IMG/VR virus record: IMGVR_UViG_2778261452_000004 | Span: 1 to 20,333 of that record | From: a virus | Lineage: Duplodnaviria > Heunggongvirae > Uroviricota > Caudoviricetes | Length of the DNA: 20,333 nucleotides | Reading direction: 5' to 3' (one strand) | Made by a program: the position numbers and the translations under genes | The notes under the pieces: generated by a model | What the model was told of the DNA's origin: nothing | Seen by the model: the letters and a program-made list of their open reading frames with translations, nothing else | The model's database searches: none | Part shown: positions 1 to 20,333 of the stretch, piece by piece | Numbering within the stretch: position 1 is the stretch's first letter | Layout of the letters: every line of letters starts with the position of its first letter

Positions 1-411
1 ATGGCTCAGGTTGCCCTTTTTAAAGAAATATTTGATCAAGTGCGGAAAGATTTAAACTGTGACCGATTTTACTCTGAACTAAAACGTCACAATGTCTCAC
101 ATTACATTTACTATTTAGCCACAGGTAATATTCACGTTGTATTGAAAAATGATAACGCAGTGTTAATAAAAGGACTTGAGGAGGTTGTGAATGTTAAATT
201 TCGCAGAGACACGCGACTTATAGAAACTTACTCTCATAAGTTGAAATCAAGAGAAATCACATTTCATGAATACAGGGAAAATCTGGCTAAGGCTGGAGTT
301 TTCCGATGGGTTACAAATGTCCATGAACACAAAAGGTATTACTATACCTTTGACAACTCATTATTGTTTACCGAAAGCATTCAGAACACGACACAATTTT
401 TTCCACGCTAA
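1..411 (+). CDS. DUF1398-family prophage protein (YdfO/YbcV-like), 136 aa
   Basis: Complete ORF in the supplied track (ATG at 1, stop at 409-411). Protein recognised from memory as the DUF1398 family that sits beside bor in DLP12/Qin-type prophages; no search run. Confidence 0.7.
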
Positions 412-635
412 ACCATATCGCCCGGTTTAATCCCCCTCACTATCCGGCACTCCCACACAGGAGTTACCAGTCGGTACTGAGGACATAGTTAATCCGGGAA
501 TACAATGAAAATACAGCACATCTGGCATACTTTAATAAACATTAAAAATATGAGATTTCAACTCATTGTTTAGGTTTTGTTTAAATTTCTACAAATACGA
601 TTCAACAACCTTAAAAACACAACGGGAATAACACT

Positions 636-929
636 ATGAAAAAAACGCTACTCACTTTCACGCTGGCCCTGCTTATCTCTGGATGTGCTCAACAGACGTT
701 TACTGTTGAAAACCAACCGACAACAGTAACACCGAAGGAAACCATCACTCATCATTTCTTCGTTTCTGGAATTGGTCAGAAGAAAACTGTCGATGCAGCC
801 AAAATTTGTGGTGGCGCAGAAAAAGTTGTTAAGACTGAAACCCAGCAAACATTCGTAAATGGATTGCTCGGTTTTATCACTTTCGGCATTTATACTCCGC
901 TGGAAGCTCGGGTATATTGCTCACAATAA
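636..929 (+). CDS. bor: Bor lipoprotein (lambda Bor / Iss serum-resistance family), 97 aa
   Basis: 97-aa ORF with signal peptide and lipobox LISGC; sequence and length match lambda Bor as recalled. Opposite orientation to the adjacent lysis genes, as in lambda. Confidence 0.9.
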   Translation: MKKTLLTFTLALLISGCAQQTFTVENQPTTVTPKETITHHFFVSGIGQKKTVDAAKICGGAEKVVKTETQQTFVNGLLGFITFGIYTPLEARVYCSQ

Positions 930-937
930 TATCATAA

Positions 938-959
938 GTTGCCCATCTCGATGGGCAAC
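938..959. terminator. Hairpin between convergent bor and lysis operon; candidate bidirectional terminator
   Basis: Seen directly: gttgcccatc-tc-gatgggcaac, two perfectly complementary 10-nt arms, 9 nt after the bor stop; T/A-rich flank on the minus-strand side. Confidence 0.4.
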
Positions 960-1246
960 TCTATCTGCACTTGATGCGCAAATAACAACCTCCAAAAGAA
1001 AAATAGCAAAAGCAGACCGTGTCACATAAAGACGTGCAGTTACTTTCTTTTCTATTCCTTTCATAACGGACGGCTTTAAAAGAAGATTTATACGATCTGC
1101 CGAGGATTTTTCTCTGTACTCACTGATTCATATTCTCCTCTTTGTTTGGTATAAAAACCGAACTCTTTCTCCAGTCGTTTTTCTTGTTCGGTAAGTCTAA
1201 TAACAAGCTAACCGCAGGTTGGATTTACTGGCCTCATTAATGCCAA

Positions 1247-1792
1247 CTACACCACCACGCGCTCTTTCATCCAGCCATACACGAACGATTCATTAGCCTC
1301 ACGTTTTTCTGCCAGTTCAAGGTAGCGATCTCCCTGCGTACAGTTTAGCGCTGTCAGAATCACCAACTCACCATCCCTGCCACGTTTTGACAAATAGGCG
1401 CGTAACGCATTAATGGTACGTGGGCCGATACAACCATCTGCATCAATGTCCGGATACAACTCTCCTTTCTGGTTAAATACATTAAGCCAGCGCTGAAGCA
1501 TTCTGGATGCCACTGACGGCCCCATGTTTACGCCGGTATCACACAATTCAGCAGCGATCTCCGGAGACAGGCTCGCAACCTTGTGAAAACGTGGCCCGTA
1601 CCAGTAGTCCGCTTCAAGAATTTCGAGGGCCTGCCCACGCGTCAGGTCACGAATATCCCCCTGATAACCGTGTGCACGGGCAACTTTTCCAGTAATGCCC
1701 CATTTAGTCGGACCACCTTTATCATCAGGGTGGTTGACGTAGCCGCCCTCTTTGCCAAGAACAGCATCAAAAATTTCATCTTTCGACTTCAT
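1247..1792 (-). CDS. Endolysin, GH108-type lysozyme with C-terminal peptidoglycan-binding domain, 181 aa
   Basis: Track ORF 1247..1840 trimmed to internal ATG at 1792 (MKSKDEIFDAVLGKEGGYVNHPDDKGGPTKWGIT, a typical GH108 N-terminus). Last of three co-directional lysis genes. Confidence 0.8.
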   Translation of the reverse strand: MKSKDEIFDAVLGKEGGYVNHPDDKGGPTKWGITGKVARAHGYQGDIRDLTRGQALEILEADYWYGPRFHKVASLSPEIAAELCDTGVNMGPSVASRMLQRWLNVFNQKGELYPDIDADGCIGPRTINALRAYLSKRGRDGELVILTALNCTQGDRYLELAEKREANESFVYGWMKERVVV

Positions 1793-1793
1793 C

Positions 1794-2072
1794 TCAGCGC
1801 CTTCGTAATACAAAGATTTTTGAAACGTTCCCACGAGCACGAACCACCAGCACGCAGAACAGCAGGTTAAAAAACACTTCCAGCCAGCCCGTTGCTAACG
1901 GGCGACCACACAGATAGCTGAGGGGCGCAAAGGCATACAGCAGCATCAGCAACCAGGCCAGCCATGACATCAGCGGTTTATGTCTGGAATCACGACGACG
2001 ATAAAAAAAGAGCGTCAGCACGATAACCGTGCATAACGCCACATTCAGCAATCCGGGAAGGTTACTTAACAT
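1794..2072 (-). CDS. Small two-TM membrane protein in the lysis cassette (holin/antiholin-like), 92 aa
   Basis: Track ORF 1794..2126 trimmed to ATG at 2072, preceded by GGAGGAGG; two hydrophobic segments; sits between holin and endolysin, overlapping the holin 3' end by 11 nt. Confidence 0.5.
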   Translation of the reverse strand: MLSNLPGLLNVALCTVIVLTLFFYRRRDSRHKPLMSWLAWLLMLLYAFAPLSYLCGRPLATGWLEVFFNLLFCVLVVRARGNVSKIFVLRRR

Positions 2073-2454
2073 TGCCGCCTCCTCCACCCCGCAGGCGGGA
2101 GAACAGGCCGGACACCAGCGATGCAATATCCTGCTGGTGGATGAACGAGAGAATCTTCACCGACACCACCGCCACCAGCACCGCACACAGTGCATCCGCC
2201 GATGTACCGTCATAACCTGTTTTTGATGCAATCCAGGCTGACAGCACATGCGCACCCAGCACGCCAACGATAAACGACACCAGAAAATGCGCTGCCACAC
2301 GCCAGGCAGATAGTGCCTGCGGCATTGTGGCCACAAACAGCGCCCCGGCAAATGCGCCAAACACAATCCCGAAATCCGTTCCGGTAAACAGCCCGAATAC
2401 CGTCGCCCCGCCGAGCGCCGCAGCCGTGCCGGAACCGGATAAGGGTTCAGACAT
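2062..2454 (-). CDS. Putative holin, three predicted TM helices (GTA-type 3TM holin-like), 130 aa
   Basis: Track ORF 2062..2523 trimmed to ATG at 2454 (AGGAG 7 nt upstream). Gly/Ala-rich hydrophobic helices; first gene of the lysis cassette directly after a terminator. Confidence 0.6.
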   Translation of the reverse strand: MSEPLSGSGTAAALGGATVFGLFTGTDFGIVFGAFAGALFVATMPQALSAWRVAAHFLVSFIVGVLGAHVLSAWIASKTGYDGTSADALCAVLVAVVSVKILSFIHQQDIASLVSGLFSRLRGGGGGNVK

Positions 2455-2472
2455 ACTTTTTCTCCTGTAAAT

Positions 2473-2494
2473 AAAAAAGGGCCACTGTCGGCCC
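2473..2494 (-). terminator. Rho-independent terminator-like hairpin just upstream of the holin (late-operon tR'-type barrier)
   Basis: Minus strand reads gggccgacagtggccc followed by tttttt, about 20 nt before the holin start. A second GC hairpin (gcgccggacgtggcgc, 2562-2577) lies further upstream. Confidence 0.4.
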
Positions 2495-2633
2495 GTAAAA
2501 AAACAACACCCCGTCAAAGGCACCCGCAGATACCTTTTGTGTGGTGTTATCTGATGTGATGTGCGCCGGACGTGGCGCGGATATAAAAAAGGCCCGCCGC
2601 AGCGAGCCTGTTTTCAATGAGTGCAAAATTCAA

Positions 2634-3377
2634 TTATTCTTGAGTAACACTTAAACTCATCTCATTGAATGCAGCCATCCTGTAACCTGCCGGTGTAACA
2701 CCAAAATAACTCCTGAATACGCTGATAAAATAAGATGTAAAATTATAGCCACACTGAGCAGCGATTCTGTTGATGGCGCAACGAGATTGATTCAACAGCA
2801 TTGCTGCCATTCTCATTCTCTCTGTAAGCAACAACTCACTGAAACAGGTGCCTTCTTCTTTCAGTCTTTTTTTTAACAAACTTTCACTGATACATAACCG
2901 CGAAGACACATCTCTCAGAGTCCAGTTTGCTGCAATGTCCGTACGAAACAATGCACTAAGCCTGTCACTAATATTGCCAATACACGCGGTCAGAAACGAC
3001 GAAAACATTTTCTCTGATGAGAAAAACGCCAGACACGAAAAGGAAAGCATTTCCGCTAAATTGTCCGTATGAATCTTTTCCTCACAAAGATAATCAATCA
3101 GGATGCCCATCAATTCTGCCTTCGGAAAACTCACGCAAAGATATCGTGGTATTTGCCGGACTAAAACTACATCCTGTTTTTCGTCTCCACACAACAGGTA
3201 ACGGCTAATTGTCGATTCACTGAGACTTATTCGCCGAAAACATTCCGAAAAGGGCAATAACGATCCAGCTCCCCCCCTGACAAGAAGTGCACTACCACTT
3301 TCAAGAGAGAGCTCTTTTCCTTCAAAGAGCACAACAAACGGGGAATGAACAAAAACAACAGAACAGGCTTCATTCAT
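2634..3377 (-). CDS. AraC/XylS-family transcriptional regulator (prophage moron), 247 aa
   Basis: C-terminal AraC-type HTH signature (…RIAAQCGYNFTSYFISVFRSYFGVTPAGYR). Track ORF 2634..3530 trimmed to ATG at 3377, because the upstream in-frame stretch contains a terminator hairpin and an AT-rich promoter-like segment. Confidence 0.8.
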   Translation of the reverse strand: MNEACSVVFVHSPFVVLFEGKELSLESGSALLVRGGAGSLLPFSECFRRISLSESTISRYLLCGDEKQDVVLVRQIPRYLCVSFPKAELMGILIDYLCEEKIHTDNLAEMLSFSCLAFFSSEKMFSSFLTACIGNISDRLSALFRTDIAANWTLRDVSSRLCISESLLKKRLKEEGTCFSELLLTERMRMAAMLLNQSRCAINRIAAQCGYNFTSYFISVFRSYFGVTPAGYRMAAFNEMSLSVTQE

Positions 3378-3499
3378 ATCAATTGCCCTGACATTACTGG
3401 TCACAAGATAAGTATATATCGATTTACAAAAATACAAGCCGAAAGACCAGTATTCGCAACCACCAGCACGTTTTATGTTCTCTGCCGTTTTTCGGACAT

Positions 3500-3521
3500 A
3501 AAAAACCCGCTCAATGGCGGG
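3500..3521 (-). terminator. Rho-independent terminator about 85 nt downstream of the Q-like gene (candidate tR')
   Basis: Minus strand reads cccgccattgagcggg followed by tttttt (plus strand 3501-3521: aaaaa cccgc tcaatg gcggg). Confidence 0.5.
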
Positions 3522-3606
3522 TTGTATCAAAGTTCATGCGCTTGGTTCACCTCGCGATACAGCTTTGCGAAGCTTAGCAAAATTGAAGCGGTTTATGCGT
3601 AAAAAA

Positions 3607-4149
3607 TCAAGCCGTTTTTTGAGCGAATGATTCTCGCATAGGAATGTATAGCGCATACTCAGCAACGGCCAACCAATTAGCAATTCGCTTTTCGCATGTG
3701 CTAAAACACCACTCTGGGTGTGCATCATTTAGCAATTCAGCCATTTTGCGTTTGGTCATCCCCCGCCCCTCATACCGTTGACGAAGGACGCTAATCAATC
3801 CTGGATGCTCTGCCAGCACCTCACTTATGACCCGATCAATACATAACGCCTCTGCATCAGTACAATGCGCCAGCCAGCTCTTTTGCTTACCGTTAATCAT
3901 ATCCCGCAAAAAAGCCTCAAGTTCAGACTTGTTCAGACCTGCTTTTTTCATCCTCCGGAGCGCCTCGTTAATTGCCGTTTTTGTCAGCTTTTTAGAGGCC
4001 AACAACTGGTTGAACATATTCCCCGTCTTACCGCCGCCAATATACGACCAGCGCCCCCACATGCGCAGTTTTCCCTGAATCCAGACACTTTCCAGCGTGG
4101 TGAGACGAAGGTGTTCCCCGCTTTTGCCTGTATTTGTTGGGTAAATCAT
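3607..4149 (-). CDS. Putative late-gene antiterminator Q, 180 aa
   Basis: Track ORF 3607..4269 trimmed to ATG at 4149, which overlaps the upstream stop as ATGA. Call rests mainly on position (last gene before terminator and lysis genes, after YbcO-like gene) plus a weak recollection of Q-like sequence; not verified. Confidence 0.5.
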   Translation of the reverse strand: MIYPTNTGKSGEHLRLTTLESVWIQGKLRMWGRWSYIGGGKTGNMFNQLLASKKLTKTAINEALRRMKKAGLNKSELEAFLRDMINGKQKSWLAHCTDAEALCIDRVISEVLAEHPGLISVLRQRYEGRGMTKRKMAELLNDAHPEWCFSTCEKRIANWLAVAEYALYIPMRESFAQKTA

Positions 4150-4436
4150 AAATAACCTTCCTTTCTCCAGATTTCTTGCGTGCGAAAAACACCTTCTGCA
4201 TGCATCAGGCGTAATTCTTCTTTGGTGTAATCGCTTGTTTTTACCCGCCCGTCGATTAAATCGTGGCACGAGCTACAGGCAATCGCTGCCTGCATATCGT
4301 GTGGCTTTATCGCCGTTCCGCACGTTCCCGCCAGTCGGTAATGCGCCAGCACAGACGTTTCGGGATTGTGATTGCAGTAGCCAGGAATTCTGACCTGGCA
4401 CATCTGGCCCCGCGCCGCTTTACGTAAATCCACCAT
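4146..4436 (-). CDS. YbcO-like DUF1364 protein (putative Zn-binding nuclease of the nin region), 96 aa
   Basis: Sequence (…LRKAARGQMCQVRIPGYCNHNPETSVLAHYRLAG…) matches my recollection of DLP12 YbcO; Cys/His-rich; start overlaps the upstream gene stop (TAATG). Confidence 0.75.
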   Translation of the reverse strand: MVDLRKAARGQMCQVRIPGYCNHNPETSVLAHYRLAGTCGTAIKPHDMQAAIACSSCHDLIDGRVKTSDYTKEELRLMHAEGVFRTQEIWRKEGYL

Positions 4437-5035
4437 TACGCAAACTCCAGTAGCTGCGCGGCCACATTTTCGACCTGTTCCGGAGAGGAAAATTTACGGA
4501 ACAGAATCCAGTTCCACAGCACATTCAGTACAGATTTATAAACCTGCTGAAACTCGGTTTCGTCCATATTCGCAAACGCGATGGATTTCGCCCTGCGCCC
4601 ACGGCTACCGTCCGGATAAATATGCTCGGTGTAAAATCCGGCCTGAATGGTTACCCACTCGCGGAAAGCCTCAAACGACATTAGCAATGCCGTATCACGG
4701 GTTCTGCGTGTCGCAACTGTATTCAGATATTGCTCTGCGGCTTCGCTCAGAGCTGGCGTATGTTCCCGGCCTACTGATTCACACAGGTAATCAACGAAAC
4801 CGGACACCAGTTTTCGTTCGCTAGGCGTGATCGCCCCACCGACCGGAGTCCAGTAATCGAAACCCAGTTGCAGGAGTTTGAAAAAACGCTTGTGGAATGC
4901 GTAGTTACGCACACGCTTAAAGTCTGCGTGTATCCACTCACCTATTTTGATTTGATGCAGAAAATCGCAACTCTCCGGCGTCGCCGGGAGAAGTAAACCA
5001 GAAGAAGTTTGTTTGACCAGTTGTATATGCGCCAT
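4436..5035 (-). CDS. Nin-region phage protein, DUF1367/YbcN-like, 199 aa
   Basis: Complete track ORF directly upstream of and translationally coupled to the YbcO-like gene; family assignment from memory only. Confidence 0.5.
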   Translation of the reverse strand: MAHIQLVKQTSSGLLLPATPESCDFLHQIKIGEWIHADFKRVRNYAFHKRFFKLLQLGFDYWTPVGGAITPSERKLVSGFVDYLCESVGREHTPALSEAAEQYLNTVATRRTRDTALLMSFEAFREWVTIQAGFYTEHIYPDGSRGRRAKSIAFANMDETEFQQVYKSVLNVLWNWILFRKFSSPEQVENVAAQLLEFA

Positions 5036-5308
5036 TTCTCAATCTCTCGATGGCGCAGTGCAGCAGATGCCAGTTGTTCAGGCCGACGTATAAAGTATAA
5101 ATAAACTGATTCCAGTGTAAAGCCCCCACATTGATGGAATAAAAACCAAACAACAGATTGCTGGGATAAAAACAACGCTTATTATTAAAAGCGGTTAAAC
5201 AAATTAAATTTTAATGTTATGCAAATCTACCAGATCACCATAATATCTCATTTGAAAACCACTGAAATAACAACCCTATCAGGATTAATCATATTAAGGT
5301 GAGTAAAT

Positions 5309-5395
5309 ATGGAAAACAACAAATCTGCACATTACGCTCCTTTTTTATCTGTAATACTTTTTGTTTTATGCTGTGCGTGGGCATTATTTTTATAA
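5309..5395 (+). CDS. Candidate small hydrophobic peptide, 28 aa (MENNKSAHYAPFLSVILFVLCCAWALFL)
   Basis: Not in the track (under 60 aa). Found by reading: ATG at 5309 with AAGGTGAG 5 nt upstream, stop TAA at 5393-5395; polar N-terminus then one 17-residue hydrophobic helix; AT-rich region beside hok. Confidence 0.3.
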   Translation: MENNKSAHYAPFLSVILFVLCCAWALFL

Positions 5396-5501
5396 AAATA
5401 TTTACAGATAAAATAAACCCGCCAAAGCTGGTTAAGTGTGGGTGCGTTGAGGATGCATAATACATCAGAGGTGGCGAGGGATTTCTCCCTCGCCCGGTCT
5501 C

Positions 5502-5657
5502 TTACTCCTCAGGTTCGTAAGCTGTGAAGACAGCGACCTCCGTCTGCCCGGTTCGGATTCGTACCTCGCAGAGGTCTTTCCTCGTTACCAGCGCCGTCAC
5601 AATGACGGTTAAACAGATGACGATCAGGGCGATTAACATCGCCTTTTGCTGCTTCAT
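5502..5657 (-). CDS. hok: Hok/Gef-family type I toxin, 51 aa
   Basis: MKQQKAMLIALIVICLTVIVTALVTRKDLCEVRIRTGQTEVAVFTAYEPEE matches HokD/Gef-type toxins as recalled. Track ORF 5502..5714 carries an in-frame 19-codon upstream extension; the canonical Hok start is ATG at 5657. Confidence 0.85.
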   Translation of the reverse strand: MKQQKAMLIALIVICLTVIVTALVTRKDLCEVRIRTGQTEVAVFTAYEPEE

Positions 5658-5830
5658 AGCCTGCTTCTCCTTGCCTTTCGACACGTAAGAGGCTAACCTA
5701 CATGTGCAAAGCATGAAATTGGCCTCAGATTAATGTTAAGCGTCTTGCCGGACGCGTAATGTTAACTGGGGCTTTTCTCTATCTGCCTTTTGGTGTTCAT
5801 GCCTGAGGCAGATAGCCTCAAGCACCCGCA
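5658..5830. promoter_or_regulatory. hok leader region; expected site of promoter, mok start and antisense Sok RNA (plus strand)
   Basis: Inference from the known hok/sok architecture; the region holds several hairpins (gcgtcttgccggacgc at about 5740-5755; atctgcct…aggcagat at about 5782-5816). Sok ends not determined. Confidence 0.3.
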
Positions 5831-6214
5831 GCAATTCTAACTATCCAATAGATCAATGCCAACTTCTTTTCCTGCAACATCTCTCATCATAAGTGACCGA
5901 AATTCATCCAATCAGCACAAAAGAAACATTTAAAGCGTGAATGCTACCGAACGTTCATTTCAATTACATCGTTTTGATTTTTAACAGTTTTCACCTCAAC
6001 AAATCAAATGGCATTAGCATTCATCATGGAAGAAAGACTGATAAAAATGATCATTTTCAATGACTTATGATCACACCGGGTATTGCCAAGTCATTCCTTT
6101 TACGCCAGGATACCCACAAGTGAGTAGTCGAGGAGAATTTGCCAATTTTTGCGAAATAAATTTCAATGTCCGAAGAACCATTAATTGTTAATTGATTCTG
6201 TATAAGGTATTAAC

Positions 6215-7312
6215 ATGACAATTTCATATATTCCTATTCTGAAAGCGAAACGTTCTGAGTTATCAGCTTTATCGCAGCTATCCATTGAAAAGAAATCAAA
6301 AATTTTGCCATTACTCGAAATTGAACCAGTGCCAATTGACCCTGATTCAGGTATTGCCTTAAAGAGTTATAACGAGACTCTTATAGAGTTCGGAAAGAAA
6401 GTCTCAAAATCTTGCTCAGATATGCAAGGTGTTTATATTGATGGATTATTAATTGAAGAGCATTTTATTTCTCCTGAAGATCATTACCCTATAATAAATG
6501 CGGTTAATCAAGTTAGAGATATGGGGATAAGAGTTATTCCTGTCAGTTCACCAACTCGCCCATCTAACTATAAAAGAGCGATTGATGAATTAATGCAGAA
6601 TGAAATATGCTTGAGATTAACCACGTTAGATCTGGTTAACCCACAATTAATAACGCATTACATTAATCATCTGGGAATTCCTTTATCAAATATTGATATA
6701 ATTATTGACTTAAGAGATGAGTTAACCGAGGATAAACTTAATTCCGGCGAACTATATACTTTGGCAATGGGATTGATAAACAATCTGGCGCACCTCAATG
6801 AATACAGAAAAGTGATTCTTTCTGGGGGTTCATTTCCTACAGATCTCAGTGATATTTCTGTTGGTCTATATTCTCAACCTCGAATCGAGTGGATTTTATG
6901 GCAGAGTTTAATGAATAGAAAAGAACTTGCCAGAAATGTGATTTATAGTGATTATGGAGTACAGCACCCCGACTTTAATAGGCTTTCGACGCGATTCCCT
7001 AGCGTATCTGCCAGCGTCAGATACTCTGGAGATAATGACTTTTGGGTATTTCGAGGAAGAGTAGCTAATCGCTTTGGTTATGAACAATATGGTAAACATA
7101 GTGAGGATATTCTTGCTCATCGAGAATATTCAGGGCCTACATTCTGTGCGGGAGATAGAGACATAGAATATTATGCAAACGAGTATCAAGCCTACAAAGC
7201 CAATCCCTCTGGTAACTATAAATTTGGTAGCCCAGAGGTATGGCGTAGGATTGGGCAAAACCATCACATAACTAAGGTTGTTGAGCAACTCGCCACTCTT
7301 TACGGGCTTTAA
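6215..7312 (+). CDS. 'Beta protein'/sce7725-family protein, 365 aa; candidate defence-module component
   Basis: Complete track ORF with AAGG ribosome-binding site; strongly AT-rich, A/T-ending codons unlike the flanking phage genes; N-terminus MTISYIPILKAKRSELSAL resembles the Beta_protein family as recalled (unverified). Confidence 0.8.
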   Translation: MTISYIPILKAKRSELSALSQLSIEKKSKILPLLEIEPVPIDPDSGIALKSYNETLIEFGKKVSKSCSDMQGVYIDGLLIEEHFISPEDHYPIINAVNQVRDMGIRVIPVSSPTRPSNYKRAIDELMQNEICLRLTTLDLVNPQLITHYINHLGIPLSNIDIIIDLRDELTEDKLNSGELYTLAMGLINNLAHLNEYRKVILSGGSFPTDLSDISVGLYSQPRIEWILWQSLMNRKELARNVIYSDYGVQHPDFNRLSTRFPSVSASVRYSGDNDFWVFRGRVANRFGYEQYGKHSEDILAHREYSGPTFCAGDRDIEYYANEYQAYKANPSGNYKFGSPEVWRRIGQNHHITKVVEQLATLYGL

Positions 7313-7850
7313 GTTTAACTCGAACAGCTTCACGAAGCTCGCCAACATCCATACTATTGGCGAGTTTTGACCATAAGACGCGTTTAGGTTTATTTTTCAA
7401 ATTCTGTAGCTCCCCTGCATCACTTAATAGGGAAAGCAATTCATCTTTCCAAAGAAGCATTGTTAAGGAAAGTTTGTCCACTTGTGGATTCAACTTGCTA
7501 GTTCGAATTGTTTTTAAATGGATACCTTGCCGTGCACCTTGCGTAACTTGCTTTATCCCCCACCATGATGGAACTATGCTTAAAGCATCATAAAGATGGC
7601 AATCAGAGACAACCAACGTTACTTTATCCATCACAGATGAGTAATGTTGCACCTGCGCTGGTAATCTGAGCAAGTTATCACTCTTGCTCTTCAACTCATA
7701 ACCATGTATAAGCCCATTGATCACTGCTATATCAGCTCTGCTAGCCCCTAGATTCATCGTAAACTCATCAATGATTAGGGTGTCAGGATCTTTATGATGA
7801 TCTCTCAGAATCTTGGCATGCACAGCCTTTCTTACATCAATGTCTCTCAT
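7272..7850 (-). CDS. sce7726-like protein with PD-(D/E)xK nuclease-like motif, 192 aa; candidate partner of the beta-like gene
   Basis: Complete track ORF convergent with the beta-like gene and overlapping it by 41 bp at the 3' ends; motif IIDEF…RADIAVINGLIHGYELKSK (D40, E52-x-K54) fits a restriction-endonuclease-like core. Confidence 0.8.
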   Translation of the reverse strand: MRDIDVRKAVHAKILRDHHKDPDTLIIDEFTMNLGASRADIAVINGLIHGYELKSKSDNLLRLPAQVQHYSSVMDKVTLVVSDCHLYDALSIVPSWWGIKQVTQGARQGIHLKTIRTSKLNPQVDKLSLTMLLWKDELLSLLSDAGELQNLKNKPKRVLWSKLANSMDVGELREAVRVKLKARKEWRVAQQP

Positions 7851-8155
7851 ACCATAGTTGCGCTTTCATCGACTCTCTCAAGCCATGATTCTATATCATG
7901 GTTCGCATGAATGCCATTTGATATGACCAGTGGTTAAACATTGCACAGAAAAGTAGATGTGTATTTTAACAAAAGCAATGACGGCTAACCATGTTGGTAT
8001 GTCGATAAAATGTTTCAACGTAAGCATTATCTGTTCCGCCCTTTCAGACGGCCTCCTGATGTTCTGAGGGTGCAGAATCCCTCCGGTTAAGGATTTAATA
8101 AAAATCGTTTCTGATTTAAATCTTCAGTATTTAGTTGTTAGTCGGTTTATAGCCT

Positions 8156-8467
8156 TTATGCTTCGGCCTTATTTCTCAGCCATACACAAACCGGGCCATC
8201 TTCGGTGTCATGTATTGAACCAATAAACCATCCATTGCCTTCTGGTCGTTCCGGTTCCCATGCAGAAATATCAGCATCACACGCATCAAGGTCAGCACAT
8301 CCTTCATCTCTGAAGCAGAGGACGTATTGAAGATTATTTTCCTCCATCCAGGCGTTAAACTCTTCCGTTGAAATATATTCCCGACCGTCACAGAATTTTT
8401 CATATTCAGGATGTGCCCAGCAGCCATATTCATCACGTTCTACTGGTATTTCTCTAATTTCATTCAT
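8156..8467 (-). CDS. Hypothetical phage protein, acidic and Cys-containing, 103 aa
   Basis: Complete track ORF; start overlaps the upstream gene end; co-directional with the replication operon. Confidence 0.55.
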   Translation of the reverse strand: MNEIREIPVERDEYGCWAHPEYEKFCDGREYISTEEFNAWMEENNLQYVLCFRDEGCADLDACDADISAWEPERPEGNGWFIGSIHDTEDGPVCVWLRNKAEA

Positions 8468-8714
8468 TTCTGTTCTCCCACGTTTTCAGACTTTCACCGC
8501 AGAACGGGCAAAATGAAACCCGAACTGGTGATTTAGAAAATTCACCGGAGCGCAACGTCACCAAATCAGGGGCGCGAGTTAAATTCTCATTCCAGATTTT
8601 GTATATCAGCAGACCTTTTCGCTTCGTGTATTCAGCATCATGCTCAAGGGCTTTTGCCAGTACCGCACATGGTTCTATCTGATTGCCATTAACCTGACAT
8701 TTTGATTCGCTCAC
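8460..8714 (-). CDS. Small putative zinc-ribbon protein (Cys clusters incl. CPFCG), about 84 aa from a GTG start
   Basis: Track ORF 8460..8783 would overlap the upstream gene by 73 nt from its ATG. GTG at 8714 overlaps the upstream stop (GTGA) and has AGGAGG 7 nt upstream. Confidence 0.4.
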   Translation of the reverse strand: MSESKCQVNGNQIEPCAVLAKALEHDAEYTKRKGLLIYKIWNENLTRAPDLVTLRSGEFSKSPVRVSFCPFCGESLKTWENRNE

Positions 8715-9133
8715 AGCATCACCTCCTGAAATTTCCCCTGATAAAACGCCAGCACTCGCTGCATAGCTTCGCTTTTCCGGCACTCGCGACAGATTATGTT
8801 CATACGCCTGTCGTAGCGACGTATTTCTCCGTCGGGTAATGACCAGATAAGGTCAGGATCAACTACAACCGGTTTCTTCACCTTTGCCCTCGATAGTTTT
8901 TTGCGGGCGTTTTGCCAGTCCTTACGAGCCTGTTCAGAGGGAAATAACCCGTAGCCAGAGTTGTATACATCACCACTGGCGACCAGTTCTCTTGCGAGAA
9001 CGCTCATTAAATATCTTGTCGCACCTGTCTTAGCTTCCAGTTGTCGTAACGTCTCGCGCCCACTCCGGCGTACTAGCTCAACAACCTGCCCTTTAATTTT
9101 TTCTCGCTCTTCCTGTGTAAATACTTTTGCCAT
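8711..9133 (-). CDS. Hypothetical phage protein, 140 aa
   Basis: Track ORF 8711..9199 trimmed to ATG at 9133 with GGGGAGGG upstream; basic, possibly DNA-binding. Confidence 0.55.
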   Translation of the reverse strand: MAKVFTQEEREKIKGQVVELVRRSGRETLRQLEAKTGATRYLMSVLARELVASGDVYNSGYGLFPSEQARKDWQNARKKLSRAKVKKPVVVDPDLIWSLPDGEIRRYDRRMNIICRECRKSEAMQRVLAFYQGKFQEVML

Positions 9134-9149
9134 AAGCCCTCCCCAGGAA

Positions 9150-9911
9150 TCACTTTTCCGACACAATACGACTGGAGGAATCAACAATCTGTCGAACAAT
9201 ATCCCGGTGCTTATTCAGCTCCCGCAGCGCGGCGCAGACACGCTCCCACTTCTGGACATGACTTTTCGCCCGACGCAGTTCGCGGTTTGCCATATGCAGC
9301 GATGGTAAAACCAGGTCATCCGCTTGCGTTTCGGCGAACGGTGGCAACGACTGCACAATGTCCGCCACAGTTTCTGTTTTAATATCTTCCTGTGTTGCAG
9401 CTTCCTGTACTGGTAACGCAACACCTGCTGGCTGAGGAAAGGCTTTACCATCATTTTCCGTTACCGATGCAATTTTCGGCTCTGCTGGTAAATTATTGCC
9501 CGGCATGCAGTAGCGAAATTTACCATTCTGATTGACGCGAATCAGACGCCCTTTGCTGATAGCCATTGCCAGCGTTGAAGCCACTTTGCGTGATGTGGTA
9601 CCGAACCATGTAGCCAACTCATCCGCCGTTTGTGGTCCACGTTGTTCAATCGTCGCGGTTAAATCGCACTCTGAGATTTTCGCTACTGTTGCTGTGGTGG
9701 TTTCTTCCGGCAGTTCTGCCTGCGCTGGCTGTTCCTGCTGAACGTTGTTATCAGCCACACGCCAGGTGTACGCGCTTTTATCAACAAAACCAGCCTTTTT
9801 CAGTTCCCATAGTTCGTTCAGCACTTCTTCACGACTGATATCAAGTCGCGCAGCAAGTTCTATGGATGTGGCTTTTCCCATTGCTTTCAGTGCGTCAAAA
9901 ACAGTCTCCAT
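9150..9911 (-). CDS. Phage protein with two winged-helix-like segments and an acidic Q/E/P/T-rich linker (DUF1627/YdaW-like), 253 aa
   Basis: Track ORF 9150..9962 trimmed to ATG at 9911; two HTH-like segments (…[30 protein letters not shown]… and …[33 protein letters not shown]…). Confidence 0.6.
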
Positions 9912-9933
9912 TAAATTTTTCTCCCGGTAAAAA

Positions 9934-10680
9934 TTACTTCGCAATTCCTGGCTGGACGACATTCGGACGCCAGCTCTCCCAGTTAAAATTCACCCATCGC
10001 CCGCCGTTCATGGTCATGCGATCCATAATCCGCTCGCCGAGCAATGTTTTCATGGCCTCATAGTTCAGGTTTGTCAGCATCCCCACGCTGCGCATCGACG
10101 CTGTCCGGCGATCAACAATCTGGTGCAGTACCACCTGCTCGTTTTTCGTCTCGCGCTGAATGCCAATTTCATCAAGAACCAGCAGATCCACTTCGCACAG
10201 TTCCCGCAAAAATTTTTCGCCTGACTGCCCATCGTCATAGCTGGCGTGCAGGGCACTCATAACATCAGCCACGGTAACCACAATCACTGTCTGACCGTCT
10301 TTCAGCAGGCGATTCCCGATAGCTGCCGCTAAGTGGTTCTTCCCGGTACCAGGTTTTCCGCTGAACGCAAAATTTGTACACCCGGTCATCAGTTCATCAG
10401 CGATGGATTTCGCCTGACTCAACGCGTATCGCTGCGCTTCGTTCTGCACCTGGTAATTCGAAAACGAGCATTTGCGGTGCAATGGCTGGATGCCAGAGCG
10501 ATTCAGAATTTTTTCCACCCGCAACTGACGATTCTGACGGTTGATCTCCTCACAACGTTTCTGGCCTTCGGAAAGTTGCCACTCGCGCCACTCCGCTACC
10601 GTCTTGAATGGCGCGGTTACATGTGACGGGGCCAGTCTGCGGATACGTTCAAGAACGTCGCCTGTCGCAATATTTTTCAT
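9934..10680 (-). CDS. ydaV: DnaC-like helicase loader ATPase (Rac YdaV-like), 248 aa
   Basis: Walker [16 protein letters not shown] and Walker B LLVLDEIG; directly downstream of the initiator gene; length matches Rac YdaV as recalled. Confidence 0.9.
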
Positions 10681-10686
10681 GGTCAG

Positions 10687-11493
10687 TTACCCCCTGAAGC
10701 CTGGCGGGATCGCACTATCCGGTAACGAGACGGTGTTAACCTGTCGGAGTAACGTCTCAGGTCGAACACCTTTCGGCGCGAACAAGCCCTGGTATTCATT
10801 GGCGATGCTGTGTCGAATCACCTGCTCAGGTGAAAAACCCTGCTGGCGGAATTTTTCCAGCTCCCGTATCGCCCCGTTAGCGCCCTGCTCCGTTCGAATC
10901 GGTTTTCGCAATGCCTGGCGAAATTCAACCCACTCACGCCAAAGCGAGACAGAAATCCAGTTCGGCAAAGCAATATCCAGAGGGTCAAACTTTTTGACAC
11001 CTCGATTCCCCCGGGGGGGATTTAGGGGGGGATCTGTTTTTAGATCTTTATCTGTATCTTTATTAGTTGCCTTTGTGTTGACATCATGTTCAAACACCAC
11101 TTCAACATCTGTTTGAACACCTGTTAAATTTCTCTCTTGTTTTGTTTGAACATCTGTTTCCTTTCTGCTTCTTCTGGCCTGAACAGATGCTTTTCCTGCG
11201 GCTGATTTTTTGGTTAATTTTTCCCTGACTGATGCCAGATCTTCCTCAATCCGAAGATGCACCCATTCCTCGCCGTTATCGCAAAAAAACTCCTGCAAGG
11301 ATGGTTCAACATCAGCCCATCGCTCGTTAGTCAGACGGGCAATTTTTGCCAGCCTGTTTTTAGGTATTGGCTTTCCTGTTTGCCAGTAATTGAACATCAG
11401 CAACAAATACGCACCATGCTCCTCTGCTGACAAATGCATGGTGTCAGCCAGGTAATCAGCTATGTACAGTTGCATGTATGGTAATGCGGCCAT
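10687..11493 (-). CDS. ydaU: Replication initiator-like protein (DUF1376 N-terminus with DnaT-like C-terminus; Rac YdaU-like)
   Basis: Conserved N-terminus starts MAALPYMQLYIADYL… at ATG 11493 (GGGG upstream); the first ATG of the ORF is at 11544 and would give 285 aa, which may be the database start. Confidence 0.8.
   Translation of the reverse strand: MAALPYMQLYIADYLADTMHLSAEEHGAYLLLMFNYWQTGKPIPKNRLAKIARLTNERWADVEPSLQEFFCDNGEEWVHLRIEEDLASVREKLTKKSAAGKASVQARRSRKETDVQTKQERNLTGVQTDVEVVFEHDVNTKATNKDTDKDLKTDPPLNPPRGNRGVKKFDPLDIALPNWISVSLWREWVEFRQALRKPIRTEQGANGAIRELEKFRQQGFSPEQVIRHSIANEYQGLFAPKGVRPETLLRQVNTVSLPDSAIPPGFRG
11087..11156. repeat. Iteron-like repeats inside the initiator gene: three copies of TGTTTGAACA / TGTTCAAACA; candidate ori
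   Basis: Seen directly: tgttcaaaca at 11089-11098 and its reverse complement tgtttgaaca at 11110-11119 and 11143-11152; flanked by an AT-rich stretch (11041-11075). Confidence 0.35.
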
Positions 11494-11556
11494 AATTGCC
11501 CCGTATGATGCTGCCCGGTGGCTTAGAATAAGCACAAACAGCATGGAAACTTTTGC

Positions 11557-11979
11557 TTAATGAACAATGACAGAATCGTCGGAAGAACCGCCGCCGCTGA
11601 AATGCGCTTTCCGGTAAACGGCCTGGACTGCATCATCATGCGCATCAATTGCCGTACTTAACGCTTCCTGCGCCGCCAGTAATGCACGGCGTTCCAGGGT
11701 ATCGAAGATGCAGAGTCGGTGACGCAACTCGCGCGGAAGGATTGCCAGAATTGCTGGGATCAGCTTCTGAATTTTTTCTCTTTGCGTTTTCGTTTCACCT
11801 TTCAACCAACGGTGATAGATATTCTGCTGATTGTTCCAGTCCTTGCCTGGAACCAGGGGCAATTCGCCGCCCCCCTGGCGCAGATATTCTTCAGTAATTG
11901 CATTGGCTACCCATGCCTGCCCTTTTTCGGCTGCCAGGGCAAACAACACTGATTCGATGTGCTCATGCTTGATTTTCAT
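11557..11979 (-). CDS. ydaT: YdaT-like protein (Rac), 140 aa
   Basis: Complete 140-aa track ORF directly downstream of the Cro-like ydaS; length and sequence match Rac YdaT as recalled. Confidence 0.8.
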   Translation of the reverse strand: MKIKHEHIESVLFALAAEKGQAWVANAITEEYLRQGGGELPLVPGKDWNNQQNIYHRWLKGETKTQREKIQKLIPAILAILPRELRHRLCIFDTLERRALLAAQEALSTAIDAHDDAVQAVYRKAHFSGGGSSDDSVIVH

Positions 11980-12001
11980 GAATCATTTGCCTCTTGATGT
12001 T

Positions 12002-12298
12002 TCAGGTATGATCAAATGAGGATTTGTTACTGTCATTTAGTTGCTTCACTGACATATTCTGCGAACAACATGCCGAACGTCGTAAATATGACCAGTCAAT
12101 ATCAGGACGAAGCTCTTCGCACAGAACCTCACCTCTTGTTGCTCGTTCAATTGCTGGACATCTCTCGGCAGGCAATTGACGTACCCCTTTGATCCATTGA
12201 TTTACGCTTGGAGGTGATACACCTAAAAGCCTAGCCATTGCTGATTGCCCACCGACAACAGCACAAGCTTGCTTGAATGAATAGTTCTCTTTTTTCAT
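12002..12298 (-). CDS. ydaS: YdaS-like Cro-type HTH regulator, 98 aa
   Basis: HTH segment QACAVVGGQSAMARLLGVSPPSVNQWIKG; divergent from the repressor gene across an operator-bearing intergenic region. Confidence 0.85.
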   Translation of the reverse strand: MKKENYSFKQACAVVGGQSAMARLLGVSPPSVNQWIKGVRQLPAERCPAIERATRGEVLCEELRPDIDWSYLRRSACCSQNMSVKQLNDSNKSSFDHT

Positions 12299-12327
12299 CG
12301 AATGAACTCCAAAAACACACAGAAATA

Positions 12328-12393
12328 TTAGGCGACGCCTAACATAAATGTCAATAGGCTATGCCTAATGCGATAAAGGTAGGGATTGCCTAA
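12328..12393. promoter_or_regulatory. OR-like operator cluster between racR and ydaS (three TTAGGC-N3-GCCTAA-type palindromes)
   Basis: Seen directly: ttaggcgacgcctaa (12328-12342, perfect 15-bp palindrome); ataggctatgcctaa (12354-12368); weaker gtagggattgcctaa (12379-12393); centres about 25 bp apart. Confidence 0.5.
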
Positions 12394-12421
12394 TACAATG
12401 AGCATAGGAGAATATTAAGCA

Positions 12422-12898
12422 ATGCTTAGTGGTAAAGACTTAGGCCGAGCGATAGAGCAGGCCATTAACAAAAAAATCGCATCGGGATCCGTCAAATCAA
12501 AGGCGGAGGTCGCACGCCACTTCAAAATCCAACCACCATCAATTTATGACTGGATTAAGAAAGGCTCCATAAGTAAAGATAAACTTCCAGAATTATGGCG
12601 TTTCTTTTCTGATGTTGTTGGTCCAGAGCATTGGGGGCTTAACGAATACCCCATACCAACCCCCACCAATTCAGATACAAAAAGTGAACTTTTAGATATA
12701 AACAACCTTTATCAAGCAGCCTCTGATGAAATAAGAGCGATTGTAGCTTTCCTGTTATCTGGAAATGCTACAGAACCAGATTGGGTTGACCACGATGTTC
12801 GCGCCTACATAGCAGCGATGGAAATGAAAGTGGGTAAGTATCTGAAAGCTCTAGAATCTGAACGGAAAAGCCAGAACATCACAAAAACTGGAACTTAA
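12422..12898 (+). CDS. racR: Prophage repressor RacR-like (HTH, no peptidase domain), 158 aa
   Basis: N-terminal HTH; divergent to the Cro-like gene; operator clusters on both sides; length equals Rac RacR as recalled. Confidence 0.85.
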   Translation: MLSGKDLGRAIEQAINKKIASGSVKSKAEVARHFKIQPPSIYDWIKKGSISKDKLPELWRFFSDVVGPEHWGLNEYPIPTPTNSDTKSELLDINNLYQAASDEIRAIVAFLLSGNATEPDWVDHDVRAYIAAMEMKVGKYLKALESERKSQNITKTGT

Positions 12899-12912
12899 AC
12901 TTATATGGTCTG

Positions 12913-12940
12913 ACGGAAAACTCCTGGATTCCGTTATTTA
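12913..12940 (+). terminator. Possible terminator after racR
   Basis: acggaa-(10-nt loop)-ttccgt followed by tattta; loop is long, so the call is weak. Confidence 0.3.
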
Positions 12941-12974
12941 ACCCCCCATCACTTTCTCCTGTCGCCATCACCTA

Positions 12975-13033
12975 TTAGGTTACGCCCAAAACATTAGGCA
13001 TAGCCTATTGACAATCAATTAGGCATTACCTAT
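12975..13033. promoter_or_regulatory. OL-like operator cluster downstream of racR, upstream of ydaG/ydaF
   Basis: Seen directly: ttaggttacgcccaa (12975-12989), ttaggcatagcctat (12994-13008), ttaggcattacctat (13019-13033); same half-site as the OR-like cluster. Confidence 0.45.
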
Positions 13034-13205
13034 AGTTCCAGCATACCACCCACCCCGCCCCACAGAACGCCGGGCAATACTTCGAGTTACCAGGCAGTGG
13101 TAAGGGGTTAAGTAGCCAGCCCGAGGCGTATGAACATGACGGCGGGATTCAAATTTTGCAGTGCAGCAGTTAGTTCCGCCACCCGGCGTTAAGGGGAGAG
13201 ATAAG

Positions 13206-13340
13206 ATGGTGCATTACGAAGTAGTTCAGTATTTGATGGATTGTTGCGATATCACTTACAGCCAGGCTGTACAGGCTCTACGCAGCAACGACTGGGATCT
13301 CTGGCAGGCAGAAGCCTCTATCCGCAACAACAAAATGTGA
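13206..13340 (+). CDS. ydaG: Small protein YdaG-like, 44 aa (MVHYEVVQYLMDCCDITYSQAVQALRSNDWDLWQAEASIRNNKM)
   Basis: Under the track threshold; found by reading: ATG at 13206 with GGGGAGAG upstream, stop TGA 13338-13340; size and position match Rac ydaG as recalled. Confidence 0.6.
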   Translation: MVHYEVVQYLMDCCDITYSQAVQALRSNDWDLWQAEASIRNNKM

Positions 13341-13350
13341 GGTGCGAAAA

Positions 13351-13506
13351 ATGCAAAAAATCGACCTCGGCAATAACGAATCCCTGGTGTGCGGCGTGTT
13401 CCCCAACCAGGATGGAACGTTCACCGCCATGACATATACCAGAAGCAGGACGTTTAAAACTGAAAGTGACGCACGCCGCTGGTTAGTCAAAACATTAGCG
13501 GAGTAA
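13351..13506 (+). CDS. ydaF: Small protein YdaF-like, 51 aa (MQKIDLGNNESLVCGVFPNQDGTFTAMTYTRSRTFKTESDARRWLVKTLAE)
   Basis: Under the track threshold; ATG at 13351 with GAGGTG upstream, stop TAA 13504-13506; size and position match Rac ydaF as recalled. Confidence 0.6.
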   Translation: MQKIDLGNNESLVCGVFPNQDGTFTAMTYTRSRTFKTESDARRWLVKTLAE

Positions 13507-13507
13507 C

Positions 13508-14017
13508 TTATTCGAAGCGCTTAGTGCAAGGGTTCCATGCTTCAAATATTAGTTCCTCATAGTCGGGATCGAGTTGAAAATGGGAGCTATTGCCTAATGA
13601 ACACTTTCTAACAAAACGAATTATTCCCATCCTGACAAGCAAGGCTGTACTTTGATTTTCAGGACAAAGCGTAAGTAGGTCATTGAACTGGAGGAATGAT
13701 TCAATAATACGAATTTGTTCTGCATTTAGCGAATTCAGATTTTTTAGCATTTTGCGCTTTTTTACAAAATCCCGAATCAGGTAGAACATTCTCAAGAAAA
13801 GGATTACTACTCTATCAAGGATTAAAGTCGAGACAAAGGCTATGCTGAAGCAAAATAGCTGCATGGAATATGGAATGGCGCTTTTCTTTTCCAGATACTC
13901 TGACAAGTTTTCTGGTACCAACATTAATATCAGAAAAAATATAACTATAGTAATCATAAACCGACTAACTGATTTTTCGGCAAAGAATTTTGCCAATGTT
14001 AAAAGACTTTCTAACAT
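13508..14017 (-). CDS. sieB: Superinfection exclusion protein SieB-like membrane protein, about 169 aa
   Basis: Track ORF 13508..14140 trimmed to ATG at 14017; two strongly hydrophobic helices; position between the pL-proximal small genes and kil corresponds to sieB in Rac/lambda. Start uncertain. Confidence 0.65.
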   Translation of the reverse strand: MLESLLTLAKFFAEKSVSRFMITIVIFFLILMLVPENLSEYLEKKSAIPYSMQLFCFSIAFVSTLILDRVVILFLRMFYLIRDFVKKRKMLKNLNSLNAEQIRIIESFLQFNDLLTLCPENQSTALLVRMGIIRFVRKCSLGNSSHFQLDPDYEELIFEAWNPCTKRFE

Positions 14018-14292
14018 TTCAATAACTCTCAACTGTAAGGGTATTGAAATGTTAACACAAGCTCTCGCTGTAGGGGTATAGCAGAGACCACCGAAGCCCG
14101 GAGGTGGTGAAATAAAACCGGGCACAACACGAAGGCGCATTTCCGATATCCATAAAGAGTCGGTTTTGTCTGTTAAATTTAAATGGTGGGAGTGCGCCTC
14201 CGGTTGTAAATAACGACATTGCTGTGTGTAGTCTTGGCGGCATCAGTTTTTTCTTGAAGTTCGGCTGATGTCCGCCCCTTTTTAAAGTGAAT

Positions 14293-14422
14293 TTTGTGAT
14301 GCGGTGAATGCGGCTAAGCGCACGCGGAACAGTTAAAAGCATCAGTGTTATGGGTGGATTATCCGGCGTTAATTGTTAACTGGTTAACGTCACCTGGAGG
14401 CACCAGGCACCGCATCACAAAA
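14293..14422. repeat. Pair of perfect 15-bp inverted repeats bracketing about 100 bp upstream of kilR, with nested GTTAAC palindromes
   Basis: Seen directly: ttttgtgatgcggtg (14293-14307) and its exact reverse complement caccgcatcacaaaa (14408-14422); between them cgttaattgttaactggttaacg. Confidence 0.4.
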
Positions 14423-14443
14423 CTCATTGTTGAGGGCGCGATA

Positions 14444-14632
14444 ATGAAAACGTTATTACCAAACGTTAATACGTCTGAAGGTTGTTTTGAAATTGGTGTC
14501 ACTATCAGTAATCCTGTATTTACTGAAGAGGCCATTAACAAAAGAAAACACGAACGAGAGTTATTAAATAAAGTATGCATTGTTTCAATGCTGGCCCGTT
14601 TACGTCTGATGCCAAAAGGATGTGCACAATGA
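14444..14632 (+). CDS. kilR: KilR-like small protein (Rac Kil, FtsZ inhibitor family), 62 aa
   Basis: Track ORF 14345..14632 trimmed to ATG at 14444 (GAGGG upstream); position immediately 5' of recE side genes as in Rac; sequence recognised from memory with moderate certainty. Confidence 0.55.
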   Translation: MKTLLPNVNTSEGCFEIGVTISNPVFTEEAINKRKHERELLNKVCIVSMLARLRLMPKGCAQ

Positions 14633-14820
14633 ATCCAGTATTTGCACTTATTCTGACGGTTTTTCTTGTTTCCGGAGAGCCAGTTGATATTGCAGTCAGT
14701 GTTCACAGAACAATGCAGGAATGTATGGCAGCAGCAACCGAACAGAAAATTCCAGGCAACTGTTATCCGGTCGATAAAGTTATTCACCAGGATAATAACG
14801 AAATCCCGGCAGGATTTTAA
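14629..14820 (+). CDS. Small protein with hydrophobic N-terminus, 63 aa
   Basis: Track ORF 14575..14820 trimmed to ATG at 14629, overlapping the kilR stop (ATGA); occupies the ydaE/racC position of Rac but was not recognised as either. Confidence 0.45.
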   Translation: MNPVFALILTVFLVSGEPVDIAVSVHRTMQECMAAATEQKIPGNCYPVDKVIHQDNNEIPAGF

Positions 14821-14913
14821 AACAGCACCGTAATAAATATCCAGTTTCATTCTTATATGTCAGCAATGGCAGAGATTTGTTCACCCTTAAATCTGTGATG
14901 AGGTTTATCAATA

Positions 14914-17547
14914 ATGAGCACTGATAAAGAAGAATTTGCACTATATTGCGAAGCAAAAAATGACAAAGTAAGAAAACGCCTAGGAATTAAAGGTGGTTTT
15001 TACTGGACTACAGCAAAAAAATTATCTGTTGCAATCTCCCGCTGCATTACCGCAATGGATGACAACGATTATGATGAAGACGACTTTAAAAAACCCGTCC
15101 GCGTCAATTTGCCCGTTGTTGACGACCTTCCGCCAGAAGGCGTGTTTGATACTGAATTCTGCAACCGCTATGAAAAAGGCGGGAAAGATGGCATCACAAT
15201 GACATTTATCGGCCCTTCCCCCTCTGTTCAAGACAAATCAGCCAGCACTGATAATACCAACATCAACGGCGAAGACATGACTGAGATTGAGGAGAGCATG
15301 CTTCTACCTGTCTCCGGTCAGGAACTGCCCATTCGTTGGCTTGCTCAACACGGCAGCGAAAAACCAGTAACGCACGTTTCACGCGACGAACTCCAGGCAT
15401 TACACATTGCACGGGCTGAAGAACTACCGGCTGTTACTGCCCTGGCTGTTTCCCACAAAACCAGCCTGCTCGACCCGCTGGAAATTCGCGAACTCCACAA
15501 ACTGGTTCGTGACACTGACAAAGTTTTCCCTAATCCTGGTAATTCAAACCTGGGACTGATAACTGCTTTTTTCGAAGCATACCTGAACGCTGACTACACC
15601 GATCGAGGACTGCTGACAAAAGAGTGGATGAAGGGTAATCGTGTTTCACACATCACTCGCACGGCTTCCGGTGCTAATGCTGGCGGCGGAAACCTCACCG
15701 ATCGCGGCGAAGGTTTCGTACACGATCTGACGTCACTGGCGCGCGACGTAGCCACTGGCGTACTGGCCCGTTCAATGGATCTGGACATCTATAACCTTCA
15801 TCCGGCACACGCTAAACGCATTGAGGAAATTATCGCTGAAAATAAACCGCCCTTTTCTGTTTTCCGCGACAAATTCATCACCATGCCTGGCGGGCTGGAT
15901 TATTCCCGCGCCATCGTGGTTGCGTCCGTAAAAGAAGCACCAATTGGGATCGAGGTCATCCCCGCGCACGTCACTGAATATCTGAACAAAGTACTGACTG
16001 AAACCGATCATGCCAACCCTGATCCGGAAATCGTGGATATTGCCTGCGGTCGCTCCTCTGCCCCGATGCCGCAGCGAGTAACAGAAGAAGGAAAACAGGA
16101 TGATGAAGAAAAACCGCAACCATCTGGAACAACGGCAGTTGAACAGGGAGAGGCTGAAACAATGGAACCGGACGCAACTGAACATCATCAGGACACGCAG
16201 CCGCTGGATGCTCAGTCACAGGTAAATTCTGTTGATGCGAAATATCAGGAACTGCGGGCAGAACTCCATGAAGCCCGGAAAAACATTCCATCAAAAAATC
16301 CTGTCGATGCCGATAAATTGCTTGCTGCATCACGTGGTGAATTTGTTGACGGAATTTGCGACCCGAACGATCCGAAATGGGTAAAGGGGATCCAGACTCG
16401 CGATTGTGTGTACCAGAACCAGCCAGAAACGGAAAAAACCAGCCCAGATATGAATCAACCTGAGCCAGTAGTGCAACAGGAACCGGAAATAGCCTGCAAT
16501 GCCTGCGGCCAGACTGGCGGGGATAACTGCCCTGACTGTGGTGCGGTGATGGGCGACGCAACATACCAGGAAACATTCGATGAAGAGAGTCAGGTTGAAG
16601 CTAAGGAAAATGATCCGGAGGAAATGGAAGGCGCTGAACATCCGCACAATGAGAATGCTGGCAGCGATCCGCATCACGATTGCAGTGATGAAACTGGCGA
16701 AGTCGCAGATCCCGTAATCGTAGAAGACATAGAGCCAGGTATTTATTACGGAATTTCGAATGAGAATTACCACGCGGGTCCCGGTATCAGTAAGTCTCAG
16801 CTCGATGACATTGCTGATACTCCGGCACTATATTTGTGGCGTAAAAATGCCCCCGTGGACACCACAAAGACAAAAACGCTCGATTTAGGAACTGCTTTCC
16901 ACTGCCGGGTACTTGAACCGGAAGAATTCAGTAACCGCTTTATCGTAGCACCTGAATTTAACCGCCGTACAAACGCCGGAAAAGAAGAAGAGAAAGCGTT
17001 TCTGATGGAATGCGCAAGCACAGGAAAAACGGTTATCACTGCGGAAGAAGGCCGGAAAATTGAACTCATGTATCAAAGCGTTATGGCTTTGCCGCTGGGG
17101 CAATGGCTTGTTGAAAGCGCCGGACACGCTGAATCATCAATTTACTGGGAAGATCCTGAAACAGGAATTTTGTGTCGGTGCCGTCCGGACAAAATTATCC
17201 CTGAATTTCACTGGATCATGGACGTGAAAACTACGGCGGATATTCAACGATTCAAAACCGCTTATTACGACTACCGCTATCACGTTCAGGATGCATTCTA
17301 CAGTGACGGTTATGAAGCACAGTTTGGAGTGCAGCCAACTTTCGTTTTTCTGGTTGCCAGCACAACTATTGAATGCGGACGTTATCCGGTTGAAATTTTC
17401 ATGATGGGCGAAGAAGCAAAACTGGCAGGTCAACAGGAATATCACCGCAATCTGCGAACCCTGTCTGACTGCCTGAATACCGATGAATGGCCAGCTATTA
17501 AGACATTATCACTGCCCCGCTGGGCTAAGGAAAATGCAAATGACTAA
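14914..17547 (+). CDS. recE: Exodeoxyribonuclease VIII RecE, 877 aa
   Basis: Full-length track ORF; sequence recognised as Rac RecE (C-terminal nuclease domain); GAGGT ribosome-binding site; overlaps recT start. Confidence 0.95.
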
Positions 17548-18349
17548 GCAACCACCAATCGCAAAAGCCGATCTGCAAAAAACTCAGGGAAACCGTGCAC
17601 CAGCAGCAGTTAAAAATAGCGACGTGATTAGTTTTATTAACCAGCCATCAATGAAAGAGCAACTGGCAGCAGCTCTTCCACGCCATATGACGGCTGAACG
17701 TATGATCCGTATCGCCACTACAGAAATTCGTAAAGTTCCGGCGTTAGGAAACTGTGACACTATGAGTTTTGTCAGTGCGATCGTACAGTGTTCACAGCTC
17801 GGACTTGAGCCAGGTAGCGCCCTCGGTCATGCATATTTACTGCCTTTTGGTAATAAAAACGAAAAGAGCGGTAAAAAGAACGTTCAGCTAATCATTGGCT
17901 ATCGCGGCATGATTGATCTGGCTCGCCGTTCTGGTCAAATCGCCAGCCTGTCAGCCCGTGTTGTCCGTGAAGGTGACGAGTTTAGCTTCGAATTTGGCCT
18001 TGATGAAAAGTTAATACACCGCCCGGGAGAAAACGAAGATGCCCCGGTTACCCACGTCTATGCTGTCGCAAGACTGAAAGACGGAGGTACTCAGTTTGAA
18101 GTTATGACGCGCAAACAGATTGAGCTGGTGCGCAGCCTGAGTAAAGCTGGTAATAACGGGCCGTGGGTAACTCACTGGGAAGAAATGGCAAAGAAAACGG
18201 CTATTCGTCGCCTGTTCAAATATCTGCCCGTATCAATTGAGATCCAGCGTGCAGTATCAATGGATGAAAAGGAACCACTGACAATCGATCCTGCAGATTC
18301 CTCTGTATTAACCGGGGAATACAGTGTAATCGATAATTCAGAGGAATAA
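17540..18349 (+). CDS. recT: Recombinase RecT (single-strand annealing protein), 269 aa
   Basis: Track ORF 17483..18349 trimmed to the [16 protein letters not shown]… start at 17540, which overlaps the recE stop within ATGACTAA. Confidence 0.95.
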
Positions 18350-18405
18350 TTCAGCCTGGCGGTGTAATGCACCGCCAACTTGAAATATTTTTTATGAGAA
18401 AAATT

Positions 18406-18600
18406 ATGAGATATGACAATGTTAAACCATGTCCATTTTGTGGTTGTCCATCAGTAACGGTGAAAGCCATTTCAGGATATTACCGAGCGAAGTGTAACGG
18501 ATGCGAATCCCGAACCGGTTATGGTGGAAGTGAAAAAGAAGCACTCGAAAGATGGAATAAACGAACCACTGGAAATAATAATGGAGGTGTTCATGTATAA
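18406..18600 (+). CDS. ralR: Restriction alleviation protein RalR (Lar), 64 aa
   Basis: MRYDNVKPCPFCGCPSVTVKAISGYYRAKCNGCESRTGYGGSEKEALERWNKRTTGNNNGGVHV recognised as Rac Lar; Cys4 zinc ribbon; track ORF 18367..18600 trimmed to ATG at 18406. Confidence 0.9.
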   Translation: MRYDNVKPCPFCGCPSVTVKAISGYYRAKCNGCESRTGYGGSEKEALERWNKRTTGNNNGGVHV

Positions 18601-18802
18601 AATTACCGCCACTATTGAAAAGGAAGGTGGCACTCCTACTAACTGGACAAGATATTCAAAATCTAAACTAACGAAATCAGAATGCGAAAAAATGCTCTCA
18701 GGTAAAAAAGAAGCAGGCGTTTCCAGAGAGCAGAAAGTAAAACTGATAAATTTTAATTGCGAGAAACTTCAGTCCTCGAGAATTGCATTGTATTCAAATT
18801 AA
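18593..18802 (+). CDS. ydaC: YdaC-like small protein, 69 aa
   Basis: Track ORF 18521..18802 trimmed to ATG at 18593 (GGAGGTG 6 nt upstream), overlapping the ralR stop. Confidence 0.75.
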   Translation: MYKITATIEKEGGTPTNWTRYSKSKLTKSECEKMLSGKKEAGVSREQKVKLINFNCEKLQSSRIALYSN

Positions 18803-18813
18803 AACTTCATAGC

Positions 18814-18829
18814 TGATTATTAATAATCA
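18814..18829. repeat. 16-bp perfect A/T palindrome upstream of xis
   Basis: Seen directly: tgattattaataatca. Confidence 0.3.
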
Positions 18830-18880
18830 ACATCGGGCGTCAATTTCAGTCTAACATTGGCGCCTGCCAGAGGTGATGCG

Positions 18881-19096
18881 ATGGCACAAGTAATCTTTAA
18901 TGAAGAGTGGATGGTTGAATACGGCCTGATGCTTCGCACTGGTCTGGGGGCCAGACAAATTGAAGCATACCGCCAGAACTGTTGGGTGGAGGGCTTCCAC
19001 TTCAAACGAGTATCTCCTTTAGGTAAGCCAGACAGCAAACGAGGGATTATCTGGTACAACTATCCAAAGATAAATCAGTTTATCAAAGACTCATGA
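18881..19096 (+). CDS. xisR: Excisionase (Rac XisR/YdaQ-like), 71 aa
   Basis: Track ORF 18857..19096 trimmed to the [18 protein letters not shown]… start at 18881 (GAGGTG upstream); immediately 5' of the integrase gene. Confidence 0.85.
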
Positions 19097-19097
19097 T

Positions 19098-20333
19098 ATG
19101 TCTAAATTACCAACAGGTGTCGAGATTAGAGGTAGATACATTCGCATCTGGTTCATGTTTCGAGGAAAACGATGTCGGGAAACATTAAAAGGCTGGGAGA
19201 TTACAAACAGTAATATTAAAAAGGCCGGAAATTTAAGAGCGCTGATAGTTCATGAAATAAACTCCGGTGAATTTGAGTATTTAAGACGTTTTCCCCAGTC
19301 CAGCACTGGGGCAAAAATGGTGACAACGAGAGTCATAAAAACGTTCGGAGAGCTTTGTGATATCTGGACAAAAATTAAAGAGACAGAGTTAACAACAAAC
19401 ACAATGAAGAAAACGAAATCACAATTAAAAACACTCAGAATAATAATTTGTGAAAGTACCCCGATATCACATATTCGTTATAGCGATATCTTAAACTACC
19501 GGAATGAACTGCTGCATGGAGAAACGCTTTACCTGGATAATCCAAGATCCAACAAAAAAGGAAGAACCGTGCGCACAGTTGATAACTATATCGCCCTGCT
19601 CTGTTCGCTGTTGCGTTTTGCGTATCAGTCGGGATTTATATCAACCAAACCATTTGAAGGAGTAAAAAAATTACAGCGAAACAGAATAAAGCCTGATCCG
19701 TTATCTAAAACAGAATTCAATGCATTAATGGAAAGTGAAAAAGGACAGAGCCAGAACTTGTGGAAATTTGCCGTTTACTCAGGACTTCGTCACGGGGAAC
19801 TGGCAGCTCTGGCGTGGGAGGATGTGGATCTCGAAAAGGGAATAGTGAATGTCAGAAGAAACCTGACGATACTTGATATGTTCGGTCCCCCAAAAACAAA
19901 TGCCGGGATCCGAACAGTAACACTACTGCAGCCTGCTCTTGAAGCACTGAAGGAGCAATACAAACTGACCGGGCATCATCGCAAAAGCGAAATCACCTTT
20001 TATCATCGGGAGTACGGCAGAACCGAAAAGCAAAAACTGCATTTTGTTTTCATGCCCAGGGTGTGTAACGGAAAACAAAAACCTTATTACTCGGTAAGCA
20101 GTTTGGGGGCAAGGTGGAATGCAGCAGTAAAACGTGCTGGTATTCGCCGCCGTAATCCGTACCATACGCGGCATACTTTTGCCTGCTGGCTGTTGACGGC
20201 AGGAGCGAACCCGGCATTTATAGCCAGCCAAATGGGGCATGAAACTGCGCAGATGGTGTATGAAATTTACGGTATGTGGATTGATGACATGAACGACGAA
20301 CAGATAGCCATGTTGAATGCGCGGTTATCGTAG
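19098..20333 (+). CDS. intR: Tyrosine site-specific integrase (Rac IntR-like), 411 aa
   Basis: Full-length track ORF ending with TAG at 20331-20333; C-terminal catalytic segment with conserved R/H-x-x-R/Y context (…HTRHTFACWLL…VYEIYGMW). Confidence 0.95.
   Translation: MSKLPTGVEIRGRYIRIWFMFRGKRCRETLKGWEITNSNIKKAGNLRALIVHEINSGEFEYLRRFPQSSTGAKMVTTRVIKTFGELCDIWTKIKETELTTNTMKKTKSQLKTLRIIICESTPISHIRYSDILNYRNELLHGETLYLDNPRSNKKGRTVRTVDNYIALLCSLLRFAYQSGFISTKPFEGVKKLQRNRIKPDPLSKTEFNALMESEKGQSQNLWKFAVYSGLRHGELAALAWEDVDLEKGIVNVRRNLTILDMFGPPKTNAGIRTVTLLQPALEALKEQYKLTGHHRKSEITFYHREYGRTEKQKLHFVFMPRVCNGKQKPYYSVSSLGARWNAAVKRAGIRRRNPYHTRHTFACWLLTAGANPAFIASQMGHETAQMVYEIYGMWIDDMNDEQIAMLNARLS

Follow-up and report, generated by a model that had tools for sequence, protein, structure and literature searches.

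What does a gene for an AraC/XylS-family regulator do between the late antiterminator gene and the lysis genes of a lambdoid prophage, from where is it transcribed, and does its product act on the phage or on the bacterial host? The question is raised by a stretch of 20,333 nucleotides (the window), which represents one half, integrase to lysis genes, of a Rac-like lambdoid prophage from E. coli or a very close relative and extends, within that prophage, from int to bor. The early side comprises int (19098-20333, plus strand), a recE-like gene (14914-17547), a YdaT-like gene, replication genes, hok/sok, DUF1367 and YbcO-like nin genes, while the late side carries a Q-like gene, two holin genes, a GH108 endolysin gene, bor and a ybcV-like gene. 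The best-matching complete E. coli genomes are 94-98% identical to the window and cover just 66-68% of it, and the prophage is therefore a mosaic.

On the minus strand the order of elements is the Q-like gene, a terminator (T1), the AraC-type gene, two further terminators (T2 and T3) and the first holin gene, and the intervening DNA holds intrinsic terminators only. The Q-like gene (3607-4149, minus strand) encodes a late antiterminator of the DUF1133 type with 180 residues, which matches PF06576 (DUF1133) with 356 bits, PF06530 (Phage_antitermQ) with 26.7 bits against a cut-off of 26, and PHROG 753, 'anti-termination protein Q-like', with E=1e-79; its relatives are 543 nt long in PGAP annotation. 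The lysis cassette, also on the minus strand, consists of a first holin (2062-2454, PF16931), a second holin (approximately 1794-2072, PF05449) and the GH108 endolysin (1247-1792, PF05838 and PF09374), and its matches to PHROG 198 and PHROG 217 are both described as 'holin'. The initial annotation had placed the regulator in the slot between a Q-like gene and a holin, and this position is confirmed, the regulator gene being co-oriented with a DUF1133/PHROG 753 Q gene on one side and a PF16931 holin gene on the other.

The coding sequence of the regulator occupies positions 2634-3377 of the minus strand, begins with ATG and encodes 247 residues plus a stop codon. The earlier call of an AraC gene at 2634-3530 was right about the gene and its family, which PF12833 and PF00165 both identify, and wrong about its start: the open reading frame of 298 codons that begins with TTG is an artefact of maximal ORF calling, since T1 follows closely on the TTG at 3530 and the extended frame would pass through the T1 hairpin. 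An aligned start motif, M-x3-CSV, is present at the N-terminus of all relatives (YdeO, GadW, AppY, PatE-like and PsrB-like proteins), with MNEACSVVF of the window protein aligning with MSLVCSVIF of YdeO, and the E. coli relatives of the gene are annotated by PGAP with a length of 744 nt.

The protein has the C-terminal region of about 100 residues with two helix-turn-helix motifs that defines the AraC/XylS family, and both PF12833 (HTH_18; E=1.9e-13, 50.9 bits, cut-off 33.6) and PF00165 (HTH_AraC; E=3e-13, 50 bits, cut-off 26.6) match within residues 158-233. Alignments assign it to the subgroup of YdeO, GadW, AppY, PatE and Psr, with which it shares homology over the full length, a size of roughly 240-250 residues and the motifs M-x3-CSV, SESLLKK(K/R)L and SYFI-x-VFR, which show conservative changes in some members. 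Cys5 is invariant across the subgroup, with little or no variation at S6 or in the SESLLKK-x-L and SYFI helices; the recognition helices of the window protein, SESLLKKRLKEE and TSYFISVFRSY, bear the subgroup signature. Full-length identity is 39% over 234 residues with ECs_0287 of strain Sakai (PatE-like), 37% with YdeO, 36% with WP_000301797.1 of strain EDL933 (probable PsrB), 35% with GadW and 30% with AppY, and the match to PHROG 1450 extends over residues 3-233 (E=5e-56). As these relatives are mutually about equidistant (28-37% identity), the window protein is one more deep branch of the subgroup and an orthologue of none of them.

Several more specific identities were considered and rejected. 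Among NCBIfam models YdeO scores best (E=4e-43, covering query residues 2-230 and hence nearly the full length), followed by GadX, HilD and others that match through the DNA-binding domain; the YdeO score of 147.7 bits (NF007407) lies below the equivalog cut-off of 348, and GadX (NF007432) reaches 98.2 bits against a cut-off of 500 and matches the C-terminal half only. The comparison with the PatE and Psr regulators that the initial annotation called for yielded alignment over the full length and no orthology to either. An identity of 39% is too low for a PatE orthologue, and PatE-type genes adjoin pin/tfa, unlike the window gene, which follows Q; likewise, 36% identity to the probable PsrB of EDL933 does not make the protein a Psr, a name for which close identity was taken as the criterion, PsrA and PsrB being 90% identical to each other. 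The broader analogy drawn to the prophage-encoded AraC regulators of O157 was nonetheless apt, for these belong to the same subgroup at 30-39% identity.

The window protein itself matches the GadX DNA-binding domain in the PDB with E=2e-22, and its identity to that domain is 40%. A profile of the subgroup recovers that domain with E=2e-51 and also matches the PDB chains of CsvR (query residues 17-235), Rns and ToxT (residues 24-234), and these matches place the protein in the two-domain structural class of ToxT and Rns. The fold class was taken from this profile search against PDB sequences, as the AlphaFold2 model, built from an alignment of nine sequences, was too poor for a fold search (mean pLDDT 64; residues 60-134 below 50). 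The protein is thus best pictured as a putative two-domain activator of the ToxT/Rns/GadX class, in which residues ~1-130 would form an N-terminal regulatory and dimerisation domain and residues ~135-235 the double helix-turn-helix.

The DNA that surrounds the gene can be divided into parts of different origin by comparison with prophages that carry other cargo. Megablast of positions 2400-3700 against 5426 complete E. coli genomes returned three classes of partial match: the first covers 3502-3700 only (Q and T1) and occurs in several hundred genomes, the second runs from 2400 to about 2550-2608 only (holin and its leader), and the third covers 2400-3526 (AraC gene and holin) with a different Q upstream. 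Homology accordingly breaks near T1 at ~3502 and ~3526. Q, T1 and about 65 nt past T1 are common to a prophage with a cargo of four tRNAs and to the EDL933 psrB locus, the holin leader with T3 (2455-2549, minus strand) is shared, by alignment, with prophages that lack the AraC gene, and homology with a locus whose cargo is DUF3927/TerB (L008) begins at ~2549. From these alignment borders the AraC-specific DNA extends over approximately 2550-3439 and consists of the proximal leader, the gene and T2.

The slot itself is occupied by different genes in related prophages. Four tRNAs with a tolA-like gene are found after Q, a methyltransferase gene, tRNA-Gly, TerB and DUF3927 are found before the same holin, and other AraC genes also occupy the slot. 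The base composition of the regulator gene deviates from that of its neighbours (GC 41.8% vs 48.4% in Q, 59.0% in the holin and 50.3% in the endolysin gene). Variable presence between conserved genes, a terminator of its own and a deviating base composition are the marks of a moron, and in position and character this reading, already offered in the initial annotation, agrees with the varying cargo, with T2 and with the low GC content. The comparison class is the moron in the sense of Hendrix and Juhala, from which the window cassette departs in having a candidate promoter only. Like stx and other Q-to-lysis cargo, the cassette points in the direction of late transcription, has terminators on both sides and deviates in GC content, and by gene order it is wired as stx is, on the same strand between the Q-controlled region and the lysis genes; unlike the toxin, porin or tRNA cargo of this slot, it carries a regulator. 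We therefore favour, with fair though limited confidence, a cassette of the moron type that measures about 950 bp (roughly 2550-3500) and is composed of an AT-rich leader, the regulator gene and T2, whose product would act on host promoters.

The terminators, found by scanning and folding, are all on the strand of the gene. T1, a hairpin with a U tract upstream of the AraC gene, lies at 3497-3523 (stem 3504-3523) and folds with -11.2 kcal/mol; T2, the terminator of the cassette itself, lies at 2583-2609 (stem 2590-2609 plus U tract), about 25 nt past the stop codon and inside cassette-specific sequence, with -16.8 kcal/mol; and T3, in the holin leader, has its stem at 2479-2494, followed by a U tract, with -10.8 kcal/mol. 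None of 200 shuffled sequences folds as well as T2 (z=-4.3), and the scan of the region gave 8 terminator-like sites where 2.8 were expected. The two hairpins said earlier to bracket the gene are thus real (T1 and T3), whereas the strongest one, T2, had been missed and T3 belongs to the holin leader.

The arrangement was followed through 44 IMG/VR prophage loci that carry this AraC lineage at 74% protein identity or more. T1 lies upstream of the gene in 41 of the 44, its end 125-127 nt before the ATG, and its stem is retained in most loci, the variation being mostly in the loop; T2 is retained in 37 loci and the complete series of T1, leader, gene and T2 in 36. With the reference set used, about 37 of the 44 copies follow a Q gene in the same orientation, and every copy that follows Q precedes a PF16931 holin or TerB. 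The same cassette is found behind a DUF1133 Q, two PF03589 types of Q and a QuuD-like Q, and the DUF1133 type is represented among these loci by two variants.

Between Q and the start codon three leader segments can be distinguished on the minus strand. The first is the Q-to-T1 interval (3527-3606), presumed to be the leader of the late promoter (pR'-like), in which TTGATT-17-TTCAAT followed by a -10-like TAAGCT is a candidate recognised by eye; prophages bearing other cargo keep it along with the DUF1133 Q gene, and behind a different Q the same AraC cassette is preceded by an unrelated interval (43-46% identity). The second is the post-T1 leader (3440-3496), which alignments show to be common to prophages with other cargo: it aligns with the EDL933 psrB locus and partly with the tRNA-cargo locus L007, GCTGGTGG being invariant in the window and in both of these loci, and it contains an invariant Chi octamer at 3460-3467. 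The third is the AT-rich, AraC-specific proximal leader (3378-3439), the 62 nt before the ATG, whose identity is 84-100% between variants of the cassette with protein identities of 83-99% and in which AGGG (3386-3389) stands 8 nt ahead of the ATG.

The claim that the gene has an AT-rich promoter region of its own holds for the base composition of these 62 nt and not for a recognisable promoter, as a consensus scan of positions 2000-4400 gave no sigma-70-like site where 2.9 were expected. A weak candidate visible by eye, TTGTAT (3437-3432), a spacer of 15 nt and TATACT (3416-3411), falls below the thresholds of that scan, with a 3/6 match at -35 and its 15-nt spacing. Since T1 should stop unmodified transcription from the Q side, expression in a lysogen would need a start in the 62-nt leader. 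The favoured reading supposes that T1 blocks transcription arriving from upstream, that a weak promoter within the 62 nt supports low-level expression in the lysogen, and that this promoter is probably silenced by H-NS or dependent on an activator. After induction, Q-modified RNA polymerase could reach the holin only by traversing T1, the gene, T2 and T3, and late co-transcription of the gene would then be structurally unavoidable unless a second late promoter lay downstream of it; the consensus scan of 2000-4400 detected none.

As T1 is directly upstream, the gene could also be late-only, lacking an own promoter and expressed solely through Q antitermination at T1, much as is largely the case for stx2. 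Its product would then play a part in the induced or lytic subpopulation, for example in reprogramming the dying host or the phage of neighbours, and not in lysogenic conversion. The empty promoter scan, the fixed distance of T1 in nearly all loci and the co-orientation with Q and the lysis genes in most of them are in keeping with such a gene. They have to be set against a proximal leader that is AT-rich, specific to the cassette and conserved, against a strong terminator of the gene's own, as is typical of independently transcribed morons, and against the observation that deletion of psrA produces a phenotype in uninduced EHEC (PMC10877973), with a probable psrB in the same slot. On balance we regard exclusively late expression as unlikely, though not negligibly so.

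The rarity of the gene and the state of some of its copies raise the further possibility of silent, decaying cargo that has no current function. The gene was found in 65 of the 5426 complete E. coli genomes (about 1%), always on the chromosome, and cattle, pigs, sheep, buffalo and farm environments predominate among the sources of the carriers; a truncated allele of 158 residues has 61 member sequences, the copy in strain C41 is disrupted, and no strong promoter was detected in the scanned region. The window copy is an intact reading frame of 247 codons, however, and alleles that are 74-87% identical have a dN/dS of 0.26-0.39 in both domains; the gene is under purifying selection. The window protein is 100% identical to at least 28 IMG/VR prophage copies, and over 40 prophage loci, whose neighbouring genes differ, carry the majority allele with 99-100% conservation. 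With an intact frame and a dN/dS of about 0.3, the gene is not the pseudogene that would have spoken against the reading of the initial annotation, and decay is a very doubtful account of it.

That the regulator serves the phage, by controlling lysis timing, superinfection functions or the neighbouring cargo and not host genes, would fit its position inside the late operon and the general statement that some prophage transcription factors act chiefly on phage genes (PMC10057817). This becomes hard to sustain when the company of the cassette is considered: the Q genes upstream of it belong to four or more unrelated types, what follows it may be a holin or TerB/DUF3927, and a cassette that combines so freely with unrelated Q and downstream modules is not bound to a single phage circuit. 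Every characterised member of the subgroup, moreover, acts on host promoters, and a phage-directed role is accordingly judged improbable.

The favoured reading, a regulator acting on host promoters, draws on what is known of these members. PatE is a prophage-borne activator of acid-resistance genes; PatE and PsrB activate gadE, hdeAB and gadBC and bind a common segment of the hdeA promoter, while PsrA/B repress type III secretion via GadE and YhiF (PMC10877973). AppY directly activates gadE and other acid-stress genes, and YdeO, GadW and GadX are chromosomal AraC regulators of the same acid-resistance circuit (PMC10057817).

Comparison of the loci shows how closely some of these systems resemble the window. 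The nearest parallel is the probable PsrB of EDL933, WP_000301797.1 (1905274-1905987), which is assigned to PsrB by its location inside OI-57; the equation of PsrB with z2104 is made by position, and the assignments of both PatE and PsrB rest on island position and reviews. Like the window protein, it is an AraC-like regulator of about 240 residues, aligned over the full length, and its locus likewise has a DUF1133 Q (82% identical to that of the window), a T1-like hairpin, the shared post-T1 leader, the regulator gene and, later, a holin. Its gene order is DUF1133 Q, a small ORF, psrB, tRNA-Ile, tRNA-Arg, TerB, DUF3927, esterase and holin, and it therefore differs from the window in the ORF of 65 codons before psrB and in the tRNAs, TerB and esterase after it. 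Since the probable PsrB occupies the same slot, the positional analogy of the initial annotation was correct, and the slot already holds an AraC regulator that has been studied. A PerC-family (pch) gene follows the lysis genes of the EDL933 psrB prophage, Psr prophages carrying pch and effector genes. For psrA (z1789), neither tblastn nor phmmer (E<10) found an AraC homologue in the CP-933N/OI-50 region of EDL933 (NZ_CP008957.1, 1625000-1690000), to which the literature assigns this gene and in which a hypothetical protein of 171 residues has no Pfam match; the original and the re-sequenced assembly of the strain may differ here.

The other characterised relatives lie in different positions. 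PatE (z0321, OI-8/CP-933H) is assigned to Sakai ECs_0287, the only AraC gene in Sp1, which is the counterpart of OI-8/CP-933H; it has the same length of 247 residues and the highest identity to the window protein among characterised relatives, whereas the genes of its type (38-40% identity) lie beside pin/tfa at the far prophage end. AppY is likewise a prophage AraC regulator of the same subgroup, whereas its gene is located past the tail-fibre genes at the right-hand end of DLP12, and the Q-to-lysis slot of DLP12 holds nmpC. YdeO, GadW and GadX have recognition-helix motifs in common with the window protein but are chromosomal regulators of the AR2 system and acid-fitness island of E. coli, YdeO being controlled by EvgA, whereas the window gene is phage-borne.

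The characterised subgroup members thus converge on the acid-resistance circuit, and with the recognition helices that they share with the window protein this makes activation of host acid-fitness-island promoters its most likely function, a prediction that we hold to be slightly better than evenly balanced. The protein would bind AT-rich sites in host promoters, most probably those of gadE and hdeAB in the acid-fitness island, and such binding would change acid resistance and linked traits. With an identity of at most 39% to every characterised relative, the targets may also differ.

Judged by its sequence, the window protein is a distinct lineage, at most 39% identical to any studied member and uncharacterised in the literature; searches on its RefSeq accessions and on combinations of AraC, moron and antiterminator found no study of it. 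A database of 5.8 billion proteins contains a cluster of 241 members at 99% identity, beside smaller clusters at 87, 85, 83 and 75%, below which the next match is at 42%. INPHARED contains no homologue above 60% identity in isolated phages.

More distant relatives are found behind Q as well. Lambda-like isolates such as Lambda_2G7a have a homologue with 37% identity, flanked by Q, blc and a ybgA-like gene on one side and by the holin on the other, a 42%-identical homologue is likewise located behind a PF03589 Q, and in phiSTEC1575-Stx2k a Psr-like AraC gene follows Q and directly precedes three tRNAs and stx2AB. The Q slot has thus yielded regulators of the YdeO/Psr type behind four or more Q families, lambda-like isolates and an Stx2k phage included. 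A bolder and clearly unlikely proposal is that the Q-proximal slot is a preferred niche for such regulators across lambdoid phages, wired for two modes of expression: the fixed arrangement of T1, 125 nt and ATG would keep the gene insulated and weakly expressed in the lysogen and strongly expressed under Q antitermination, which would link prophage induction to the sudden production, in the induced subpopulation, of a regulator of host acid resistance or virulence. Within this proposal, the livestock-associated lineage could have targets other than gadE/hdeAB.

Both prophage AraC-like regulators and morons in the Q-to-lysis slot are already well known, and the locus leaves current concepts unchanged while extending a known pattern. 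Of most interest is the question whether two modes of expression follow, throughout the class, from the fixed arrangement of T1 and leader behind Q, and the position after Q makes this a simple system for asking if expression of such regulators belongs to the lysogen, to the induced state or to both. The known prophage AraC regulators, PsrA/B, PatE and AppY, plug into the acid-resistance and virulence networks of E. coli, and if the window protein does activate gadE and hdeAB, it would represent another phage-delivered route to acid tolerance in E. coli of the gut and the food chain.

The AraC-family regulator gene of this prophage (2634-3377, minus strand) lies between the Q-like antiterminator gene (3607-4149) and the holin gene (2062-2454), and it is preceded by an intrinsic-terminator hairpin, T1 (3497-3523). 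The T1 hairpin is common to Q modules that do not carry the AraC gene and to AraC cassettes (leader, AraC gene and its own terminator) located behind other types of Q, and homology breakpoints are found on both sides of it. Variation in T1, as seen for the window and for 44 IMG/VR prophage loci carrying the AraC lineage, is found mostly in the loop, which reads ATTG, ACTG, ACCG or GTCG. T1 looks like a recombination linker that joins modules.

The Chi octamer (GCTGGTGG) occurs four times in the window against 0.48 occurrences expected from shuffled sequences, at a density close to that of the whole E. coli genome, and all four copies are found within 1.7 kb (1844-3467), in the region of the lysis genes and the leader of the AraC gene. 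The copy at 3460-3467 (minus strand) comes shortly after T1, is invariant across three prophages that differ in their cargo, and sits at a mosaic junction.

The content of the Q-to-lysis slot differs among prophages. The psrA gene (z1789), an AraC-like regulator gene of EHEC O157:H7, has been placed by reviews in CP-933N/OI-50 of strain EDL933; in the re-sequenced CP-933N/OI-50 region (NZ_CP008957.1, 1625000-1690000), no AraC homologue was detected by tblastn or by phmmer (E<10), and the slot is occupied by a TerB pseudogene and a DUF3927 gene. Disrupted copies of the AraC gene are found in some genomes, annotated as a C-terminal fragment of 158 aa (protein cluster P0006, 61 member sequences), one example being that of E. 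coli C41 (locus L002, 3600-4800), where a tRNA-Arg and about 800 bp separate the AraC gene from the holin gene. In prophages with a QuuD-like Q, an additional 162-aa ORF is located between Q and the T1-AraC cassette (locus L025, 3290-3778), and thus the slot can hold stacked cargo.

Elsewhere in the prophage, the RalA sRNA (18599-18777, minus strand; Rfam RF02694, 225 bits) is the antitoxin of the RalR/RalA system of the Rac prophage, and its presence supports the Rac-like identity of the element. A 210-aa ORF (13508-14140, minus strand) gives a sub-threshold match to the superinfection-exclusion protein SieB (25 bits, with a cut-off of 26). A hok/gef-type toxin ORF (5502-5714, minus strand) overlaps an Rfam match to the sok antitoxin (5652-5827, minus strand; 118 bits). 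An island of low GC content (5850-7850; 33-41% GC), flanked by hok/sok and the replication genes, encodes a 365-aa 'Beta protein' (6215-7312, plus strand; PF14350), which matches the PADLOC model PD-Lambda-2_C (E=1e-41), and a convergent gene of 192 aa (7272-7850, minus strand) matching the PADLOC model 'cll'. This may be a further moron, or else a defence gene.

What the first reader, a model, noticed from the sequence alone, without database searches (positions are those of the whole stretch)
5150..8155. AT-rich accessory island of about 3 kb inserted between the nin-like genes and the replication-side genes
Between the YbcN-like gene (ends 5035) and the 103-aa phage gene (8156) the sequence changes character: long AT-rich intergenic stretches, genes on both strands, and none of the content is lambdoid core. 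It holds hok, a 28-aa peptide ORF and the beta/sce7726 pair. On either side, genes are tightly packed, co-directional and translationally coupled. This is the pattern of a cargo island, the kind of place where prophages carry defence or virulence genes.
Basis: partly seen in the sequence, partly recalled or inferred. Interest (0 to 1): 0.6.

Follow-up and report, generated by a model that had tools for sequence, protein, structure and literature searches.

The report
Prophage cargo slot with nuclease pair
A Rac-like E. coli prophage carries, in a slot that related prophages fill with other anti-phage systems, a two-gene cassette (a TIM-barrel "beta" protein and a predicted nuclease) that lacks the toxin genes of its two tested relatives, P4 gop-beta-cII and PD-lambda-2.

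Summary
The window is a Rac-like lambdoid prophage. Its lowest-GC 2.2 kb (5840-8035, GC 0.378; window 0.452, flanks about 0.50) is a swappable cassette with two convergent genes whose 3' ends overlap: beta (6215-7312, +) and sce7726 (7272-7850, -).

The hok/sok module (5415-5839) and the AT-rich spacer with the 28-aa ORF belong to the conserved backbone.

Related prophages fill the slot between hok and the DUF977 gene with Kiwa, a DUF262 enzyme (HEC-06), an OLD-like ATPase plus a methylase, NUDIX plus HAD hydrolases, small phage genes, or almost nothing (BL21). Only 91 of 5426 complete E. coli genomes carry this block.

sce7726 is a homologue of P4 cII, with a PD-(D/E)XK nuclease fold and invariant E-D-ExK and QxxxY residues. 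Beta is a TIM barrel related to P4 beta and PD-lambda-2C.

In 77 of 80 loci from many phyla the two genes are convergent, and in 75 of those they overlap. None has gop; 13 have the PD-lambda-2 Xre-peptidase.

Best reading: a minimal gop-less beta-cII defence or addiction module in a prophage defence hotspot. This is a new variant of a known kind. Its function is inferred, not shown.

The parts
5036..5414 (.). AT-rich spacer (GC 0.327) between the NinB-like DUF1367 gene and hok. It is conserved backbone in Rac-like relatives and holds the unannotated 28-aa ORF (5309-5395, +).
   Evidence: 94-95% identical in L002-L004, which carry other cargo. GC. The ORF is intact in L001-L004 and is preceded by AAGGTGAG. 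It is absent from the 15-billion-protein collection.
5415..5839 (-). hok/sok type I toxin-antitoxin module. hokD CDS is 5502-5657, and the in-frame 70-codon mok-like ORF runs to 5714. It is the conserved left anchor of the cargo slot.
   Evidence: Pfam HOK_GEF 2.7e-23. Rfam sok RF01794 scores 118 bits at 5652-5827 on the - strand. Ends 5415 (5405 in L008) and 5839 recur in L005-L008. Promoter-like TTGGCA-17-TAGAAT at 5862-5834.
5840..8035 (.). The beta/sce7726 cassette proper. It is the lowest-GC 2.2 kb of the window and is bounded by the hok module and a widespread 64-bp element.
   Evidence: Junctions from BLAST against L002-L008 and L090 and (matches begin at query positions 175-186, which is window 8025-8036). 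GC 0.378.
6215..7312 (+). beta family protein, 365 aa. Predicted TIM barrel with a C-terminal helical extension, related to P4 beta and PD-lambda-2C.
7272..7850 (-). sce7726 / Phage_P4_cII family protein, 192 aa. Predicted PD-(D/E)XK nuclease with a helical C-terminal domain. It is convergent with beta, and the 3' ends overlap by 41 nt (7272-7312).
7851..8035 (-). 5' region of sce7726, with a promoter-like site ATGGCA-18-TAGAAT (7917-7888).
   Evidence: Consensus scan, 9 of 12 matches; not above the chance expectation for the region.
8036..8099 (-). 64-bp conserved intergenic element downstream of the 103-aa gene. It forms the right junction of the cassette.
   Evidence: Most of the 2297 genomes that match query 7851-8760 match only this stretch, usually in unannotated intergenic DNA or beside a DUF7167 gene. 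A copy is also present in L003.
8156..8714 (-). Two small overlapping phage genes (103 aa at 8156-8467; 84 aa at 8460-8714). They form a separate variable sub-module that is absent from some relatives.
   Evidence: PHROGs 1372 and 4030, function unknown. Present without beta/sce7726 in L006 and other prophages. Absent from L002, L004, L005, L007 and L008; L003 keeps only the 64-bp element.
8711..9133 (-). DUF977 gene, the conserved right anchor of the cargo slot.
   Evidence: PF06163 5.8e-29. Homology with relatives resumes at 8706-8738.

Best explanation
Window 5840-8035 is a self-contained two-gene cassette sitting in a recombination-exchangeable cargo slot of Rac/Qin-type lambdoid prophages. 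The slot lies between the hok/sok module and the DUF977 gene, which corresponds to the position between the replication genes and the nin genes.

The cassette is the minimal form of the beta-cII module known from satellite P4 (gop-beta-cII) and from PD-lambda-2. Those two are tested anti-phage systems thought to work by abortive infection.

Proposed mechanism (inferred):
- The sce7726/cII protein is a PD-(D/E)XK DNA nuclease and acts as the effector.
- The TIM-barrel beta protein holds the nuclease in check, or senses infection and switches it on.
- The convergent, 3'-overlapping layout couples the expression of the two genes through transcriptional interference or antisense pairing.
- In a lysogen the pair would protect the host and prophage against superinfecting phages, or act as an addiction module.

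The cassette reached this position by homologous exchange between prophages that share the flanking hok and DUF977 sequences.

Shown here: the borders, the variability of the slot, family membership, predicted folds, conserved catalytic residues, and conserved gene pairing. Inferred: nuclease activity, which protein is effector and which is regulator, and any anti-phage phenotype.
For: Slot:
- The hok/sok end at 5839 is identical in four other prophage contexts, and homology resumes at 8706-8738.
- Cargo in relatives includes KwaA plus KwaB, HEC-06, HEC-04 plus a methylase, NUDIX plus HAD hydrolases, QueH, small phage genes, or an empty site.
- The same block sits in a different nin and replication backbone in O103 strain ML775.
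- 91 of 5426 genomes carry it. It is the lowest-GC stretch of the window.

Family:
- Beta_protein 2.4e-52, PD-Lambda-2_C 1.4e-41, sce7726 3.2e-56, PADLOC cll 1.4e-28.
- RefSeq names P4 cII 'sce7726 family', and P4 has the same beta-then-convergent-cII layout.
- gop-beta-cII protects against lambda and P1 (PMC9122126). [quoted passage not shown]

Nuclease:
- Invariant E29, D40, E52-x-K54 and Q66-xxx-Y70.

Pairing:
- 77 of 80 loci from diverse phyla have beta convergent to sce7726; 75 of the 77 overlap, median 53 nt.
- Pairwise identities of the two proteins correlate, r 0.84, Mantel test 0 of 999.
- No gop anywhere in these loci. Xre-peptidase is present in 13 of 77, so the two-gene form is the common one.
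Against: - No experiment addresses the two-gene form. PADLOC has models only for the three-gene systems.
- In both tested relatives the identified toxin is another protein (Gop; PD-lambda-2B), not cII.
- The cloned PD-lambda-2 fragment (ECOR42 228989-232396; genes 229385-232009) leaves only 396 bp beyond beta. It therefore could not hold an intact convergent cII gene, yet it defended. Beta can therefore contribute to defence without this nuclease.
- The invariant polar residues of beta sit at the ends of barrel strands, as in enzymes. Beta may therefore be a catalyst rather than a simple inhibitor.
- The promoter-like sites are no more frequent than chance.
- No terminator or special RNA structure was found in the overlap.
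Confidence: 0.6

Rival explanations
1. The pair is mainly an addiction or stabilisation (toxin-antitoxin) module for the prophage. It would act like the neighbouring hok/sok, with no real role against other phages.
For: Gop and beta were described as a toxin-antitoxin pair, and PD-lambda-2 as TA-like. The cassette lies next to hok/sok. K-12 Qin carries relBE at the same place beside hokD (PMC6379469).
Against: Both tested relatives gave anti-phage phenotypes. The slot holds non-TA defence systems such as Kiwa and HEC-06. Addiction and abortive infection are not mutually exclusive.
Confidence: 0.2
2. The pair serves the phage's own DNA metabolism. For example, a repair or recombination nuclease (the best structural match is the MmcB-like protein 3dnx) working with a TIM-barrel enzyme that modifies or processes DNA or nucleotides.
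Against: The TIM-barrel hits are generic, at 4-15% identity, and none stands out. The cassette is present in under 2% of genomes and is freely replaced by unrelated cargo. The pair also occurs between the lysis and terminase genes and in chromosomes of many phyla. Beta is transcribed against the phage early operon.
Confidence: 0.1
3. The cassette is a decayed remnant of a three-gene system that lost its toxin gene, and is no longer functional.
For: Neither gop nor the HigB and Xre-peptidase genes are present. IS elements often land in this region in relatives.
Against: Both ORFs are full length, with every family-invariant residue present. The exact proteins recur on many contigs (586 for beta, 34 for sce7726). 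The two-gene form is the majority across phyla, 64 of 77 loci. A second two-gene pair, 54% identical, exists in another E. coli prophage slot.
Confidence: 0.05

Closest known systems
gop-beta-cII of satellite phage P4 (Rst_gop_beta_cll; Ghisotti 1990, Rousset 2022)
   Same: Homologous beta (PF14350) and cII/sce7726 (PF26915, NF033832) proteins. Same convergent beta-then-cII layout. Carried in a variable hotspot of a mobile element. P4 coordinates are, and protection against lambda and P1.
   Different: No gop gene (tblastn and phmmer negative). Identity is only 22.7% for beta and 28.4% for cII. The PADLOC 'beta' model barely matches (2e-4), whereas PD-Lambda-2_C matches well. The window protein is 192 aa against 264 aa for P4 cII. 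The genes overlap by 41 nt here, whereas P4 has a 27-nt gap holding a terminator. The host element is a lambdoid prophage, not a P4 satellite.
PD-lambda-2 (Vassallo et al. 2022)
   Same: The window beta is a good match to PD-Lambda-2_C (1.4e-41, nearly full length). In 13 of 77 sce7726-seeded loci, beta is preceded by a PD-Lambda-2_B-type Xre-peptidase (up to 3.7e-155), with a HigB-like or other small ORF upstream of it.
   Different: The window has neither the HigB-like A gene nor the Xre-peptidase B gene. PD-lambda-2 as defined has no cII/sce7726 component, and the cloned fragment could not have held an intact one.
Prophage and satellite defence hotspots (P2 and P4 hotspots of Rousset 2022; P2 hotspots of Vassallo 2022)
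   Same: A fixed position between conserved phage genes, filled with different defence systems in different genomes. Kiwa, HEC-06 and HEC-04 plus a methylase are seen here.
   Different: This slot is in Rac/Qin-type lambdoid prophages, between hok/sok and DUF977. My searches of the held papers found no description of it as a hotspot. It also holds non-defence cargo such as small phage genes, QueH, and NUDIX plus HAD hydrolases.
hok/sok (Mok_Hok_Sok) type I toxin-antitoxin
   Same: A complete hok/sok module lies at 5415-5839.
   Different: It is the conserved anchor of the slot, not part of the variable cargo. It has no known functional link to the beta/sce7726 pair.

Membership tests
gop-beta-cII (P4) defence system | A beta protein (PF14350) | tested here: met
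   PF14350 2.4e-52 over the full length, but only 22.7% identity to P4 beta. The PADLOC 'beta' model gives 2e-4 over 37 residues.
gop-beta-cII (P4) defence system | A cII protein (Phage_P4_cII / sce7726 family) convergent to beta | tested here: met
   NF033832 3.2e-56. PADLOC cll 1.4e-28. Convergent layout as in P4.
gop-beta-cII (P4) defence system | A gop toxin gene directly upstream of beta in the same operon | tested here: not met
   tblastn of P4 Gop against window 5000-8800 gives no meaningful hit (E 9.3). There is no ORF over 43 aa on the + strand in 5840-6214.
gop-beta-cII (P4) defence system | Anti-phage phenotype (lambda, P1) and Gop toxicity relieved by beta | not testable with these tools
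   Needs plaque and toxicity assays.
PD-lambda-2 | Component C (beta family) | tested here: met
   PD-Lambda-2_C 1.4e-41, residues 4-362.
PD-lambda-2 | Component A (HigB-like) and component B (Xre HTH fused to an M78 peptidase) upstream of C | tested here: not met
   The 375 bp upstream of beta holds no such ORFs, and the genes scanned in and beside the region gave no PADLOC hit to A or B.
PD-(D/E)XK nuclease superfamily (for sce7726) | Restriction-endonuclease-like fold with conserved acidic residues and a lysine (D ... (D/E)xK) | tested here: met
PD-(D/E)XK nuclease superfamily (for sce7726) | Metal-dependent nuclease activity | not testable with these tools
   Needs biochemistry.
hok/sok type I toxin-antitoxin | Hok toxin ORF plus the upstream mRNA leader and sok antisense region | tested here: met
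   HOK_GEF 2.7e-23. Rfam RF01794 scores 118 bits against a gathering score of 59.
Prophage defence hotspot | Conserved flanks with variable content that includes recognised defence systems in other genomes | tested here: met
   Flanks. Content. PADLOC hits to Kiwa, HEC-06, HEC-04 and a type II methylase. This was a sample, not a census.

The most novel reading that the evidence does not exclude
The convergent, 3'-overlapping beta (TIM barrel) plus cII/sce7726 (PD-(D/E)XK nuclease) pair is itself a complete anti-phage system, ancient and spread across many phyla. On this reading, P4 gop-beta-cII and PD-lambda-2 are the same core with add-on toxin modules (Gop; HigB plus Xre-peptidase). Beta would be an enzyme-like sensor that can arm different effectors, and the overlap would be part of the control circuit. 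Current detection tools would then miss most instances, because they require the third gene.
Probability: 0.4. Interest if true: 0.65.

Novelty: new variant of a known kind. Interest (0 to 1): 0.45.

Why it matters
- The work turns a vague "AT-rich island" into a mapped cargo slot of Rac/Qin-type prophages, with sharp junctions at 5839/5840 and about 8710. Such a slot can be mined for further defence candidates.
- It links two separately named defence systems, gop-beta-cII and PD-lambda-2, through a shared core. That core is far more widespread than either system: relatives were confirmed at 450 places in a collection with one genome per species, across many phyla.
- It gives the uncharacterised P4 cII protein a concrete, testable prediction: a nuclease with residues E29, D40, E52 and K54.
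- If the two-gene form defends on its own, the rules used by PADLOC and similar tools undercount this family.
- As a sequence feature it is otherwise ordinary. The genes are already named in RefSeq and Pfam, and in phage Rac-SA53 they are annotated 'beta' and 'CII phage-like'.

Tried and rejected
- A gop-like or HigB/Xre-peptidase third gene in the window: none found.
- Flanking direct or inverted repeats that would mark site-specific insertion of the cassette: none at the junctions.
- A shared operator. The 16-nt inverted repeat upstream of both genes (6000-6015 and 7910-7925) is absent from 14 homologous cassettes, so it is probably chance or lineage-specific.
- Intrinsic terminators and promoters: counts are no higher than in shuffled sequence.
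- The 58-aa ORF at 5289-5465 (-). An ORF in the corresponding gap of Rac-SA53 is annotated 'rem', but that spacer does not match the window's. The window ORF also has no similarity to BL21 Rem.
- The 28-aa ORF as a known small protein: not present in the protein collection.
- Literature on sce7725/sce7726: only incidental listings, with no functional work in the held library.
Full report
**Context.** The window is a Rac-like lambdoid prophage of E. coli.
- On the + strand it carries intR (19098-20333), recT and recE (14914-17547).
- On the - strand it carries the immunity, replication and nin genes, then a Q-like antiterminator and the lysis genes.
- No complete E. coli genome matches more than 68% of the window in one place. 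The phage is therefore a mosaic of common modules.

**Checking the observation.**
- Composition. The region 5150-8155 has GC 0.390, against about 0.50 on both sides. The stretch 5840-8035 (GC 0.378) is the lowest-GC 2.2-kb window of the whole sequence. Beta has the lowest third-position GC (0.298) of the 24 genes measured.
- Other low-GC patches exist in the window, so AT-richness alone does not single this region out.
- The listed genes are real. hokD matches Pfam HOK_GEF at 2.7e-23. The Rfam sok model scores 118 bits at 5652-5827 on the - strand. The beta family protein matches PF14350 at 2.4e-52. The sce7726 family protein matches NF033832 at 3.2e-56.
- The flanking genes are co-directional with overlaps of 1-8 nt.

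**Where the island really begins and ends.**
- BLAST against nine related prophage loci gives sharp junctions.
- The hok/sok module is a discrete 425-bp unit, 5415-5839. Its right end falls at exactly 5839 in L005-L008, and its left end at 5415 (5405 in L008). These are four different prophage contexts.
- The hok/sok module matches in about 4800 of 5426 genomes.
- The AT-rich spacer 5036-5414 is conserved at 94-95% in three Rac-like relatives that carry other cargo.
- On the right, shared sequence resumes at 8706-8738, the 3' end of the DUF977 gene (8711-9133).
- The variable zone is therefore 5840-8710, and it has two parts.
- The first part is the beta/sce7726 cassette, 5840-8035.
- The second part is a small-gene module, 8036-8714, with a 103-aa and an 84-aa ORF. 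This module occurs in other prophages without the cassette.
- The joint between the two parts is a 64-bp element (8036-8099). Most of the 2297 genomes matched by that query match only this element.

**The slot is a cargo hotspot.**
- Between hok and DUF977, relatives carry varied content:
  - KwaA plus KwaB (Kiwa, 1e-101 and 3e-159) together with QueH;
  - a DUF262 enzyme (PADLOC HEC-06, 4e-221) with a TPR protein;
  - an OLD-like ATPase (HEC-04) with a cytosine methylase;
  - a nucleoid-associated protein with an unknown gene;
  - NUDIX plus HAD hydrolases;
  - eight small phage genes;
  - in BL21(DE3), only 261 bp.
- In K-12 Qin the relBE genes sit beside hokD (PMC6379469).
- Only 91 of 5426 genomes carry at least 80% of 5000-8300.
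- The same hok-beta-sce7726-103aa-84aa-DUF977 block lies in a different nin and replication backbone in O103 strain ML775. It also occurs in the sequenced phage Rac-SA53, where the two genes were annotated 'beta' and 'CII phage-like protein'.
- No repeats mark the junctions.
- Exchange by homologous recombination between shared flanks is the likely route. Such exchange has been shown experimentally for lambdoid phages and defective prophages (PMC3945230). This phage encodes RecET.
- L007 holds a second copy of the last 41 bp of the hok module (5799-5839), lying between Kiwa and QueH. This looks like a trace of such stacking.

**The two proteins.**
- sce7726 belongs to the P4 cII family, recorded as PF26915 Phage_P4_cII in precomputed hits. 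RefSeq names P4 cII 'sce7726 family'.
- In 35 diverse homologues, E29, D40, E52, K54, Q66 and Y70 are invariant. This is a PD-(D/E)XK motif plus QxxxY, which from my own knowledge is typical of RecB-like nucleases.
- The invariant polar residues of beta (K12, D76, R134, D165, R223, D246, R269) lie at or just after the ends of predicted strands. That is where TIM-barrel enzymes place their active sites. This is an inference.
- Neither family has a solved structure of a close relative.

**The pair is a conserved unit.**
- A scan of one genome per species confirmed relatives of sce7726 at 450 places. The best 80 loci span Proteobacteria, Firmicutes, Actinobacteria, Acidobacteria, Chloroflexi, Myxococcota, CPR and others.
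- In 77 of the 80, a beta gene is convergent to sce7726. In 75 of those the 3' ends overlap, with a median of 53 nt. Two of the three exceptions lie close to a contig end; the third (L017) has about 2.8 kb of sequence beyond sce7726 but no beta.
- Pairwise identities of the two proteins correlate, with r 0.84 and a Mantel test of 0 in 999.
- None of the loci has gop.
- Thirteen have an Xre-HTH/peptidase_M78 gene of the PD-Lambda-2_B type directly upstream of beta. Ten of the thirteen were inspected further: six also have a HigB-like small ORF upstream, and most of the others have a different, roughly 160-aa ORF there.
- A second pair, 54% identical, sits between the Rz and Nu1 genes of other E. 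coli lambdoid prophages. It too has only two genes.
- The two-gene form in the window is therefore the common form, not a remnant.

**Relation to known systems.**
- P4 gop-beta-cII protects against lambda and P1, and Gop is toxic without beta (PMC9122126). A phage gene, orf184, triggers its toxicity (bioRxiv 10.1101/2023.04.06.535777).
- PD-lambda-2 consists of a HigB-like protein, an Xre-peptidase and beta. It gives abortive-infection defence, and beta is needed for defence but not for neutralising the toxin (PMC9519451).
- The window has the beta and cII parts but none of the toxin parts. It therefore fails the membership test for both named systems while sharing their core.
- The PD-lambda-2 clone left only 396 bp beyond beta. 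It could not have held an intact convergent cII gene, so beta can act in defence without this nuclease. This weakens a strict model in which the nuclease is the only effector, and it suggests that beta is a modular sensor or activator.

**Mechanism and confidence.**
- I put 0.6 on the reading that this is a minimal beta-cII defence or addiction module. In that reading the nuclease is the effector, beta is the regulator, and the overlap acts as an expression coupler.
- The rivals are a pure addiction module (0.2), phage DNA metabolism (0.1) and a dead remnant (0.05).
- No part of the function has been shown. The fold, motifs, pairing and context are the tested parts.

**Verdict.**
- The genes are already named in public annotation, so this is not a new kind of element.
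- It is a new, untested variant of a known kind. The link it reveals between two named systems is useful, and the nuclease prediction for P4 cII is testable.

Noticed in passing
window 5309-5395 (+): The 28-aa ORF MENNKSAHYAPFLSVILFVLCCAWALFL has a polar head and a hydrophobic tail and is preceded by AAGGTGAG. It is intact in four relatives, with only Ala-to-Val changes, and is better conserved than its surroundings. No annotation or protein collection holds it. It could be a small membrane peptide or type I toxin, or a chance ORF.
   Followed up: partly
L007 3901-3941 versus window 5799-5839: The last 41 bp of the hok module (the hok -10 box and the mRNA 5' stem) occur a second time in L007, between the Kiwa genes and QueH. 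This suggests that cargo modules are stacked by recombination at this short sequence.
   Followed up: partly
window 8036-8099: A 64-bp intergenic element with two small hairpins is the only stretch of query 7851-8760 that most of the 2297 matching E. coli genomes share. It usually lies downstream of a 103-aa-type gene or beside a DUF7167 gene, and it marks the right junction of the cassette. Its function is unknown.
   Followed up: partly
window 6000-6015 and 7910-7925: A 16-nt inverted repeat (15 of 16 bases) places the same ATCAAATGGCATT sequence upstream of both convergent genes. Near sce7726 it overlaps the -35-like ATGGCA. It is not found in 14 homologous cassettes, so it is probably chance or lineage-specific.
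   Followed up: yes
L030, L044, L050, L051, L055, L057, L076, L080, L081, L083, L085, L086, L088: Loci with the PD-lambda-2 gene set (a small upstream ORF that is HigB-like in about half the inspected loci, then Xre-peptidase, then beta) also have a convergent, overlapping sce7726/cII gene. That gene is not part of the published three-gene definition.
   Followed up: partly
L091 3134-4763 (E. coli contig JAKYQU010000047): A second beta/cII pair, 54% identical and also with only two genes and overlapping ends, sits between the Rz lysis gene and the Nu1 terminase gene of other E. coli lambdoid prophages. That is a different classical moron site.
   Followed up: partly
window 1-411, 636-929, 2634-3530, 13508-14140: The window holds other accessory genes: a DUF1398 protein, a Bor-family lipoprotein, an AraC-type regulator (GC 0.416) between the Q-like antiterminator and the holin, and a weak SieB-like superinfection-exclusion protein.
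   Followed up: partly
window 5478-5489 and 8008-8015; L003, L004, L090: IS elements repeatedly land in the AT-rich spacers of this region in relatives. IS421 is inserted at 5478-5489 (the flanking matches overlap by 12 bp, consistent with a target duplication). IS1 is inserted at about 8008-8015 in Rac-SA53, whose record notes an 8-bp duplication. IS1203, IS3, IS600, IS2 and IS5 occur in others.
   Followed up: partly
phage collection hits H157-H166: sce7726 homologues at 31-42% identity occur in Gordonia, Mycolicibacterium, Myxococcus (Mx4) and Bacillus phages. The family is therefore carried by phages of very different hosts.
   Followed up: no

Follow-up and report, generated by a model that had tools for sequence, protein, structure and literature searches.

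Does an unannotated 28-codon open reading frame (ORF) in a Rac-type lambdoid prophage encode a protein, and if so, is that protein a toxin? The window (the whole stretch of 20,333 nucleotides that was analysed) is such a prophage, and the ORF lies antisense to its early-right operon, in an unannotated gap between hokD and the DUF1367-DUF1364-Q gene block. The same arrangement is found in E. coli 042, all on the minus strand, with ydaT/U/V, a cargo slot, hokD, DUF1367, DUF1364 and DUF1133 (a Q-like protein), followed by tRNAs, lysis genes and trkG; in this genome (NC_017626.1) the ORF is located at ~1547500-1547600, on the complementary strand. A previous reading of the window made without database searches (the sequence-only reading) had drawn attention to the ORF as a candidate small membrane peptide gene with the architecture of type I toxins. 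The features of the locus are as follows.

4436..5035, minus strand: DUF1367 gene
5100..5411, no strand assigned: AT-rich cassette carrying the ORF (about 310 bp, 30% GC compared with 45% for the whole window)
5296..5303, plus strand: Shine-Dalgarno (SD) sequence AAGGTGAG, separated by 5 nt from the ATG; its AGGUGA core pairs with the 3' end of the 16S rRNA
5309..5395, plus strand: 28-codon ORF
5502..5657, minus strand: hokD, neighbour of the ORF
5652-5827, minus strand: sok/hok 5' region (Rfam match, 118 bits)

The ORF consists of 28 codons and a TAA stop (ATG at 5309, stop ending at 5395) and its predicted product is MENNKSAHYAPFLSVILFVLCCAWALFL; an earlier start is precluded by a TGA in the same frame at 5300-5302. 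The sequence-only reading had placed both the ATG and the SD sequence correctly, and its description of an AT-rich gap beside hok agrees with the GC content of 5100-5411 and with hokD adjoining. The polar head and 17-residue hydrophobic helix that it described were likewise recovered: residues 1-11 form the polar head (MENNKSAHYAP) and residues 12-28 a C-terminal hydrophobic helix with a mean Kyte-Doolittle value of 2.78, such that the peptide ends in ...CCAWALFL and all polar residues are N-terminal. Its claim of a strong ribosome-binding site holds for the window, where the predicted pairing of AAGGTGAG with the 16S 3' end (-8.5 kcal/mol) falls within the best ~5% of the window's random 16-mers and equals that of the best neighbouring genes, and for about 70% of copies overall (-8.5 to -10.2 kcal/mol), including the 666R9 type, in which the SD sequence is kept as AAGGTG (-10.2 kcal/mol), but not for the approximately 30% of copies elsewhere that carry AAAGTGAG or AAAGCGAG and have a predicted pairing of just -4.4 kcal/mol.

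The start region is predicted to be open. The segment 5270-5330 is unstructured (fold -3.8 kcal/mol, z +1.07), the early codons of the ORF are A-rich, and the z-scores of larger segments point in the same direction (+1.64 for 5250-5399 and +0.29 for 5192-5330), as does the start region of the 666R9 type (-4.7 kcal/mol, z +0.20). Pairing of the SD sequence with CACC at 5237-5240 or with CUCCUU within the ORF was considered and rejected, as these pairings were either unconserved or no better than in shuffled sequences. Dinucleotide shuffles of the 466-nt gap contained an ATG-initiated ORF of at least 25 codons in 96% of cases, and the ORF by itself therefore means little; the combination of an ORF, an SD-like motif and an equally hydrophobic 17-residue stretch occurred in just 0.3% of the shuffles. 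Three other ORFs of the region were discarded: 5299..5460 (plus strand, 53 aa) and 5289..5465 (minus strand, 58 aa), which overlap the ORF, extend past the homology boundary and contain stops in other lineages, and 5219..5302 (27 aa), which lies upstream in the same frame, has no SD sequence and varies in length and sequence between lineages (hand translation).

To follow the ORF across related prophages, copies were retrieved through a conserved anchor that is independent of the ORF (window 5178-5221, 130 nt upstream of the ATG). The 28-codon frame was intact in 121/121 readable IMG/VR copies and in 215/215 readable copies when metagenome contigs were included (some IMG/VR contigs were fetched twice, and the independent count is lower than 215), with the same stop in all lineages. 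Frameshifts or stops in related prophages, the finding that the sequence-only reading had named as speaking against a gene, were thus not seen among the 215 copies, which in addition show a coding-type substitution pattern, and the small membrane peptide gene that it postulated is, judged by these sequence comparisons, very likely real and conserved. The copies comprise 19 nucleotide haplotypes that encode 16 distinct peptides. When the segment 5285-5400 was compared by BLAST with the most diverged lineage (666R9/Shigella type), only query positions 10-112 aligned, which correspond to the stretch from the SD sequence to the stop codon. Variable columns made up 47/71 of the upstream spacer (5222-5292), 27/84 of the ORF and 6/7 after the stop, and no gapped column was found in the 84 nt of the ORF despite its T5 and T6 runs, although the flanks contain indels.

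Substitutions within the ORF are distributed as expected for a translated sequence. Nei-Gojobori estimates between diverged lineages gave a pS of 0.36-0.51 and a pN of 0.13-0.19 (per-pair Fisher P 0.002-0.09, from few lineages and pairs that are not independent), and with a spacer divergence of about 0.5, synonymous divergence approximates that of the neutral spacer and nonsynonymous divergence is about 3-fold lower. Frame +1 (pN/pS 0.25-0.45) is the sole frame of six that combines a low ratio with the absence of stops; the mirror frame -2 has the same low ratio but contains stop codons, and its ratio is the expected echo of the wobble positions that it shares with frame +1. A minimum-spanning network of the haplotypes, which ignores recombination, required 44 steps, of which 8, 15 and 21 fell on codon positions 1, 2 and 3, respectively; 19 were synonymous and 25 nonsynonymous (13 and 29 expected). 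No step created a stop or put a charged residue, Asn, Gln, His or Pro into the helix, where all replacements were hydrophobic or small. In neutral simulations with the observed transition bias, these three outcomes occurred jointly in ~5 of 10,000 runs (P ~5e-4). Twelve residues are invariant (N3, N4, H8, P11, L13, S14, I16, F18, C21, W24, F27 and L28). In one strain an IS1 element is inserted after codon 9, flanked by an 8-bp target duplication (CGCACATC), and the gene is therefore dispensable. The substitution data suggest that selection on the ORF is only moderately strong, and on this comparative evidence we consider it likely that the ORF is a selected protein-coding gene.

The AT-rich cassette with the ORF occupies a slot bounded by DUF1367 on one side and the adjoining gene on the other, a place taken by different cassettes in other Rac-type prophages. 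Among 80 loci sampled via the DUF1367 protein (at least 96% identical), 36 carried the ORF; in the ORF-less loci both the DUF1367 gene and the hok module were present and the intervening DNA was different, with a left homology breakpoint at ~5035-5131 and a right one at 5395-5427. The alternative contents of the slot include a minus-strand gene of 57 aa (or 87-95 aa) starting with MKIEELREIF, a Rem-like 83-aa gene as in the Qin prophage of K-12, and, in one locus (L202), 33 nt only. From this comparison, the ORF appears as part of one of several alternative mini-cassettes (window ~5100-5411) in the DUF1367-hok slot. As is typical of morons, the unit is accessory, is present or absent between conserved neighbours and deviates in base composition from its surroundings (30% compared with 45% GC).

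Three contexts were distinguished downstream of the ORF: 164 copies continue into the hok 3' end, 24 into a bidirectional terminator followed by an S8 peptidase gene and 22 into unrelated AT-rich DNA. Homology among them ends just past the TAA. Since no plus-strand gene is consistently located 3' of the ORF in these contexts, a function as leader peptide or uORF was rejected. The link to hok implied by the sequence-only reading proved incidental, as two of the contexts have the ORF but no hok, and the ORF is absent from many hok-DUF1367 loci; the nearness of the two stems from the slot and reflects no functional pairing. In Rac-type prophages, the cassette marks the border between a cargo or defence hotspot and the block of late-gene regulators.

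The segment comprising the SD sequence and the ORF is common in E. coli: matches were found in 1176/5426 complete genomes (~22%) at 1241 places, with 1-2 places per carrying genome (median 1), and among the 60 matches listed from these genomes none had an annotated feature under it. The ORF was also unannotated in four induced-prophage records and in two records from a plasmid collection, both of which are chromosome-sized (~4.8-4.9 Mb). Prodigal applies a minimum gene length of 90 nt. With 87 nt including the stop, the ORF falls below this limit and is unannotated in the listed RefSeq/GenBank matches, in line with the earlier remark that it would be missed by most gene callers. A degenerate peptide pattern (PFLS[VI]ILF-N15-WA) scanned over one genome per species (185,579 species) was detected in Shigella flexneri and Escherichia ruysiae only, apart from one spurious cyanobacterial match, and the shallow divergence of the lineages is explained by this confinement of the family to Escherichia and Shigella. 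The Qin prophage of K-12 is without the cassette and carries ydfU-rem-hokD instead. Exact look-up of seven peptide variants in a collection of 15 billion proteins gave no hit, a full-text literature search for the peptide and its sub-strings found no paper, and a preprint surveying Hok does not mention the ORF. The peptide represents a small-protein family that is new and lacks annotation, although its kind is known.

Several sequence signals that could govern transcription in either direction were located around the ORF.

5094..5121, minus strand: promoter-like TTTACA-16-TATACT leading into DUF1367-DUF1364-Q; inside the cassette and identical in six lineages
5176..5193, minus strand, U-run to 5166: weak terminator-like hairpin (CGCUU-N8-AAGCG, then UUGUUUUUAU), located upstream of the promoter-like site of DUF1367
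5194..5225, no strand assigned: A/T block GTTAAACAAATTAAATTTTAATGTTATGCAAA with the near-palindrome ATTAAATTTTAAT, conserved in all lineages
5241..5246, plus strand: TAATAT (TAACAT in other lineages), candidate -10 of a putative promoter without a good -35; conserved in a six-lineage alignment
5315..5288, minus strand: promoter-like TTTCCA-16-TATGAT, the -35-like TTTCCA of which overlaps ORF codons 1-3
5416..5433, no strand assigned: hairpin 20 nt past the ORF stop, intrinsic terminator of the convergent hok mRNA (minus-strand U-run 5415..5405)

No consensus plus-strand sigma-70 promoter was found upstream of the ORF, no conserved -10-like hexamer other than TAATAT was apparent on that strand by inspection of the six-lineage alignment, and neither a LexA box nor an alternative sigma motif was seen by eye. 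TTTACA-16-TATACT is the region's sole well-conserved sigma-70-like promoter. The A/T block is followed by 70 nt that are only ~50% identical between lineages, and the block could be a UP element, an activator site or an operator-like site between divergent units. In the 666R9 type both arms of the hairpin at 5176..5193 are changed, in such a way that the minus-strand RNA retains G-U pairs where the plus strand has A-C mismatches. The stem of the hairpin past the ORF is perfect in most other copies (CCCGCCGAAGCGGG). As this hairpin has no plus-strand U-run, transcription of the ORF may continue into the hok 3' (fbi) region. A clean terminator (perfect and bidirectional) follows the ORF in the 683R6 context only; of the promoter and terminator that a moron brings with it, the cassette shows, in place of a consensus promoter, just the conserved TAAYAT and A/T block and, in this one context, the terminator.

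These minus-strand signals bear on the view that the ORF is incidental and that the conserved island is a cis-acting DNA or RNA element, for example signals controlling the entry of transcription into DUF1367-DUF1364-Q, the T-rich strand of which happens to read as hydrophobic. Frames of 25 or more codons are frequent in shuffled sequences, T-rich codons specify hydrophobic residues, the cassette does hold a conserved minus-strand promoter-like site and a hairpin, the second promoter-like site reaches into codons 1-3, many substitutions alter the amino acid, and the mirror frame has an equally low ratio. We nevertheless regard this explanation as unlikely, because the mirror frame is interrupted by stops and merely echoes the shared wobble positions, variation peaks at the third codon position, synonymous sites diverge like the neutral spacer with nonsynonymous sites about 3-fold behind, the bounds of the island are the SD sequence and the stop codon, indels spare the ORF with its T runs yet occur in the flanks, and every replacement in the helix is hydrophobic or small. 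A different origin, in which the ORF is the relic 5' end (the signal peptide) of a longer gene for a secreted protein or lipoprotein that was cut by recombination at the cassette junction, would fit the end of homology right past the stop codon, at an AT palindrome (5385-5400), as well as the weak likeness to lipoprotein signal peptides (Lp6.6, E 0.027; Rz-like spanin PHROG, E 0.009) and the lipobox-like LFAGC of the 666R9 lineage. These weak profile matches stay below the threshold, however, and the peptide does not show a lipobox ([LVI][ASTVI][GAS]C) followed by a mature domain: the window reads F-V-L-C, most variants lack the motif (FVLC, FVFC, FACC), F-A-G-C is confined to the 666R9 lineage, and only 7 residues follow the Cys. 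All lineages moreover have the same 28-codon length and stop, with purifying selection among them, and tblastn (E up to 10) against 50,697 phage and 72,556 plasmid records revealed no longer ORF with the same N-terminus, leaving the relic explanation very improbable.

The toxin explanation, raised by the sequence-only reading, holds that the ORF encodes the toxic component of a new type I toxin-antitoxin module, in which the peptide depolarises the inner membrane and an antisense RNA blocks its translation; candidates for this RNA are a minus-strand RNA running from the promoter-like site at 5315..5288 to the hairpin at 5193..5176, or read-through from hok or the early operon. The peptide resembles known toxins in size and hydrophobicity, and ShoB (26 aa) also ends in ...LFL. 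The prophage location with another type I locus (hok/sok) adjacent, the position of the ORF far from the flanking genes and without an annotated partner, the minus-strand promoter-like and terminator-like sites that could bracket a ~110-nt antisense RNA over the 5' UTR, and the retention of G-U pairs in the 5193..5176 hairpin on the minus strand only would all suit such a module. On the other hand, three peptide variants compared with Pfam, NCBIfam and PHROGs (E up to 10) and two compared with PADLOC (E up to 1) gave no match to Hok/Gef, Ldr, TisB, Ibs or any other family, only sub-threshold noise (Sec20, the Lp6.6 signal peptide and the Rz-like spanin), and the comparison with toxin collections that the sequence-only reading had suggested therefore came back negative. 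Sequestration of the SD sequence by mRNA structure is established for hok, tisB, zorO and others; the fold z-scores here (+0.20 to +1.64) indicate an open start. Published search criteria for type I toxins include a length below 70 aa with a predicted transmembrane stretch, a polar, charged or bulky C-terminal cluster and tandem duplication (Fozo et al. 2010, PMC2887945). The peptide is short and hydrophobic enough (28 aa, Kyte-Doolittle 2.78), but shows no such C-terminal cluster, and no second copy, which is frequent among toxin genes though not obligatory, was found in the window by blastn or tblastn. The accepted toxins ShoB and Ibs are also without the C-terminal cluster. For the antisense transcript that the earlier reading had proposed to look for, no convincing candidate emerged: the putative RNA folds no better than shuffled sequences (z -0.49), its -10 is out of register in the 666R9 lineage, and Rfam gave no match at the region, and neither a conserved antisense promoter nor a structured antisense RNA was found in the sequence. 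Taken with the missing family match, the open start and the lack of a C-terminal cluster or tandem copy, this makes a type I toxin quite unlikely.

We favour, as the reading that is probably but by no means certainly correct, a genuine gene for a 28-residue single-pass inner-membrane peptide of the moron type that binds a larger membrane protein. Its polar head (MENNKSAHYAP) would lie on the cytoplasmic side, with the 17-residue helix forming the C-terminal end. The gene is situated in a ~310 bp AT-rich exchangeable cassette, directly upstream of and divergent from DUF1367-DUF1364-Q; in the lysogen a weak, A/T-dependent promoter of its own would drive it, and after induction convergent lytic transcription would shut it down. 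Moron behaviour is suggested as most likely by the orientation of the ORF opposite to the early-right lytic operon and by its open, SD-driven start. The peptide would most probably bind a larger host or phage membrane protein instead of killing the cell, as the invariant residues favour a specific interaction over generic membrane damage. A transcript with a dual function is also conceivable, because in three quarters of the copies the mRNA of the ORF, which lacks a terminator of its own, runs convergently into the hok 3' end. The 3' end of hok mRNA holds the fbi element (~5438-5451), which locks this mRNA inactive. That the transcript encodes a membrane peptide and at the same time acts as an antisense RNA controlling hok 3' processing and activation, or that the peptide is the first of a new family of type I toxins or superinfection-exclusion proteins specific to Rac-type prophages, seems distinctly improbable.

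Small membrane proteins are systematically missing from bacterial annotation, and those of prophages are among the least studied. If translated, the peptide of the DUF1367-hok slot would extend the small-protein catalogue by a new family and provide a tractable object of 28 residues with clear invariant positions, for which roles in lysogen physiology, in the exclusion of other phages and in the control of prophage induction are worth testing. The observation that the slot swaps alternative mini-cassettes is useful for the annotation of Rac-type prophages.

Among known systems, the type I toxins (Hok, ShoB, Ibs, TisB, DinQ, ZorO and Ldr) share with the peptide their small size, hydrophobicity, frequent location in prophages or other accessory DNA and frequent lack of annotation, and the peptide gene lies ~100 nt from the hok/sok locus; they differ from it in that here no family match, sequestered SD sequence, demonstrable antisense RNA, C-terminal cluster or tandem repeat is present. 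Phage morons, the usual examples of which are lambda bor and lom and the HK97 morons, are likewise small accessory units with a GC content below that of their surroundings, present or absent among near-identical prophages, and the ORF cassette resembles them in being set between two operon genes and opposing the lytic transcript. Classical morons, however, have a recognisable promoter and terminator, whereas here no promoter is recognisable and a clean terminator is found only in the 683R6 context, and the products of morons are typically far larger. AcrZ, MgrB, MgtS, KdpF and CydX of E. coli are single helices of ~30-50 residues that bind larger membrane proteins, and the invariant polar or special residues of the peptide (N3, N4, H8, P11, S14, C21 and W24) suggest a specific contact of this sort, although these proteins belong to the core genome, several of them being encoded beside or co-regulated with their partner, and the peptide is cargo of a prophage, where none of the adjacent genes encodes a membrane protein. 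In layout, the closest validated analogue appears to be YnfS (29 aa) of the K-12 Qin prophage. It shows no evident sequence similarity to the peptide, and its gene lies next to cspF and follows the Q gene, whereas the ORF is located upstream of DUF1367. Like the peptide, however, YnfS is prophage-encoded, shorter than 30 residues and missed by classical annotation, and both combine a short polar head and a Cys-Cys pair with a hydrophobic stretch extending up to the C-terminus; for YnfS, ribosome peaks at the start codon and a detectable tagged protein have been reported (10.1101/511675).

The slot between DUF1367 and the 3' end of hok was found to contain differing mini-cassettes among otherwise near-identical prophages (IMG/VR loci L131, L134, L140, L133 and L202, in which the slot corresponds to window positions 5036-5427). 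The alternative fillings were as follows:

minus strand: a 57-aa gene (MKIEELREIFSENGLYAVRVENG...)
a variant of this gene encoding 87-95 aa
a Rem-like gene of 83 aa
33 nt only

In the window, the slot holds cassette A, an AT-rich stretch of about 310 bp that carries the small ORF. Comparison of six cassette lineages and inspection of the sequence identified the following features in and beside it:

5036-5093: leader of about 58 nt ahead of DUF1367 (six-lineage comparison)
5094-5121, minus strand: promoter-like TTTACA-16-TATACT (six-lineage comparison)
5219-5302, plus strand: 27-codon ORF sharing its reading frame with the 28-aa ORF
5438-5451, minus strand: fbi-like element CCUCAACGCACCC (read from the sequence)

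Despite their location within the exchangeable cassette, the promoter-like site and the leader were identical or near-identical in all six lineages, suggesting that the DUF1367-DUF1364-Q block of cassette-A prophages has its own promoter. The 27-codon ORF, which starts at a conserved ATG within an A/T block and ends at a TGA inside the Shine-Dalgarno (SD) sequence of the small ORF, is probably not a gene, as it lacks an SD of its own and both its sequence and its length (22, 27 or 32 codons by hand translation) vary between lineages.

A perfect 16-nt A/T palindrome (TATTTTTATAAAAATA, 5385-5400) lies across the stop codon of the small ORF. Homology among the three downstream contexts (the hok 3' end, a bidirectional terminator with an S8 peptidase gene, as in phage 683R6, and an unrelated AT-rich stretch) breaks off exactly at this palindrome, which could thus be a recombination junction. 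Among the copies of the small ORF encountered, the only disrupted one was that of E. coli PK8566 (NZ_CP080172.1; L267 700-1510), which is interrupted after codon 9 by IS1X2 with an 8-bp target duplication (CGCACATC). The cassette was also present, with 99% identity, at 2582840-2582955 of NZ_CP026085.1 (4.83 Mb), a record labelled E. coli DH5alpha; since it is absent from the Qin region of K-12, this record may be wrongly labelled or not derived from K-12.

The terminator stem of the hok mRNA (5416-5433, AACC.GC....GC.GGTT) contains a mismatch in the window, unlike the perfect stem CCCGCCGAAGCGGG of most other copies. The fbi-like element is, as read from the sequence, complementary to the 5' end of the hok mRNA (GGGUGCUUGAGG) with one bulge.

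To the right of hokD, two overlapping ORFs on opposite strands matched PADLOC models:

6215-7312, plus strand: 365-aa ORF directly right of hokD, PD-Lambda-2_C (E 1.4e-41)
7272-7850, minus strand: 192-aa ORF, model 'cll' (E 1.4e-28)

The PD-Lambda-2_C match spans almost the entire 365-aa ORF and, judging from both matches, the cargo slot of the window prophage seems to hold a candidate anti-phage defence gene. The equivalent slot is occupied by QueH in E. coli 042, by KilA-N in strain A17, and by an S8 peptidase gene together with an FtsH-like gene in phage 683R6.

What the first reader, a model, noticed from the sequence alone, without database searches (positions are those of the whole stretch)
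5502..5830. hok type I toxin locus carried on the prophage island
The 51-aa product is a clear Hok/Gef-family toxin. Downstream of the stop on the minus strand there is a strong hairpin (gggcgagggagaaatccctcgcc) consistent with the stable 3' fold of hok mRNAs, and the leader region holds several stem-loops where mok and Sok elements are expected. Here hok is stand-alone and lies beside candidate defence genes; Hok systems are known from plasmid post-segregational killing, and a phage-exclusion role is plausible but unproven for this locus. An in-frame ATG 19 codons upstream (5714) extends the ORF; whether a mok-type reading frame exists was not resolved.
Basis: partly seen in the sequence, partly recalled or inferred. 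Interest (0 to 1): 0.5.

Follow-up and report, generated by a model that had tools for sequence, protein, structure and literature searches.

The report
Complete hok/mok/sok toxin–antitoxin locus in prophage
This is an ordinary, already well-known type I toxin–antitoxin module (the full-length form of E. coli hokD, close kin of hokW-sokW) carried by a Rac-like lambdoid prophage, with every expected regulatory element present.

Summary
Window 5502-5657 (-) encodes a 51-aa Hok toxin (Pfam HOK_GEF, E 1e-23) with the same sequence as K-12 HokD. The leader 5827-5652 (-) matches Rfam RF01794 at 118 bits.

The full module spans about 5410-5862, wider than reported. It contains:
- a hok promoter (TTGGCA-17-TAGAAT);
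- a 5' tac element that pairs with a 3' fbi element (-21.5 kcal/mol, with compensatory changes across 33 loci);
- a hok terminator hairpin that is weaker in this allele.

The open mok question is settled. The ATG at 5714 aligns exactly with the annotated mokC start and is in frame with hok, as in mokC/hokC and in phage Rac-SA53.

Sok is placed by homology to the annotated SokC. It lies on the + strand at about 5706-5782, behind a TTGCCT-17-TAACCT promoter. It covers the mok ribosome-binding site and start codon.

The locus is 98.9% identical to the annotated mok/hok of inducible phage Rac-SA53 and collinear with the experimentally validated hokW-sokW of Sakai prophage 5. Loci covering at least 80% of it occur in about 3800 of 5426 complete E. 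coli genomes.

Verdict: already known, probably intact, low interest. Its biological role here is untested.

The parts
5834..5862 (-). hok/mok mRNA promoter: -35 TTGGCA (5862-5857), 17-nt spacer, -10 TAGAAT (5839-5834). Predicted start is G at 5827.
   Evidence: It is the only sigma-70-like site found in 5350-5950, with 10 of 12 matches. The -10 element and start align with hokW, hokC and Rac-SA53. The Rfam model begins at 5827.
5816..5827 (-). tac element (GGGUGCUUGAGG), the 5' end of hok mRNA. It pairs with fbi in the full-length RNA and with ucb (5774-5768) in the Rfam leader structure.
   Evidence: The MFE fold of the 415-nt RNA pairs nt 1-11 with the fbi. The duplex is -21.5 kcal/mol against -10.3 +/- 2.6 for shuffled partners. 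Helix 1 is 93% paired with 3 compensatory pairs. The tac-ucb helix is in the Rfam alignment.
5723..5768 (-). Sok-target hairpin in the hok leader, ending in the mok Shine-Dalgarno GAGG (5726-5723). Its apex carries an 18-nt extension (ACGCGUCCGGCAAGACGC) relative to hokC.
   Evidence: Rfam shows the extension as an insertion in the hairpin loop. Helix 5 is 91% paired with 6 compensatory pairs, and 14 of 33 loci carry the extension.
5502..5714 (-). mok reading frame, 70 codons, ATG at 5714, in frame with hok and sharing its stop codon.
   Evidence: The ORF is listed. Its ATG aligns with the annotated K-12 mokC ATG. The identical layout is annotated as mok/hok in phage Rac-SA53. It is 91% identical to Sp5 ECs_1245. 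The ATG is conserved in 31 of 33 loci.
5502..5657 (-). hok toxin gene, 51 aa, with Shine-Dalgarno GGAG at 5670-5667. Codon 47 TAC plus G (5519-5516) forms the TACG editing motif.
   Evidence: Pfam HOK_GEF E 1.2e-23. The protein is identical to K-12 HokD. RefSeq annotates the matching loci as hokD.
5671..5699 (+). Predicted Sok promoter: -35 TTGCCT (5671-5676), 17-nt spacer, -10 TAACCT (5694-5699).
   Evidence: It is positionally homologous to the promoter upstream of annotated K-12 sokC. Both hexamers are identical in the validated Sp5 hokW-sokW locus and conserved across 33 loci. It falls below the consensus-scan threshold, with 3 of 6 matches in the -10.
5706..5782 (+). Predicted Sok antisense RNA, about 77 nt: a 9-nt single-stranded 5' tail, a long hairpin (5715-5777) and a U-rich tail. 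It is complementary to the mok SD and AUG.
   Evidence: The ends were transferred from annotated SokC, a 59-nt RNA at L002 653-711. It folds at -30.2 kcal/mol, z -5.0, with the same architecture as SokC. sokW is reported to have 71 nt of complementarity to the hokW 5' UTR (PMC8621323).
5473..5495 (-). Conserved 3' UTR stem-loop just after the hok stop codon (GGCGAGGGA-GAAA-UCCCUCGCC).
   Evidence: -14.9 kcal/mol, z -3.4. Helix 16 is 94% paired across 33 loci.
5440..5452 (-). fbi (fold-back inhibition) element CCUCAACGCACCC, complementary to tac.
   Evidence: The covariation is direct: tac U4 to C changes together with fbi A to G in 9 loci.
5410..5433 (-). hok mRNA terminator hairpin plus U tract (AACCAGCUUUGGCGGGUUUAUUUU). 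This is a minority allele with an A.G mismatch in the stem (5429 A and 5424 T, where the common allele has C and C).
   Evidence: -5.6 kcal/mol against -11.8 for the common CCCGCUUCGGCGGG. It is not called by the terminator scan. The exact allele occurs in 17 of about 4130 matching records.

Best explanation
The region about 5410-5862 is a complete hok/mok/sok type I toxin-antitoxin module of the hokD/hokW lineage. It sits in the early-right region of a Rac-like lambdoid prophage, between the replication and moron genes and the nin/Q genes.

Mechanism, inferred by homology to R1 hok/sok, hokC/sokC and hokW/sokW:
1. A constitutive promoter at 5862-5834 makes a stable mRNA of about 415 nt.
2. 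The 5' tac element of that mRNA pairs with the 3' fbi element. The full-length RNA is therefore closed, untranslatable and unable to bind Sok.
3. Slow 3' trimming removes the terminator and fbi. The leader then refolds and exposes the mok ribosome-binding site.
4. Translation of mok (ATG 5714, in frame with hok) is needed for translation of hok (ATG 5657).
5. A short unstable antisense RNA, Sok (+ strand, about 5706-5782), pairs across the mok SD and AUG. This blocks mok and hence hok translation, and the duplex is cut by RNase III.
6. When Sok supply falls, the pool of processed mRNA is translated and the 51-aa Hok peptide depolarises the inner membrane. Possible triggers are loss of the element, a transcription shut-off, or prophage induction with rightward read-through opposing Sok transcription.

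Shown here by sequence analysis: every sequence element, their conservation and covariation, and identity with annotated or validated loci. Inferred only: transcription, processing, toxicity in this host, and the biological role.
For: - Toxin: Pfam HOK_GEF E 1.2e-23, and the protein is identical to HokD.
- Leader: Rfam RF01794 full-length hit, 118 bits, E 8e-27.
- hok promoter: 10 of 12 consensus matches.
- tac-fbi: present in the MFE fold (z -6.4). The duplex is -21.5 kcal/mol, and 33 of 33 homologous loci keep it despite sequence change.
- Whole structure: 83.5% of cells paired against 39-45% when partners are slid. 40 pairs carry compensatory changes, against 15-24 in the slid controls.
- mok: the ATG aligns with annotated mokC and with mok as annotated in phage Rac-SA53.
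- Sok: promoter hexamers, hairpin and U-tail are collinear with annotated SokC and identical in the hexamers to Sp5 hokW-sokW. That locus was shown to be toxic and Sok-suppressed (PMC8621323).
- Similarity: 98.9% identical to Rac-SA53 over window 5440-8015.
- Selection: only synonymous differences from K-12 hokD in the coding sequence.
Against: - No expression data exist for this locus.
- The Sok -10 hexamer (TAACCT) matches only 3 of 6 consensus positions and is not called by the scan.
- The hok terminator hairpin is weakened in this allele (-5.6 against -11.8 kcal/mol). The 3' end, and hence the processing kinetics, may differ.
- The thermodynamic fold of a 3'-truncated RNA gave the 5' metastable hairpin rather than tac-ucb pairing.
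- The ucb-dcb helix is only 59% paired in my alignment (helix 4).
- Chromosomal hok loci tested earlier did not mediate post-segregational killing (Pedersen & Gerdes 1999, as summarised).
Confidence: 0.9

Rival explanations
1. A decayed relic. The sequence is hok/sok by descent but no longer works as a toxin-antitoxin pair, like the K-12 chromosomal hok loci inactivated by IS elements or rearrangement.
For: - The terminator hairpin carries two substitutions that halve its stability. Six substitutions cluster in the last 60 nt of the mRNA.
- The Sok -10 hexamer is weak.
- The literature reports that most chromosomal hok loci are inactive or do not give post-segregational killing.
Against: - No IS element, frameshift or deletion is present.
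- The hok promoter, tac, fbi, mok ORF, Sok promoter, Sok hairpin and Hok ORF are all intact. They are collinear with the functional Sp5 hokW-sokW and with inducible phage Rac-SA53.
- The tac-fbi duplex energy equals that of the other loci.
- Truly decayed copies look different. L007 has lost tac, and L045 and L049 have broken Hok ORFs.
Confidence: 0.1
2. Role: a helper of prophage lysis and release. On SOS induction Sok falls, Hok is made and weakens the inner membrane, which speeds phage release as reported for hokW-sokW of Sp5.
For: - The Sp5 locus is collinear with this one, and Mok-Hok is 91% identical.
- For Sp5, mitomycin C lowered sokW, raised HokW, and deleting the locus halved the phage released (PMC8621323).
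- Here hok is co-directional with the early-right operon leading to Q (3607-4269 -). Induced read-through would therefore oppose Sok transcription. That step is inference from the gene order.
Against: - The Sp5 locus sits at the opposite end of its prophage, near attR, so the transcriptional context differs.
- The reported effect was only two-fold.
- It is not known whether this prophage is inducible.
Confidence: 0.35
3. Role: addiction or anti-phage abortive infection. The module either stabilises the prophage by killing cells that lose it, or kills cells whose transcription is shut off by an infecting lytic phage, as R1 hok/sok does with T4.
For: - The mechanism (stable toxin mRNA, labile antisense) fits both roles.
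- hok genes are about four-fold enriched in prophages.
- R1 hok/sok is credited with plasmid maintenance and phage defence (cited in PMC8621323).
- The neighbours match candidate defence families.
Against: - Chromosomal hok loci tested did not give post-segregational killing.
- hok is not enriched next to defence systems.
- PADLOC has no model hit for this Hok.
- Nothing was tested for this locus.
Confidence: 0.35

Closest known systems
mok/hok of Escherichia phage Rac-SA53 (KU052037.1)
   Same: 98.9% DNA identity over window 5440-8015. The gene order is the same: cII-like/sce7726, beta, mok/hok, then rem, DUF1367 (irsA), ybcO, Q. mok is annotated as a 70-codon frame sharing its stop codon with hok.
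   Different: Similarity ends right after the fbi element. Rac-SA53 has a different sequence where the window has its terminator. Its Hok differs at two residues (V41I, A46V).
hokW-sokW of Sakai prophage 5 (E. coli O157:H7), experimentally validated
   Same: Collinear from the hok -10 element to the fbi element. Both Sok promoter hexamers, the extended Sok hairpin and the U-tail are identical. Mok-Hok is 64/70 identical and the toxin is 51 aa. Toxicity, Sok suppression, and partial RNase III and Hfq dependence are shown in PMC8621323.
   Different: It lies at the attR end of its prophage, not between the replication and Q modules. The Hok C-terminus is VFVDYESEK rather than VFTAYEPEE. The Sok 5' tail differs at a few bases, and the 3' end after fbi is unrelated.
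hokD (relF) of the K-12 Qin prophage
   Same: The Hok protein is identical. The 3' UTR hairpin, fbi and terminator region are homologous. The position relative to the nin/Q module (rem, DUF968/ydfU, Q) is the same.
   Different: K-12 hokD lacks everything upstream of the hok SD: promoter, tac, Sok target, mok start, and the Sok -10 and start. relBE abuts it instead. The window holds the complete form.
hokC/mokC/sokC (gef) of E. coli K-12
   Same: The leader architecture is the same, mok is in frame, and the mok ATG, Sok promoter and Sok 5' end align.
   Different: Hok is about 82% identical. SokC lacks the 18-nt hairpin extension (59 nt against about 77 nt). The K-12 copy is cut by IS186 about 20 bp after the stop codon, so it has no fbi.
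hok/sok of plasmid R1 (paradigm)
   Same: The element order is the same: promoter, tac, Sok target, mok, hok, 3' hairpin, fbi, terminator. tac-fbi pairing and Sok promoter placement are also shared.
   Different: Hok is only about 44% identical, the value reported for HokW against Hok. It is plasmid-borne, and its leader hairpins differ in length.

Membership tests
[quoted passage not shown] | Small (about 50 aa) hydrophobic Hok/Gef toxin | tested here: met
   Pfam PF01848, E 1.2e-23, 82.9 bits against a cutoff of 22, covering profile positions 1-42 of 42.
[quoted passage not shown] | Structured hok mRNA leader of the family | tested here: met
   Rfam RF01794 model positions 1-157 of 157, 118.3 bits against a gathering score of 59. 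The hit is on the hok-sense strand and ends at the hok AUG.
[quoted passage not shown] | Upstream overlapping mok reading frame with its own SD | tested here: met
   GAGG at 5726-5723, then 8 nt, then ATG at 5714. The 70-codon ORF aligns with annotated mokC. The ATG is conserved in 31 of 33 loci.
[quoted passage not shown] | Cis-encoded antisense Sok gene (promoter, 5' tail, hairpin, U-tail) opposite the mok translation start | tested here: met
   TTGCCT-17-TAACCT at 5671-5699. The RNA is about 5706-5782 and folds at -30.2 kcal/mol, z -5.0. It is collinear with annotated SokC and with the validated sokW locus. This is met at the sequence level only.
[quoted passage not shown] | 5' tac to 3' fbi end-pairing of the full-length mRNA | tested here: met
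   Present in the MFE fold. The duplex is -21.5 kcal/mol against -10.3 +/- 2.6 for shuffles. 93% of cells are paired, with compensatory changes.
[quoted passage not shown] | ucb-dcb pairing and refolding to tac-ucb after 3' processing | tested here: inconclusive
   The tac-ucb helix is present in the Rfam alignment, but its columns are invariant. The ucb-dcb-like helix 4 is only 59% paired. The truncated RNA's MFE shows the 5' metastable hairpin instead.
[quoted passage not shown] | Toxicity of Hok, suppression by Sok, RNase III cleavage, 3' processing | not testable with these tools
   These need experiments. They have been shown for the 91%-identical Sp5 locus (PMC8621323).
K-12-type hokD/relF (relBEF operon) | hok preceded directly by relBE, with no mok, Sok or leader | tested here: not met
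   The window has a full leader where K-12 has relE (alignment A1; annotation). The shared 'hokD' label reflects only the identical protein.
PD-Lambda-2 defence system (considered for the neighbours only) | Three-gene system A, B and C | tested here: not met
   Only a PD-Lambda-2_C-like Beta protein (E 1.4e-41) is present. The partner matches 'cll'/sce7726, and no A or B hits were found among the neighbours tested.

The most novel reading that the evidence does not exclude
The rare 3' allele of this locus weakens the terminator hairpin and alters the hairpin before fbi. This could change where hok mRNA ends and how fast it is activated. With the adjacent Beta/sce7726 pair, the module might then act as a prophage-encoded abortive-infection or lysis-timing island, with kinetics different from the common hokD/hokW alleles.
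Probability: 0.07. Interest if true: 0.35.

Novelty: already known. Interest (0 to 1): 0.1.

Why it matters
It matters little beyond correct annotation. The locus shows what the complete hokD-type module looks like, in contrast to the relBE-truncated K-12 copy, with coordinates for mok, Sok, tac and fbi that automated annotation omits (RefSeq marks only hokD). It adds one more prophage carrying a hok/sok module next to candidate defence genes. It could serve as a natural allele for testing how terminator strength affects hok mRNA activation.

Tried and rejected
- The consensus promoter and terminator scan found neither the Sok promoter nor the hok terminator. Both were placed by homology instead, and both are weak matches.
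- Folding a 3'-truncated mRNA to recover the tac-ucb 'active' conformation failed. The MFE gave the 5' metastable hairpin.
- The ucb-dcb helix taken from the window's MFE is poorly conserved in alignment A2 (59% paired), so I make no claim on it.
- MAFFT misaligns the distal half of fbi in Photorhabdus loci, which lack the bulge. Per-sequence duplex folding was therefore used for tac-fbi.
- I looked for hokW in Sp5 near Q and near int. It is at the attR end.
- PADLOC has no hit for Hok itself.
- NCBIfam Hok models score below their cutoffs, so the family call rests on Pfam.
- I considered that the window might be an exact copy of a complete E. coli genome. The best match for the 521-nt locus is 97.9% identical, and the best for the whole window covers 68%.
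- The 58-aa ORF at 5289-5465 (-) overlaps the 3' UTR. I treated it as spurious and did not test it.

Full report
**Observation**

The window has a 70-codon ORF at 5502-5714 on the minus strand. Its last 51 codons, from the ATG at 5657, give MKQQKAMLIALIVICLTVIVTALVTRKDLCEVRIRTGQTEVAVFTAYEPEE. Pfam HOK_GEF matches this at E 1.2e-23 over the whole profile. The peptide is letter-for-letter the K-12 HokD (RelF) protein. The three nucleotide differences from K-12 hokD in the coding region are all synonymous.

It folds at -14.9 kcal/mol, z -3.4, and is conserved with compensatory changes (helix 16).

An Rfam scan of the whole window gives two hits above gathering score. One is RalA at 18599-18777. 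The other is RF01794 'sok' at 5827-5652, minus strand, 118 bits, E 8e-27, covering model positions 1-157 of 157. That hit is on the hok-sense strand and its 3' end aligns to the hok AUG. It therefore certifies the hok leader. The Sok gene is the reverse complement of part of it.

**Anatomy**

The only sigma-70-like site in 5350-5950 is TTGGCA-17-TAGAAT at 5862-5834 (-), with 10 of 12 matches. It places the start at G 5827, where the Rfam model begins.

Aligning the locus with K-12 hokC/mokC/sokC, K-12 hokD and a RefSeq hokD locus gives three results:
- The window's leader is homologous to the hokC leader throughout.
- The ATG at 5714 aligns exactly with the annotated mokC ATG.
- K-12 hokD aligns only from the hok Shine-Dalgarno onward, because relE abuts it.

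The window therefore carries the complete form of the hokD lineage.

mok here is in frame with hok and shares its stop codon. The same is true of annotated mokC, of mok/hok in phage Rac-SA53 and of ECs_1245 in Sakai prophage 5. Across 33 related loci the mok ATG is conserved in 31. It is in frame in 22 (distance 57 nt), in the +1 frame in 8 (58 nt), and opens a short ORF in 2. This fits the view that the act of translating mok matters rather than its product.

**Sok**

K-12 sokC is annotated at L002 653-711. Transferring its ends through the alignment of the + strands gives these elements in the window:
- -35 TTGCCT at 5671-5676, a 17-nt spacer, and -10 TAACCT at 5694-5699;
- a start at G 5706;
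- an end in GGGGCUUUUCUCUAU at 5782.

The resulting 77-nt RNA has a 9-nt free 5' tail, a long hairpin and a U-rich tail. It folds at -30.2 kcal/mol, z -5.0, with the same architecture as SokC. It is complementary to the mok SD (5726-5723) and AUG (5714-5712).

It is 18 nt longer than SokC because the hairpin apex carries a self-complementary extension. The extension is shared by 14 of the 33 loci and kept paired.

The -10 hexamer is weak and is not called by the scan. However, both hexamers are identical in the Sp5 hokW-sokW locus, where a promoter-less mutant unmasked toxicity (PMC8621323). That paper reports 71 nt of sokW complementarity to the hokW 5' UTR, close to my estimate.

**mRNA end-pairing**

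The 415-nt RNA from 5827 to 5413 folds at -164 kcal/mol, z -6.4. Nucleotides 1-11 (tac, GGGUGCUUGAG) pair with CUCAACGCACCC (fbi, 5452-5440).

I collected Hok relatives from one genome per species and aligned 33 loci from the start site to fbi. Every locus keeps a 5'-3' duplex of -17 to -26 kcal/mol, against about -10 for shuffled partners. The covariation is direct: tac U4 to C goes with fbi A to G in 9 loci.

Projecting the window's MFE structure onto the alignment gives 83.5% paired cells, against 39-45% when partners are slid. It gives 40 pairs with changes on both sides, against 15-24 in the slid controls. The structure came from one of the aligned sequences, which favours it somewhat on the paired-cells measure.

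Two parts of the published folding pathway could not be confirmed:
- The ucb-dcb-like helix is only 59% paired.
- A truncated RNA folded into the 5' metastable hairpin rather than tac-ucb.

**A peculiarity**

The last 60 nt of the mRNA carry six substitutions relative to the common allele. Two of them turn the terminator CCCGCUUCGGCGGG into CCAGCUUUGGCGGG. This lowers the hairpin from -11.8 to -5.6 kcal/mol, and the scan calls no terminator.

This exact allele is found in 17 of about 4130 matching E. coli records. It is therefore a circulating minority variant and not a sequencing error. The fbi itself is unaffected.

**Context**

The window is a Rac-like lambdoid prophage, with:
- intR, recE/recT and RalA at the right end;
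- a cI/cro-type region and replication genes in the middle;
- then, on the minus strand, sce7726, (Beta on the plus strand), mok/hok, DUF1367, YbcO, Q, an AraC-like gene and lysis genes.

Inducible phage Rac-SA53 has the same order and is 98.9% identical over window 5440-8015. The similarity stops at the end of fbi. K-12 Qin has hokD in the equivalent slot before rem, ydfU and Q.

The divergent neighbour is a Beta protein (PADLOC PD-Lambda-2_C, E 1e-41). Its convergent partner is an sce7726/'cll' protein. 'Beside candidate defence genes' is therefore literally true. A survey nevertheless found hok enriched in prophages but not near defence systems.

**How common**

The 521-nt locus has a match in 4727 of 5426 complete E. 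coli genomes. In 3804 genomes the match covers at least 80% of it, and these are annotated hokD. It also matches 79 phage records, some annotated mok/hok or MokW. The Sp5 locus hokW-sokW has been shown to be a working toxin-antitoxin pair that aids phage release (PMC8621323). It is collinear with the window's locus from the -10 element to fbi, and Mok-Hok is 64/70 identical.

**Verdict**

The locus is a complete and probably functional member of a thoroughly described family, nearly identical to annotated and validated copies. Nothing about it would surprise a specialist. The weakened terminator allele and the neighbouring Beta/sce7726 pair are the only loose ends. Function in this host, and the role of the locus (lysis helper, prophage addiction or abortive infection), remain inference.

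Noticed in passing
window 18599-18777 (-), with ORF 18367-18600 (+): [quoted passage not shown] The RalA antitoxin sRNA matches Rfam RF02694 at 225 bits, E 3.5e-54, full length. It abuts an ORF in the ralR position.
   Followed up: no
window 6215-7312 (+) and 7272-7850 (-): A Beta-family protein (Pfam PF14350, E 2e-52; PADLOC PD-Lambda-2_C, E 1e-41) and an sce7726/'cll' protein (NCBIfam NF033832, E 3e-56) are convergent and overlap by 41 nt at their 3' ends. They are divergent from hok. The same trio occurs in phage Rac-SA53 and in E. coli 2013C-3264. No PD-Lambda-2 A or B partners were seen.
   Followed up: partly
window 5516-5519 (-), hok codon 47: The Tyr47 codon TAC followed by G forms TACG, and TACGAA is invariant in all 33 aligned hok loci. 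The literature reports TadA A-to-I editing (Tyr to Cys) at the equivalent site of K-12 hokC, hokD and hokE, at 6% for hokD (PMC12214031).
   Followed up: partly
window about 5440: Near-identity to phage Rac-SA53 (98.9%) ends exactly at the 3' end of the fbi element. The downstream module (3596-5100) is only 84% identical. A lambdoid mosaic joint therefore coincides with the end of the functional hok mRNA. Sp5 and Rac-SA53 each have unrelated sequence after fbi.
   Followed up: partly
window 5410-5470 (-): Six substitutions cluster in the hok 3' UTR relative to the common allele, two of them in the terminator stem-loop (-5.6 against -11.8 kcal/mol). The identical allele is in 17 complete E. coli genomes.
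   Followed up: partly
L029 (Kluyvera sp. CHPC 1.2972) against L008 (K-12-like E. coli): The relBE-hok junction known from K-12 Qin also occurs in a Kluyvera genome. The relBE part is 94-99% identical to E. coli, but the hok part is only 69-75% identical. The relBEF arrangement is therefore not a K-12 oddity and has recombined within or next to hok.
   Followed up: partly
window 2634-3530 (-): An AraC-family regulator with its best NCBIfam similarity to YdeO (E 8e-43, below the cutoff) sits just downstream of the Q antiterminator gene (3607-4269). It looks like prophage cargo.
   Followed up: no
L030 (Enterobacteriaceae bacterium MGYG-HGUT-00110), positions 6-354 and 521-918: Two tandem copies of the hok locus lie about 500 nt apart in one genome. 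L007, L045 and L049 show decayed copies, with tac deleted or the Hok ORF broken.
   Followed up: no

Follow-up and report, generated by a model that had tools for sequence, protein, structure and literature searches.

The stretch of DNA analysed here, referred to below as the window, comprises positions 1 to 20,333 (20,333 nucleotides) of the Caudoviricetes record IMGVR_UViG_2778261452_000004. Two complete, convergent ORFs are present in this window, each with an ATG start codon. ORF1 (6215..7312, plus strand) encodes a protein of 365 residues and ORF2 (7272..7850, minus strand) one of 192 residues. Their 3' ends share 41 bp (7272..7312) that are coding on both strands, corresponding to residues 353-365 and the stop codon of ORF1, and to residues 181-192 and the stop codon of ORF2. 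A first-pass annotation of the sequence had described these two complete ORFs and their 41-bp overlap, and had noted that they are richer in AT than the neighbouring genes, use A/T-ending codons and are each preceded by an AT-rich region. All of this agreed with our measurements. ORF1 has a GC content of 0.373 (0.298 at third codon positions, GC3) and ORF2 one of 0.413 (GC3 0.363), whereas the flanking phage genes display values of 0.48-0.53 (GC3 0.46-0.61) and the mean of the whole window is 0.452. The low GC content of both ORFs suggests that the pair was acquired horizontally. The AraC-family ORF and int of the window also have GC contents of about 0.42-0.43, and low GC is thus not confined to the pair.

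The regions upstream of the two genes, which presumably include their promoters, are a non-coding stretch in the case of ORF1 (5715..6214, plus strand, GC 0.382) and positions 7851..8155 in the case of ORF2 (minus strand, GC 0.39). Consensus scans for promoters and terminators gave counts no better than chance. At this chance level, a sigma-70-like site was found upstream of ORF2 on the minus strand (7917-7888, ATGGCA-18-TAGAAT, 9 of 12 matches), and no promoter-like site on the plus strand was reported upstream of ORF1 in the scan of 5715..6214. A hairpin at 7333..7369 (plus strand), located 21 nt past the ORF1 stop codon and inside the coding sequence of ORF2, has a 13-bp stem and a minimum free energy of -18.9 kcal/mol (z -3.0 against shuffled sequences), and may represent the end of the ORF1 transcript or an element that stabilises it. 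The 5715..6214 region displayed no conservation beyond copies of the same E. coli element. We also asked whether a small gene of the gop type might be concealed upstream of ORF1, and rejected the two candidates, ORFs of 40 and 43 aa, which are confined to that same element and gave no PHROG match.

The first-pass annotation had proposed that ORF1 resembles the Beta protein family. The ORF1 product matched Pfam PF14350 (Beta_protein) with an E value of 2.4e-52 and 179 bits (cut-off 27), residues 5-356 aligning with positions 1-341 of the 342-position profile, and it is thus a full-length member. It also matched, over their full length, the PADLOC models for PD-Lambda-2_C (PDLC03983, E 1.4e-41; PDLC03984, E 3e-38). 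The match to the PADLOC model named beta was weak (2e-4), and BLASTP against the beta protein of phage P4 gave an E value of 1e-8 with 23% identity. The same annotation had equated Beta proteins with the sce7725 family, and this proved to be incorrect. Against NCBIfam NF033831 (sce7725_fam), ORF1 reached 12.3 bits, with a cut-off of 60; the alignment was confined to the 35 N-terminal residues (E 0.099), and the model likewise failed to match ten other Beta partners. The predicted structure of ORF1 is a TIM barrel, (beta/alpha)8. Across family members with identities down to 25%, about 25 residues are invariant, most of them charged and situated at the strand ends of the predicted barrel. A Foldseek search of BFVD led to a single real match, a Beta homologue from a Gordonia phage, and a sequence search with the profiles of both families identified no relative among PDB chains.

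As the first-pass annotation had supposed, ORF2 is a member of the sce7726 family; the match to NCBIfam NF033832 (sce7726_fam) had an E value of 3.2e-56 and 190.1 bits (cut-off 70), with residues 1-184 corresponding to positions 1-183 of the 184-position profile. A cluster representative with 99% identity to ORF2 carries PF26915 (Phage_P4_cII). Having both ORFs span curated family models end to end, and their layout recurring in 75 of 77 species loci as described below, we conclude that the pair is more than a product of chance reading frames. The primary structure of ORF2 contains Asp40, Glu52 and Lys54 following the IIDEF strand, as previously pointed out, and Glu29, Asp40, Glu52, Lys54, Gln66 and Tyr70 (the last two forming a QxxxY motif) are invariant in 41 homologues. 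The structure model displays the restriction endonuclease-like alpha/beta core that had been anticipated, followed by a small C-terminal helical domain. Taken from the alignment and the model, the active site appears to be an intact RecB-like PD-(D/E)xK site (Glu29, Asp40, Glu52-x-Lys54, Gln66xxxTyr70), and ORF2 is predicted to be a nuclease. In core fold and in the D...ExK and QxxxY motifs it resembles RecB-like and MmcB-like PD-(D/E)xK nucleases, including SPO1766 (3dnx), Can2, NucS and type II restriction endonucleases. It differs from these in having no relative at the sequence level among solved structures and no CARF, helicase or other sensor domain. Clustering at 50% identity divides the family into about 5,400 clusters, and its members are stand-alone proteins of about 190 aa throughout; no domain fusions were found among the best 150 representatives. 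The homologue in a Gordonia phage is annotated as an exonuclease.

One alternative reading is a system resembling restriction-modification, in which Beta, as a TIM-barrel enzyme, would modify DNA or a nucleotide and the cII-like nuclease would cut DNA lacking, or carrying, the mark. TGT/DpdA transglycosylases are TIM-barrel enzymes of that modifying kind. We regard this possibility as rather unlikely.

Two defence systems validated in E. coli, gop-beta-cII of P4 and PD-lambda-2, both contain a Beta protein, and we compared the locus with each of them. The P4 system protects against lambda and P1 (Rousset 2022, PMC9122126), and killing is triggered by phage orf184 (Silas 2023, bioRxiv 10.1101/2023.04.06.535777). 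A relationship to this system had been suggested through the Beta protein. It was borne out, and is stronger than first stated since ORF2 is itself a homologue of cII: ORF2 matched the PADLOC model cll with an E value of 1.4e-28 and P4 cII with an E value of 2e-17 (BLASTP, 28% identity), and P4 cII is annotated as sce7726. Both loci thus combine a Beta-family and a cII/sce7726-family protein, each homologous to its counterpart, encoded by convergent genes on a mobile element. On the other hand, identity is only 23% for beta and 28% for cII, and the window has no gop; tblastn with P4 Gop found nothing in the window below an E value of 1.4. The cII-like protein has 192 aa in the window and 264 aa in P4, whose C-terminal extension is absent from the window protein. 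The 3' ends overlap by 41 bp in the window, while in P4 they are separated by a 27-bp gap with a terminator. Finally, the window pair resides in a lambdoid prophage of the Rac type, and the P4 pair in the psu-int hotspot. These homologies make the pair a distant relative of P4 beta-cII that lacks gop.

As for PD-lambda-2, component C is a Beta-family protein, and in many genomes the convergent cII-like gene also comes after loci of the A/B/C type. The system as defined does not include this gene. The validated PD-lambda-2 clone ends about 390 bp beyond gene C, which leaves insufficient room for a complete cII-like gene in the convergent position; should ECOR42 carry one, PD-lambda-2 defence worked without it. 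The window differs in lacking components A (HigB-like) and B (an Xre-M78 peptidase, the toxic component), no ORF of at least 60 aa being present upstream of ORF1 on its strand. No E. coli member of the PD-lambda-2B family was present among the matches listed. In the two validated systems, toxicity is known to reside in proteins other than the nuclease, Gop and PD-lambda-2B respectively, and the window has neither. As the first-pass annotation had presumed, there seems to be no mechanistic description of the pair; our literature searches on PF14350, Gop_beta_cll, sce7726, gop-beta, and Beta protein together with TIM barrel found no mechanistic work.

The distribution of the pair was then examined in the best 80 of 450 species loci, retrieved with two conserved peptides, and in about 35 viral loci. 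Owing to this mode of retrieval, the 80 loci are biased towards close relatives of ORF2. When loci were chosen through cII, a convergent Beta gene was present in 77 of 80. In viral contigs, a convergent cII gene accompanied every intact Beta gene, and in the contexts chosen through PD-lambda-2B, Beta followed by convergent cII was found in three out of three. The earlier proposal that the two families occur as a conserved pair thus holds for sce7726 and Beta_protein, but not for sce7725 as the partner. With regard to the NCBIfam sce7725/sce7726 pair, ORF2 is a bona fide sce7726_fam member whose partner here is Pfam Beta_protein rather than sce7725_fam. The 3' ends of the two genes overlapped in 75 of the 77 species loci, the length of the overlap being 2 mod 3 in 75 of 77 and in all scorable viral loci. 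In 42 of the 47 loci that could be scored, the conserved G-x-N-H-H motif of Beta and K-x-R-x-x-W motif of cII kept a constant 58-nt register. Pairs were found in Enterobacteria, Firmicutes, Actinobacteria, Chloroflexota and CPR bacteria. Beta and cII are thus near-obligate partners in many bacterial phyla and in their phages and plasmids, encoded convergently and with a single fixed frame for the DNA that their 3' ends have in common.

Additional genes were far less regular. Among all loci surveyed, gop was present only in P4, and about 13 of the 80 loci had PD-lambda-2 A/B in addition to the pair (PD-lambda-2B in 13-14). Across phyla, and likewise in phages, the bare two-gene form was the one met most often. 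When flanking ORFs were clustered in search of a conserved third gene, the only groups to emerge were PD-lambda-2 A/B (7-14 loci) and genes syntenic among close relatives. ORFs of 400-440 aa upstream of Beta in Stenotrophomonas were also considered as a partner; they matched no family and seem to reflect lineage synteny. Gop in P4, and the genes for HigB or DUF6932 together with the Xre-M78 peptidase in loci of the PD-lambda-2 type, are thus lineage-specific additions to the pair.

In several cases the cII-like gene was intact, with its catalytic residues retained, while Beta was interrupted by IS1 (PEC209 and L124), truncated (L058) or absent (L013 and phage Mx4). This bears on the possibility that the pair is a toxin-antitoxin or addiction module, with the cII-like nuclease as toxin and Beta as antitoxin, which stabilises mobile elements rather than providing defence. 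P4 Beta neutralises toxic Gop, and has accordingly been labelled an antitoxin (Ghisotti 1990 as summarised in PMC9122126; PMC9519451). Moreover, the pair is carried by prophages, plasmids and islands, and other toxin-antitoxin loci, hokD and HicAB, are found nearby. However, the persistence of the intact cII-like gene in viable genomes without a functional Beta suggests that the nuclease is not lethal alone, and disfavours a simple toxin-antitoxin pair. The invariant residues at the barrel strand ends of Beta also exceed the needs of an antitoxin that simply binds its toxin. In addition, PD-lambda-2C, a Beta homologue, is necessary for defence but dispensable for toxin neutralisation (Vassallo 2022, PMC9519451), which fits a role for Beta as a sensor or activator. 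Taking these points into account, we consider the addiction module unlikely.

In E. coli, the pair is AT-rich cargo beside hokD in a Rac-like, lambdoid prophage. Proximity to a toxin locus had been put forward as a sign of defence. Although hokD does adjoin the pair, this adds little weight because most E. coli prophages have hok adjacent to this slot, with or without the pair. The pair occupied the hokD slot in 91 of 4,730 E. coli genomes that matched any part of the query, nearly all of them through the hokD flank, and among complete E. coli genomes its frequency is 1.7%. The pair has already been recognised by family annotation: in 93 genomes, RefSeq assigns family names to the two genes, and the Rac-SA53 record carries the labels 'beta' and 'CII phage-like protein'. 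In Rac-SA53, IS1 is inserted in the stretch equivalent to 7851..8155. The recurrence of IS1 insertions in E. coli copies would be consistent with the pair being an inert remnant, left when a system of three or four genes was deprived of its effector (gop or PD-lambda-2 A/B) and ceased to function, as would the absence of gop from the window and the fact that the toxic activity of both validated relatives resides in extra genes. Such decay seems improbable when one considers that the bare pair is the commonest form across phyla and in phages, that both ORFs are full length relative to their profiles with all catalytic residues kept, and that the frame of the overlap is preserved. Furthermore, 92 of the 93 E. 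coli copies are at least 99% identical with both genes intact, PEC209, with IS1 in beta, being the only disrupted copy among the matches listed.

The pair lies in a nin-like early region, between replication genes and a Q-like gene. This position, the exonuclease label of the Gordonia phage homologue, and the presence of the Mx4 cII-like gene within a co-directional gene block would be compatible with a function for the phage itself, such as recombination, processing of replication intermediates or counter-defence for the carrier, rather than host immunity. We give this little credence, as the pair also exists on plasmids and on chromosomal islands devoid of phage genes, is dispensable for these E. 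coli prophages given its rarity at the slot, and is oriented opposite to the phage operon around it, or independently of that operon. Elsewhere, the pair is found between lysis and terminase genes in lambdoid phages, on a primase-bearing island, next to HicAB and integrase in Gordonia phages, and between HsdR, AbiEi and a NERD-UvrD helicase in Halomonas. Scattered neighbours with strong matches to defence models included KwaB, a type III methyltransferase, a dGTPase, DitA, MzaA, PDC-S11 and PDC-S15. These cargo positions are typical of defence genes, with the reservation that the neighbour survey had no background control and enrichment is not established.

Taken together, the comparisons suggest that Beta-cII is probably the conserved core common to gop-beta-cII and PD-lambda-2, and that the locus is its minimal two-gene form. 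That the locus is a minimal, gop-less P4 beta-cII module, acquired horizontally as cargo of a Rac-type prophage and acting against phages, is the interpretation we favour, at even confidence. In this mechanism, the prophage would express the pair as an anti-phage module for superinfection exclusion or abortive infection. The cII-like protein would act as an effector that cleaves DNA but does no harm by itself, and Beta would sense an infection cue, or produce or bind a ligand bearing phosphate, and thereby license the nuclease. Convergent transcription over the shared 3' ends may couple the expression of the two genes. Points against this interpretation are that the proven toxic components, Gop and PD-lambda-2B, are missing here, that the validated PD-lambda-2 clone is too short to include a complete cII-like gene, that the identities to P4 beta and cII are as low as noted above, that the 80 loci favour close relatives of ORF2, and that the promoter and terminator scans remained at chance level. 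A broader proposal, which we put forward tentatively as the less probable one, is that Beta-cII originated long ago as an immune module of two proteins that works autonomously, and represents the true functional core of both systems. Beta would then be an enzyme or ligand sensor new to defence that licenses a minimal RecB-like nuclease, and the overlap a built-in device which keeps the genes together and allows cross-regulation by antisense transcription. Gop, or HigB or DUF6932 with the Xre-peptidase, would be add-on regulators or second effectors.

If the pair is inert without gop or PD-lambda-2 A/B, these genes would be merely annotated family members of no special interest. The genes that confer the phenotypes of the known systems are lineage-specific extras, and this moves the question from the three-gene systems to the two-gene core. 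To our knowledge, current detection rules have been written for three genes, and the common two-gene form would then be missed. With about 1.6 kb of coding sequence, its own flanks and an E. coli background, the Rac-prophage pair provides a convenient minimal object with which to address this core.

Mosaic in structure, the window is a lambdoid E. coli prophage of the Rac type, and no match to its whole length was found in complete E. coli genomes. From the right end, int, RecT, RecE, a weak SieB-like ORF and the YdaS/YdaT immunity region are followed by DUF1376, DnaC-like replication genes, DUF1627, DUF977, two small ORFs and the pair under study, and then by hok/mok, DUF1367, DUF1364, a Q-like DUF1133 gene, an AraC-family ORF, holin, a GH108 lysin, Bor and DUF1398. 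The pair consists of ORF1 (6215..7312, plus strand, 365 aa) and ORF2 (7272..7850, minus strand, 192 aa), both starting with ATG and sharing 41 bp at their 3' ends, in exact agreement with the coordinates, lengths and strands of the convergent layout in the first-pass annotation. The AT-richness described there for both ORFs and their upstream regions was also borne out. GC and GC3 were 0.373 and 0.298 for ORF1 and 0.413 and 0.363 for ORF2, and GC was 0.38 and 0.39 in the respective upstream regions, against 0.452 for the window mean and 0.48-0.53 for the adjacent phage genes. Between the Q-like gene and holin, the AraC-family HTH ORF (2634-3530, minus strand, 298 aa, GC 0.416) appears to be a second cargo gene with low GC in this prophage. 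The SieB (superinfection exclusion B) match (13508-14140, minus strand) scored 25 bits, just below the Pfam cut-off of 26, and may give this prophage another exclusion function. The YdaT and YdaS 'toxin' family ORFs (11557-12298, minus strand) take the place of Cro/cII in the immunity region; their family names point to toxins, while their position suggests regulators.

ORF2 matched the NCBIfam model sce7726_fam from end to end (E 3.2e-56), the family named for it in the first-pass annotation, as well as the PADLOC 'cll' model of gop-beta-cII (E 1.4e-28), the validated three-gene anti-phage locus of P4. Its homologues carry Pfam PF26915, named Phage_P4_cII. The D40-x11-E52-x-K54 motif noticed behind an IIDE29F strand was present; E29, D40, E52 and K54 did not vary across 41 aligned homologues, and neither did Q66-x-x-x-Y70, the RecB-type motif. 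Judged from these residues, ORF2 is a predicted RecB-like nuclease with intact catalytic residues. The family comprises ~5,400 clusters at 50% identity, and its members are essentially all stand-alone proteins of ~190-210 aa.

Concerning ORF1, the proposed membership in the 'Beta protein' family was confirmed by a full-length match to Pfam Beta_protein (E 2.4e-52). ORF1 also matched the PADLOC PD-Lambda-2_C models (E 1.4e-41), which represent the Beta-like protein of the validated system PD-lambda-2. On the other hand, the equation of Beta with sce7725 found no support; with 12.3 bits, ORF1 fell far short of the 60 bits set as cut-off for the NCBIfam sce7725 model, and 10 of 10 other Beta partners also failed. 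The AlphaFold2 model of ORF1 was confident (pLDDT 91.8, pTM 0.91) with alternating beta and alpha elements, and by this model ORF1 is a TIM-barrel protein. No characterised relative emerged from a sequence search of PDB chains or from BFVD. Down to 25% identity, about 25 columns of the Beta alignment show no variation, most of them Lys, Arg, Asp, Glu or His positions at or just after strand ends. Such a pattern hints at a barrel mouth with a catalytic or ligand-binding role. An arrangement resembling restriction-modification, with a modifier alongside the nuclease, seems improbable to us.

The pair was found in 93 of 5,426 complete E. coli genomes, with at least 99% identity in 92 of them. It belongs to the Beta_protein and sce7726/Phage_P4_cII families and is already so named in RefSeq, where the E. 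coli copies are a 'beta family protein' and a 'sce7726 family protein'. Phage Rac-SA53 also carries the pair, and its annotators noted 'beta' and 'CII phage-like protein'. The first-pass annotation had placed the pair in a prophage next to a toxin locus, and a hokD-type hok/mok type I toxin locus (5502-5714, minus strand) does directly adjoin it; however, most E. coli genomes have this hok flank whether or not they carry the pair. Since the slot adjoining hokD holds other small phage genes in most E. coli prophages with this flank, and holds the pair in only 91 of the 4,730 E. coli genomes matching the query at all, the pair is optional cargo. That it serves a function for the phage itself is, in our judgement, quite unlikely. 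The enterobacterial loci are bare pairs at three kinds of cargo site: Rac-like prophages have them beside hokD, lambdoid phages between lysis and terminase genes, and an island with primase, AlpA and SLT provides the third. In the Gordonia phages Powerball and DumpsterDude, the pair, again overlapping, lies between HicAB and integrase.

A profile scan with ORF2, using one genome per species, gave 450 relatives, the best 80 of which were used to examine loci. These 80 span Proteobacteria, Firmicutes, Actinobacteria, Acidobacteria, Myxococcota, Chloroflexota, Gastranaerophilales and CPR lineages. The association of Beta with sce7726 proteins held: 77 of the 80 loci have a Beta-family ORF that converges on the cII-like gene, two of the remaining three being contig ends, and when viral contigs were approached from Beta, every intact Beta with enough flank had a convergent cII-like gene. 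Measured between the stop codons, 75 of the 77 pairs overlapped (median 53 bp, range -39 to 167). The overlap length was 2 mod 3 in 75 of the 77, and again in the viral contigs, indicating one fixed relative frame of the two genes. Moreover, G-x-N-H-H of Beta and K-x-R-x-x-W of cII, on opposite strands, kept a constant 58-nt register in 42 of 47 scorable loci, which marks the overlap as an old dual-coding segment rather than a chance local feature. Beta and the cII-like nuclease form a near-obligate, physically interlocked pair on mobile elements.

P4 gop-beta-cII guards against lambda and P1, and its Gop protein is toxic when Beta is missing (Rousset 2022, PMC9122126); expression of phage orf184 leads to killing of the cell by this locus (Silas 2023, bioRxiv 10.1101/2023.04.06.535777). 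In PD-lambda-2, B is toxic and neutralised by A; defence needs the Beta-like C, neutralisation does not (Vassallo 2022, PMC9519451). The link to P4 drawn in the first-pass annotation was upheld, as ORF1 is 23% identical to P4 beta and ORF2 28% to P4 cII, whose C-terminal 80 residues are absent from ORF2. The beta-cII part of the P4 locus is closest in working to, and homologous with, the locus in the window, although, as an exception to the overlap, P4 beta and cII are separated by a 27-bp gap holding a terminator. As gop was tested for and absent, the window locus falls outside the three-gene system, and the absence of A and B distinguishes it from PD-lambda-2. By sequence comparison, the pair shares homology with components of two validated defence systems of the Abi type. 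The validated PD-lambda-2 clone reaches ~390 bp past gene C, which leaves no room for an entire cII-like gene in convergent orientation. We found no work on Beta or cII biochemistry in the searchable literature.

Among the loci surveyed, Gop was found in P4 only. A PD-Lambda-2_B protein (Xre HTH and M78 peptidase, E down to 1.8e-150) precedes Beta in 13-14 of the 80 loci, with the HigB-like PD-Lambda-2_A also ahead of Beta in 7 of these; the Xre-M78 protein lies directly upstream of Beta in L026, L040, L046, L047 and others. On rhizobial plasmids, PD-lambda-2B is within 1-2 kb of the convergent pair. Contexts chosen via PD-lambda-2B in Pseudomonas, Chromobacterium and Halomonas have the order DUF6932, Xre-M78, Beta and convergent cII. 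DUF6932 (L152 3468-4004, L154 3537-3983, L155 3489-4004) replaces PD-lambda-2A here, so the four-gene form admits different genes in its first position. Two loci instead have a LexA/CI-type HTH-S24 repressor-peptidase directly upstream of Beta (L034 1905-2570; L036 4521-5285). The two repressor-peptidase types, found in different lineages, suggest that core expression in these variants has been made responsive to damage or induction. On Acinetobacter plasmids (NZ_CP014478.1 and related), ~11 kb separates a PD-lambda-2B homologue from a cII-like gene on the same plasmid, the annotated neighbour of the latter being a 'hypothetical protein' and no beta family protein. The nearest large neighbours in ~60 species loci include integrases and conjugation, transposition and terminase genes, with single strong matches to KwaB, type II and III methyltransferases, dGTPase, DitA, MzaA, PDC-S11 and PDC-S15; the Halomonas copy sits between HsdR, AbiEi and a NERD-UvrD helicase. 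These neighbours, surveyed without a background control and with no enrichment claimed, fit a mobile-element or defence-island setting.

Weighing these results together, we give roughly even chances to the pair itself being a defence module. The cII-like nuclease would be its effector, and Beta would sense infection or supply a licensing activity; these individual roles we hold less firmly than the defence reading. The pair could also be an addiction or toxin-antitoxin module. An intact cII-like gene persists, however, where IS1 splits Beta (E. coli PEC209 and a viral contig) and where Beta is shortened (Lysinibacillus) or absent (Xenorhabdus, phage Mx4), and these copies retain all catalytic residues. 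Taking into account that, in addition, the conservation of Beta resembles that of an enzyme and PD-lambda-2C is not required for toxin control, we consider an addiction module unlikely and favour a licensed effector over a toxin plus antitoxin. There is little probability, in our view, that the pair is an inert remnant.

IS1 insertions recur in the E. coli module (L157, PEC209, 2098-2795; IMG/VR contigs L124 and L126; L086, Rac-SA53, 5575-6340). Three are within the Beta gene and one is just upstream of the cII-like start; none of the four is inside the cII-like gene. This could reflect a preference of IS1 for AT-rich targets or selection against Beta. In Xenorhabdus koppenhoeferi (L013 6001-7810), the cII-like gene is followed on the same strand by 165- and 241-aa ORFs, by eye kinase-like and PP2C-type phosphatase-like, with no convergent Beta. 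They may be an alternative partner set of the cII-like gene.

The convergent overlap makes the two mRNAs necessarily complementary over at least 41 nt. Within ORF2, 21 nt beyond the stop codon of ORF1, there is a hairpin with a 13-bp stem (7333-7369, plus strand; z -3.0 relative to shuffled sequences) that may end or stabilise the ORF1 transcript, and that would then determine how far the two mRNAs are antisense to each other. Termination of ORF1 transcripts at the hairpin would bring the complementarity closer to 100 nt. It is plausible that expression of ORF1 and ORF2 is coupled in antisense via the overlap. Scans for consensus promoters and terminators gave site counts at chance level.

The two-gene form as the widespread core, Gop and PD-lambda-2 A/B as add-ons to it, and the in-frame conservation of the 3' overlap across phyla all appear to be undescribed so far. 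With this finding, the question of what Beta and cII do becomes a two-gene problem, directly testable in E. coli.

Follow-up and report, generated by a model that had tools for sequence, protein, structure and literature searches.

Where in the DNA of the E. coli cryptic lambdoid prophage Rac does replication start? The Rac origin, oriJ, is said to have been dealt with by Diaz and colleagues in 1979 and by Potrykus and colleagues in 2000. Rac is described as having an active origin, and plasmids based on oriJ exist (PMC3945230; PMC11014345). A literature search for the nucleotide position of oriJ returned none. The position of the origin bears on whether excised Rac replicates, a matter that is treated inconsistently in current papers, and recent ones describe the K-12 Rac as 'replication-defective' after excision. 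The stretch of DNA analysed here, referred to as the window (20,333 nucleotides), is the Rac prophage in an orientation reversed with respect to MG1655. An initial annotation of its letters had pointed to a 10-mer repeated within the initiator gene ydaU and had proposed a lambda-like origin at this place. The results presented below indicate, with a probability of roughly 0.75, that these 10-mers are the best-preserved sites of the Rac replication origin, situated in the linker-coding centre of ydaU, and that this origin is most probably oriJ. Thus, a candidate nucleotide-level position (approximately MG1655 1,421,508–1,421,632, computed from window coordinates) may be proposed for an origin that has been known genetically since the 1970s.

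The genes and the signal that form the setting of the repeats are the following.

10687–11544, minus strand: ydaU, initiator-type gene of 858 nt coding for 285 aa (open reading frame and translation).
11233–11481, minus strand: coding region of DUF1376, the presumed origin-binding, winged-helix-like domain (Pfam, aa 22–104).
9934–10680, minus strand: ydaV, DnaC-like helicase-loader gene, directly downstream of ydaU.
12325–12354, minus strand: predicted sigma-70-like promoter (TTGACA, 18-nt spacer, TATTAT-type −10; 10 of 12 matches), from a consensus scan only.

The racR / ydaS-ydaT-ydaU-ydaV order in the window matches that of MG1655, and the ydaU-ydaV unit sits 3' of cro/cII-type early genes, as in lambda. 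Transcripts from the promoter predicted upstream of ydaS would cross ydaS, ydaT and ydaU, which may be compared with transcription from lambda pR. The ydaU gene is 99.9% identical to copies in many E. coli genomes, and its allele is also present in the phage genome record vB_EcoS-683R6 (99.7% identity). YdaU is composed of the N-terminal DUF1376 domain (Pfam E=2.7e-26), a linker and a C-terminal domain common to proteins annotated as 'replication protein O'; its aa 173–285 match annotated O proteins from SPN3UB, mEpX1 and phiES15. In PHROG, YdaU matches family 6451, 'primosomal protein', at E=1e-123, and has a further match, at E=6e-25, to phrog_678, 'replication initiation O-like'. A Pfam search with the C-terminal 125 aa gave no match, and a PDB sequence search with the C-terminal part returned only a weak match to the DnaT C-domain (E 0.0028). 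The AlphaFold2 model of aa 18–125 (pLDDT 87.4) consists of helix-helix-helix and a beta-hairpin. The Foldseek search with this model gave winged-helix matches throughout, the best in PDB being MepR/MarR, the Rio2 N-domain and SmtB; they are weak (E about 0.04), with none at E<=0.001. The neighbouring ydaV matches Pfam IstB_IS21 and Bac_DnaA, NCBIfam PRK12377 (E=4e-152), the DnaC equivalog (E=1e-91) and PHROG 50 'DnaC-like helicase loader'. Roles are suggested for two K-12 genes that are annotated as uncharacterised, namely that of initiator for ydaU and that of loader for ydaV.

The elements found in the central part of ydaU are listed below; they carry no strand assignment.

11143–11152: site A, exact 10-mer TGTTTGAACA (gene nt 393–402).
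11110–11119: site B, exact 10-mer TGTTTGAACA (gene nt 426–435).
11100–11107: site C, degenerate, TGTTGAAG on the gene strand, between sites B (11 bp away) and D (12 bp away).
11087–11096: site D, exact 10-mer in the opposite orientation, TGTTCAAACA on the + strand (gene nt 449–458).
11076–11083: site E, degenerate, TGTCAACA on the gene strand, 12 bp from site D.
11065–11070: last array unit, GCAACT, following site E; counterpart of the invariant CCAACT in relatives.
11065–11155: the array, eight units at 11–12 bp phase, candidate iterons (gene nt 390–480 of 858).
11031–11064: A+T-rich, (GATACA)n-derived tract with a period of 6 bp, AATAAAGATACAGATAAAGATCTAAAAACAGATC on the gene strand (gene nt 481–514).
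11008–11031: C7-TAAAT-C7-G5 element at the border of the tract, where the C-terminal domain begins (coding for PLNPPRG).

The 10-mer TGTTTGAACA has exactly three copies in the 20.3-kb window, with none outside the 11087–11152 cluster, and the degenerate form TGTTYRAACA has three matches, all within 66 bp, against 0.14 expected from shuffles. Three occurrences in about 65 bp, one of them inverted, had been described in the initial annotation, and this description stands, except that the first copy, placed there at 11089–11098, was off by 2 nt. The 10-mer is a near-palindrome, TGTT-YR-AACA, and therefore the 'inverted' copy differs from the direct copies at the central dinucleotide only. The three 10-mers belong to an eight-unit array, in which they are the best-preserved sites. 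The array comprises 3 exact and about 5 degenerate units and is readable either as AACANNTGTT or as TGTT-YR-AACA palindromes. On the gene strand its xAAC series is CAAAC / (degenerate) / TAAC / CAAAC / GAAG / GAAC / CAAC / CAAC, and the intervals between site centres are 33, 11, 12 and 12 bp. The array is central in ydaU and falls between DUF1376 (aa 22–104) and the O-like C-domain (aa 173–285) of the 285-aa product, which agrees with the central linker-coding location originally given for the repeats. Variation within the species was assessed in a set from a whole-protein IMG/VR search that comprises near-identical E. coli copies only. Among the 46 distinct close relatives the array is no less variable than the remaining ydaU, with 9 variable sites, mostly singletons, at gene nt 391–420, which speaks against the reading as an origin; site B has 0 variable sites. 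Site A is the sole exact site with variants among close relatives, apart from a separately anchored set in which 1 of 17 variants differs at site B.

The tract that adjoins the array is 34 bp long, with 76% A+T and 71% pyrimidine on the + strand, and shows 2 mismatches to (GATACA)3. It corresponds to the least stable 40-mer of the module 9934–12298 and belongs to the least stable 0.9% of the window. The AT-rich neighbourhood with ATCTTTA direct repeats, noted at the outset, was confirmed: GC is 0.33–0.37 across 11020–11170, and ATCTTTA occurs at 11044–11050 and 11056–11062, as part of a 6-bp-phased ATCT series (11032, 11044, 11050 and 11056). The tract contains two GATC sites, and gene nt 481–510 have only 1 variable site among the 46 close relatives. 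On these sequence properties, it may be regarded as a candidate DNA-unwinding and helicase-entry element. C-run/C-run/G-run elements similar to the one at its border are present in relatives (L103, L124, L132, L146 and L157) and in many viral loci.

Three of the Rac units are spaced 12 bp apart, in frame, and for this reason repetition of DNA and repetition of peptide cannot be told apart in Rac alone. The family comparison comprised 71 non-redundant DUF1376/YdaU loci from different species, of about 5.3 kb each. In 34 of the 71, the DNA just 3' of DUF1376 exceeds every other 100-nt window of the locus in repeat density, and in 52 it falls in the top 5%; the locus-wide best repeat window lies within −50 to +200 nt of the anchor in 36 loci, against about 3.5 expected. 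Rac can be aligned, one unit after another, with 30 other loci in which an approximately 11-bp array directly after DUF1376 closes with CAAC immediately before a (GATACA)n-like tract, this array-plus-hexamer-tract group being a grouping defined in the present analysis. The enterobacterial arrays have an invariant AAC at alignment columns 28, 39, 50, (61), 72, 83 and 94, with an exact 11-bp period out of codon phase, and the Rac array is homologous to them position by position. A period of 11 bp is not a multiple of three and is therefore not a codon effect. Absence of the repeats from related initiator genes had been named in the initial annotation as the finding that would speak against its proposal; in fact, the repeats persist in relatives whose protein identity is as low as about 45%, with a motif that varies by lineage.

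The association of the tract with initiator genes is specific. A reverse search for exact (GATACA)4 in IMG/VR gave 120 loci, and in 110 of them the tract is situated mid-gene in a long ORF, at a median relative position of 0.51. The PHROG matches among 103 of these ORFs include 'replication initiation' (51), 'DnaD-like' (50), 'primosomal' (31) and 'O-like' (26). Moreover, in the 100 nt upstream of (GATACA)4 the lag between 5-mers is most often 11 bp (293), and harmonics are seen at 22 bp (106) and 33 bp (154).

The alternative that survives best is that array and tract are cis-acting protein-binding DNA but not an origin, such as autoregulatory or roadblock sites for ydaU/ydaV, or host-factor sites, and that oriJ is located elsewhere, for example in ydaV. 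The published primers for 'oriJ' (PMC3945230), which are said to frame it, amplify a 155-bp fragment inside ydaV (window 10269–10423), about 0.7 kb from the array. These are the sole available coordinates, and the identity of the array with oriJ is accordingly an inference. However, the amplified segment has no clustered repeats, an ordinary GC of 0.48–0.57 and the appearance of ordinary coding sequence, and it is treated here as an adequate copy-number proxy at a distance of 0.7 kb from the array. An array with an A+T-rich tract in the middle of an initiator gene is, moreover, the classical origin layout, and no promoter- or terminator-like site is found in 11031–11155. Finally, a regulator specific to this operon would not explain why the array-plus-tract layout recurs with at least four unrelated initiator N-domain families. 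A function of these elements outside replication initiation is therefore considered unlikely.

The repeat sequence follows the N-terminal domain of the initiator and not the C-terminal one. Rac-SA53 has the same N-terminal domain as Rac, with a different C-terminal domain and loader, and the TGTTCAAACA/TGTTTGAACA pair is kept in it, site D being retained at 2550–2559 of its locus (L083). In vB_EcoS-673R7 and Rac 442/2, which share the C-terminal domain of Rac but not its N-terminal domain, GTAACGCTG/CAGCGTTAC repeats are found at the same place. The N-domain clusters in viral contigs likewise each have their own repeat motif. The sequence that Rac shares with 673R7 and Rac 442/2 begins only at the CCCCCTAAATCCCCC element, and the sequence shared with Rac-SA53 ends about at the tract. 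Such mosaic junctions at the tract/CCCCCTAAATCCCCC element, along with the presence of the same hexamer repeat in unrelated initiator families, would fit an explanation in which the (GATACA)n tract, possibly with flanking repeats, is a shared 'linker' for recombinational shuffling of initiator modules and has no direct role in initiation. This explanation does not account for the helically phased, family-specific arrays abutting the tract, nor for those lineages in which GATACA is replaced in place by other strand-asymmetric simple repeats (GAAGA, CACAAC, CAGGAA, CAGAAC). Recombination is well known in the ori regions of lambdoid phages and would be equally expected at a functional origin, and the two roles are not exclusive. 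A linker serving mainly recombination is thus judged quite improbable.

Selection at the DNA level, which the initial annotation had also put forward, is consistent with the 11-bp period, the lineage-specific motif and the manner in which the repeats track the N-terminal domain. Pairwise identity at codon positions 1/2/3 was determined separately for the domain (0.89/0.93/0.59), the array (0.77/0.84/0.65) and the tract (0.87/0.85/1.00). The Asp codons of the tract are GAT:GAC = 112:1 (169:242 elsewhere in the same genes) and its Thr codons ACA:other = 86:1 (70:340 elsewhere), a skew that persists in hosts with 58–66% GC; the codon-usage test is partly circular, because the tracts were picked by their similarity to GATACA. 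These comparisons place the constraint on the DNA rather than on the peptide. It is very improbable that the repeats are a by-product, with no DNA-level function, of a protein linker that is low in complexity and prone to slippage (with GVQT/DVEV/VFEH/DVNT repeats and a spacer rich in Asp and Thr): the three Rac units 12 bp apart do yield 4-aa peptide repeats, the linker has no domain in a Pfam search and in 110 of the 120 viral loci the reading frame through the tract is the Asp-Thr one, but homologous arrays have an 11-bp period without peptide repeats (as in Pseudomonas phage UFJF_PfDIW6, with five 11-bp units), third codon positions are not relaxed in either array or tract, the extreme codon choice runs against host bias, slippage cannot produce inverted copies, and the motif co-varies with the N-terminal domain.

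If the array and the tract are the Rac origin, as preferred here, the N-terminal DUF1376 (winged-helix-like) domain of YdaU would bind the approximately eight short dyad-symmetric sites, AACANNTGTT / TGTTYRAACA, at 11065–11155. The sites are one helical turn apart (11–12 bp) and so would lie on one face of the DNA. The YdaU nucleoprotein array formed in this way would destabilise the adjoining 34-bp A+T-rich, strand-asymmetric tract at 11031–11064, and the C-terminal domain of YdaU would recruit host DnaB via the DnaC-like loader YdaV. Rightward transcription from the promoter upstream of ydaS would traverse the origin, as in lambda. YdaU binding, tract unwinding, loader recruitment and origin firing at this site are steps that we infer. 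Among 68 relatives, the gene following the initiator resembles lambda P in 11, DnaC/IstB in 11, DnaB in 3 and a primase in 3. A tblastn comparison (E<1e-5) detected no co-variation between the YdaU C-domain and a DnaC-type loader, and DUF1376 residues showed no clean covariation with CGTT/TGTT half-sites, the latter comparison including three TGTT lineages.

Among known systems, the layout is best compared with ori-lambda. In both cases the site is located in the linker-coding part of the initiator gene, between a DNA-binding N-domain and a loader-binding C-domain (putative functions in the case of YdaU); the four iterons of ori-lambda, which adjoin an A+T-rich region, occupy nt 349–433 of the 900 nt of gene O, and the Rac array occupies nt 390–480 of 858. 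In lambda, the dyad-symmetric repeats precede, in the direction of transcription, a strand-asymmetric tract that melts easily and is A-rich on the sense strand, and the same order and orientation is observed in ydaU. Moreover, the loader gene is directly downstream of the initiator gene, and the type of site tracks the N-terminal domain. The two differ in that lambda has four 18–19-bp sites spaced 20–24 bp and Rac about eight sites of about 10 bp spaced 11–12 bp, in that the O N-domain and lambda P are replaced in Rac by DUF1376 and a DnaC-like loader, and in that the Rac tract is a 6-bp-periodic GATACA-type repeat. All testable sequence-level predictions of the lambda-like layout were borne out, and Rac itself is best read as a further example of a putative lambda-type origin inside an initiator gene. 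Other lambdoid phages have related origins, and SPP1 oriL, within gene 38, is another origin inside an initiator gene. SPP1 oriL resembles the Rac array in that initiator sites lie in the initiator's own coding sequence near an AT-rich region, whereas the protein families, repeats and spacing differ. According to what Richardson and colleagues reportedly described in 2016, in the basal unwinding system of oriC the DnaA boxes precede DnaA-trios with a 3-nt period and an AT-rich DUE. There, too, double-strand initiator sites abut a short-period repeat tract in which opening would start, but the Rac tract has a period of 6 rather than 3, GATACA departs from the trio consensus, and the Rac elements are intragenic. 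Plasmid iterons are likewise multiple phased initiator sites beside an AT-rich region; they differ in being 17–22-bp direct repeats bound by Rep, the Rac units being about half that length, dyad-symmetric, spaced by one turn and intragenic.

Several other element types were considered and rejected. DnaA boxes of the oriC type (TTWTNCACA, <=1 mismatch) gave 57 matches in the window against 49.7 expected, with none in 11000–11200. The oriC 13-mers GATCTNTTNTTTT, suggested by the look of the tract, show no enrichment, with 15 matches where 12 are expected; matches with 2 mismatches fall once in the tract (11031–11043) and once in the array (11131–11143). Plasmid-type iterons were rejected on unit length, the Rac units being 10–12 bp and the longest direct repeat 14 nt in 2 copies. 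A search for structured RNA gave no Rfam match at E<=1 in 9500–13000, and single-strand folding of 11031–11160 gave z-scores of only −2.4 and −2.3, for which the inverted sites account.

The layout of an 11-bp array followed by (GATACA)n is shared by initiators with DUF1376, DnaD-like/phrog_3926, Phage_rep_org_N, DUF6291 and other N-terminal families, in hosts from Enterobacteria to Planctomycetes. A more tentative proposal, which we hold to be somewhat less probable than its negation, is that this layout is a widely shared origin core in which GATACA is a sequence-specific functional element and not an AT spacer or an Asp-Thr linker. The open-access text searched contained no description of the array-plus-GATACA architecture, and as a general architecture it may be previously undescribed. 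If it is general, short 11-bp-phased repeats ahead of a mid-gene (GATACA)n or other strand-asymmetric simple repeat could help to locate origins, and to recognise initiator genes, across thousands of sequences from phages and prophages. This signature also hints at an origin-binding role for DUF1376. The GATACA repeat of such a core could be a helicase/loader entry site or an array of priming sites; speculatively, the complement (TGTATC)n shows every 6 nt a CTG, which we take to be the trinucleotide of E. coli DnaG.

The repeat array and the AT-rich tract that it abuts, both located within the initiator-type gene ydaU, form a candidate replication origin built like that of lambda. This reading is supported by every available sequence-level test, and a probability of about 0.75 is given to it; binding, unwinding and firing would then occur at the array and tract. 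The elements are the following:

10687-11544, minus strand: ydaU, open reading frame of 285 aa
11031-11064: tract, 34 bp, 76% A+T, 71% pyrimidine on the plus strand, ydaU nt 481-514
11065-11155: array, abutting the tract, ydaU nt 390-480 of 858
11087-11096 (other orientation), 11110-11119 and 11143-11152: exact copies of the 10-mer TGTTTGAACA

The ydaU genes of many E. coli genomes are 99.9% identical to this open reading frame (match in 1506 of 5426 complete genomes), and the gene order racR / ydaS-ydaT-ydaU-ydaV-ydaW is that of the cryptic lambdoid prophage Rac in MG1655, in reverse orientation. RefSeq annotates no origin in Rac.

The initial annotation had described three copies of the 10-mer in about 65 bp of the ydaU-like gene, one of them inverted. 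The window contains exactly three copies in its 20.3 kb, all within 66 bp; the second and third lie where they had been placed, and the first is shifted by 2 nt, to 11087-11096. The degenerate form TGTTYRAACA gives 3 matches against 0.14 expected. The 10-mer is nearly palindromic, and so only the two central bases tell its 'direct' copies from its 'inverted' ones. On the gene strand the layout is GATGTTCAAACA-(21 nt)-GGTGTTCAAACA GATGTTGAAGTG GTGTTTGAACAT GATGTCAACACAAAGGCAACT / AATAAAGATACAGATAAAGATCTAAAAACAGATC / CCCCCCTAAATCCCCCCCGGGGG. The exact 10-mers are the best copies among eight units phased at 11-12 bp (xAAC series CAAAC, a degenerate unit, TAAC, CAAAC, GAAG, GAAC, CAAC, CAAC), and successive site centres lie 33, 11, 12 and 12 bp apart, distances close to a single turn of the helix or to several whole turns. 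The inverted sites 11086-11096/11143-11153 and 11087-11096/11110-11119 could pair in single-stranded DNA with stems of 10-11 nt (DNA fold z about -2.4), and a Pseudomonas phage homologue (L082, 2873-2903; L-numbers denote the loci compared) contains a corresponding inverted pair of 9 nt, likewise 13 nt apart.

The AT-rich stretch with ATCTTTA direct repeats reported beside the 10-mers is likewise present: GC falls to 0.33-0.37 across 11020-11170, and the ATCTTTA pair at 11044 and 11056 belongs to a 6-bp-phased series. No other 40-mer in the entire ydaV-ydaS module is as unstable as the tract, which ranks within the least stable 0.9% of the window and is among the least variable parts of ydaU in 46 distinct close relatives. 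It is a degenerate version of a GATACA repeat, with GAT every 6 nt. Of 78 distinct loci, 30 have a (GATACA)3-like sequence (2 mismatches or fewer) after the array, hosts with 58-66% GC among them, and only 4 have one at another place in the locus, on either strand. Codon choice in the tracts is extreme (Asp GAT 112:1, Thr ACA 86:1, vs 169:242 and 70:340 in the rest of the same genes), a test that is partly circular because the tracts were picked by similarity to GATACA. Other lineages carry strand-asymmetric simple repeats at the same place, namely (GAAGA)n of period 5, CACAAC/CACAAT, CAGGAA, CAGAAC and AACCAT. Directly after the tract, a C7-TAAAT-C7-G5 element (11008-11031) codes for PLNPPRG at the beginning of the C-domain; distant relatives (L103, L124, L132, L146, L157) and many viral loci have comparable C-run/C-run/G-run elements after the tract. 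The element could be a DNA-level feature, a GC clamp or hairpin, and its position resembles that of the palindrome to the right of the AT-rich region in lambda.

The proposed lambda-like placement inside the initiator gene holds in both order and orientation. In lambda, four annotated iterons lie at nt 349-433 of the 900-nt O gene, a sense-strand A-rich tract follows them in the direction of transcription, and gene P comes after O; in ydaU the array is likewise followed by an A-rich tract and then by the loader gene. The sites differ in length (10 vs 18 bp) and spacing (11-12 vs 20-24 bp). Rac-SA53 shares the N-domain of Rac (96% DNA identity in the shared half), has a different C-domain and downstream gene, and keeps the TGTTCAAACA/TGTTTGAACA pair with its 13-nt separation unchanged. 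In vB_EcoS-673R7 and the 'Rac' of strain 442/2 the N-domain is unrelated and the C-domain is the same (86% identity); the corresponding place holds three GTAACGCTG/CAGCGTTAC sites, then a purine-rich, AT-rich tract, and the Rac sequence is rejoined at CCCCCTAAATCCCCC. These patterns indicate that the repeats travel with the N-terminal domain, just as the iterons of lambdoid phages are known to do with their O genes. The tract might instead be regarded as a recombination 'linker', which fits the mosaic junctions but leaves the phased, family-specific arrays unexplained; the linker role and the origin function of the tract can coexist.

YdaU itself is split in two by tblastn against the phage collection. 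Residues 18-140 match DUF1376 proteins from phages of Pseudomonas, Bordetella, Acinetobacter, Vibrio, Moraxella and rhizobia, and residues 173-285 match the C-terminal ends of proteins that carry the annotation 'replication protein O' (SPN3UB PrpO, mEpX1, phiES15, Pm86). The DUF1376 domain covers aa 22-104 (E=2.7e-26), the PHROG labels are 'primosomal protein' and 'replication initiation O-like', and YdaV is a DnaC/IstB-type AAA+ loader by domain and family searches. The gene after the ydaU relative (n=68) is lambda-P-like in 11 cases, DnaC/IstB-like in 11, DnaB-like in 3 and primase-like in 3. The AlphaFold2 model of aa 18-125 (pLDDT 87) comprises three helices and a beta-hairpin, then a long helix, and its best PDB fold matches are all winged-helix DNA binders (MepR/MarR, Rio2 N-domain, SmtB), at E of only about 0.04; the predicted fold agrees with DNA binding and is not proof of it. 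Residues 210-285 (10687-10915) show weak similarity to the DnaT C-terminal domain (PDB 2ru8, E=0.0028; 9zbt, E=0.011), and Pfam DnaT matches 8 of 103 tract-containing viral ORFs among the matches listed, including a DUF1376 protein (L168), which raises the idea that the C-domain may contact the unwound tract.

The comparison with related initiator genes revealed repeats at the same place in many relatives. Scanning one genome per species yielded 80 loci with DUF1376 relatives (38-100% identity), 71 of them non-redundant, in which each 100-nt window was scored for 7-mers repeated on either strand. The window right after the DUF1376 domain was the most repeated of the ~5.3-kb locus in 34/71 and in the top 5% in 52/71, and the locus-wide best window fell at -50 to +200 nt of the anchor in 36/71, against about 3.5 expected. 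Enterobacterial and Pseudomonas relatives carry AACGNNCGTT/CGTTSAACG units, with which the Rac array aligns unit by unit; invariant AAC at alignment columns 28, 39, 50, (61), 72, 83 and 94 gives an exact 11-bp period, out of codon phase. Other lineages have their own motifs there: several alpha-proteobacteria carry AGCAATGCT, L145 has 11 repeats of a 12-mer, and GCGAACGC and CTGCGGACGCA also occur. The peptide encoded by the five 11-bp units (AACGACCGTTC / AACGACCGTTG / ...) of Pseudomonas phage UFJF_PfDIW6 is non-repetitive. At codon positions 1/2/3, pairwise identity amounts to 0.89/0.93/0.59 (domain), 0.77/0.84/0.65 (array) and 0.87/0.85/1.00 (tract); the array shows less of the usual relaxation at third positions, and the tract shows none. 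The DNA-level selection suggested for the linker segment is upheld, and the 11-bp period, the pattern across codon positions and the codon choice all contradict a repeat that exists purely at the peptide level. Tests for an oriC-like organisation, for structured RNA and for internal promoters found none of them.

A search of IMG/VR for exact (GATACA)4, using no protein information, returned at least 120 loci. The tract lay inside a long ORF (median 280 aa, median relative position 0.51) in 110 of the 120 matches listed, always in the Asp-Thr frame; DUF1376 was present in only 14-16 of these listed ORFs. Among the matches listed, the tract ORFs are overwhelmingly replication initiators by PHROG (103 ORFs: phrog_3926 'replication initiation protein' 51, phrog_10469 'DnaD-like' 50, phrog_6451 31, 'O-like' family 26); the Pfam domains found in some of them are Phage_rep_org_N, DUF6291 and DnaT. 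In the same listed matches, 56% of 102 loci had the 100 nt upstream of the tract in their top 5% for repeats, the spacing of identical 5-mers peaked at 11 bp (293 pairs), then 22 (106) and 33 (154), and N-domain clusters had their own motifs (GTAACG/GTGACG/CGAACGC types, CAACG, AAACCCA, CGAAGCA). The Rac layout is therefore one case of a far more widespread arrangement, and this wider lead, an 11-bp-phased array plus (GATACA)n in the middle of initiator genes from several families, holds more interest than the finding about Rac. Matches unrelated to initiators, in giant-virus MAG contigs (L184, L198, L239) and a few AT-rich loci (e.g. L183, L185, L279), are long acidic low-complexity ORFs or non-coding AT-rich DNA, so the tract alone is not fully specific.

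The nucleotide position of oriJ, an origin of Rac reported as active (PMC3945230), was not found in the literature searched; the Rac origin is possibly already known if older oriJ papers mapped the array. PMC11014345 cites Potrykus et al. (2000) for oriJ plasmids, assigns no determined function to ydaUVW and describes Rac as 'replication-defective', yet notes a transient peak of Rac copies; a 2026 preprint likewise refers to 'defective replication'. The primers 'framing oriJ' (PMC3945230, supplementary file 4) amplify 10269-10423, inside ydaV and ~0.7 kb from the array, a segment of ordinary GC without clustered repeats or other origin-like features. We read it as a nearby copy-number amplicon, and its conflict with the array as oriJ stands. 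The GATACA repeat was not found in this context in the literature text searched.

Several individual loci deserve mention. Position 11157 of the window has an uncommon allele, a plus-strand T that gives Thr in ...KETDVQT; C (Ala) is found in 44 of 46 distinct close relatives, and the window's base in only 1 of 65 anchored IMG/VR loci. This T creates a third ATCTGTTT copy (11152-11159) adjoining the 10-mer at 11143-11152. In L145 (Microbacteriaceae MAG, ~590-760) the DUF1376 ORF stops 3 codons past the domain, and eleven or more tandem copies of GCAAAAGCTATG come after it, then CCACCACCACCACC; the array there is thus outside the coding sequence. The ydaU-like gene of Citrobacter murliniae (L092, ~2860-2920) is frameshifted, its ORF ending at 2920, with array and GATACA tract intact. 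In the subfamily of L109, L111, L112, L114 and L116 (~2800-3100) an extra domain (GYVYFI...IGYSKNPW), which we take to be T5orf172/MUG113-like, follows DUF1376, and its DNA has clustered CCGTAG(N)AGCTACG repeats instead of the CAACG array (GTAGCTA six times in L111). Finally, in E. coli ECMA0423 and Shigella flexneri SFBU1023 (L089 and L090, ~2912-4245), ydaU is interrupted in the array, after ...GAACATGATG, by a 1.33-kb insertion whose end resembles the IS2 terminal sequence; the insertion parts the sites from the tract and leaves the initiator truncated.

Follow-up and report, generated by a model that had tools for sequence, protein, structure and literature searches.

A conserved candidate left operator beyond racR in a Rac-like prophage of Escherichia coli

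The racR locus and its repeats

The window analyzed here, i.e., the whole stretch of 20,333 bp, is a Rac-like lambdoid prophage of Escherichia coli. Its segment 11900-13400 is 99.9% identical to chromosomal E. coli loci annotated ydaT, ydaS, racR, and ydaF, and 3,795 of 5,426 complete E. coli genomes contain matches to this segment. The gene names racR, ydaS, ydaG, ydaF, kil, recET, xis, and int given in an earlier note on this DNA are correct. The order of genes on the plus strand 3' of racR is ydaG-ydaF-kilR-recE-recT-xis-int (Table 1). A Pfam search with RacR returned only a sub-threshold match to HTH_17 and no Peptidase_S24 domain, so that the repressor lacks the S24 feature of the CI/LexA type. 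Rfam matches in the window are RalA and sok, both located away from the repeats described below.

The motif TTAGGC-N3-GCCTAA, with at most two mismatches allowed, occurs six times in the window compared to 0.53 expected matches, and all six fall within either 12328-12393 (66 bp) or 12975-13033 (59 bp), exactly where the earlier note had placed them. A chance origin is ruled out, since none of 100 dinucleotide shuffles reached six matches. The best site, TTAGGCGACGCCTAA, is a perfect palindrome (7+1+7), as had been claimed. The start-to-start spacing is 19 and 25 bp in the left cluster, in agreement with the proposed range of about 19 to 25 bp, but 26 and 25 bp in the right one, which slightly exceeds it. 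Counterpart sites of the two clusters lie 640 bp apart, close to the previous estimate of about 650 bp, and a perfect 22-bp inverted repeat (12349-12370 and 12992-13013), composed of one operator site and a TTGACA hexamer, joins the clusters. Terminator-like calls at 12345-12325 and 13007-12995 are the palindromic operators themselves, and an RNA element in place of DNA sites was rejected.

A motif search across the prophage, as suggested in the earlier note, identified the six sites as the sole matches with up to two mismatches. An additional site with three mismatches (12415-12429) and a half-site (12440-12445), both overlooked previously, are located at the start of racR. The description of three sites per cluster is therefore better replaced by four sites plus a half-site at the right cluster (OR) and by two strong sites plus a weak one at the left cluster (OL).

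Table 1. Genes, promoters, and operator-like sites around racR (positions in the window; mismatches refer to TTAGGC-N3-GCCTAA)
Feature	Position	Strand	Sequence	Mismatches	Remarks
ydaT, CII analogue	11557-11979	-			Pfam YdaT_toxin 1.8e-11; PMC11879457
ydaS, Cro analogue	12002-12298	-			Pfam YdaS_toxin 2.6e-31, P22_Cro 3.4e-9, HTH_3
PydaS, PR analogue	12325-12354	-	TTGACA-18-TAATAT		-35 at 12354-12349, 18-bp spacer, -10 at 12330-12325
OR site 1 (published O1)	12328-12342		TTAGGCGACGCCTAA	0	PydaS spacer and -10; center ~-17
OR site 2	12354-12368		ATAGGCTATGCCTAA	1	adjoins PydaS -35; center ~-43; within the 22-bp repeat
OR site 3	12379-12393		GTAGGGATTGCCTAA	2	overlaps -35-like TTGCCT of the leaderless racR promoter
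Leaderless racR promoter (published PracR3)	12386-12413	+	TTGCCT-16-GAGAAT		-35-like TTGCCT, 16-bp spacer, -10 GAGAAT; TSS is the A of the ATG
OR site 4	12415-12429		TTAAGCAATGCTTAG	3	over racR ATG and leaderless TSS
racR	12422-12898	+			158-aa repressor; N-terminal HTH and C-terminal oligomerization domain, not S24
Lone half-site inside racR	12440-12445	+	TTAGGC		mentioned in PMC9638921
Weak left site (OL3-like)	12975-12989		TTAGGTTACGCCCAA	2	center ~-61 of predicted PL
Left site (OL2-like)	12994-13008		TTAGGCATAGCCTAT	1	adjoins -35 and overlaps its first T; center ~-42
Predicted early-left promoter, PL analogue	13008-13036	+	TTGACA-17-TATAGT		11/12; expected TSS ~13043
Left site (OL1-like)	13019-13033		TTAGGCATTACCTAT	2	spacer and first 3 nt of -10; center ~-17
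ydaG	13206-13340	+			first left-operon gene
ydaF	13342-13506	+			second left-operon gene
recE	14914-17547	+			left operon
int	19098-20333	+			end of left operon, after recT and xis

The right cluster consists of RacR operators that have already been published for the Rac prophage of strain K-12, i.e., the same element with the same repeats, consensus, and PydaS hexamers TTGACA-18-TAATAT (PMC5700373, PMC9638921), and there is nothing new about it. [quoted passage not shown] 2017, PMC5700373), where RacR formed three complexes in EMSA, was enriched in ChIP-qPCR, and repressed a PydaS reporter (PMC5700373). The TSS of PydaS (TTGACA/TAATAT) has been mapped, the activity of the promoter is lost upon mutation of its -10 element, and three promoters of racR were localized, one of which is leaderless with the -10 element GAGAAT (NAR 2022, PMC9638921). 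In DNase I footprints the PydaS site O1 was protected first, at the lowest concentration of RacR, and the region of OR site 3 is likewise RacR protected; the same study reported the monomer motif ATTAGGC, the consensus T/ATAGGC-n3-GCCTAT/A, and named operators that include one overlapping the ATG (PMC9638921). Later papers counted four inverted repeats in the racR-ydaS region (PMC11879457, PMC11014345), and RacR was found to be an octamer by SEC, which its authors explained by four dimers bound solely within the intergenic region (PMC11014345). RacR has been reported to repress, and not to activate, its own promoter, and YdaS reportedly does not repress racR. The divergent repressor and Cro-like promoters that the earlier note had assigned to this cluster are thus well founded: TTGACA-18-TAATAT is visible in the sequence, and binding of RacR, repression of PydaS, and the racR promoters are documented.

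The half-sites of O1 show no variation among 39 distinct E. coli-type module sequences, and all nine substitutions between the window and K-12 in the right region lie outside the half-sites, which are identical in K-12. OR site 4 and the half-site within racR have both been published and are both conserved in relatives. In Mixta, Morganella, Klebsiella, Proteus, Achromobacter, Pigmentiphaga, and Pseudomonas phages, OR site 4 has one to two mismatches and is always located at position -7 from the ATG of the repressor gene. The geometry of the leaderless racR promoter, with site 3 over the -35-like hexamer (center ~-36) and site 4 centered at +1, suggests repression, and autoinhibition is what the literature reports.

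The left cluster and a predicted promoter of the early-left operon

A consensus scan revealed only two strong promoters near racR, PydaS and the predicted PL, both of which face outward, and TTGACA-17-TATAGT of PL is the top promoter match in the range 13000-20333. The two promoters are alike with respect to their operators, with one site adjoining the -35 element (~-42/-43) and one reaching from the spacer into the beginning of the -10 element (~-17). This is how promoter occlusion is classically arranged at OR1/OR2 and OL1/OL2 of phage lambda. The site TTAGGCATAGCCTAT at 12994 is an exact fit to the published RacR consensus T/ATAGGC-n3-GCCTAT/A, and the site TTAGGCATTACCTAT at 13019 departs from it at one position (ACCTAT). 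Given their one and two mismatches, these strong OL sites may be bound less tightly than O1. The third site at 12975 is, as judged from its sequence, probably marginal.

The earlier note had also postulated a promoter of the left operon at the second cluster, and a candidate is indeed found in TTGACA-17-TATAGT, which is directed toward ydaG, recET, and xis-int, i.e., toward an operon that is derepressed 40- to 100-fold upon depletion of RacR. In published transcriptomes in which RacR was lowered by C.Csp231I or CRISPRi, the genes ydaG, ydaF, kilR, ydaE, and racC were upregulated 40- to 70-fold or more, and recE, recT, ralR, xisR, and intR followed the same pattern of derepression. An upregulation of xisR and intR by about 100-fold was observed only when RacR fell below its natural level; the authors of this result described the two genes as "far away" from racR and named no cis element. 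A RacR-controlled PL at 13008-13036 would be the simplest explanation of the left-arm derepression. The effect could partly be indirect, via YdaS or YdaT or as a consequence of prophage excision or replication.

Within the left arm, no convincing intrinsic terminator was detected on the plus strand. The hairpin 3' of racR is weak (-11 kcal/mol) and not significant (z = -1.4), and an intrinsic terminator after racR was rejected for this reason. A YdaT box at OL was likewise discarded: the spacer contains AATCAA, a partner TTGATT is missing 6 bp upstream of it (three of six matches, assessed by eye), and the spacer bases vary among E. coli-type loci.

The papers on K-12 Rac (2017 and 2022, with follow-ups in 2019, 2023, 2025, and 2026) deal with the racR-ydaS intergenic region only, and the RacR papers from 2017 to 2026 mention no sites or promoter downstream of racR, no link to ydaG or ydaF, and no looping. 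A search of full-text literature for RacR in combination with a left operator or a DNA loop retrieved only the CP-933P paper discussed below; subscription journals are thinly covered in this literature, so that an older description is possible. No report of RacR binding, footprints, ChIP signals, or a TSS at the left cluster was found, a search for ChIP-exo, DAP-seq, and SELEX studies retrieved nothing on RacR, and operator features are not annotated in the GenBank records of related phages. Based on its sequence, the left cluster is a conserved and apparently undescribed candidate left operator over the putative promoter of the recombination and excision genes.

Conservation of the left module across genera

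RacR-family loci were compiled from species-representative genomes and IMG/VR, which resulted in 114 distinct loci, 110 of them with enough downstream sequence. The OL module, defined by the pattern site-TTGACA-N5-site-TAxxxT, is located 3' of the repressor gene and on the same strand in 108 of these 110 loci, and the two strong left sites recognized in the earlier note are accordingly kept in related prophages. The respective hosts and phages are Escherichia, Mixta, Morganella, Proteus, Klebsiella phage KpF5, Achromobacter, and Pigmentiphaga. Two loci deviate: L059 retains both sites and has a point mutation of the -10 element to TATAGC, and L008 is a decayed Klebsiella copy that is also devoid of the PR-like -35 element. 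In a further locus (L086), it is the -10 element of PydaS that is changed, to TAATAC.

Among eight diverse loci (two E. coli types, Mixta, Morganella, Proteus, the IMG/VR contig L128, Achromobacter, and Pigmentiphaga), the mean pairwise identity of the 43-bp module is 0.80 compared to 0.30 to 0.31 in each 43-bp flank, and the PL hexamers are conserved across genera. The fractions of minor alleles in E. coli-type loci amount to 0.003 to 0.02 in the half-sites, 0.10 to 0.27 in the central N3, and 0.17 to 0.33 in the bases between the sites. In the reciprocal test, the exact module pattern was detected in 117 viral stretches, and in 111 of them it is preceded, on its own strand, by a coding sequence for a RacR-type N-terminal domain; four stretches are too short and two lack the domain, which corresponds to 111 positives among 113 assessable contigs. 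Contig L343, which has no RacR-type domain, encodes a different repressor of 173 aa, and here, too, the motif overlaps the ATG of the repressor gene.

The OL module still heads the left operon where 1 to 2 kb of other genes separate it from the repressor gene, e.g., in the isolated Klebsiella phage KpF5, whose genome contains the OR trio and, 1.4 kb downstream and past an inserted DUF450 gene, the OL pair. The weak site at 12975 behaves differently from the conserved pair, since its left half TTAGGT is kept within Escherichia, but its right half drifts (GCCCAA, GCTCAA, GATCAA, ACCCAA, etc.), and there is nothing at the corresponding position in other genera. The left region of K-12 is 99% identical to that of the window, and the sole change inside the three sites affects the weak one. 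The distance between OR and OL is 591 to 640 bp in enterics and 1.2 to 2.2 kb elsewhere (591, 614, 629, 640, ~1200, ~1600, ~1900, and ~2150 bp among the relatives). No consistent helical phase of these distances was observed across the relatives, and they are therefore neutral with regard to looping.

Proposed regulation and relation to lambdoid immunity regions

We consider it quite likely that the two clusters represent OR and OL of a Rac-type immunity region and are bound by RacR dimers via their N-terminal helix-turn-helix domain. At OR, RacR on the sites at ~-17 and ~-43 of PydaS shuts off the Cro-like ydaS and the CII-like ydaT, and negative autoregulation would be conferred by the two sites of the leaderless racR promoter that are centered at ~-36 and +1. 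At OL, a pair of sites 25 bp apart would cover positions -17 and -42 of the near-consensus promoter PL(Rac), with the weak third one at -61, and RacR bound there would block RNA polymerase and silence ydaG, ydaF, kilR, recE, recT, ralR, xis, and int. RacR forms octamers in solution, just 640 bp separate the clusters, and a loop between OR and OL is proposed on these grounds, in which an octamer plausibly links the dimer pairs bound at both operators in a lambda CI-like manner. Binding and repression at OR, the TSS of PydaS, the octamer, and the derepression of the left arm are known from the literature. The sites, their non-chance occurrence, the promoter geometry, and the conservation of OL across genera together with its specificity emerge from the present analysis, and from both sources we infer the occupancy of OL by RacR, the activity of PL, cooperativity, and OR-OL looping.

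The left cluster might alternatively serve mainly as a target of YdaS, or of a competition between YdaS and RacR, with the consequence that the early-left operon would be turned down in the lytic phase instead of being silenced in lysogens. YdaS contains P22_Cro and HTH_3 domains and, according to a published report, competes with RacR for the intergenic operators, and in both lambda and CP-933P the Cro analogue and the repressor use the same operators, PL933P being responsive to both. Nevertheless, this role appears unlikely as the main one, because the OL sites match the consensus footprinted with RacR, the module and the RacR-type N-terminal domain occur together in nearly all assessable contigs (111/113), and the left arm is, according to the literature, silent in lysogens in which RacR is expressed and YdaS is undetectable. 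A targeting by YdaS would moreover add to the binding of RacR at OL and not exclude it.

Two further explanations deny the left cluster a primary function as an operator. A transcriptional roadblock or terminator substitute, which keeps racR read-through out of the toxic kilR/recET operon, would be in accordance with racR transcription running toward the left cluster and with the weak hairpin (-11 kcal/mol, z = -1.4) as the only one that follows the racR stop codon; yet a pure roadblock would not need a promoter with 11 of 12 consensus positions that is interleaved with the OL sites and whose hexamers are conserved across genera, and roadblock and operator roles are compatible with each other. 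As the chief function of the left sites it is thus very improbable. Even less credible is a non-functional by-product, which would have arisen when part of the OR promoter region of this cryptic prophage was duplicated in inverted orientation or copied by gene conversion. The perfect 22-bp inverted repeat that ties the clusters together, the defective state of Rac, and the promoter-down changes in some copies (TATAGC in L059, TAATAC at PydaS in L086) would fit such a history, but the module is kept in genera with unalignable flanks (0.80 versus 0.30 identity) and in isolated phages such as Klebsiella KpF5, its variation is limited to non-contact columns, and it still directly precedes the left operon despite insertions of 1 to 2 kb after the repressor gene.

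The preferred assignment as a left operator is in line with the organization of the locus, since the Rac region has the architecture of a lambdoid immunity region. The genes racR (plus strand) and ydaS (minus strand) diverge around four sites and TTGACA-18-TAATAT, a second cluster with the same sequence lies over the predicted early-left promoter on the far side of racR, and the early-left operon is co-directional, located 3' of PL, and RacR dependent in published data. As in lambda, the repressor and cro-like genes are transcribed divergently from a multipartite operator, the mRNA of the repressor has no leader, and a second operator covers an early-left promoter that follows the repressor gene and has the same direction. 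Neighboring sites in Rac are spaced by ~25 bp, and RacR can form octamers like CI. The operator spacing in lambda is 23 to 24 bp, and the 20 bp between OL2 and OL3 resemble the 19-bp step in Rac. In contrast, the Rac sites are 15 bp long and differ in sequence, OR comprises four of them, and OL and OR are separated by 640 bp instead of ~2.3 to 2.4 kb. RacR furthermore lacks the S24 (LexA-like) autocleavage domain, its own promoter is, according to published data, only repressed, and YdaS reportedly spares racR. The analogy to lambda is incomplete because of the missing S24 domain and the repression, not activation, of the racR promoter, and RacR appears to be a pure autorepressor.

Another parallel is found in the sister lambdoid prophage CP-933P of E. 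coli O157:H7, which shares the ydaS-ydaT arrangement and a leaderless repressor gene with Rac (Jurenas et al. 2021, PMC8630535). [quoted passage not shown] However, the repressor PaaR2 and its operators (18-bp palindromes of the GTTTAGTAA type) are unrelated to those of Rac, a toxin-antitoxin pair is located between the repressor gene and OL, and PL933P was tested with reporters, whereas PL of Rac is a prediction from sequence.

Of the lambda-like OR/OL arrangement in Rac, the OR half is published, and the OL/PL half was to be expected yet is apparently undescribed. The result is useful to specialists but not surprising, because it falls within the well-known lambdoid paradigm. The left cluster would represent the missing cis piece in the regulatory map of Rac, and the predicted PL/OL is a concrete target for work on Rac excision, kilR toxicity, and the activation of recET. 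Related to this target are the classical cis-acting mutations of sbcA, for which a literature search yielded nothing decisive. The RacR octamer is open to a re-reading as the looping species.

Operators of this kind are not restricted to repressors with the tail of RacR. In Achromobacter and Pigmentiphaga, the N-terminal domain of the repressor is 73 to 74% identical to that of RacR and is fused to Peptidase_S24 (Pfam E = 1e-13 to 4e-15), and the Peptidase_S24 feature is present in the distant relatives L010 and L011. On the basis of this C-terminal domain, the Achromobacter and Pigmentiphaga repressors are presumably RecA cleavable. Their loci have kept the motif, the ATG-overlapping site, and the OL module, with OL at a distance of 1.2 to 2.2 kb from OR. 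The Pseudomonas phages vB_PaeS-D14H and VW-6S encode repressors of 283 to 286 aa that are annotated as CI and have an N-terminal domain with ~50% identity to that of RacR; here, only the ATG-overlapping site and variant intergenic palindromes were observed. The retention of operators despite differing repressor tails indicates that the module of DNA-binding domain and operator is portable between induction and oligomerization tails. A more tentative extension, which we regard as possible but would not favor, combines a RacR octamer that bridges two OR and two OL dimers, instead of four intergenic ones, with a module of operator and DNA-binding domain that is common to Enterobacterales, Burkholderiales, and Pseudomonas phages. 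The short octamer-bridged loop would then silence ydaST, the kilR-recET-xis-int operon, and racR itself in a coupled manner, and phages with the common module would differ only in the tail of their repressor, i.e., an SOS-cleavable S24 domain or the non-cleavable tail of RacR.

Operator retention and repressor divergence

The palindromic TTAGGC-N3-GCCTAA operator motif, either exact or as a near variant, is retained at loci of repressors that share a RacR-like N-terminal domain. In the prophage repressors of Achromobacter and Pigmentiphaga, a RacR-like N-terminal domain (73-74% identity) is fused to a Peptidase_S24 domain that replaces the C-terminal domain of RacR, and the N-terminal domain of Pseudomonas phage repressors, which are annotated as CI, is still about 50% identical to that of RacR. 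Based on this persistence of the motif in the collected sequences, immunity specificity appears to have been kept through a domain swap. The viral contig L343 has this motif as well: it occurs in an OR-like cluster, where one site overlaps the repressor ATG, and an OL module follows 2.9 kb further downstream. In a tblastn comparison at E = 1e-3, the 173-aa repressor of this contig showed no similarity to the N-terminal domain of RacR.

The site that covers the start codon of racR (12415-12429) has three mismatches and thereby fits the motif less well than any other operator of E. coli Rac, whereas its equivalent in all other genera examined is a good match with one or two mismatches and a constant position 7 bp before the ATG, which suggests that autorepression has been weakened specifically in the Escherichia lineage. 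All operator sites are intact in the two cryptic E. coli copies L059 and L086, each of which has a single -10 change, i.e., TATAGC in PL of L059 (module at stop+96) and TAATAC in PydaS of L086 (upstream module). Both changes resemble promoter-down mutations, through which the prophage would be detoxified.

The region between racR and the left operon

In some relatives, 1.1-1.4 kb of additional genes separate the repressor gene from the OL module, and this moron slot is the same one that is filled by rexAB in lambda. In the window, the racR stop codon is followed only by a weak hairpin (12907-12943; ACGGAA...UUCCGU, then UAUUUAA; -11 kcal/mol, z = -1.4), and one possibility is that RacR bound at OL serves as a roadblock against racR read-through into the left operon.

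The PL leader is predicted to be about 160 nt long (13043-13205). It begins with a tract rich in C and poor in G, CCACCCACCCCGCCCCAC, and its folding is somewhat better than that of shuffled sequences (z = -2.2). It could be a Rho-utilization or antitermination element, a candidate role that is relevant to the known silencing of kilR by Rho. The leaders of Mixta and one IMG/VR relative have the motif GGACGCCCACG(A/C)AGTAGC in common.

Additional elements

Coordinates of repressor genes, operator regions, inserts, and further elements
Feature	Locus	Position	Strand	Remark
Repressor, Achromobacter	L010	2501-3598		Peptidase_S24
Repressor, Pigmentiphaga	L011	2501-3406		Peptidase_S24
Repressor, Pseudomonas phage	L372	3001-3852		
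Repressor, Pseudomonas phage	L373	3001-3861		
OR-like cluster	L343	3732-3804		Reverse-complement orientation
OL module	L343	6681-6720		Reverse-complement orientation
Extra-gene insert, Klebsiella phage KpF5	L371	2977-4373		DUF450 protein
Extra-gene insert, Pigmentiphaga	L011	3406-4614		Small membrane- or lipoprotein-like ORFs
Extra-gene insert, IMG/VR contig	L128			Between repressor gene and OL module
sok antisense RNA of hok/sok locus	Window	5652-5827	-	Rfam gathering-level match, 118 bits
RalA antitoxin sRNA	Window	18599-18777	-	Rfam gathering-level match, 225 bits
sieB-position ORF	Window	13508-14140	-	Within left operon, opposite strand to operon

The ORF at the sieB position encodes 210 aa in the window, compared to 162 aa annotated for sieB of K-12.
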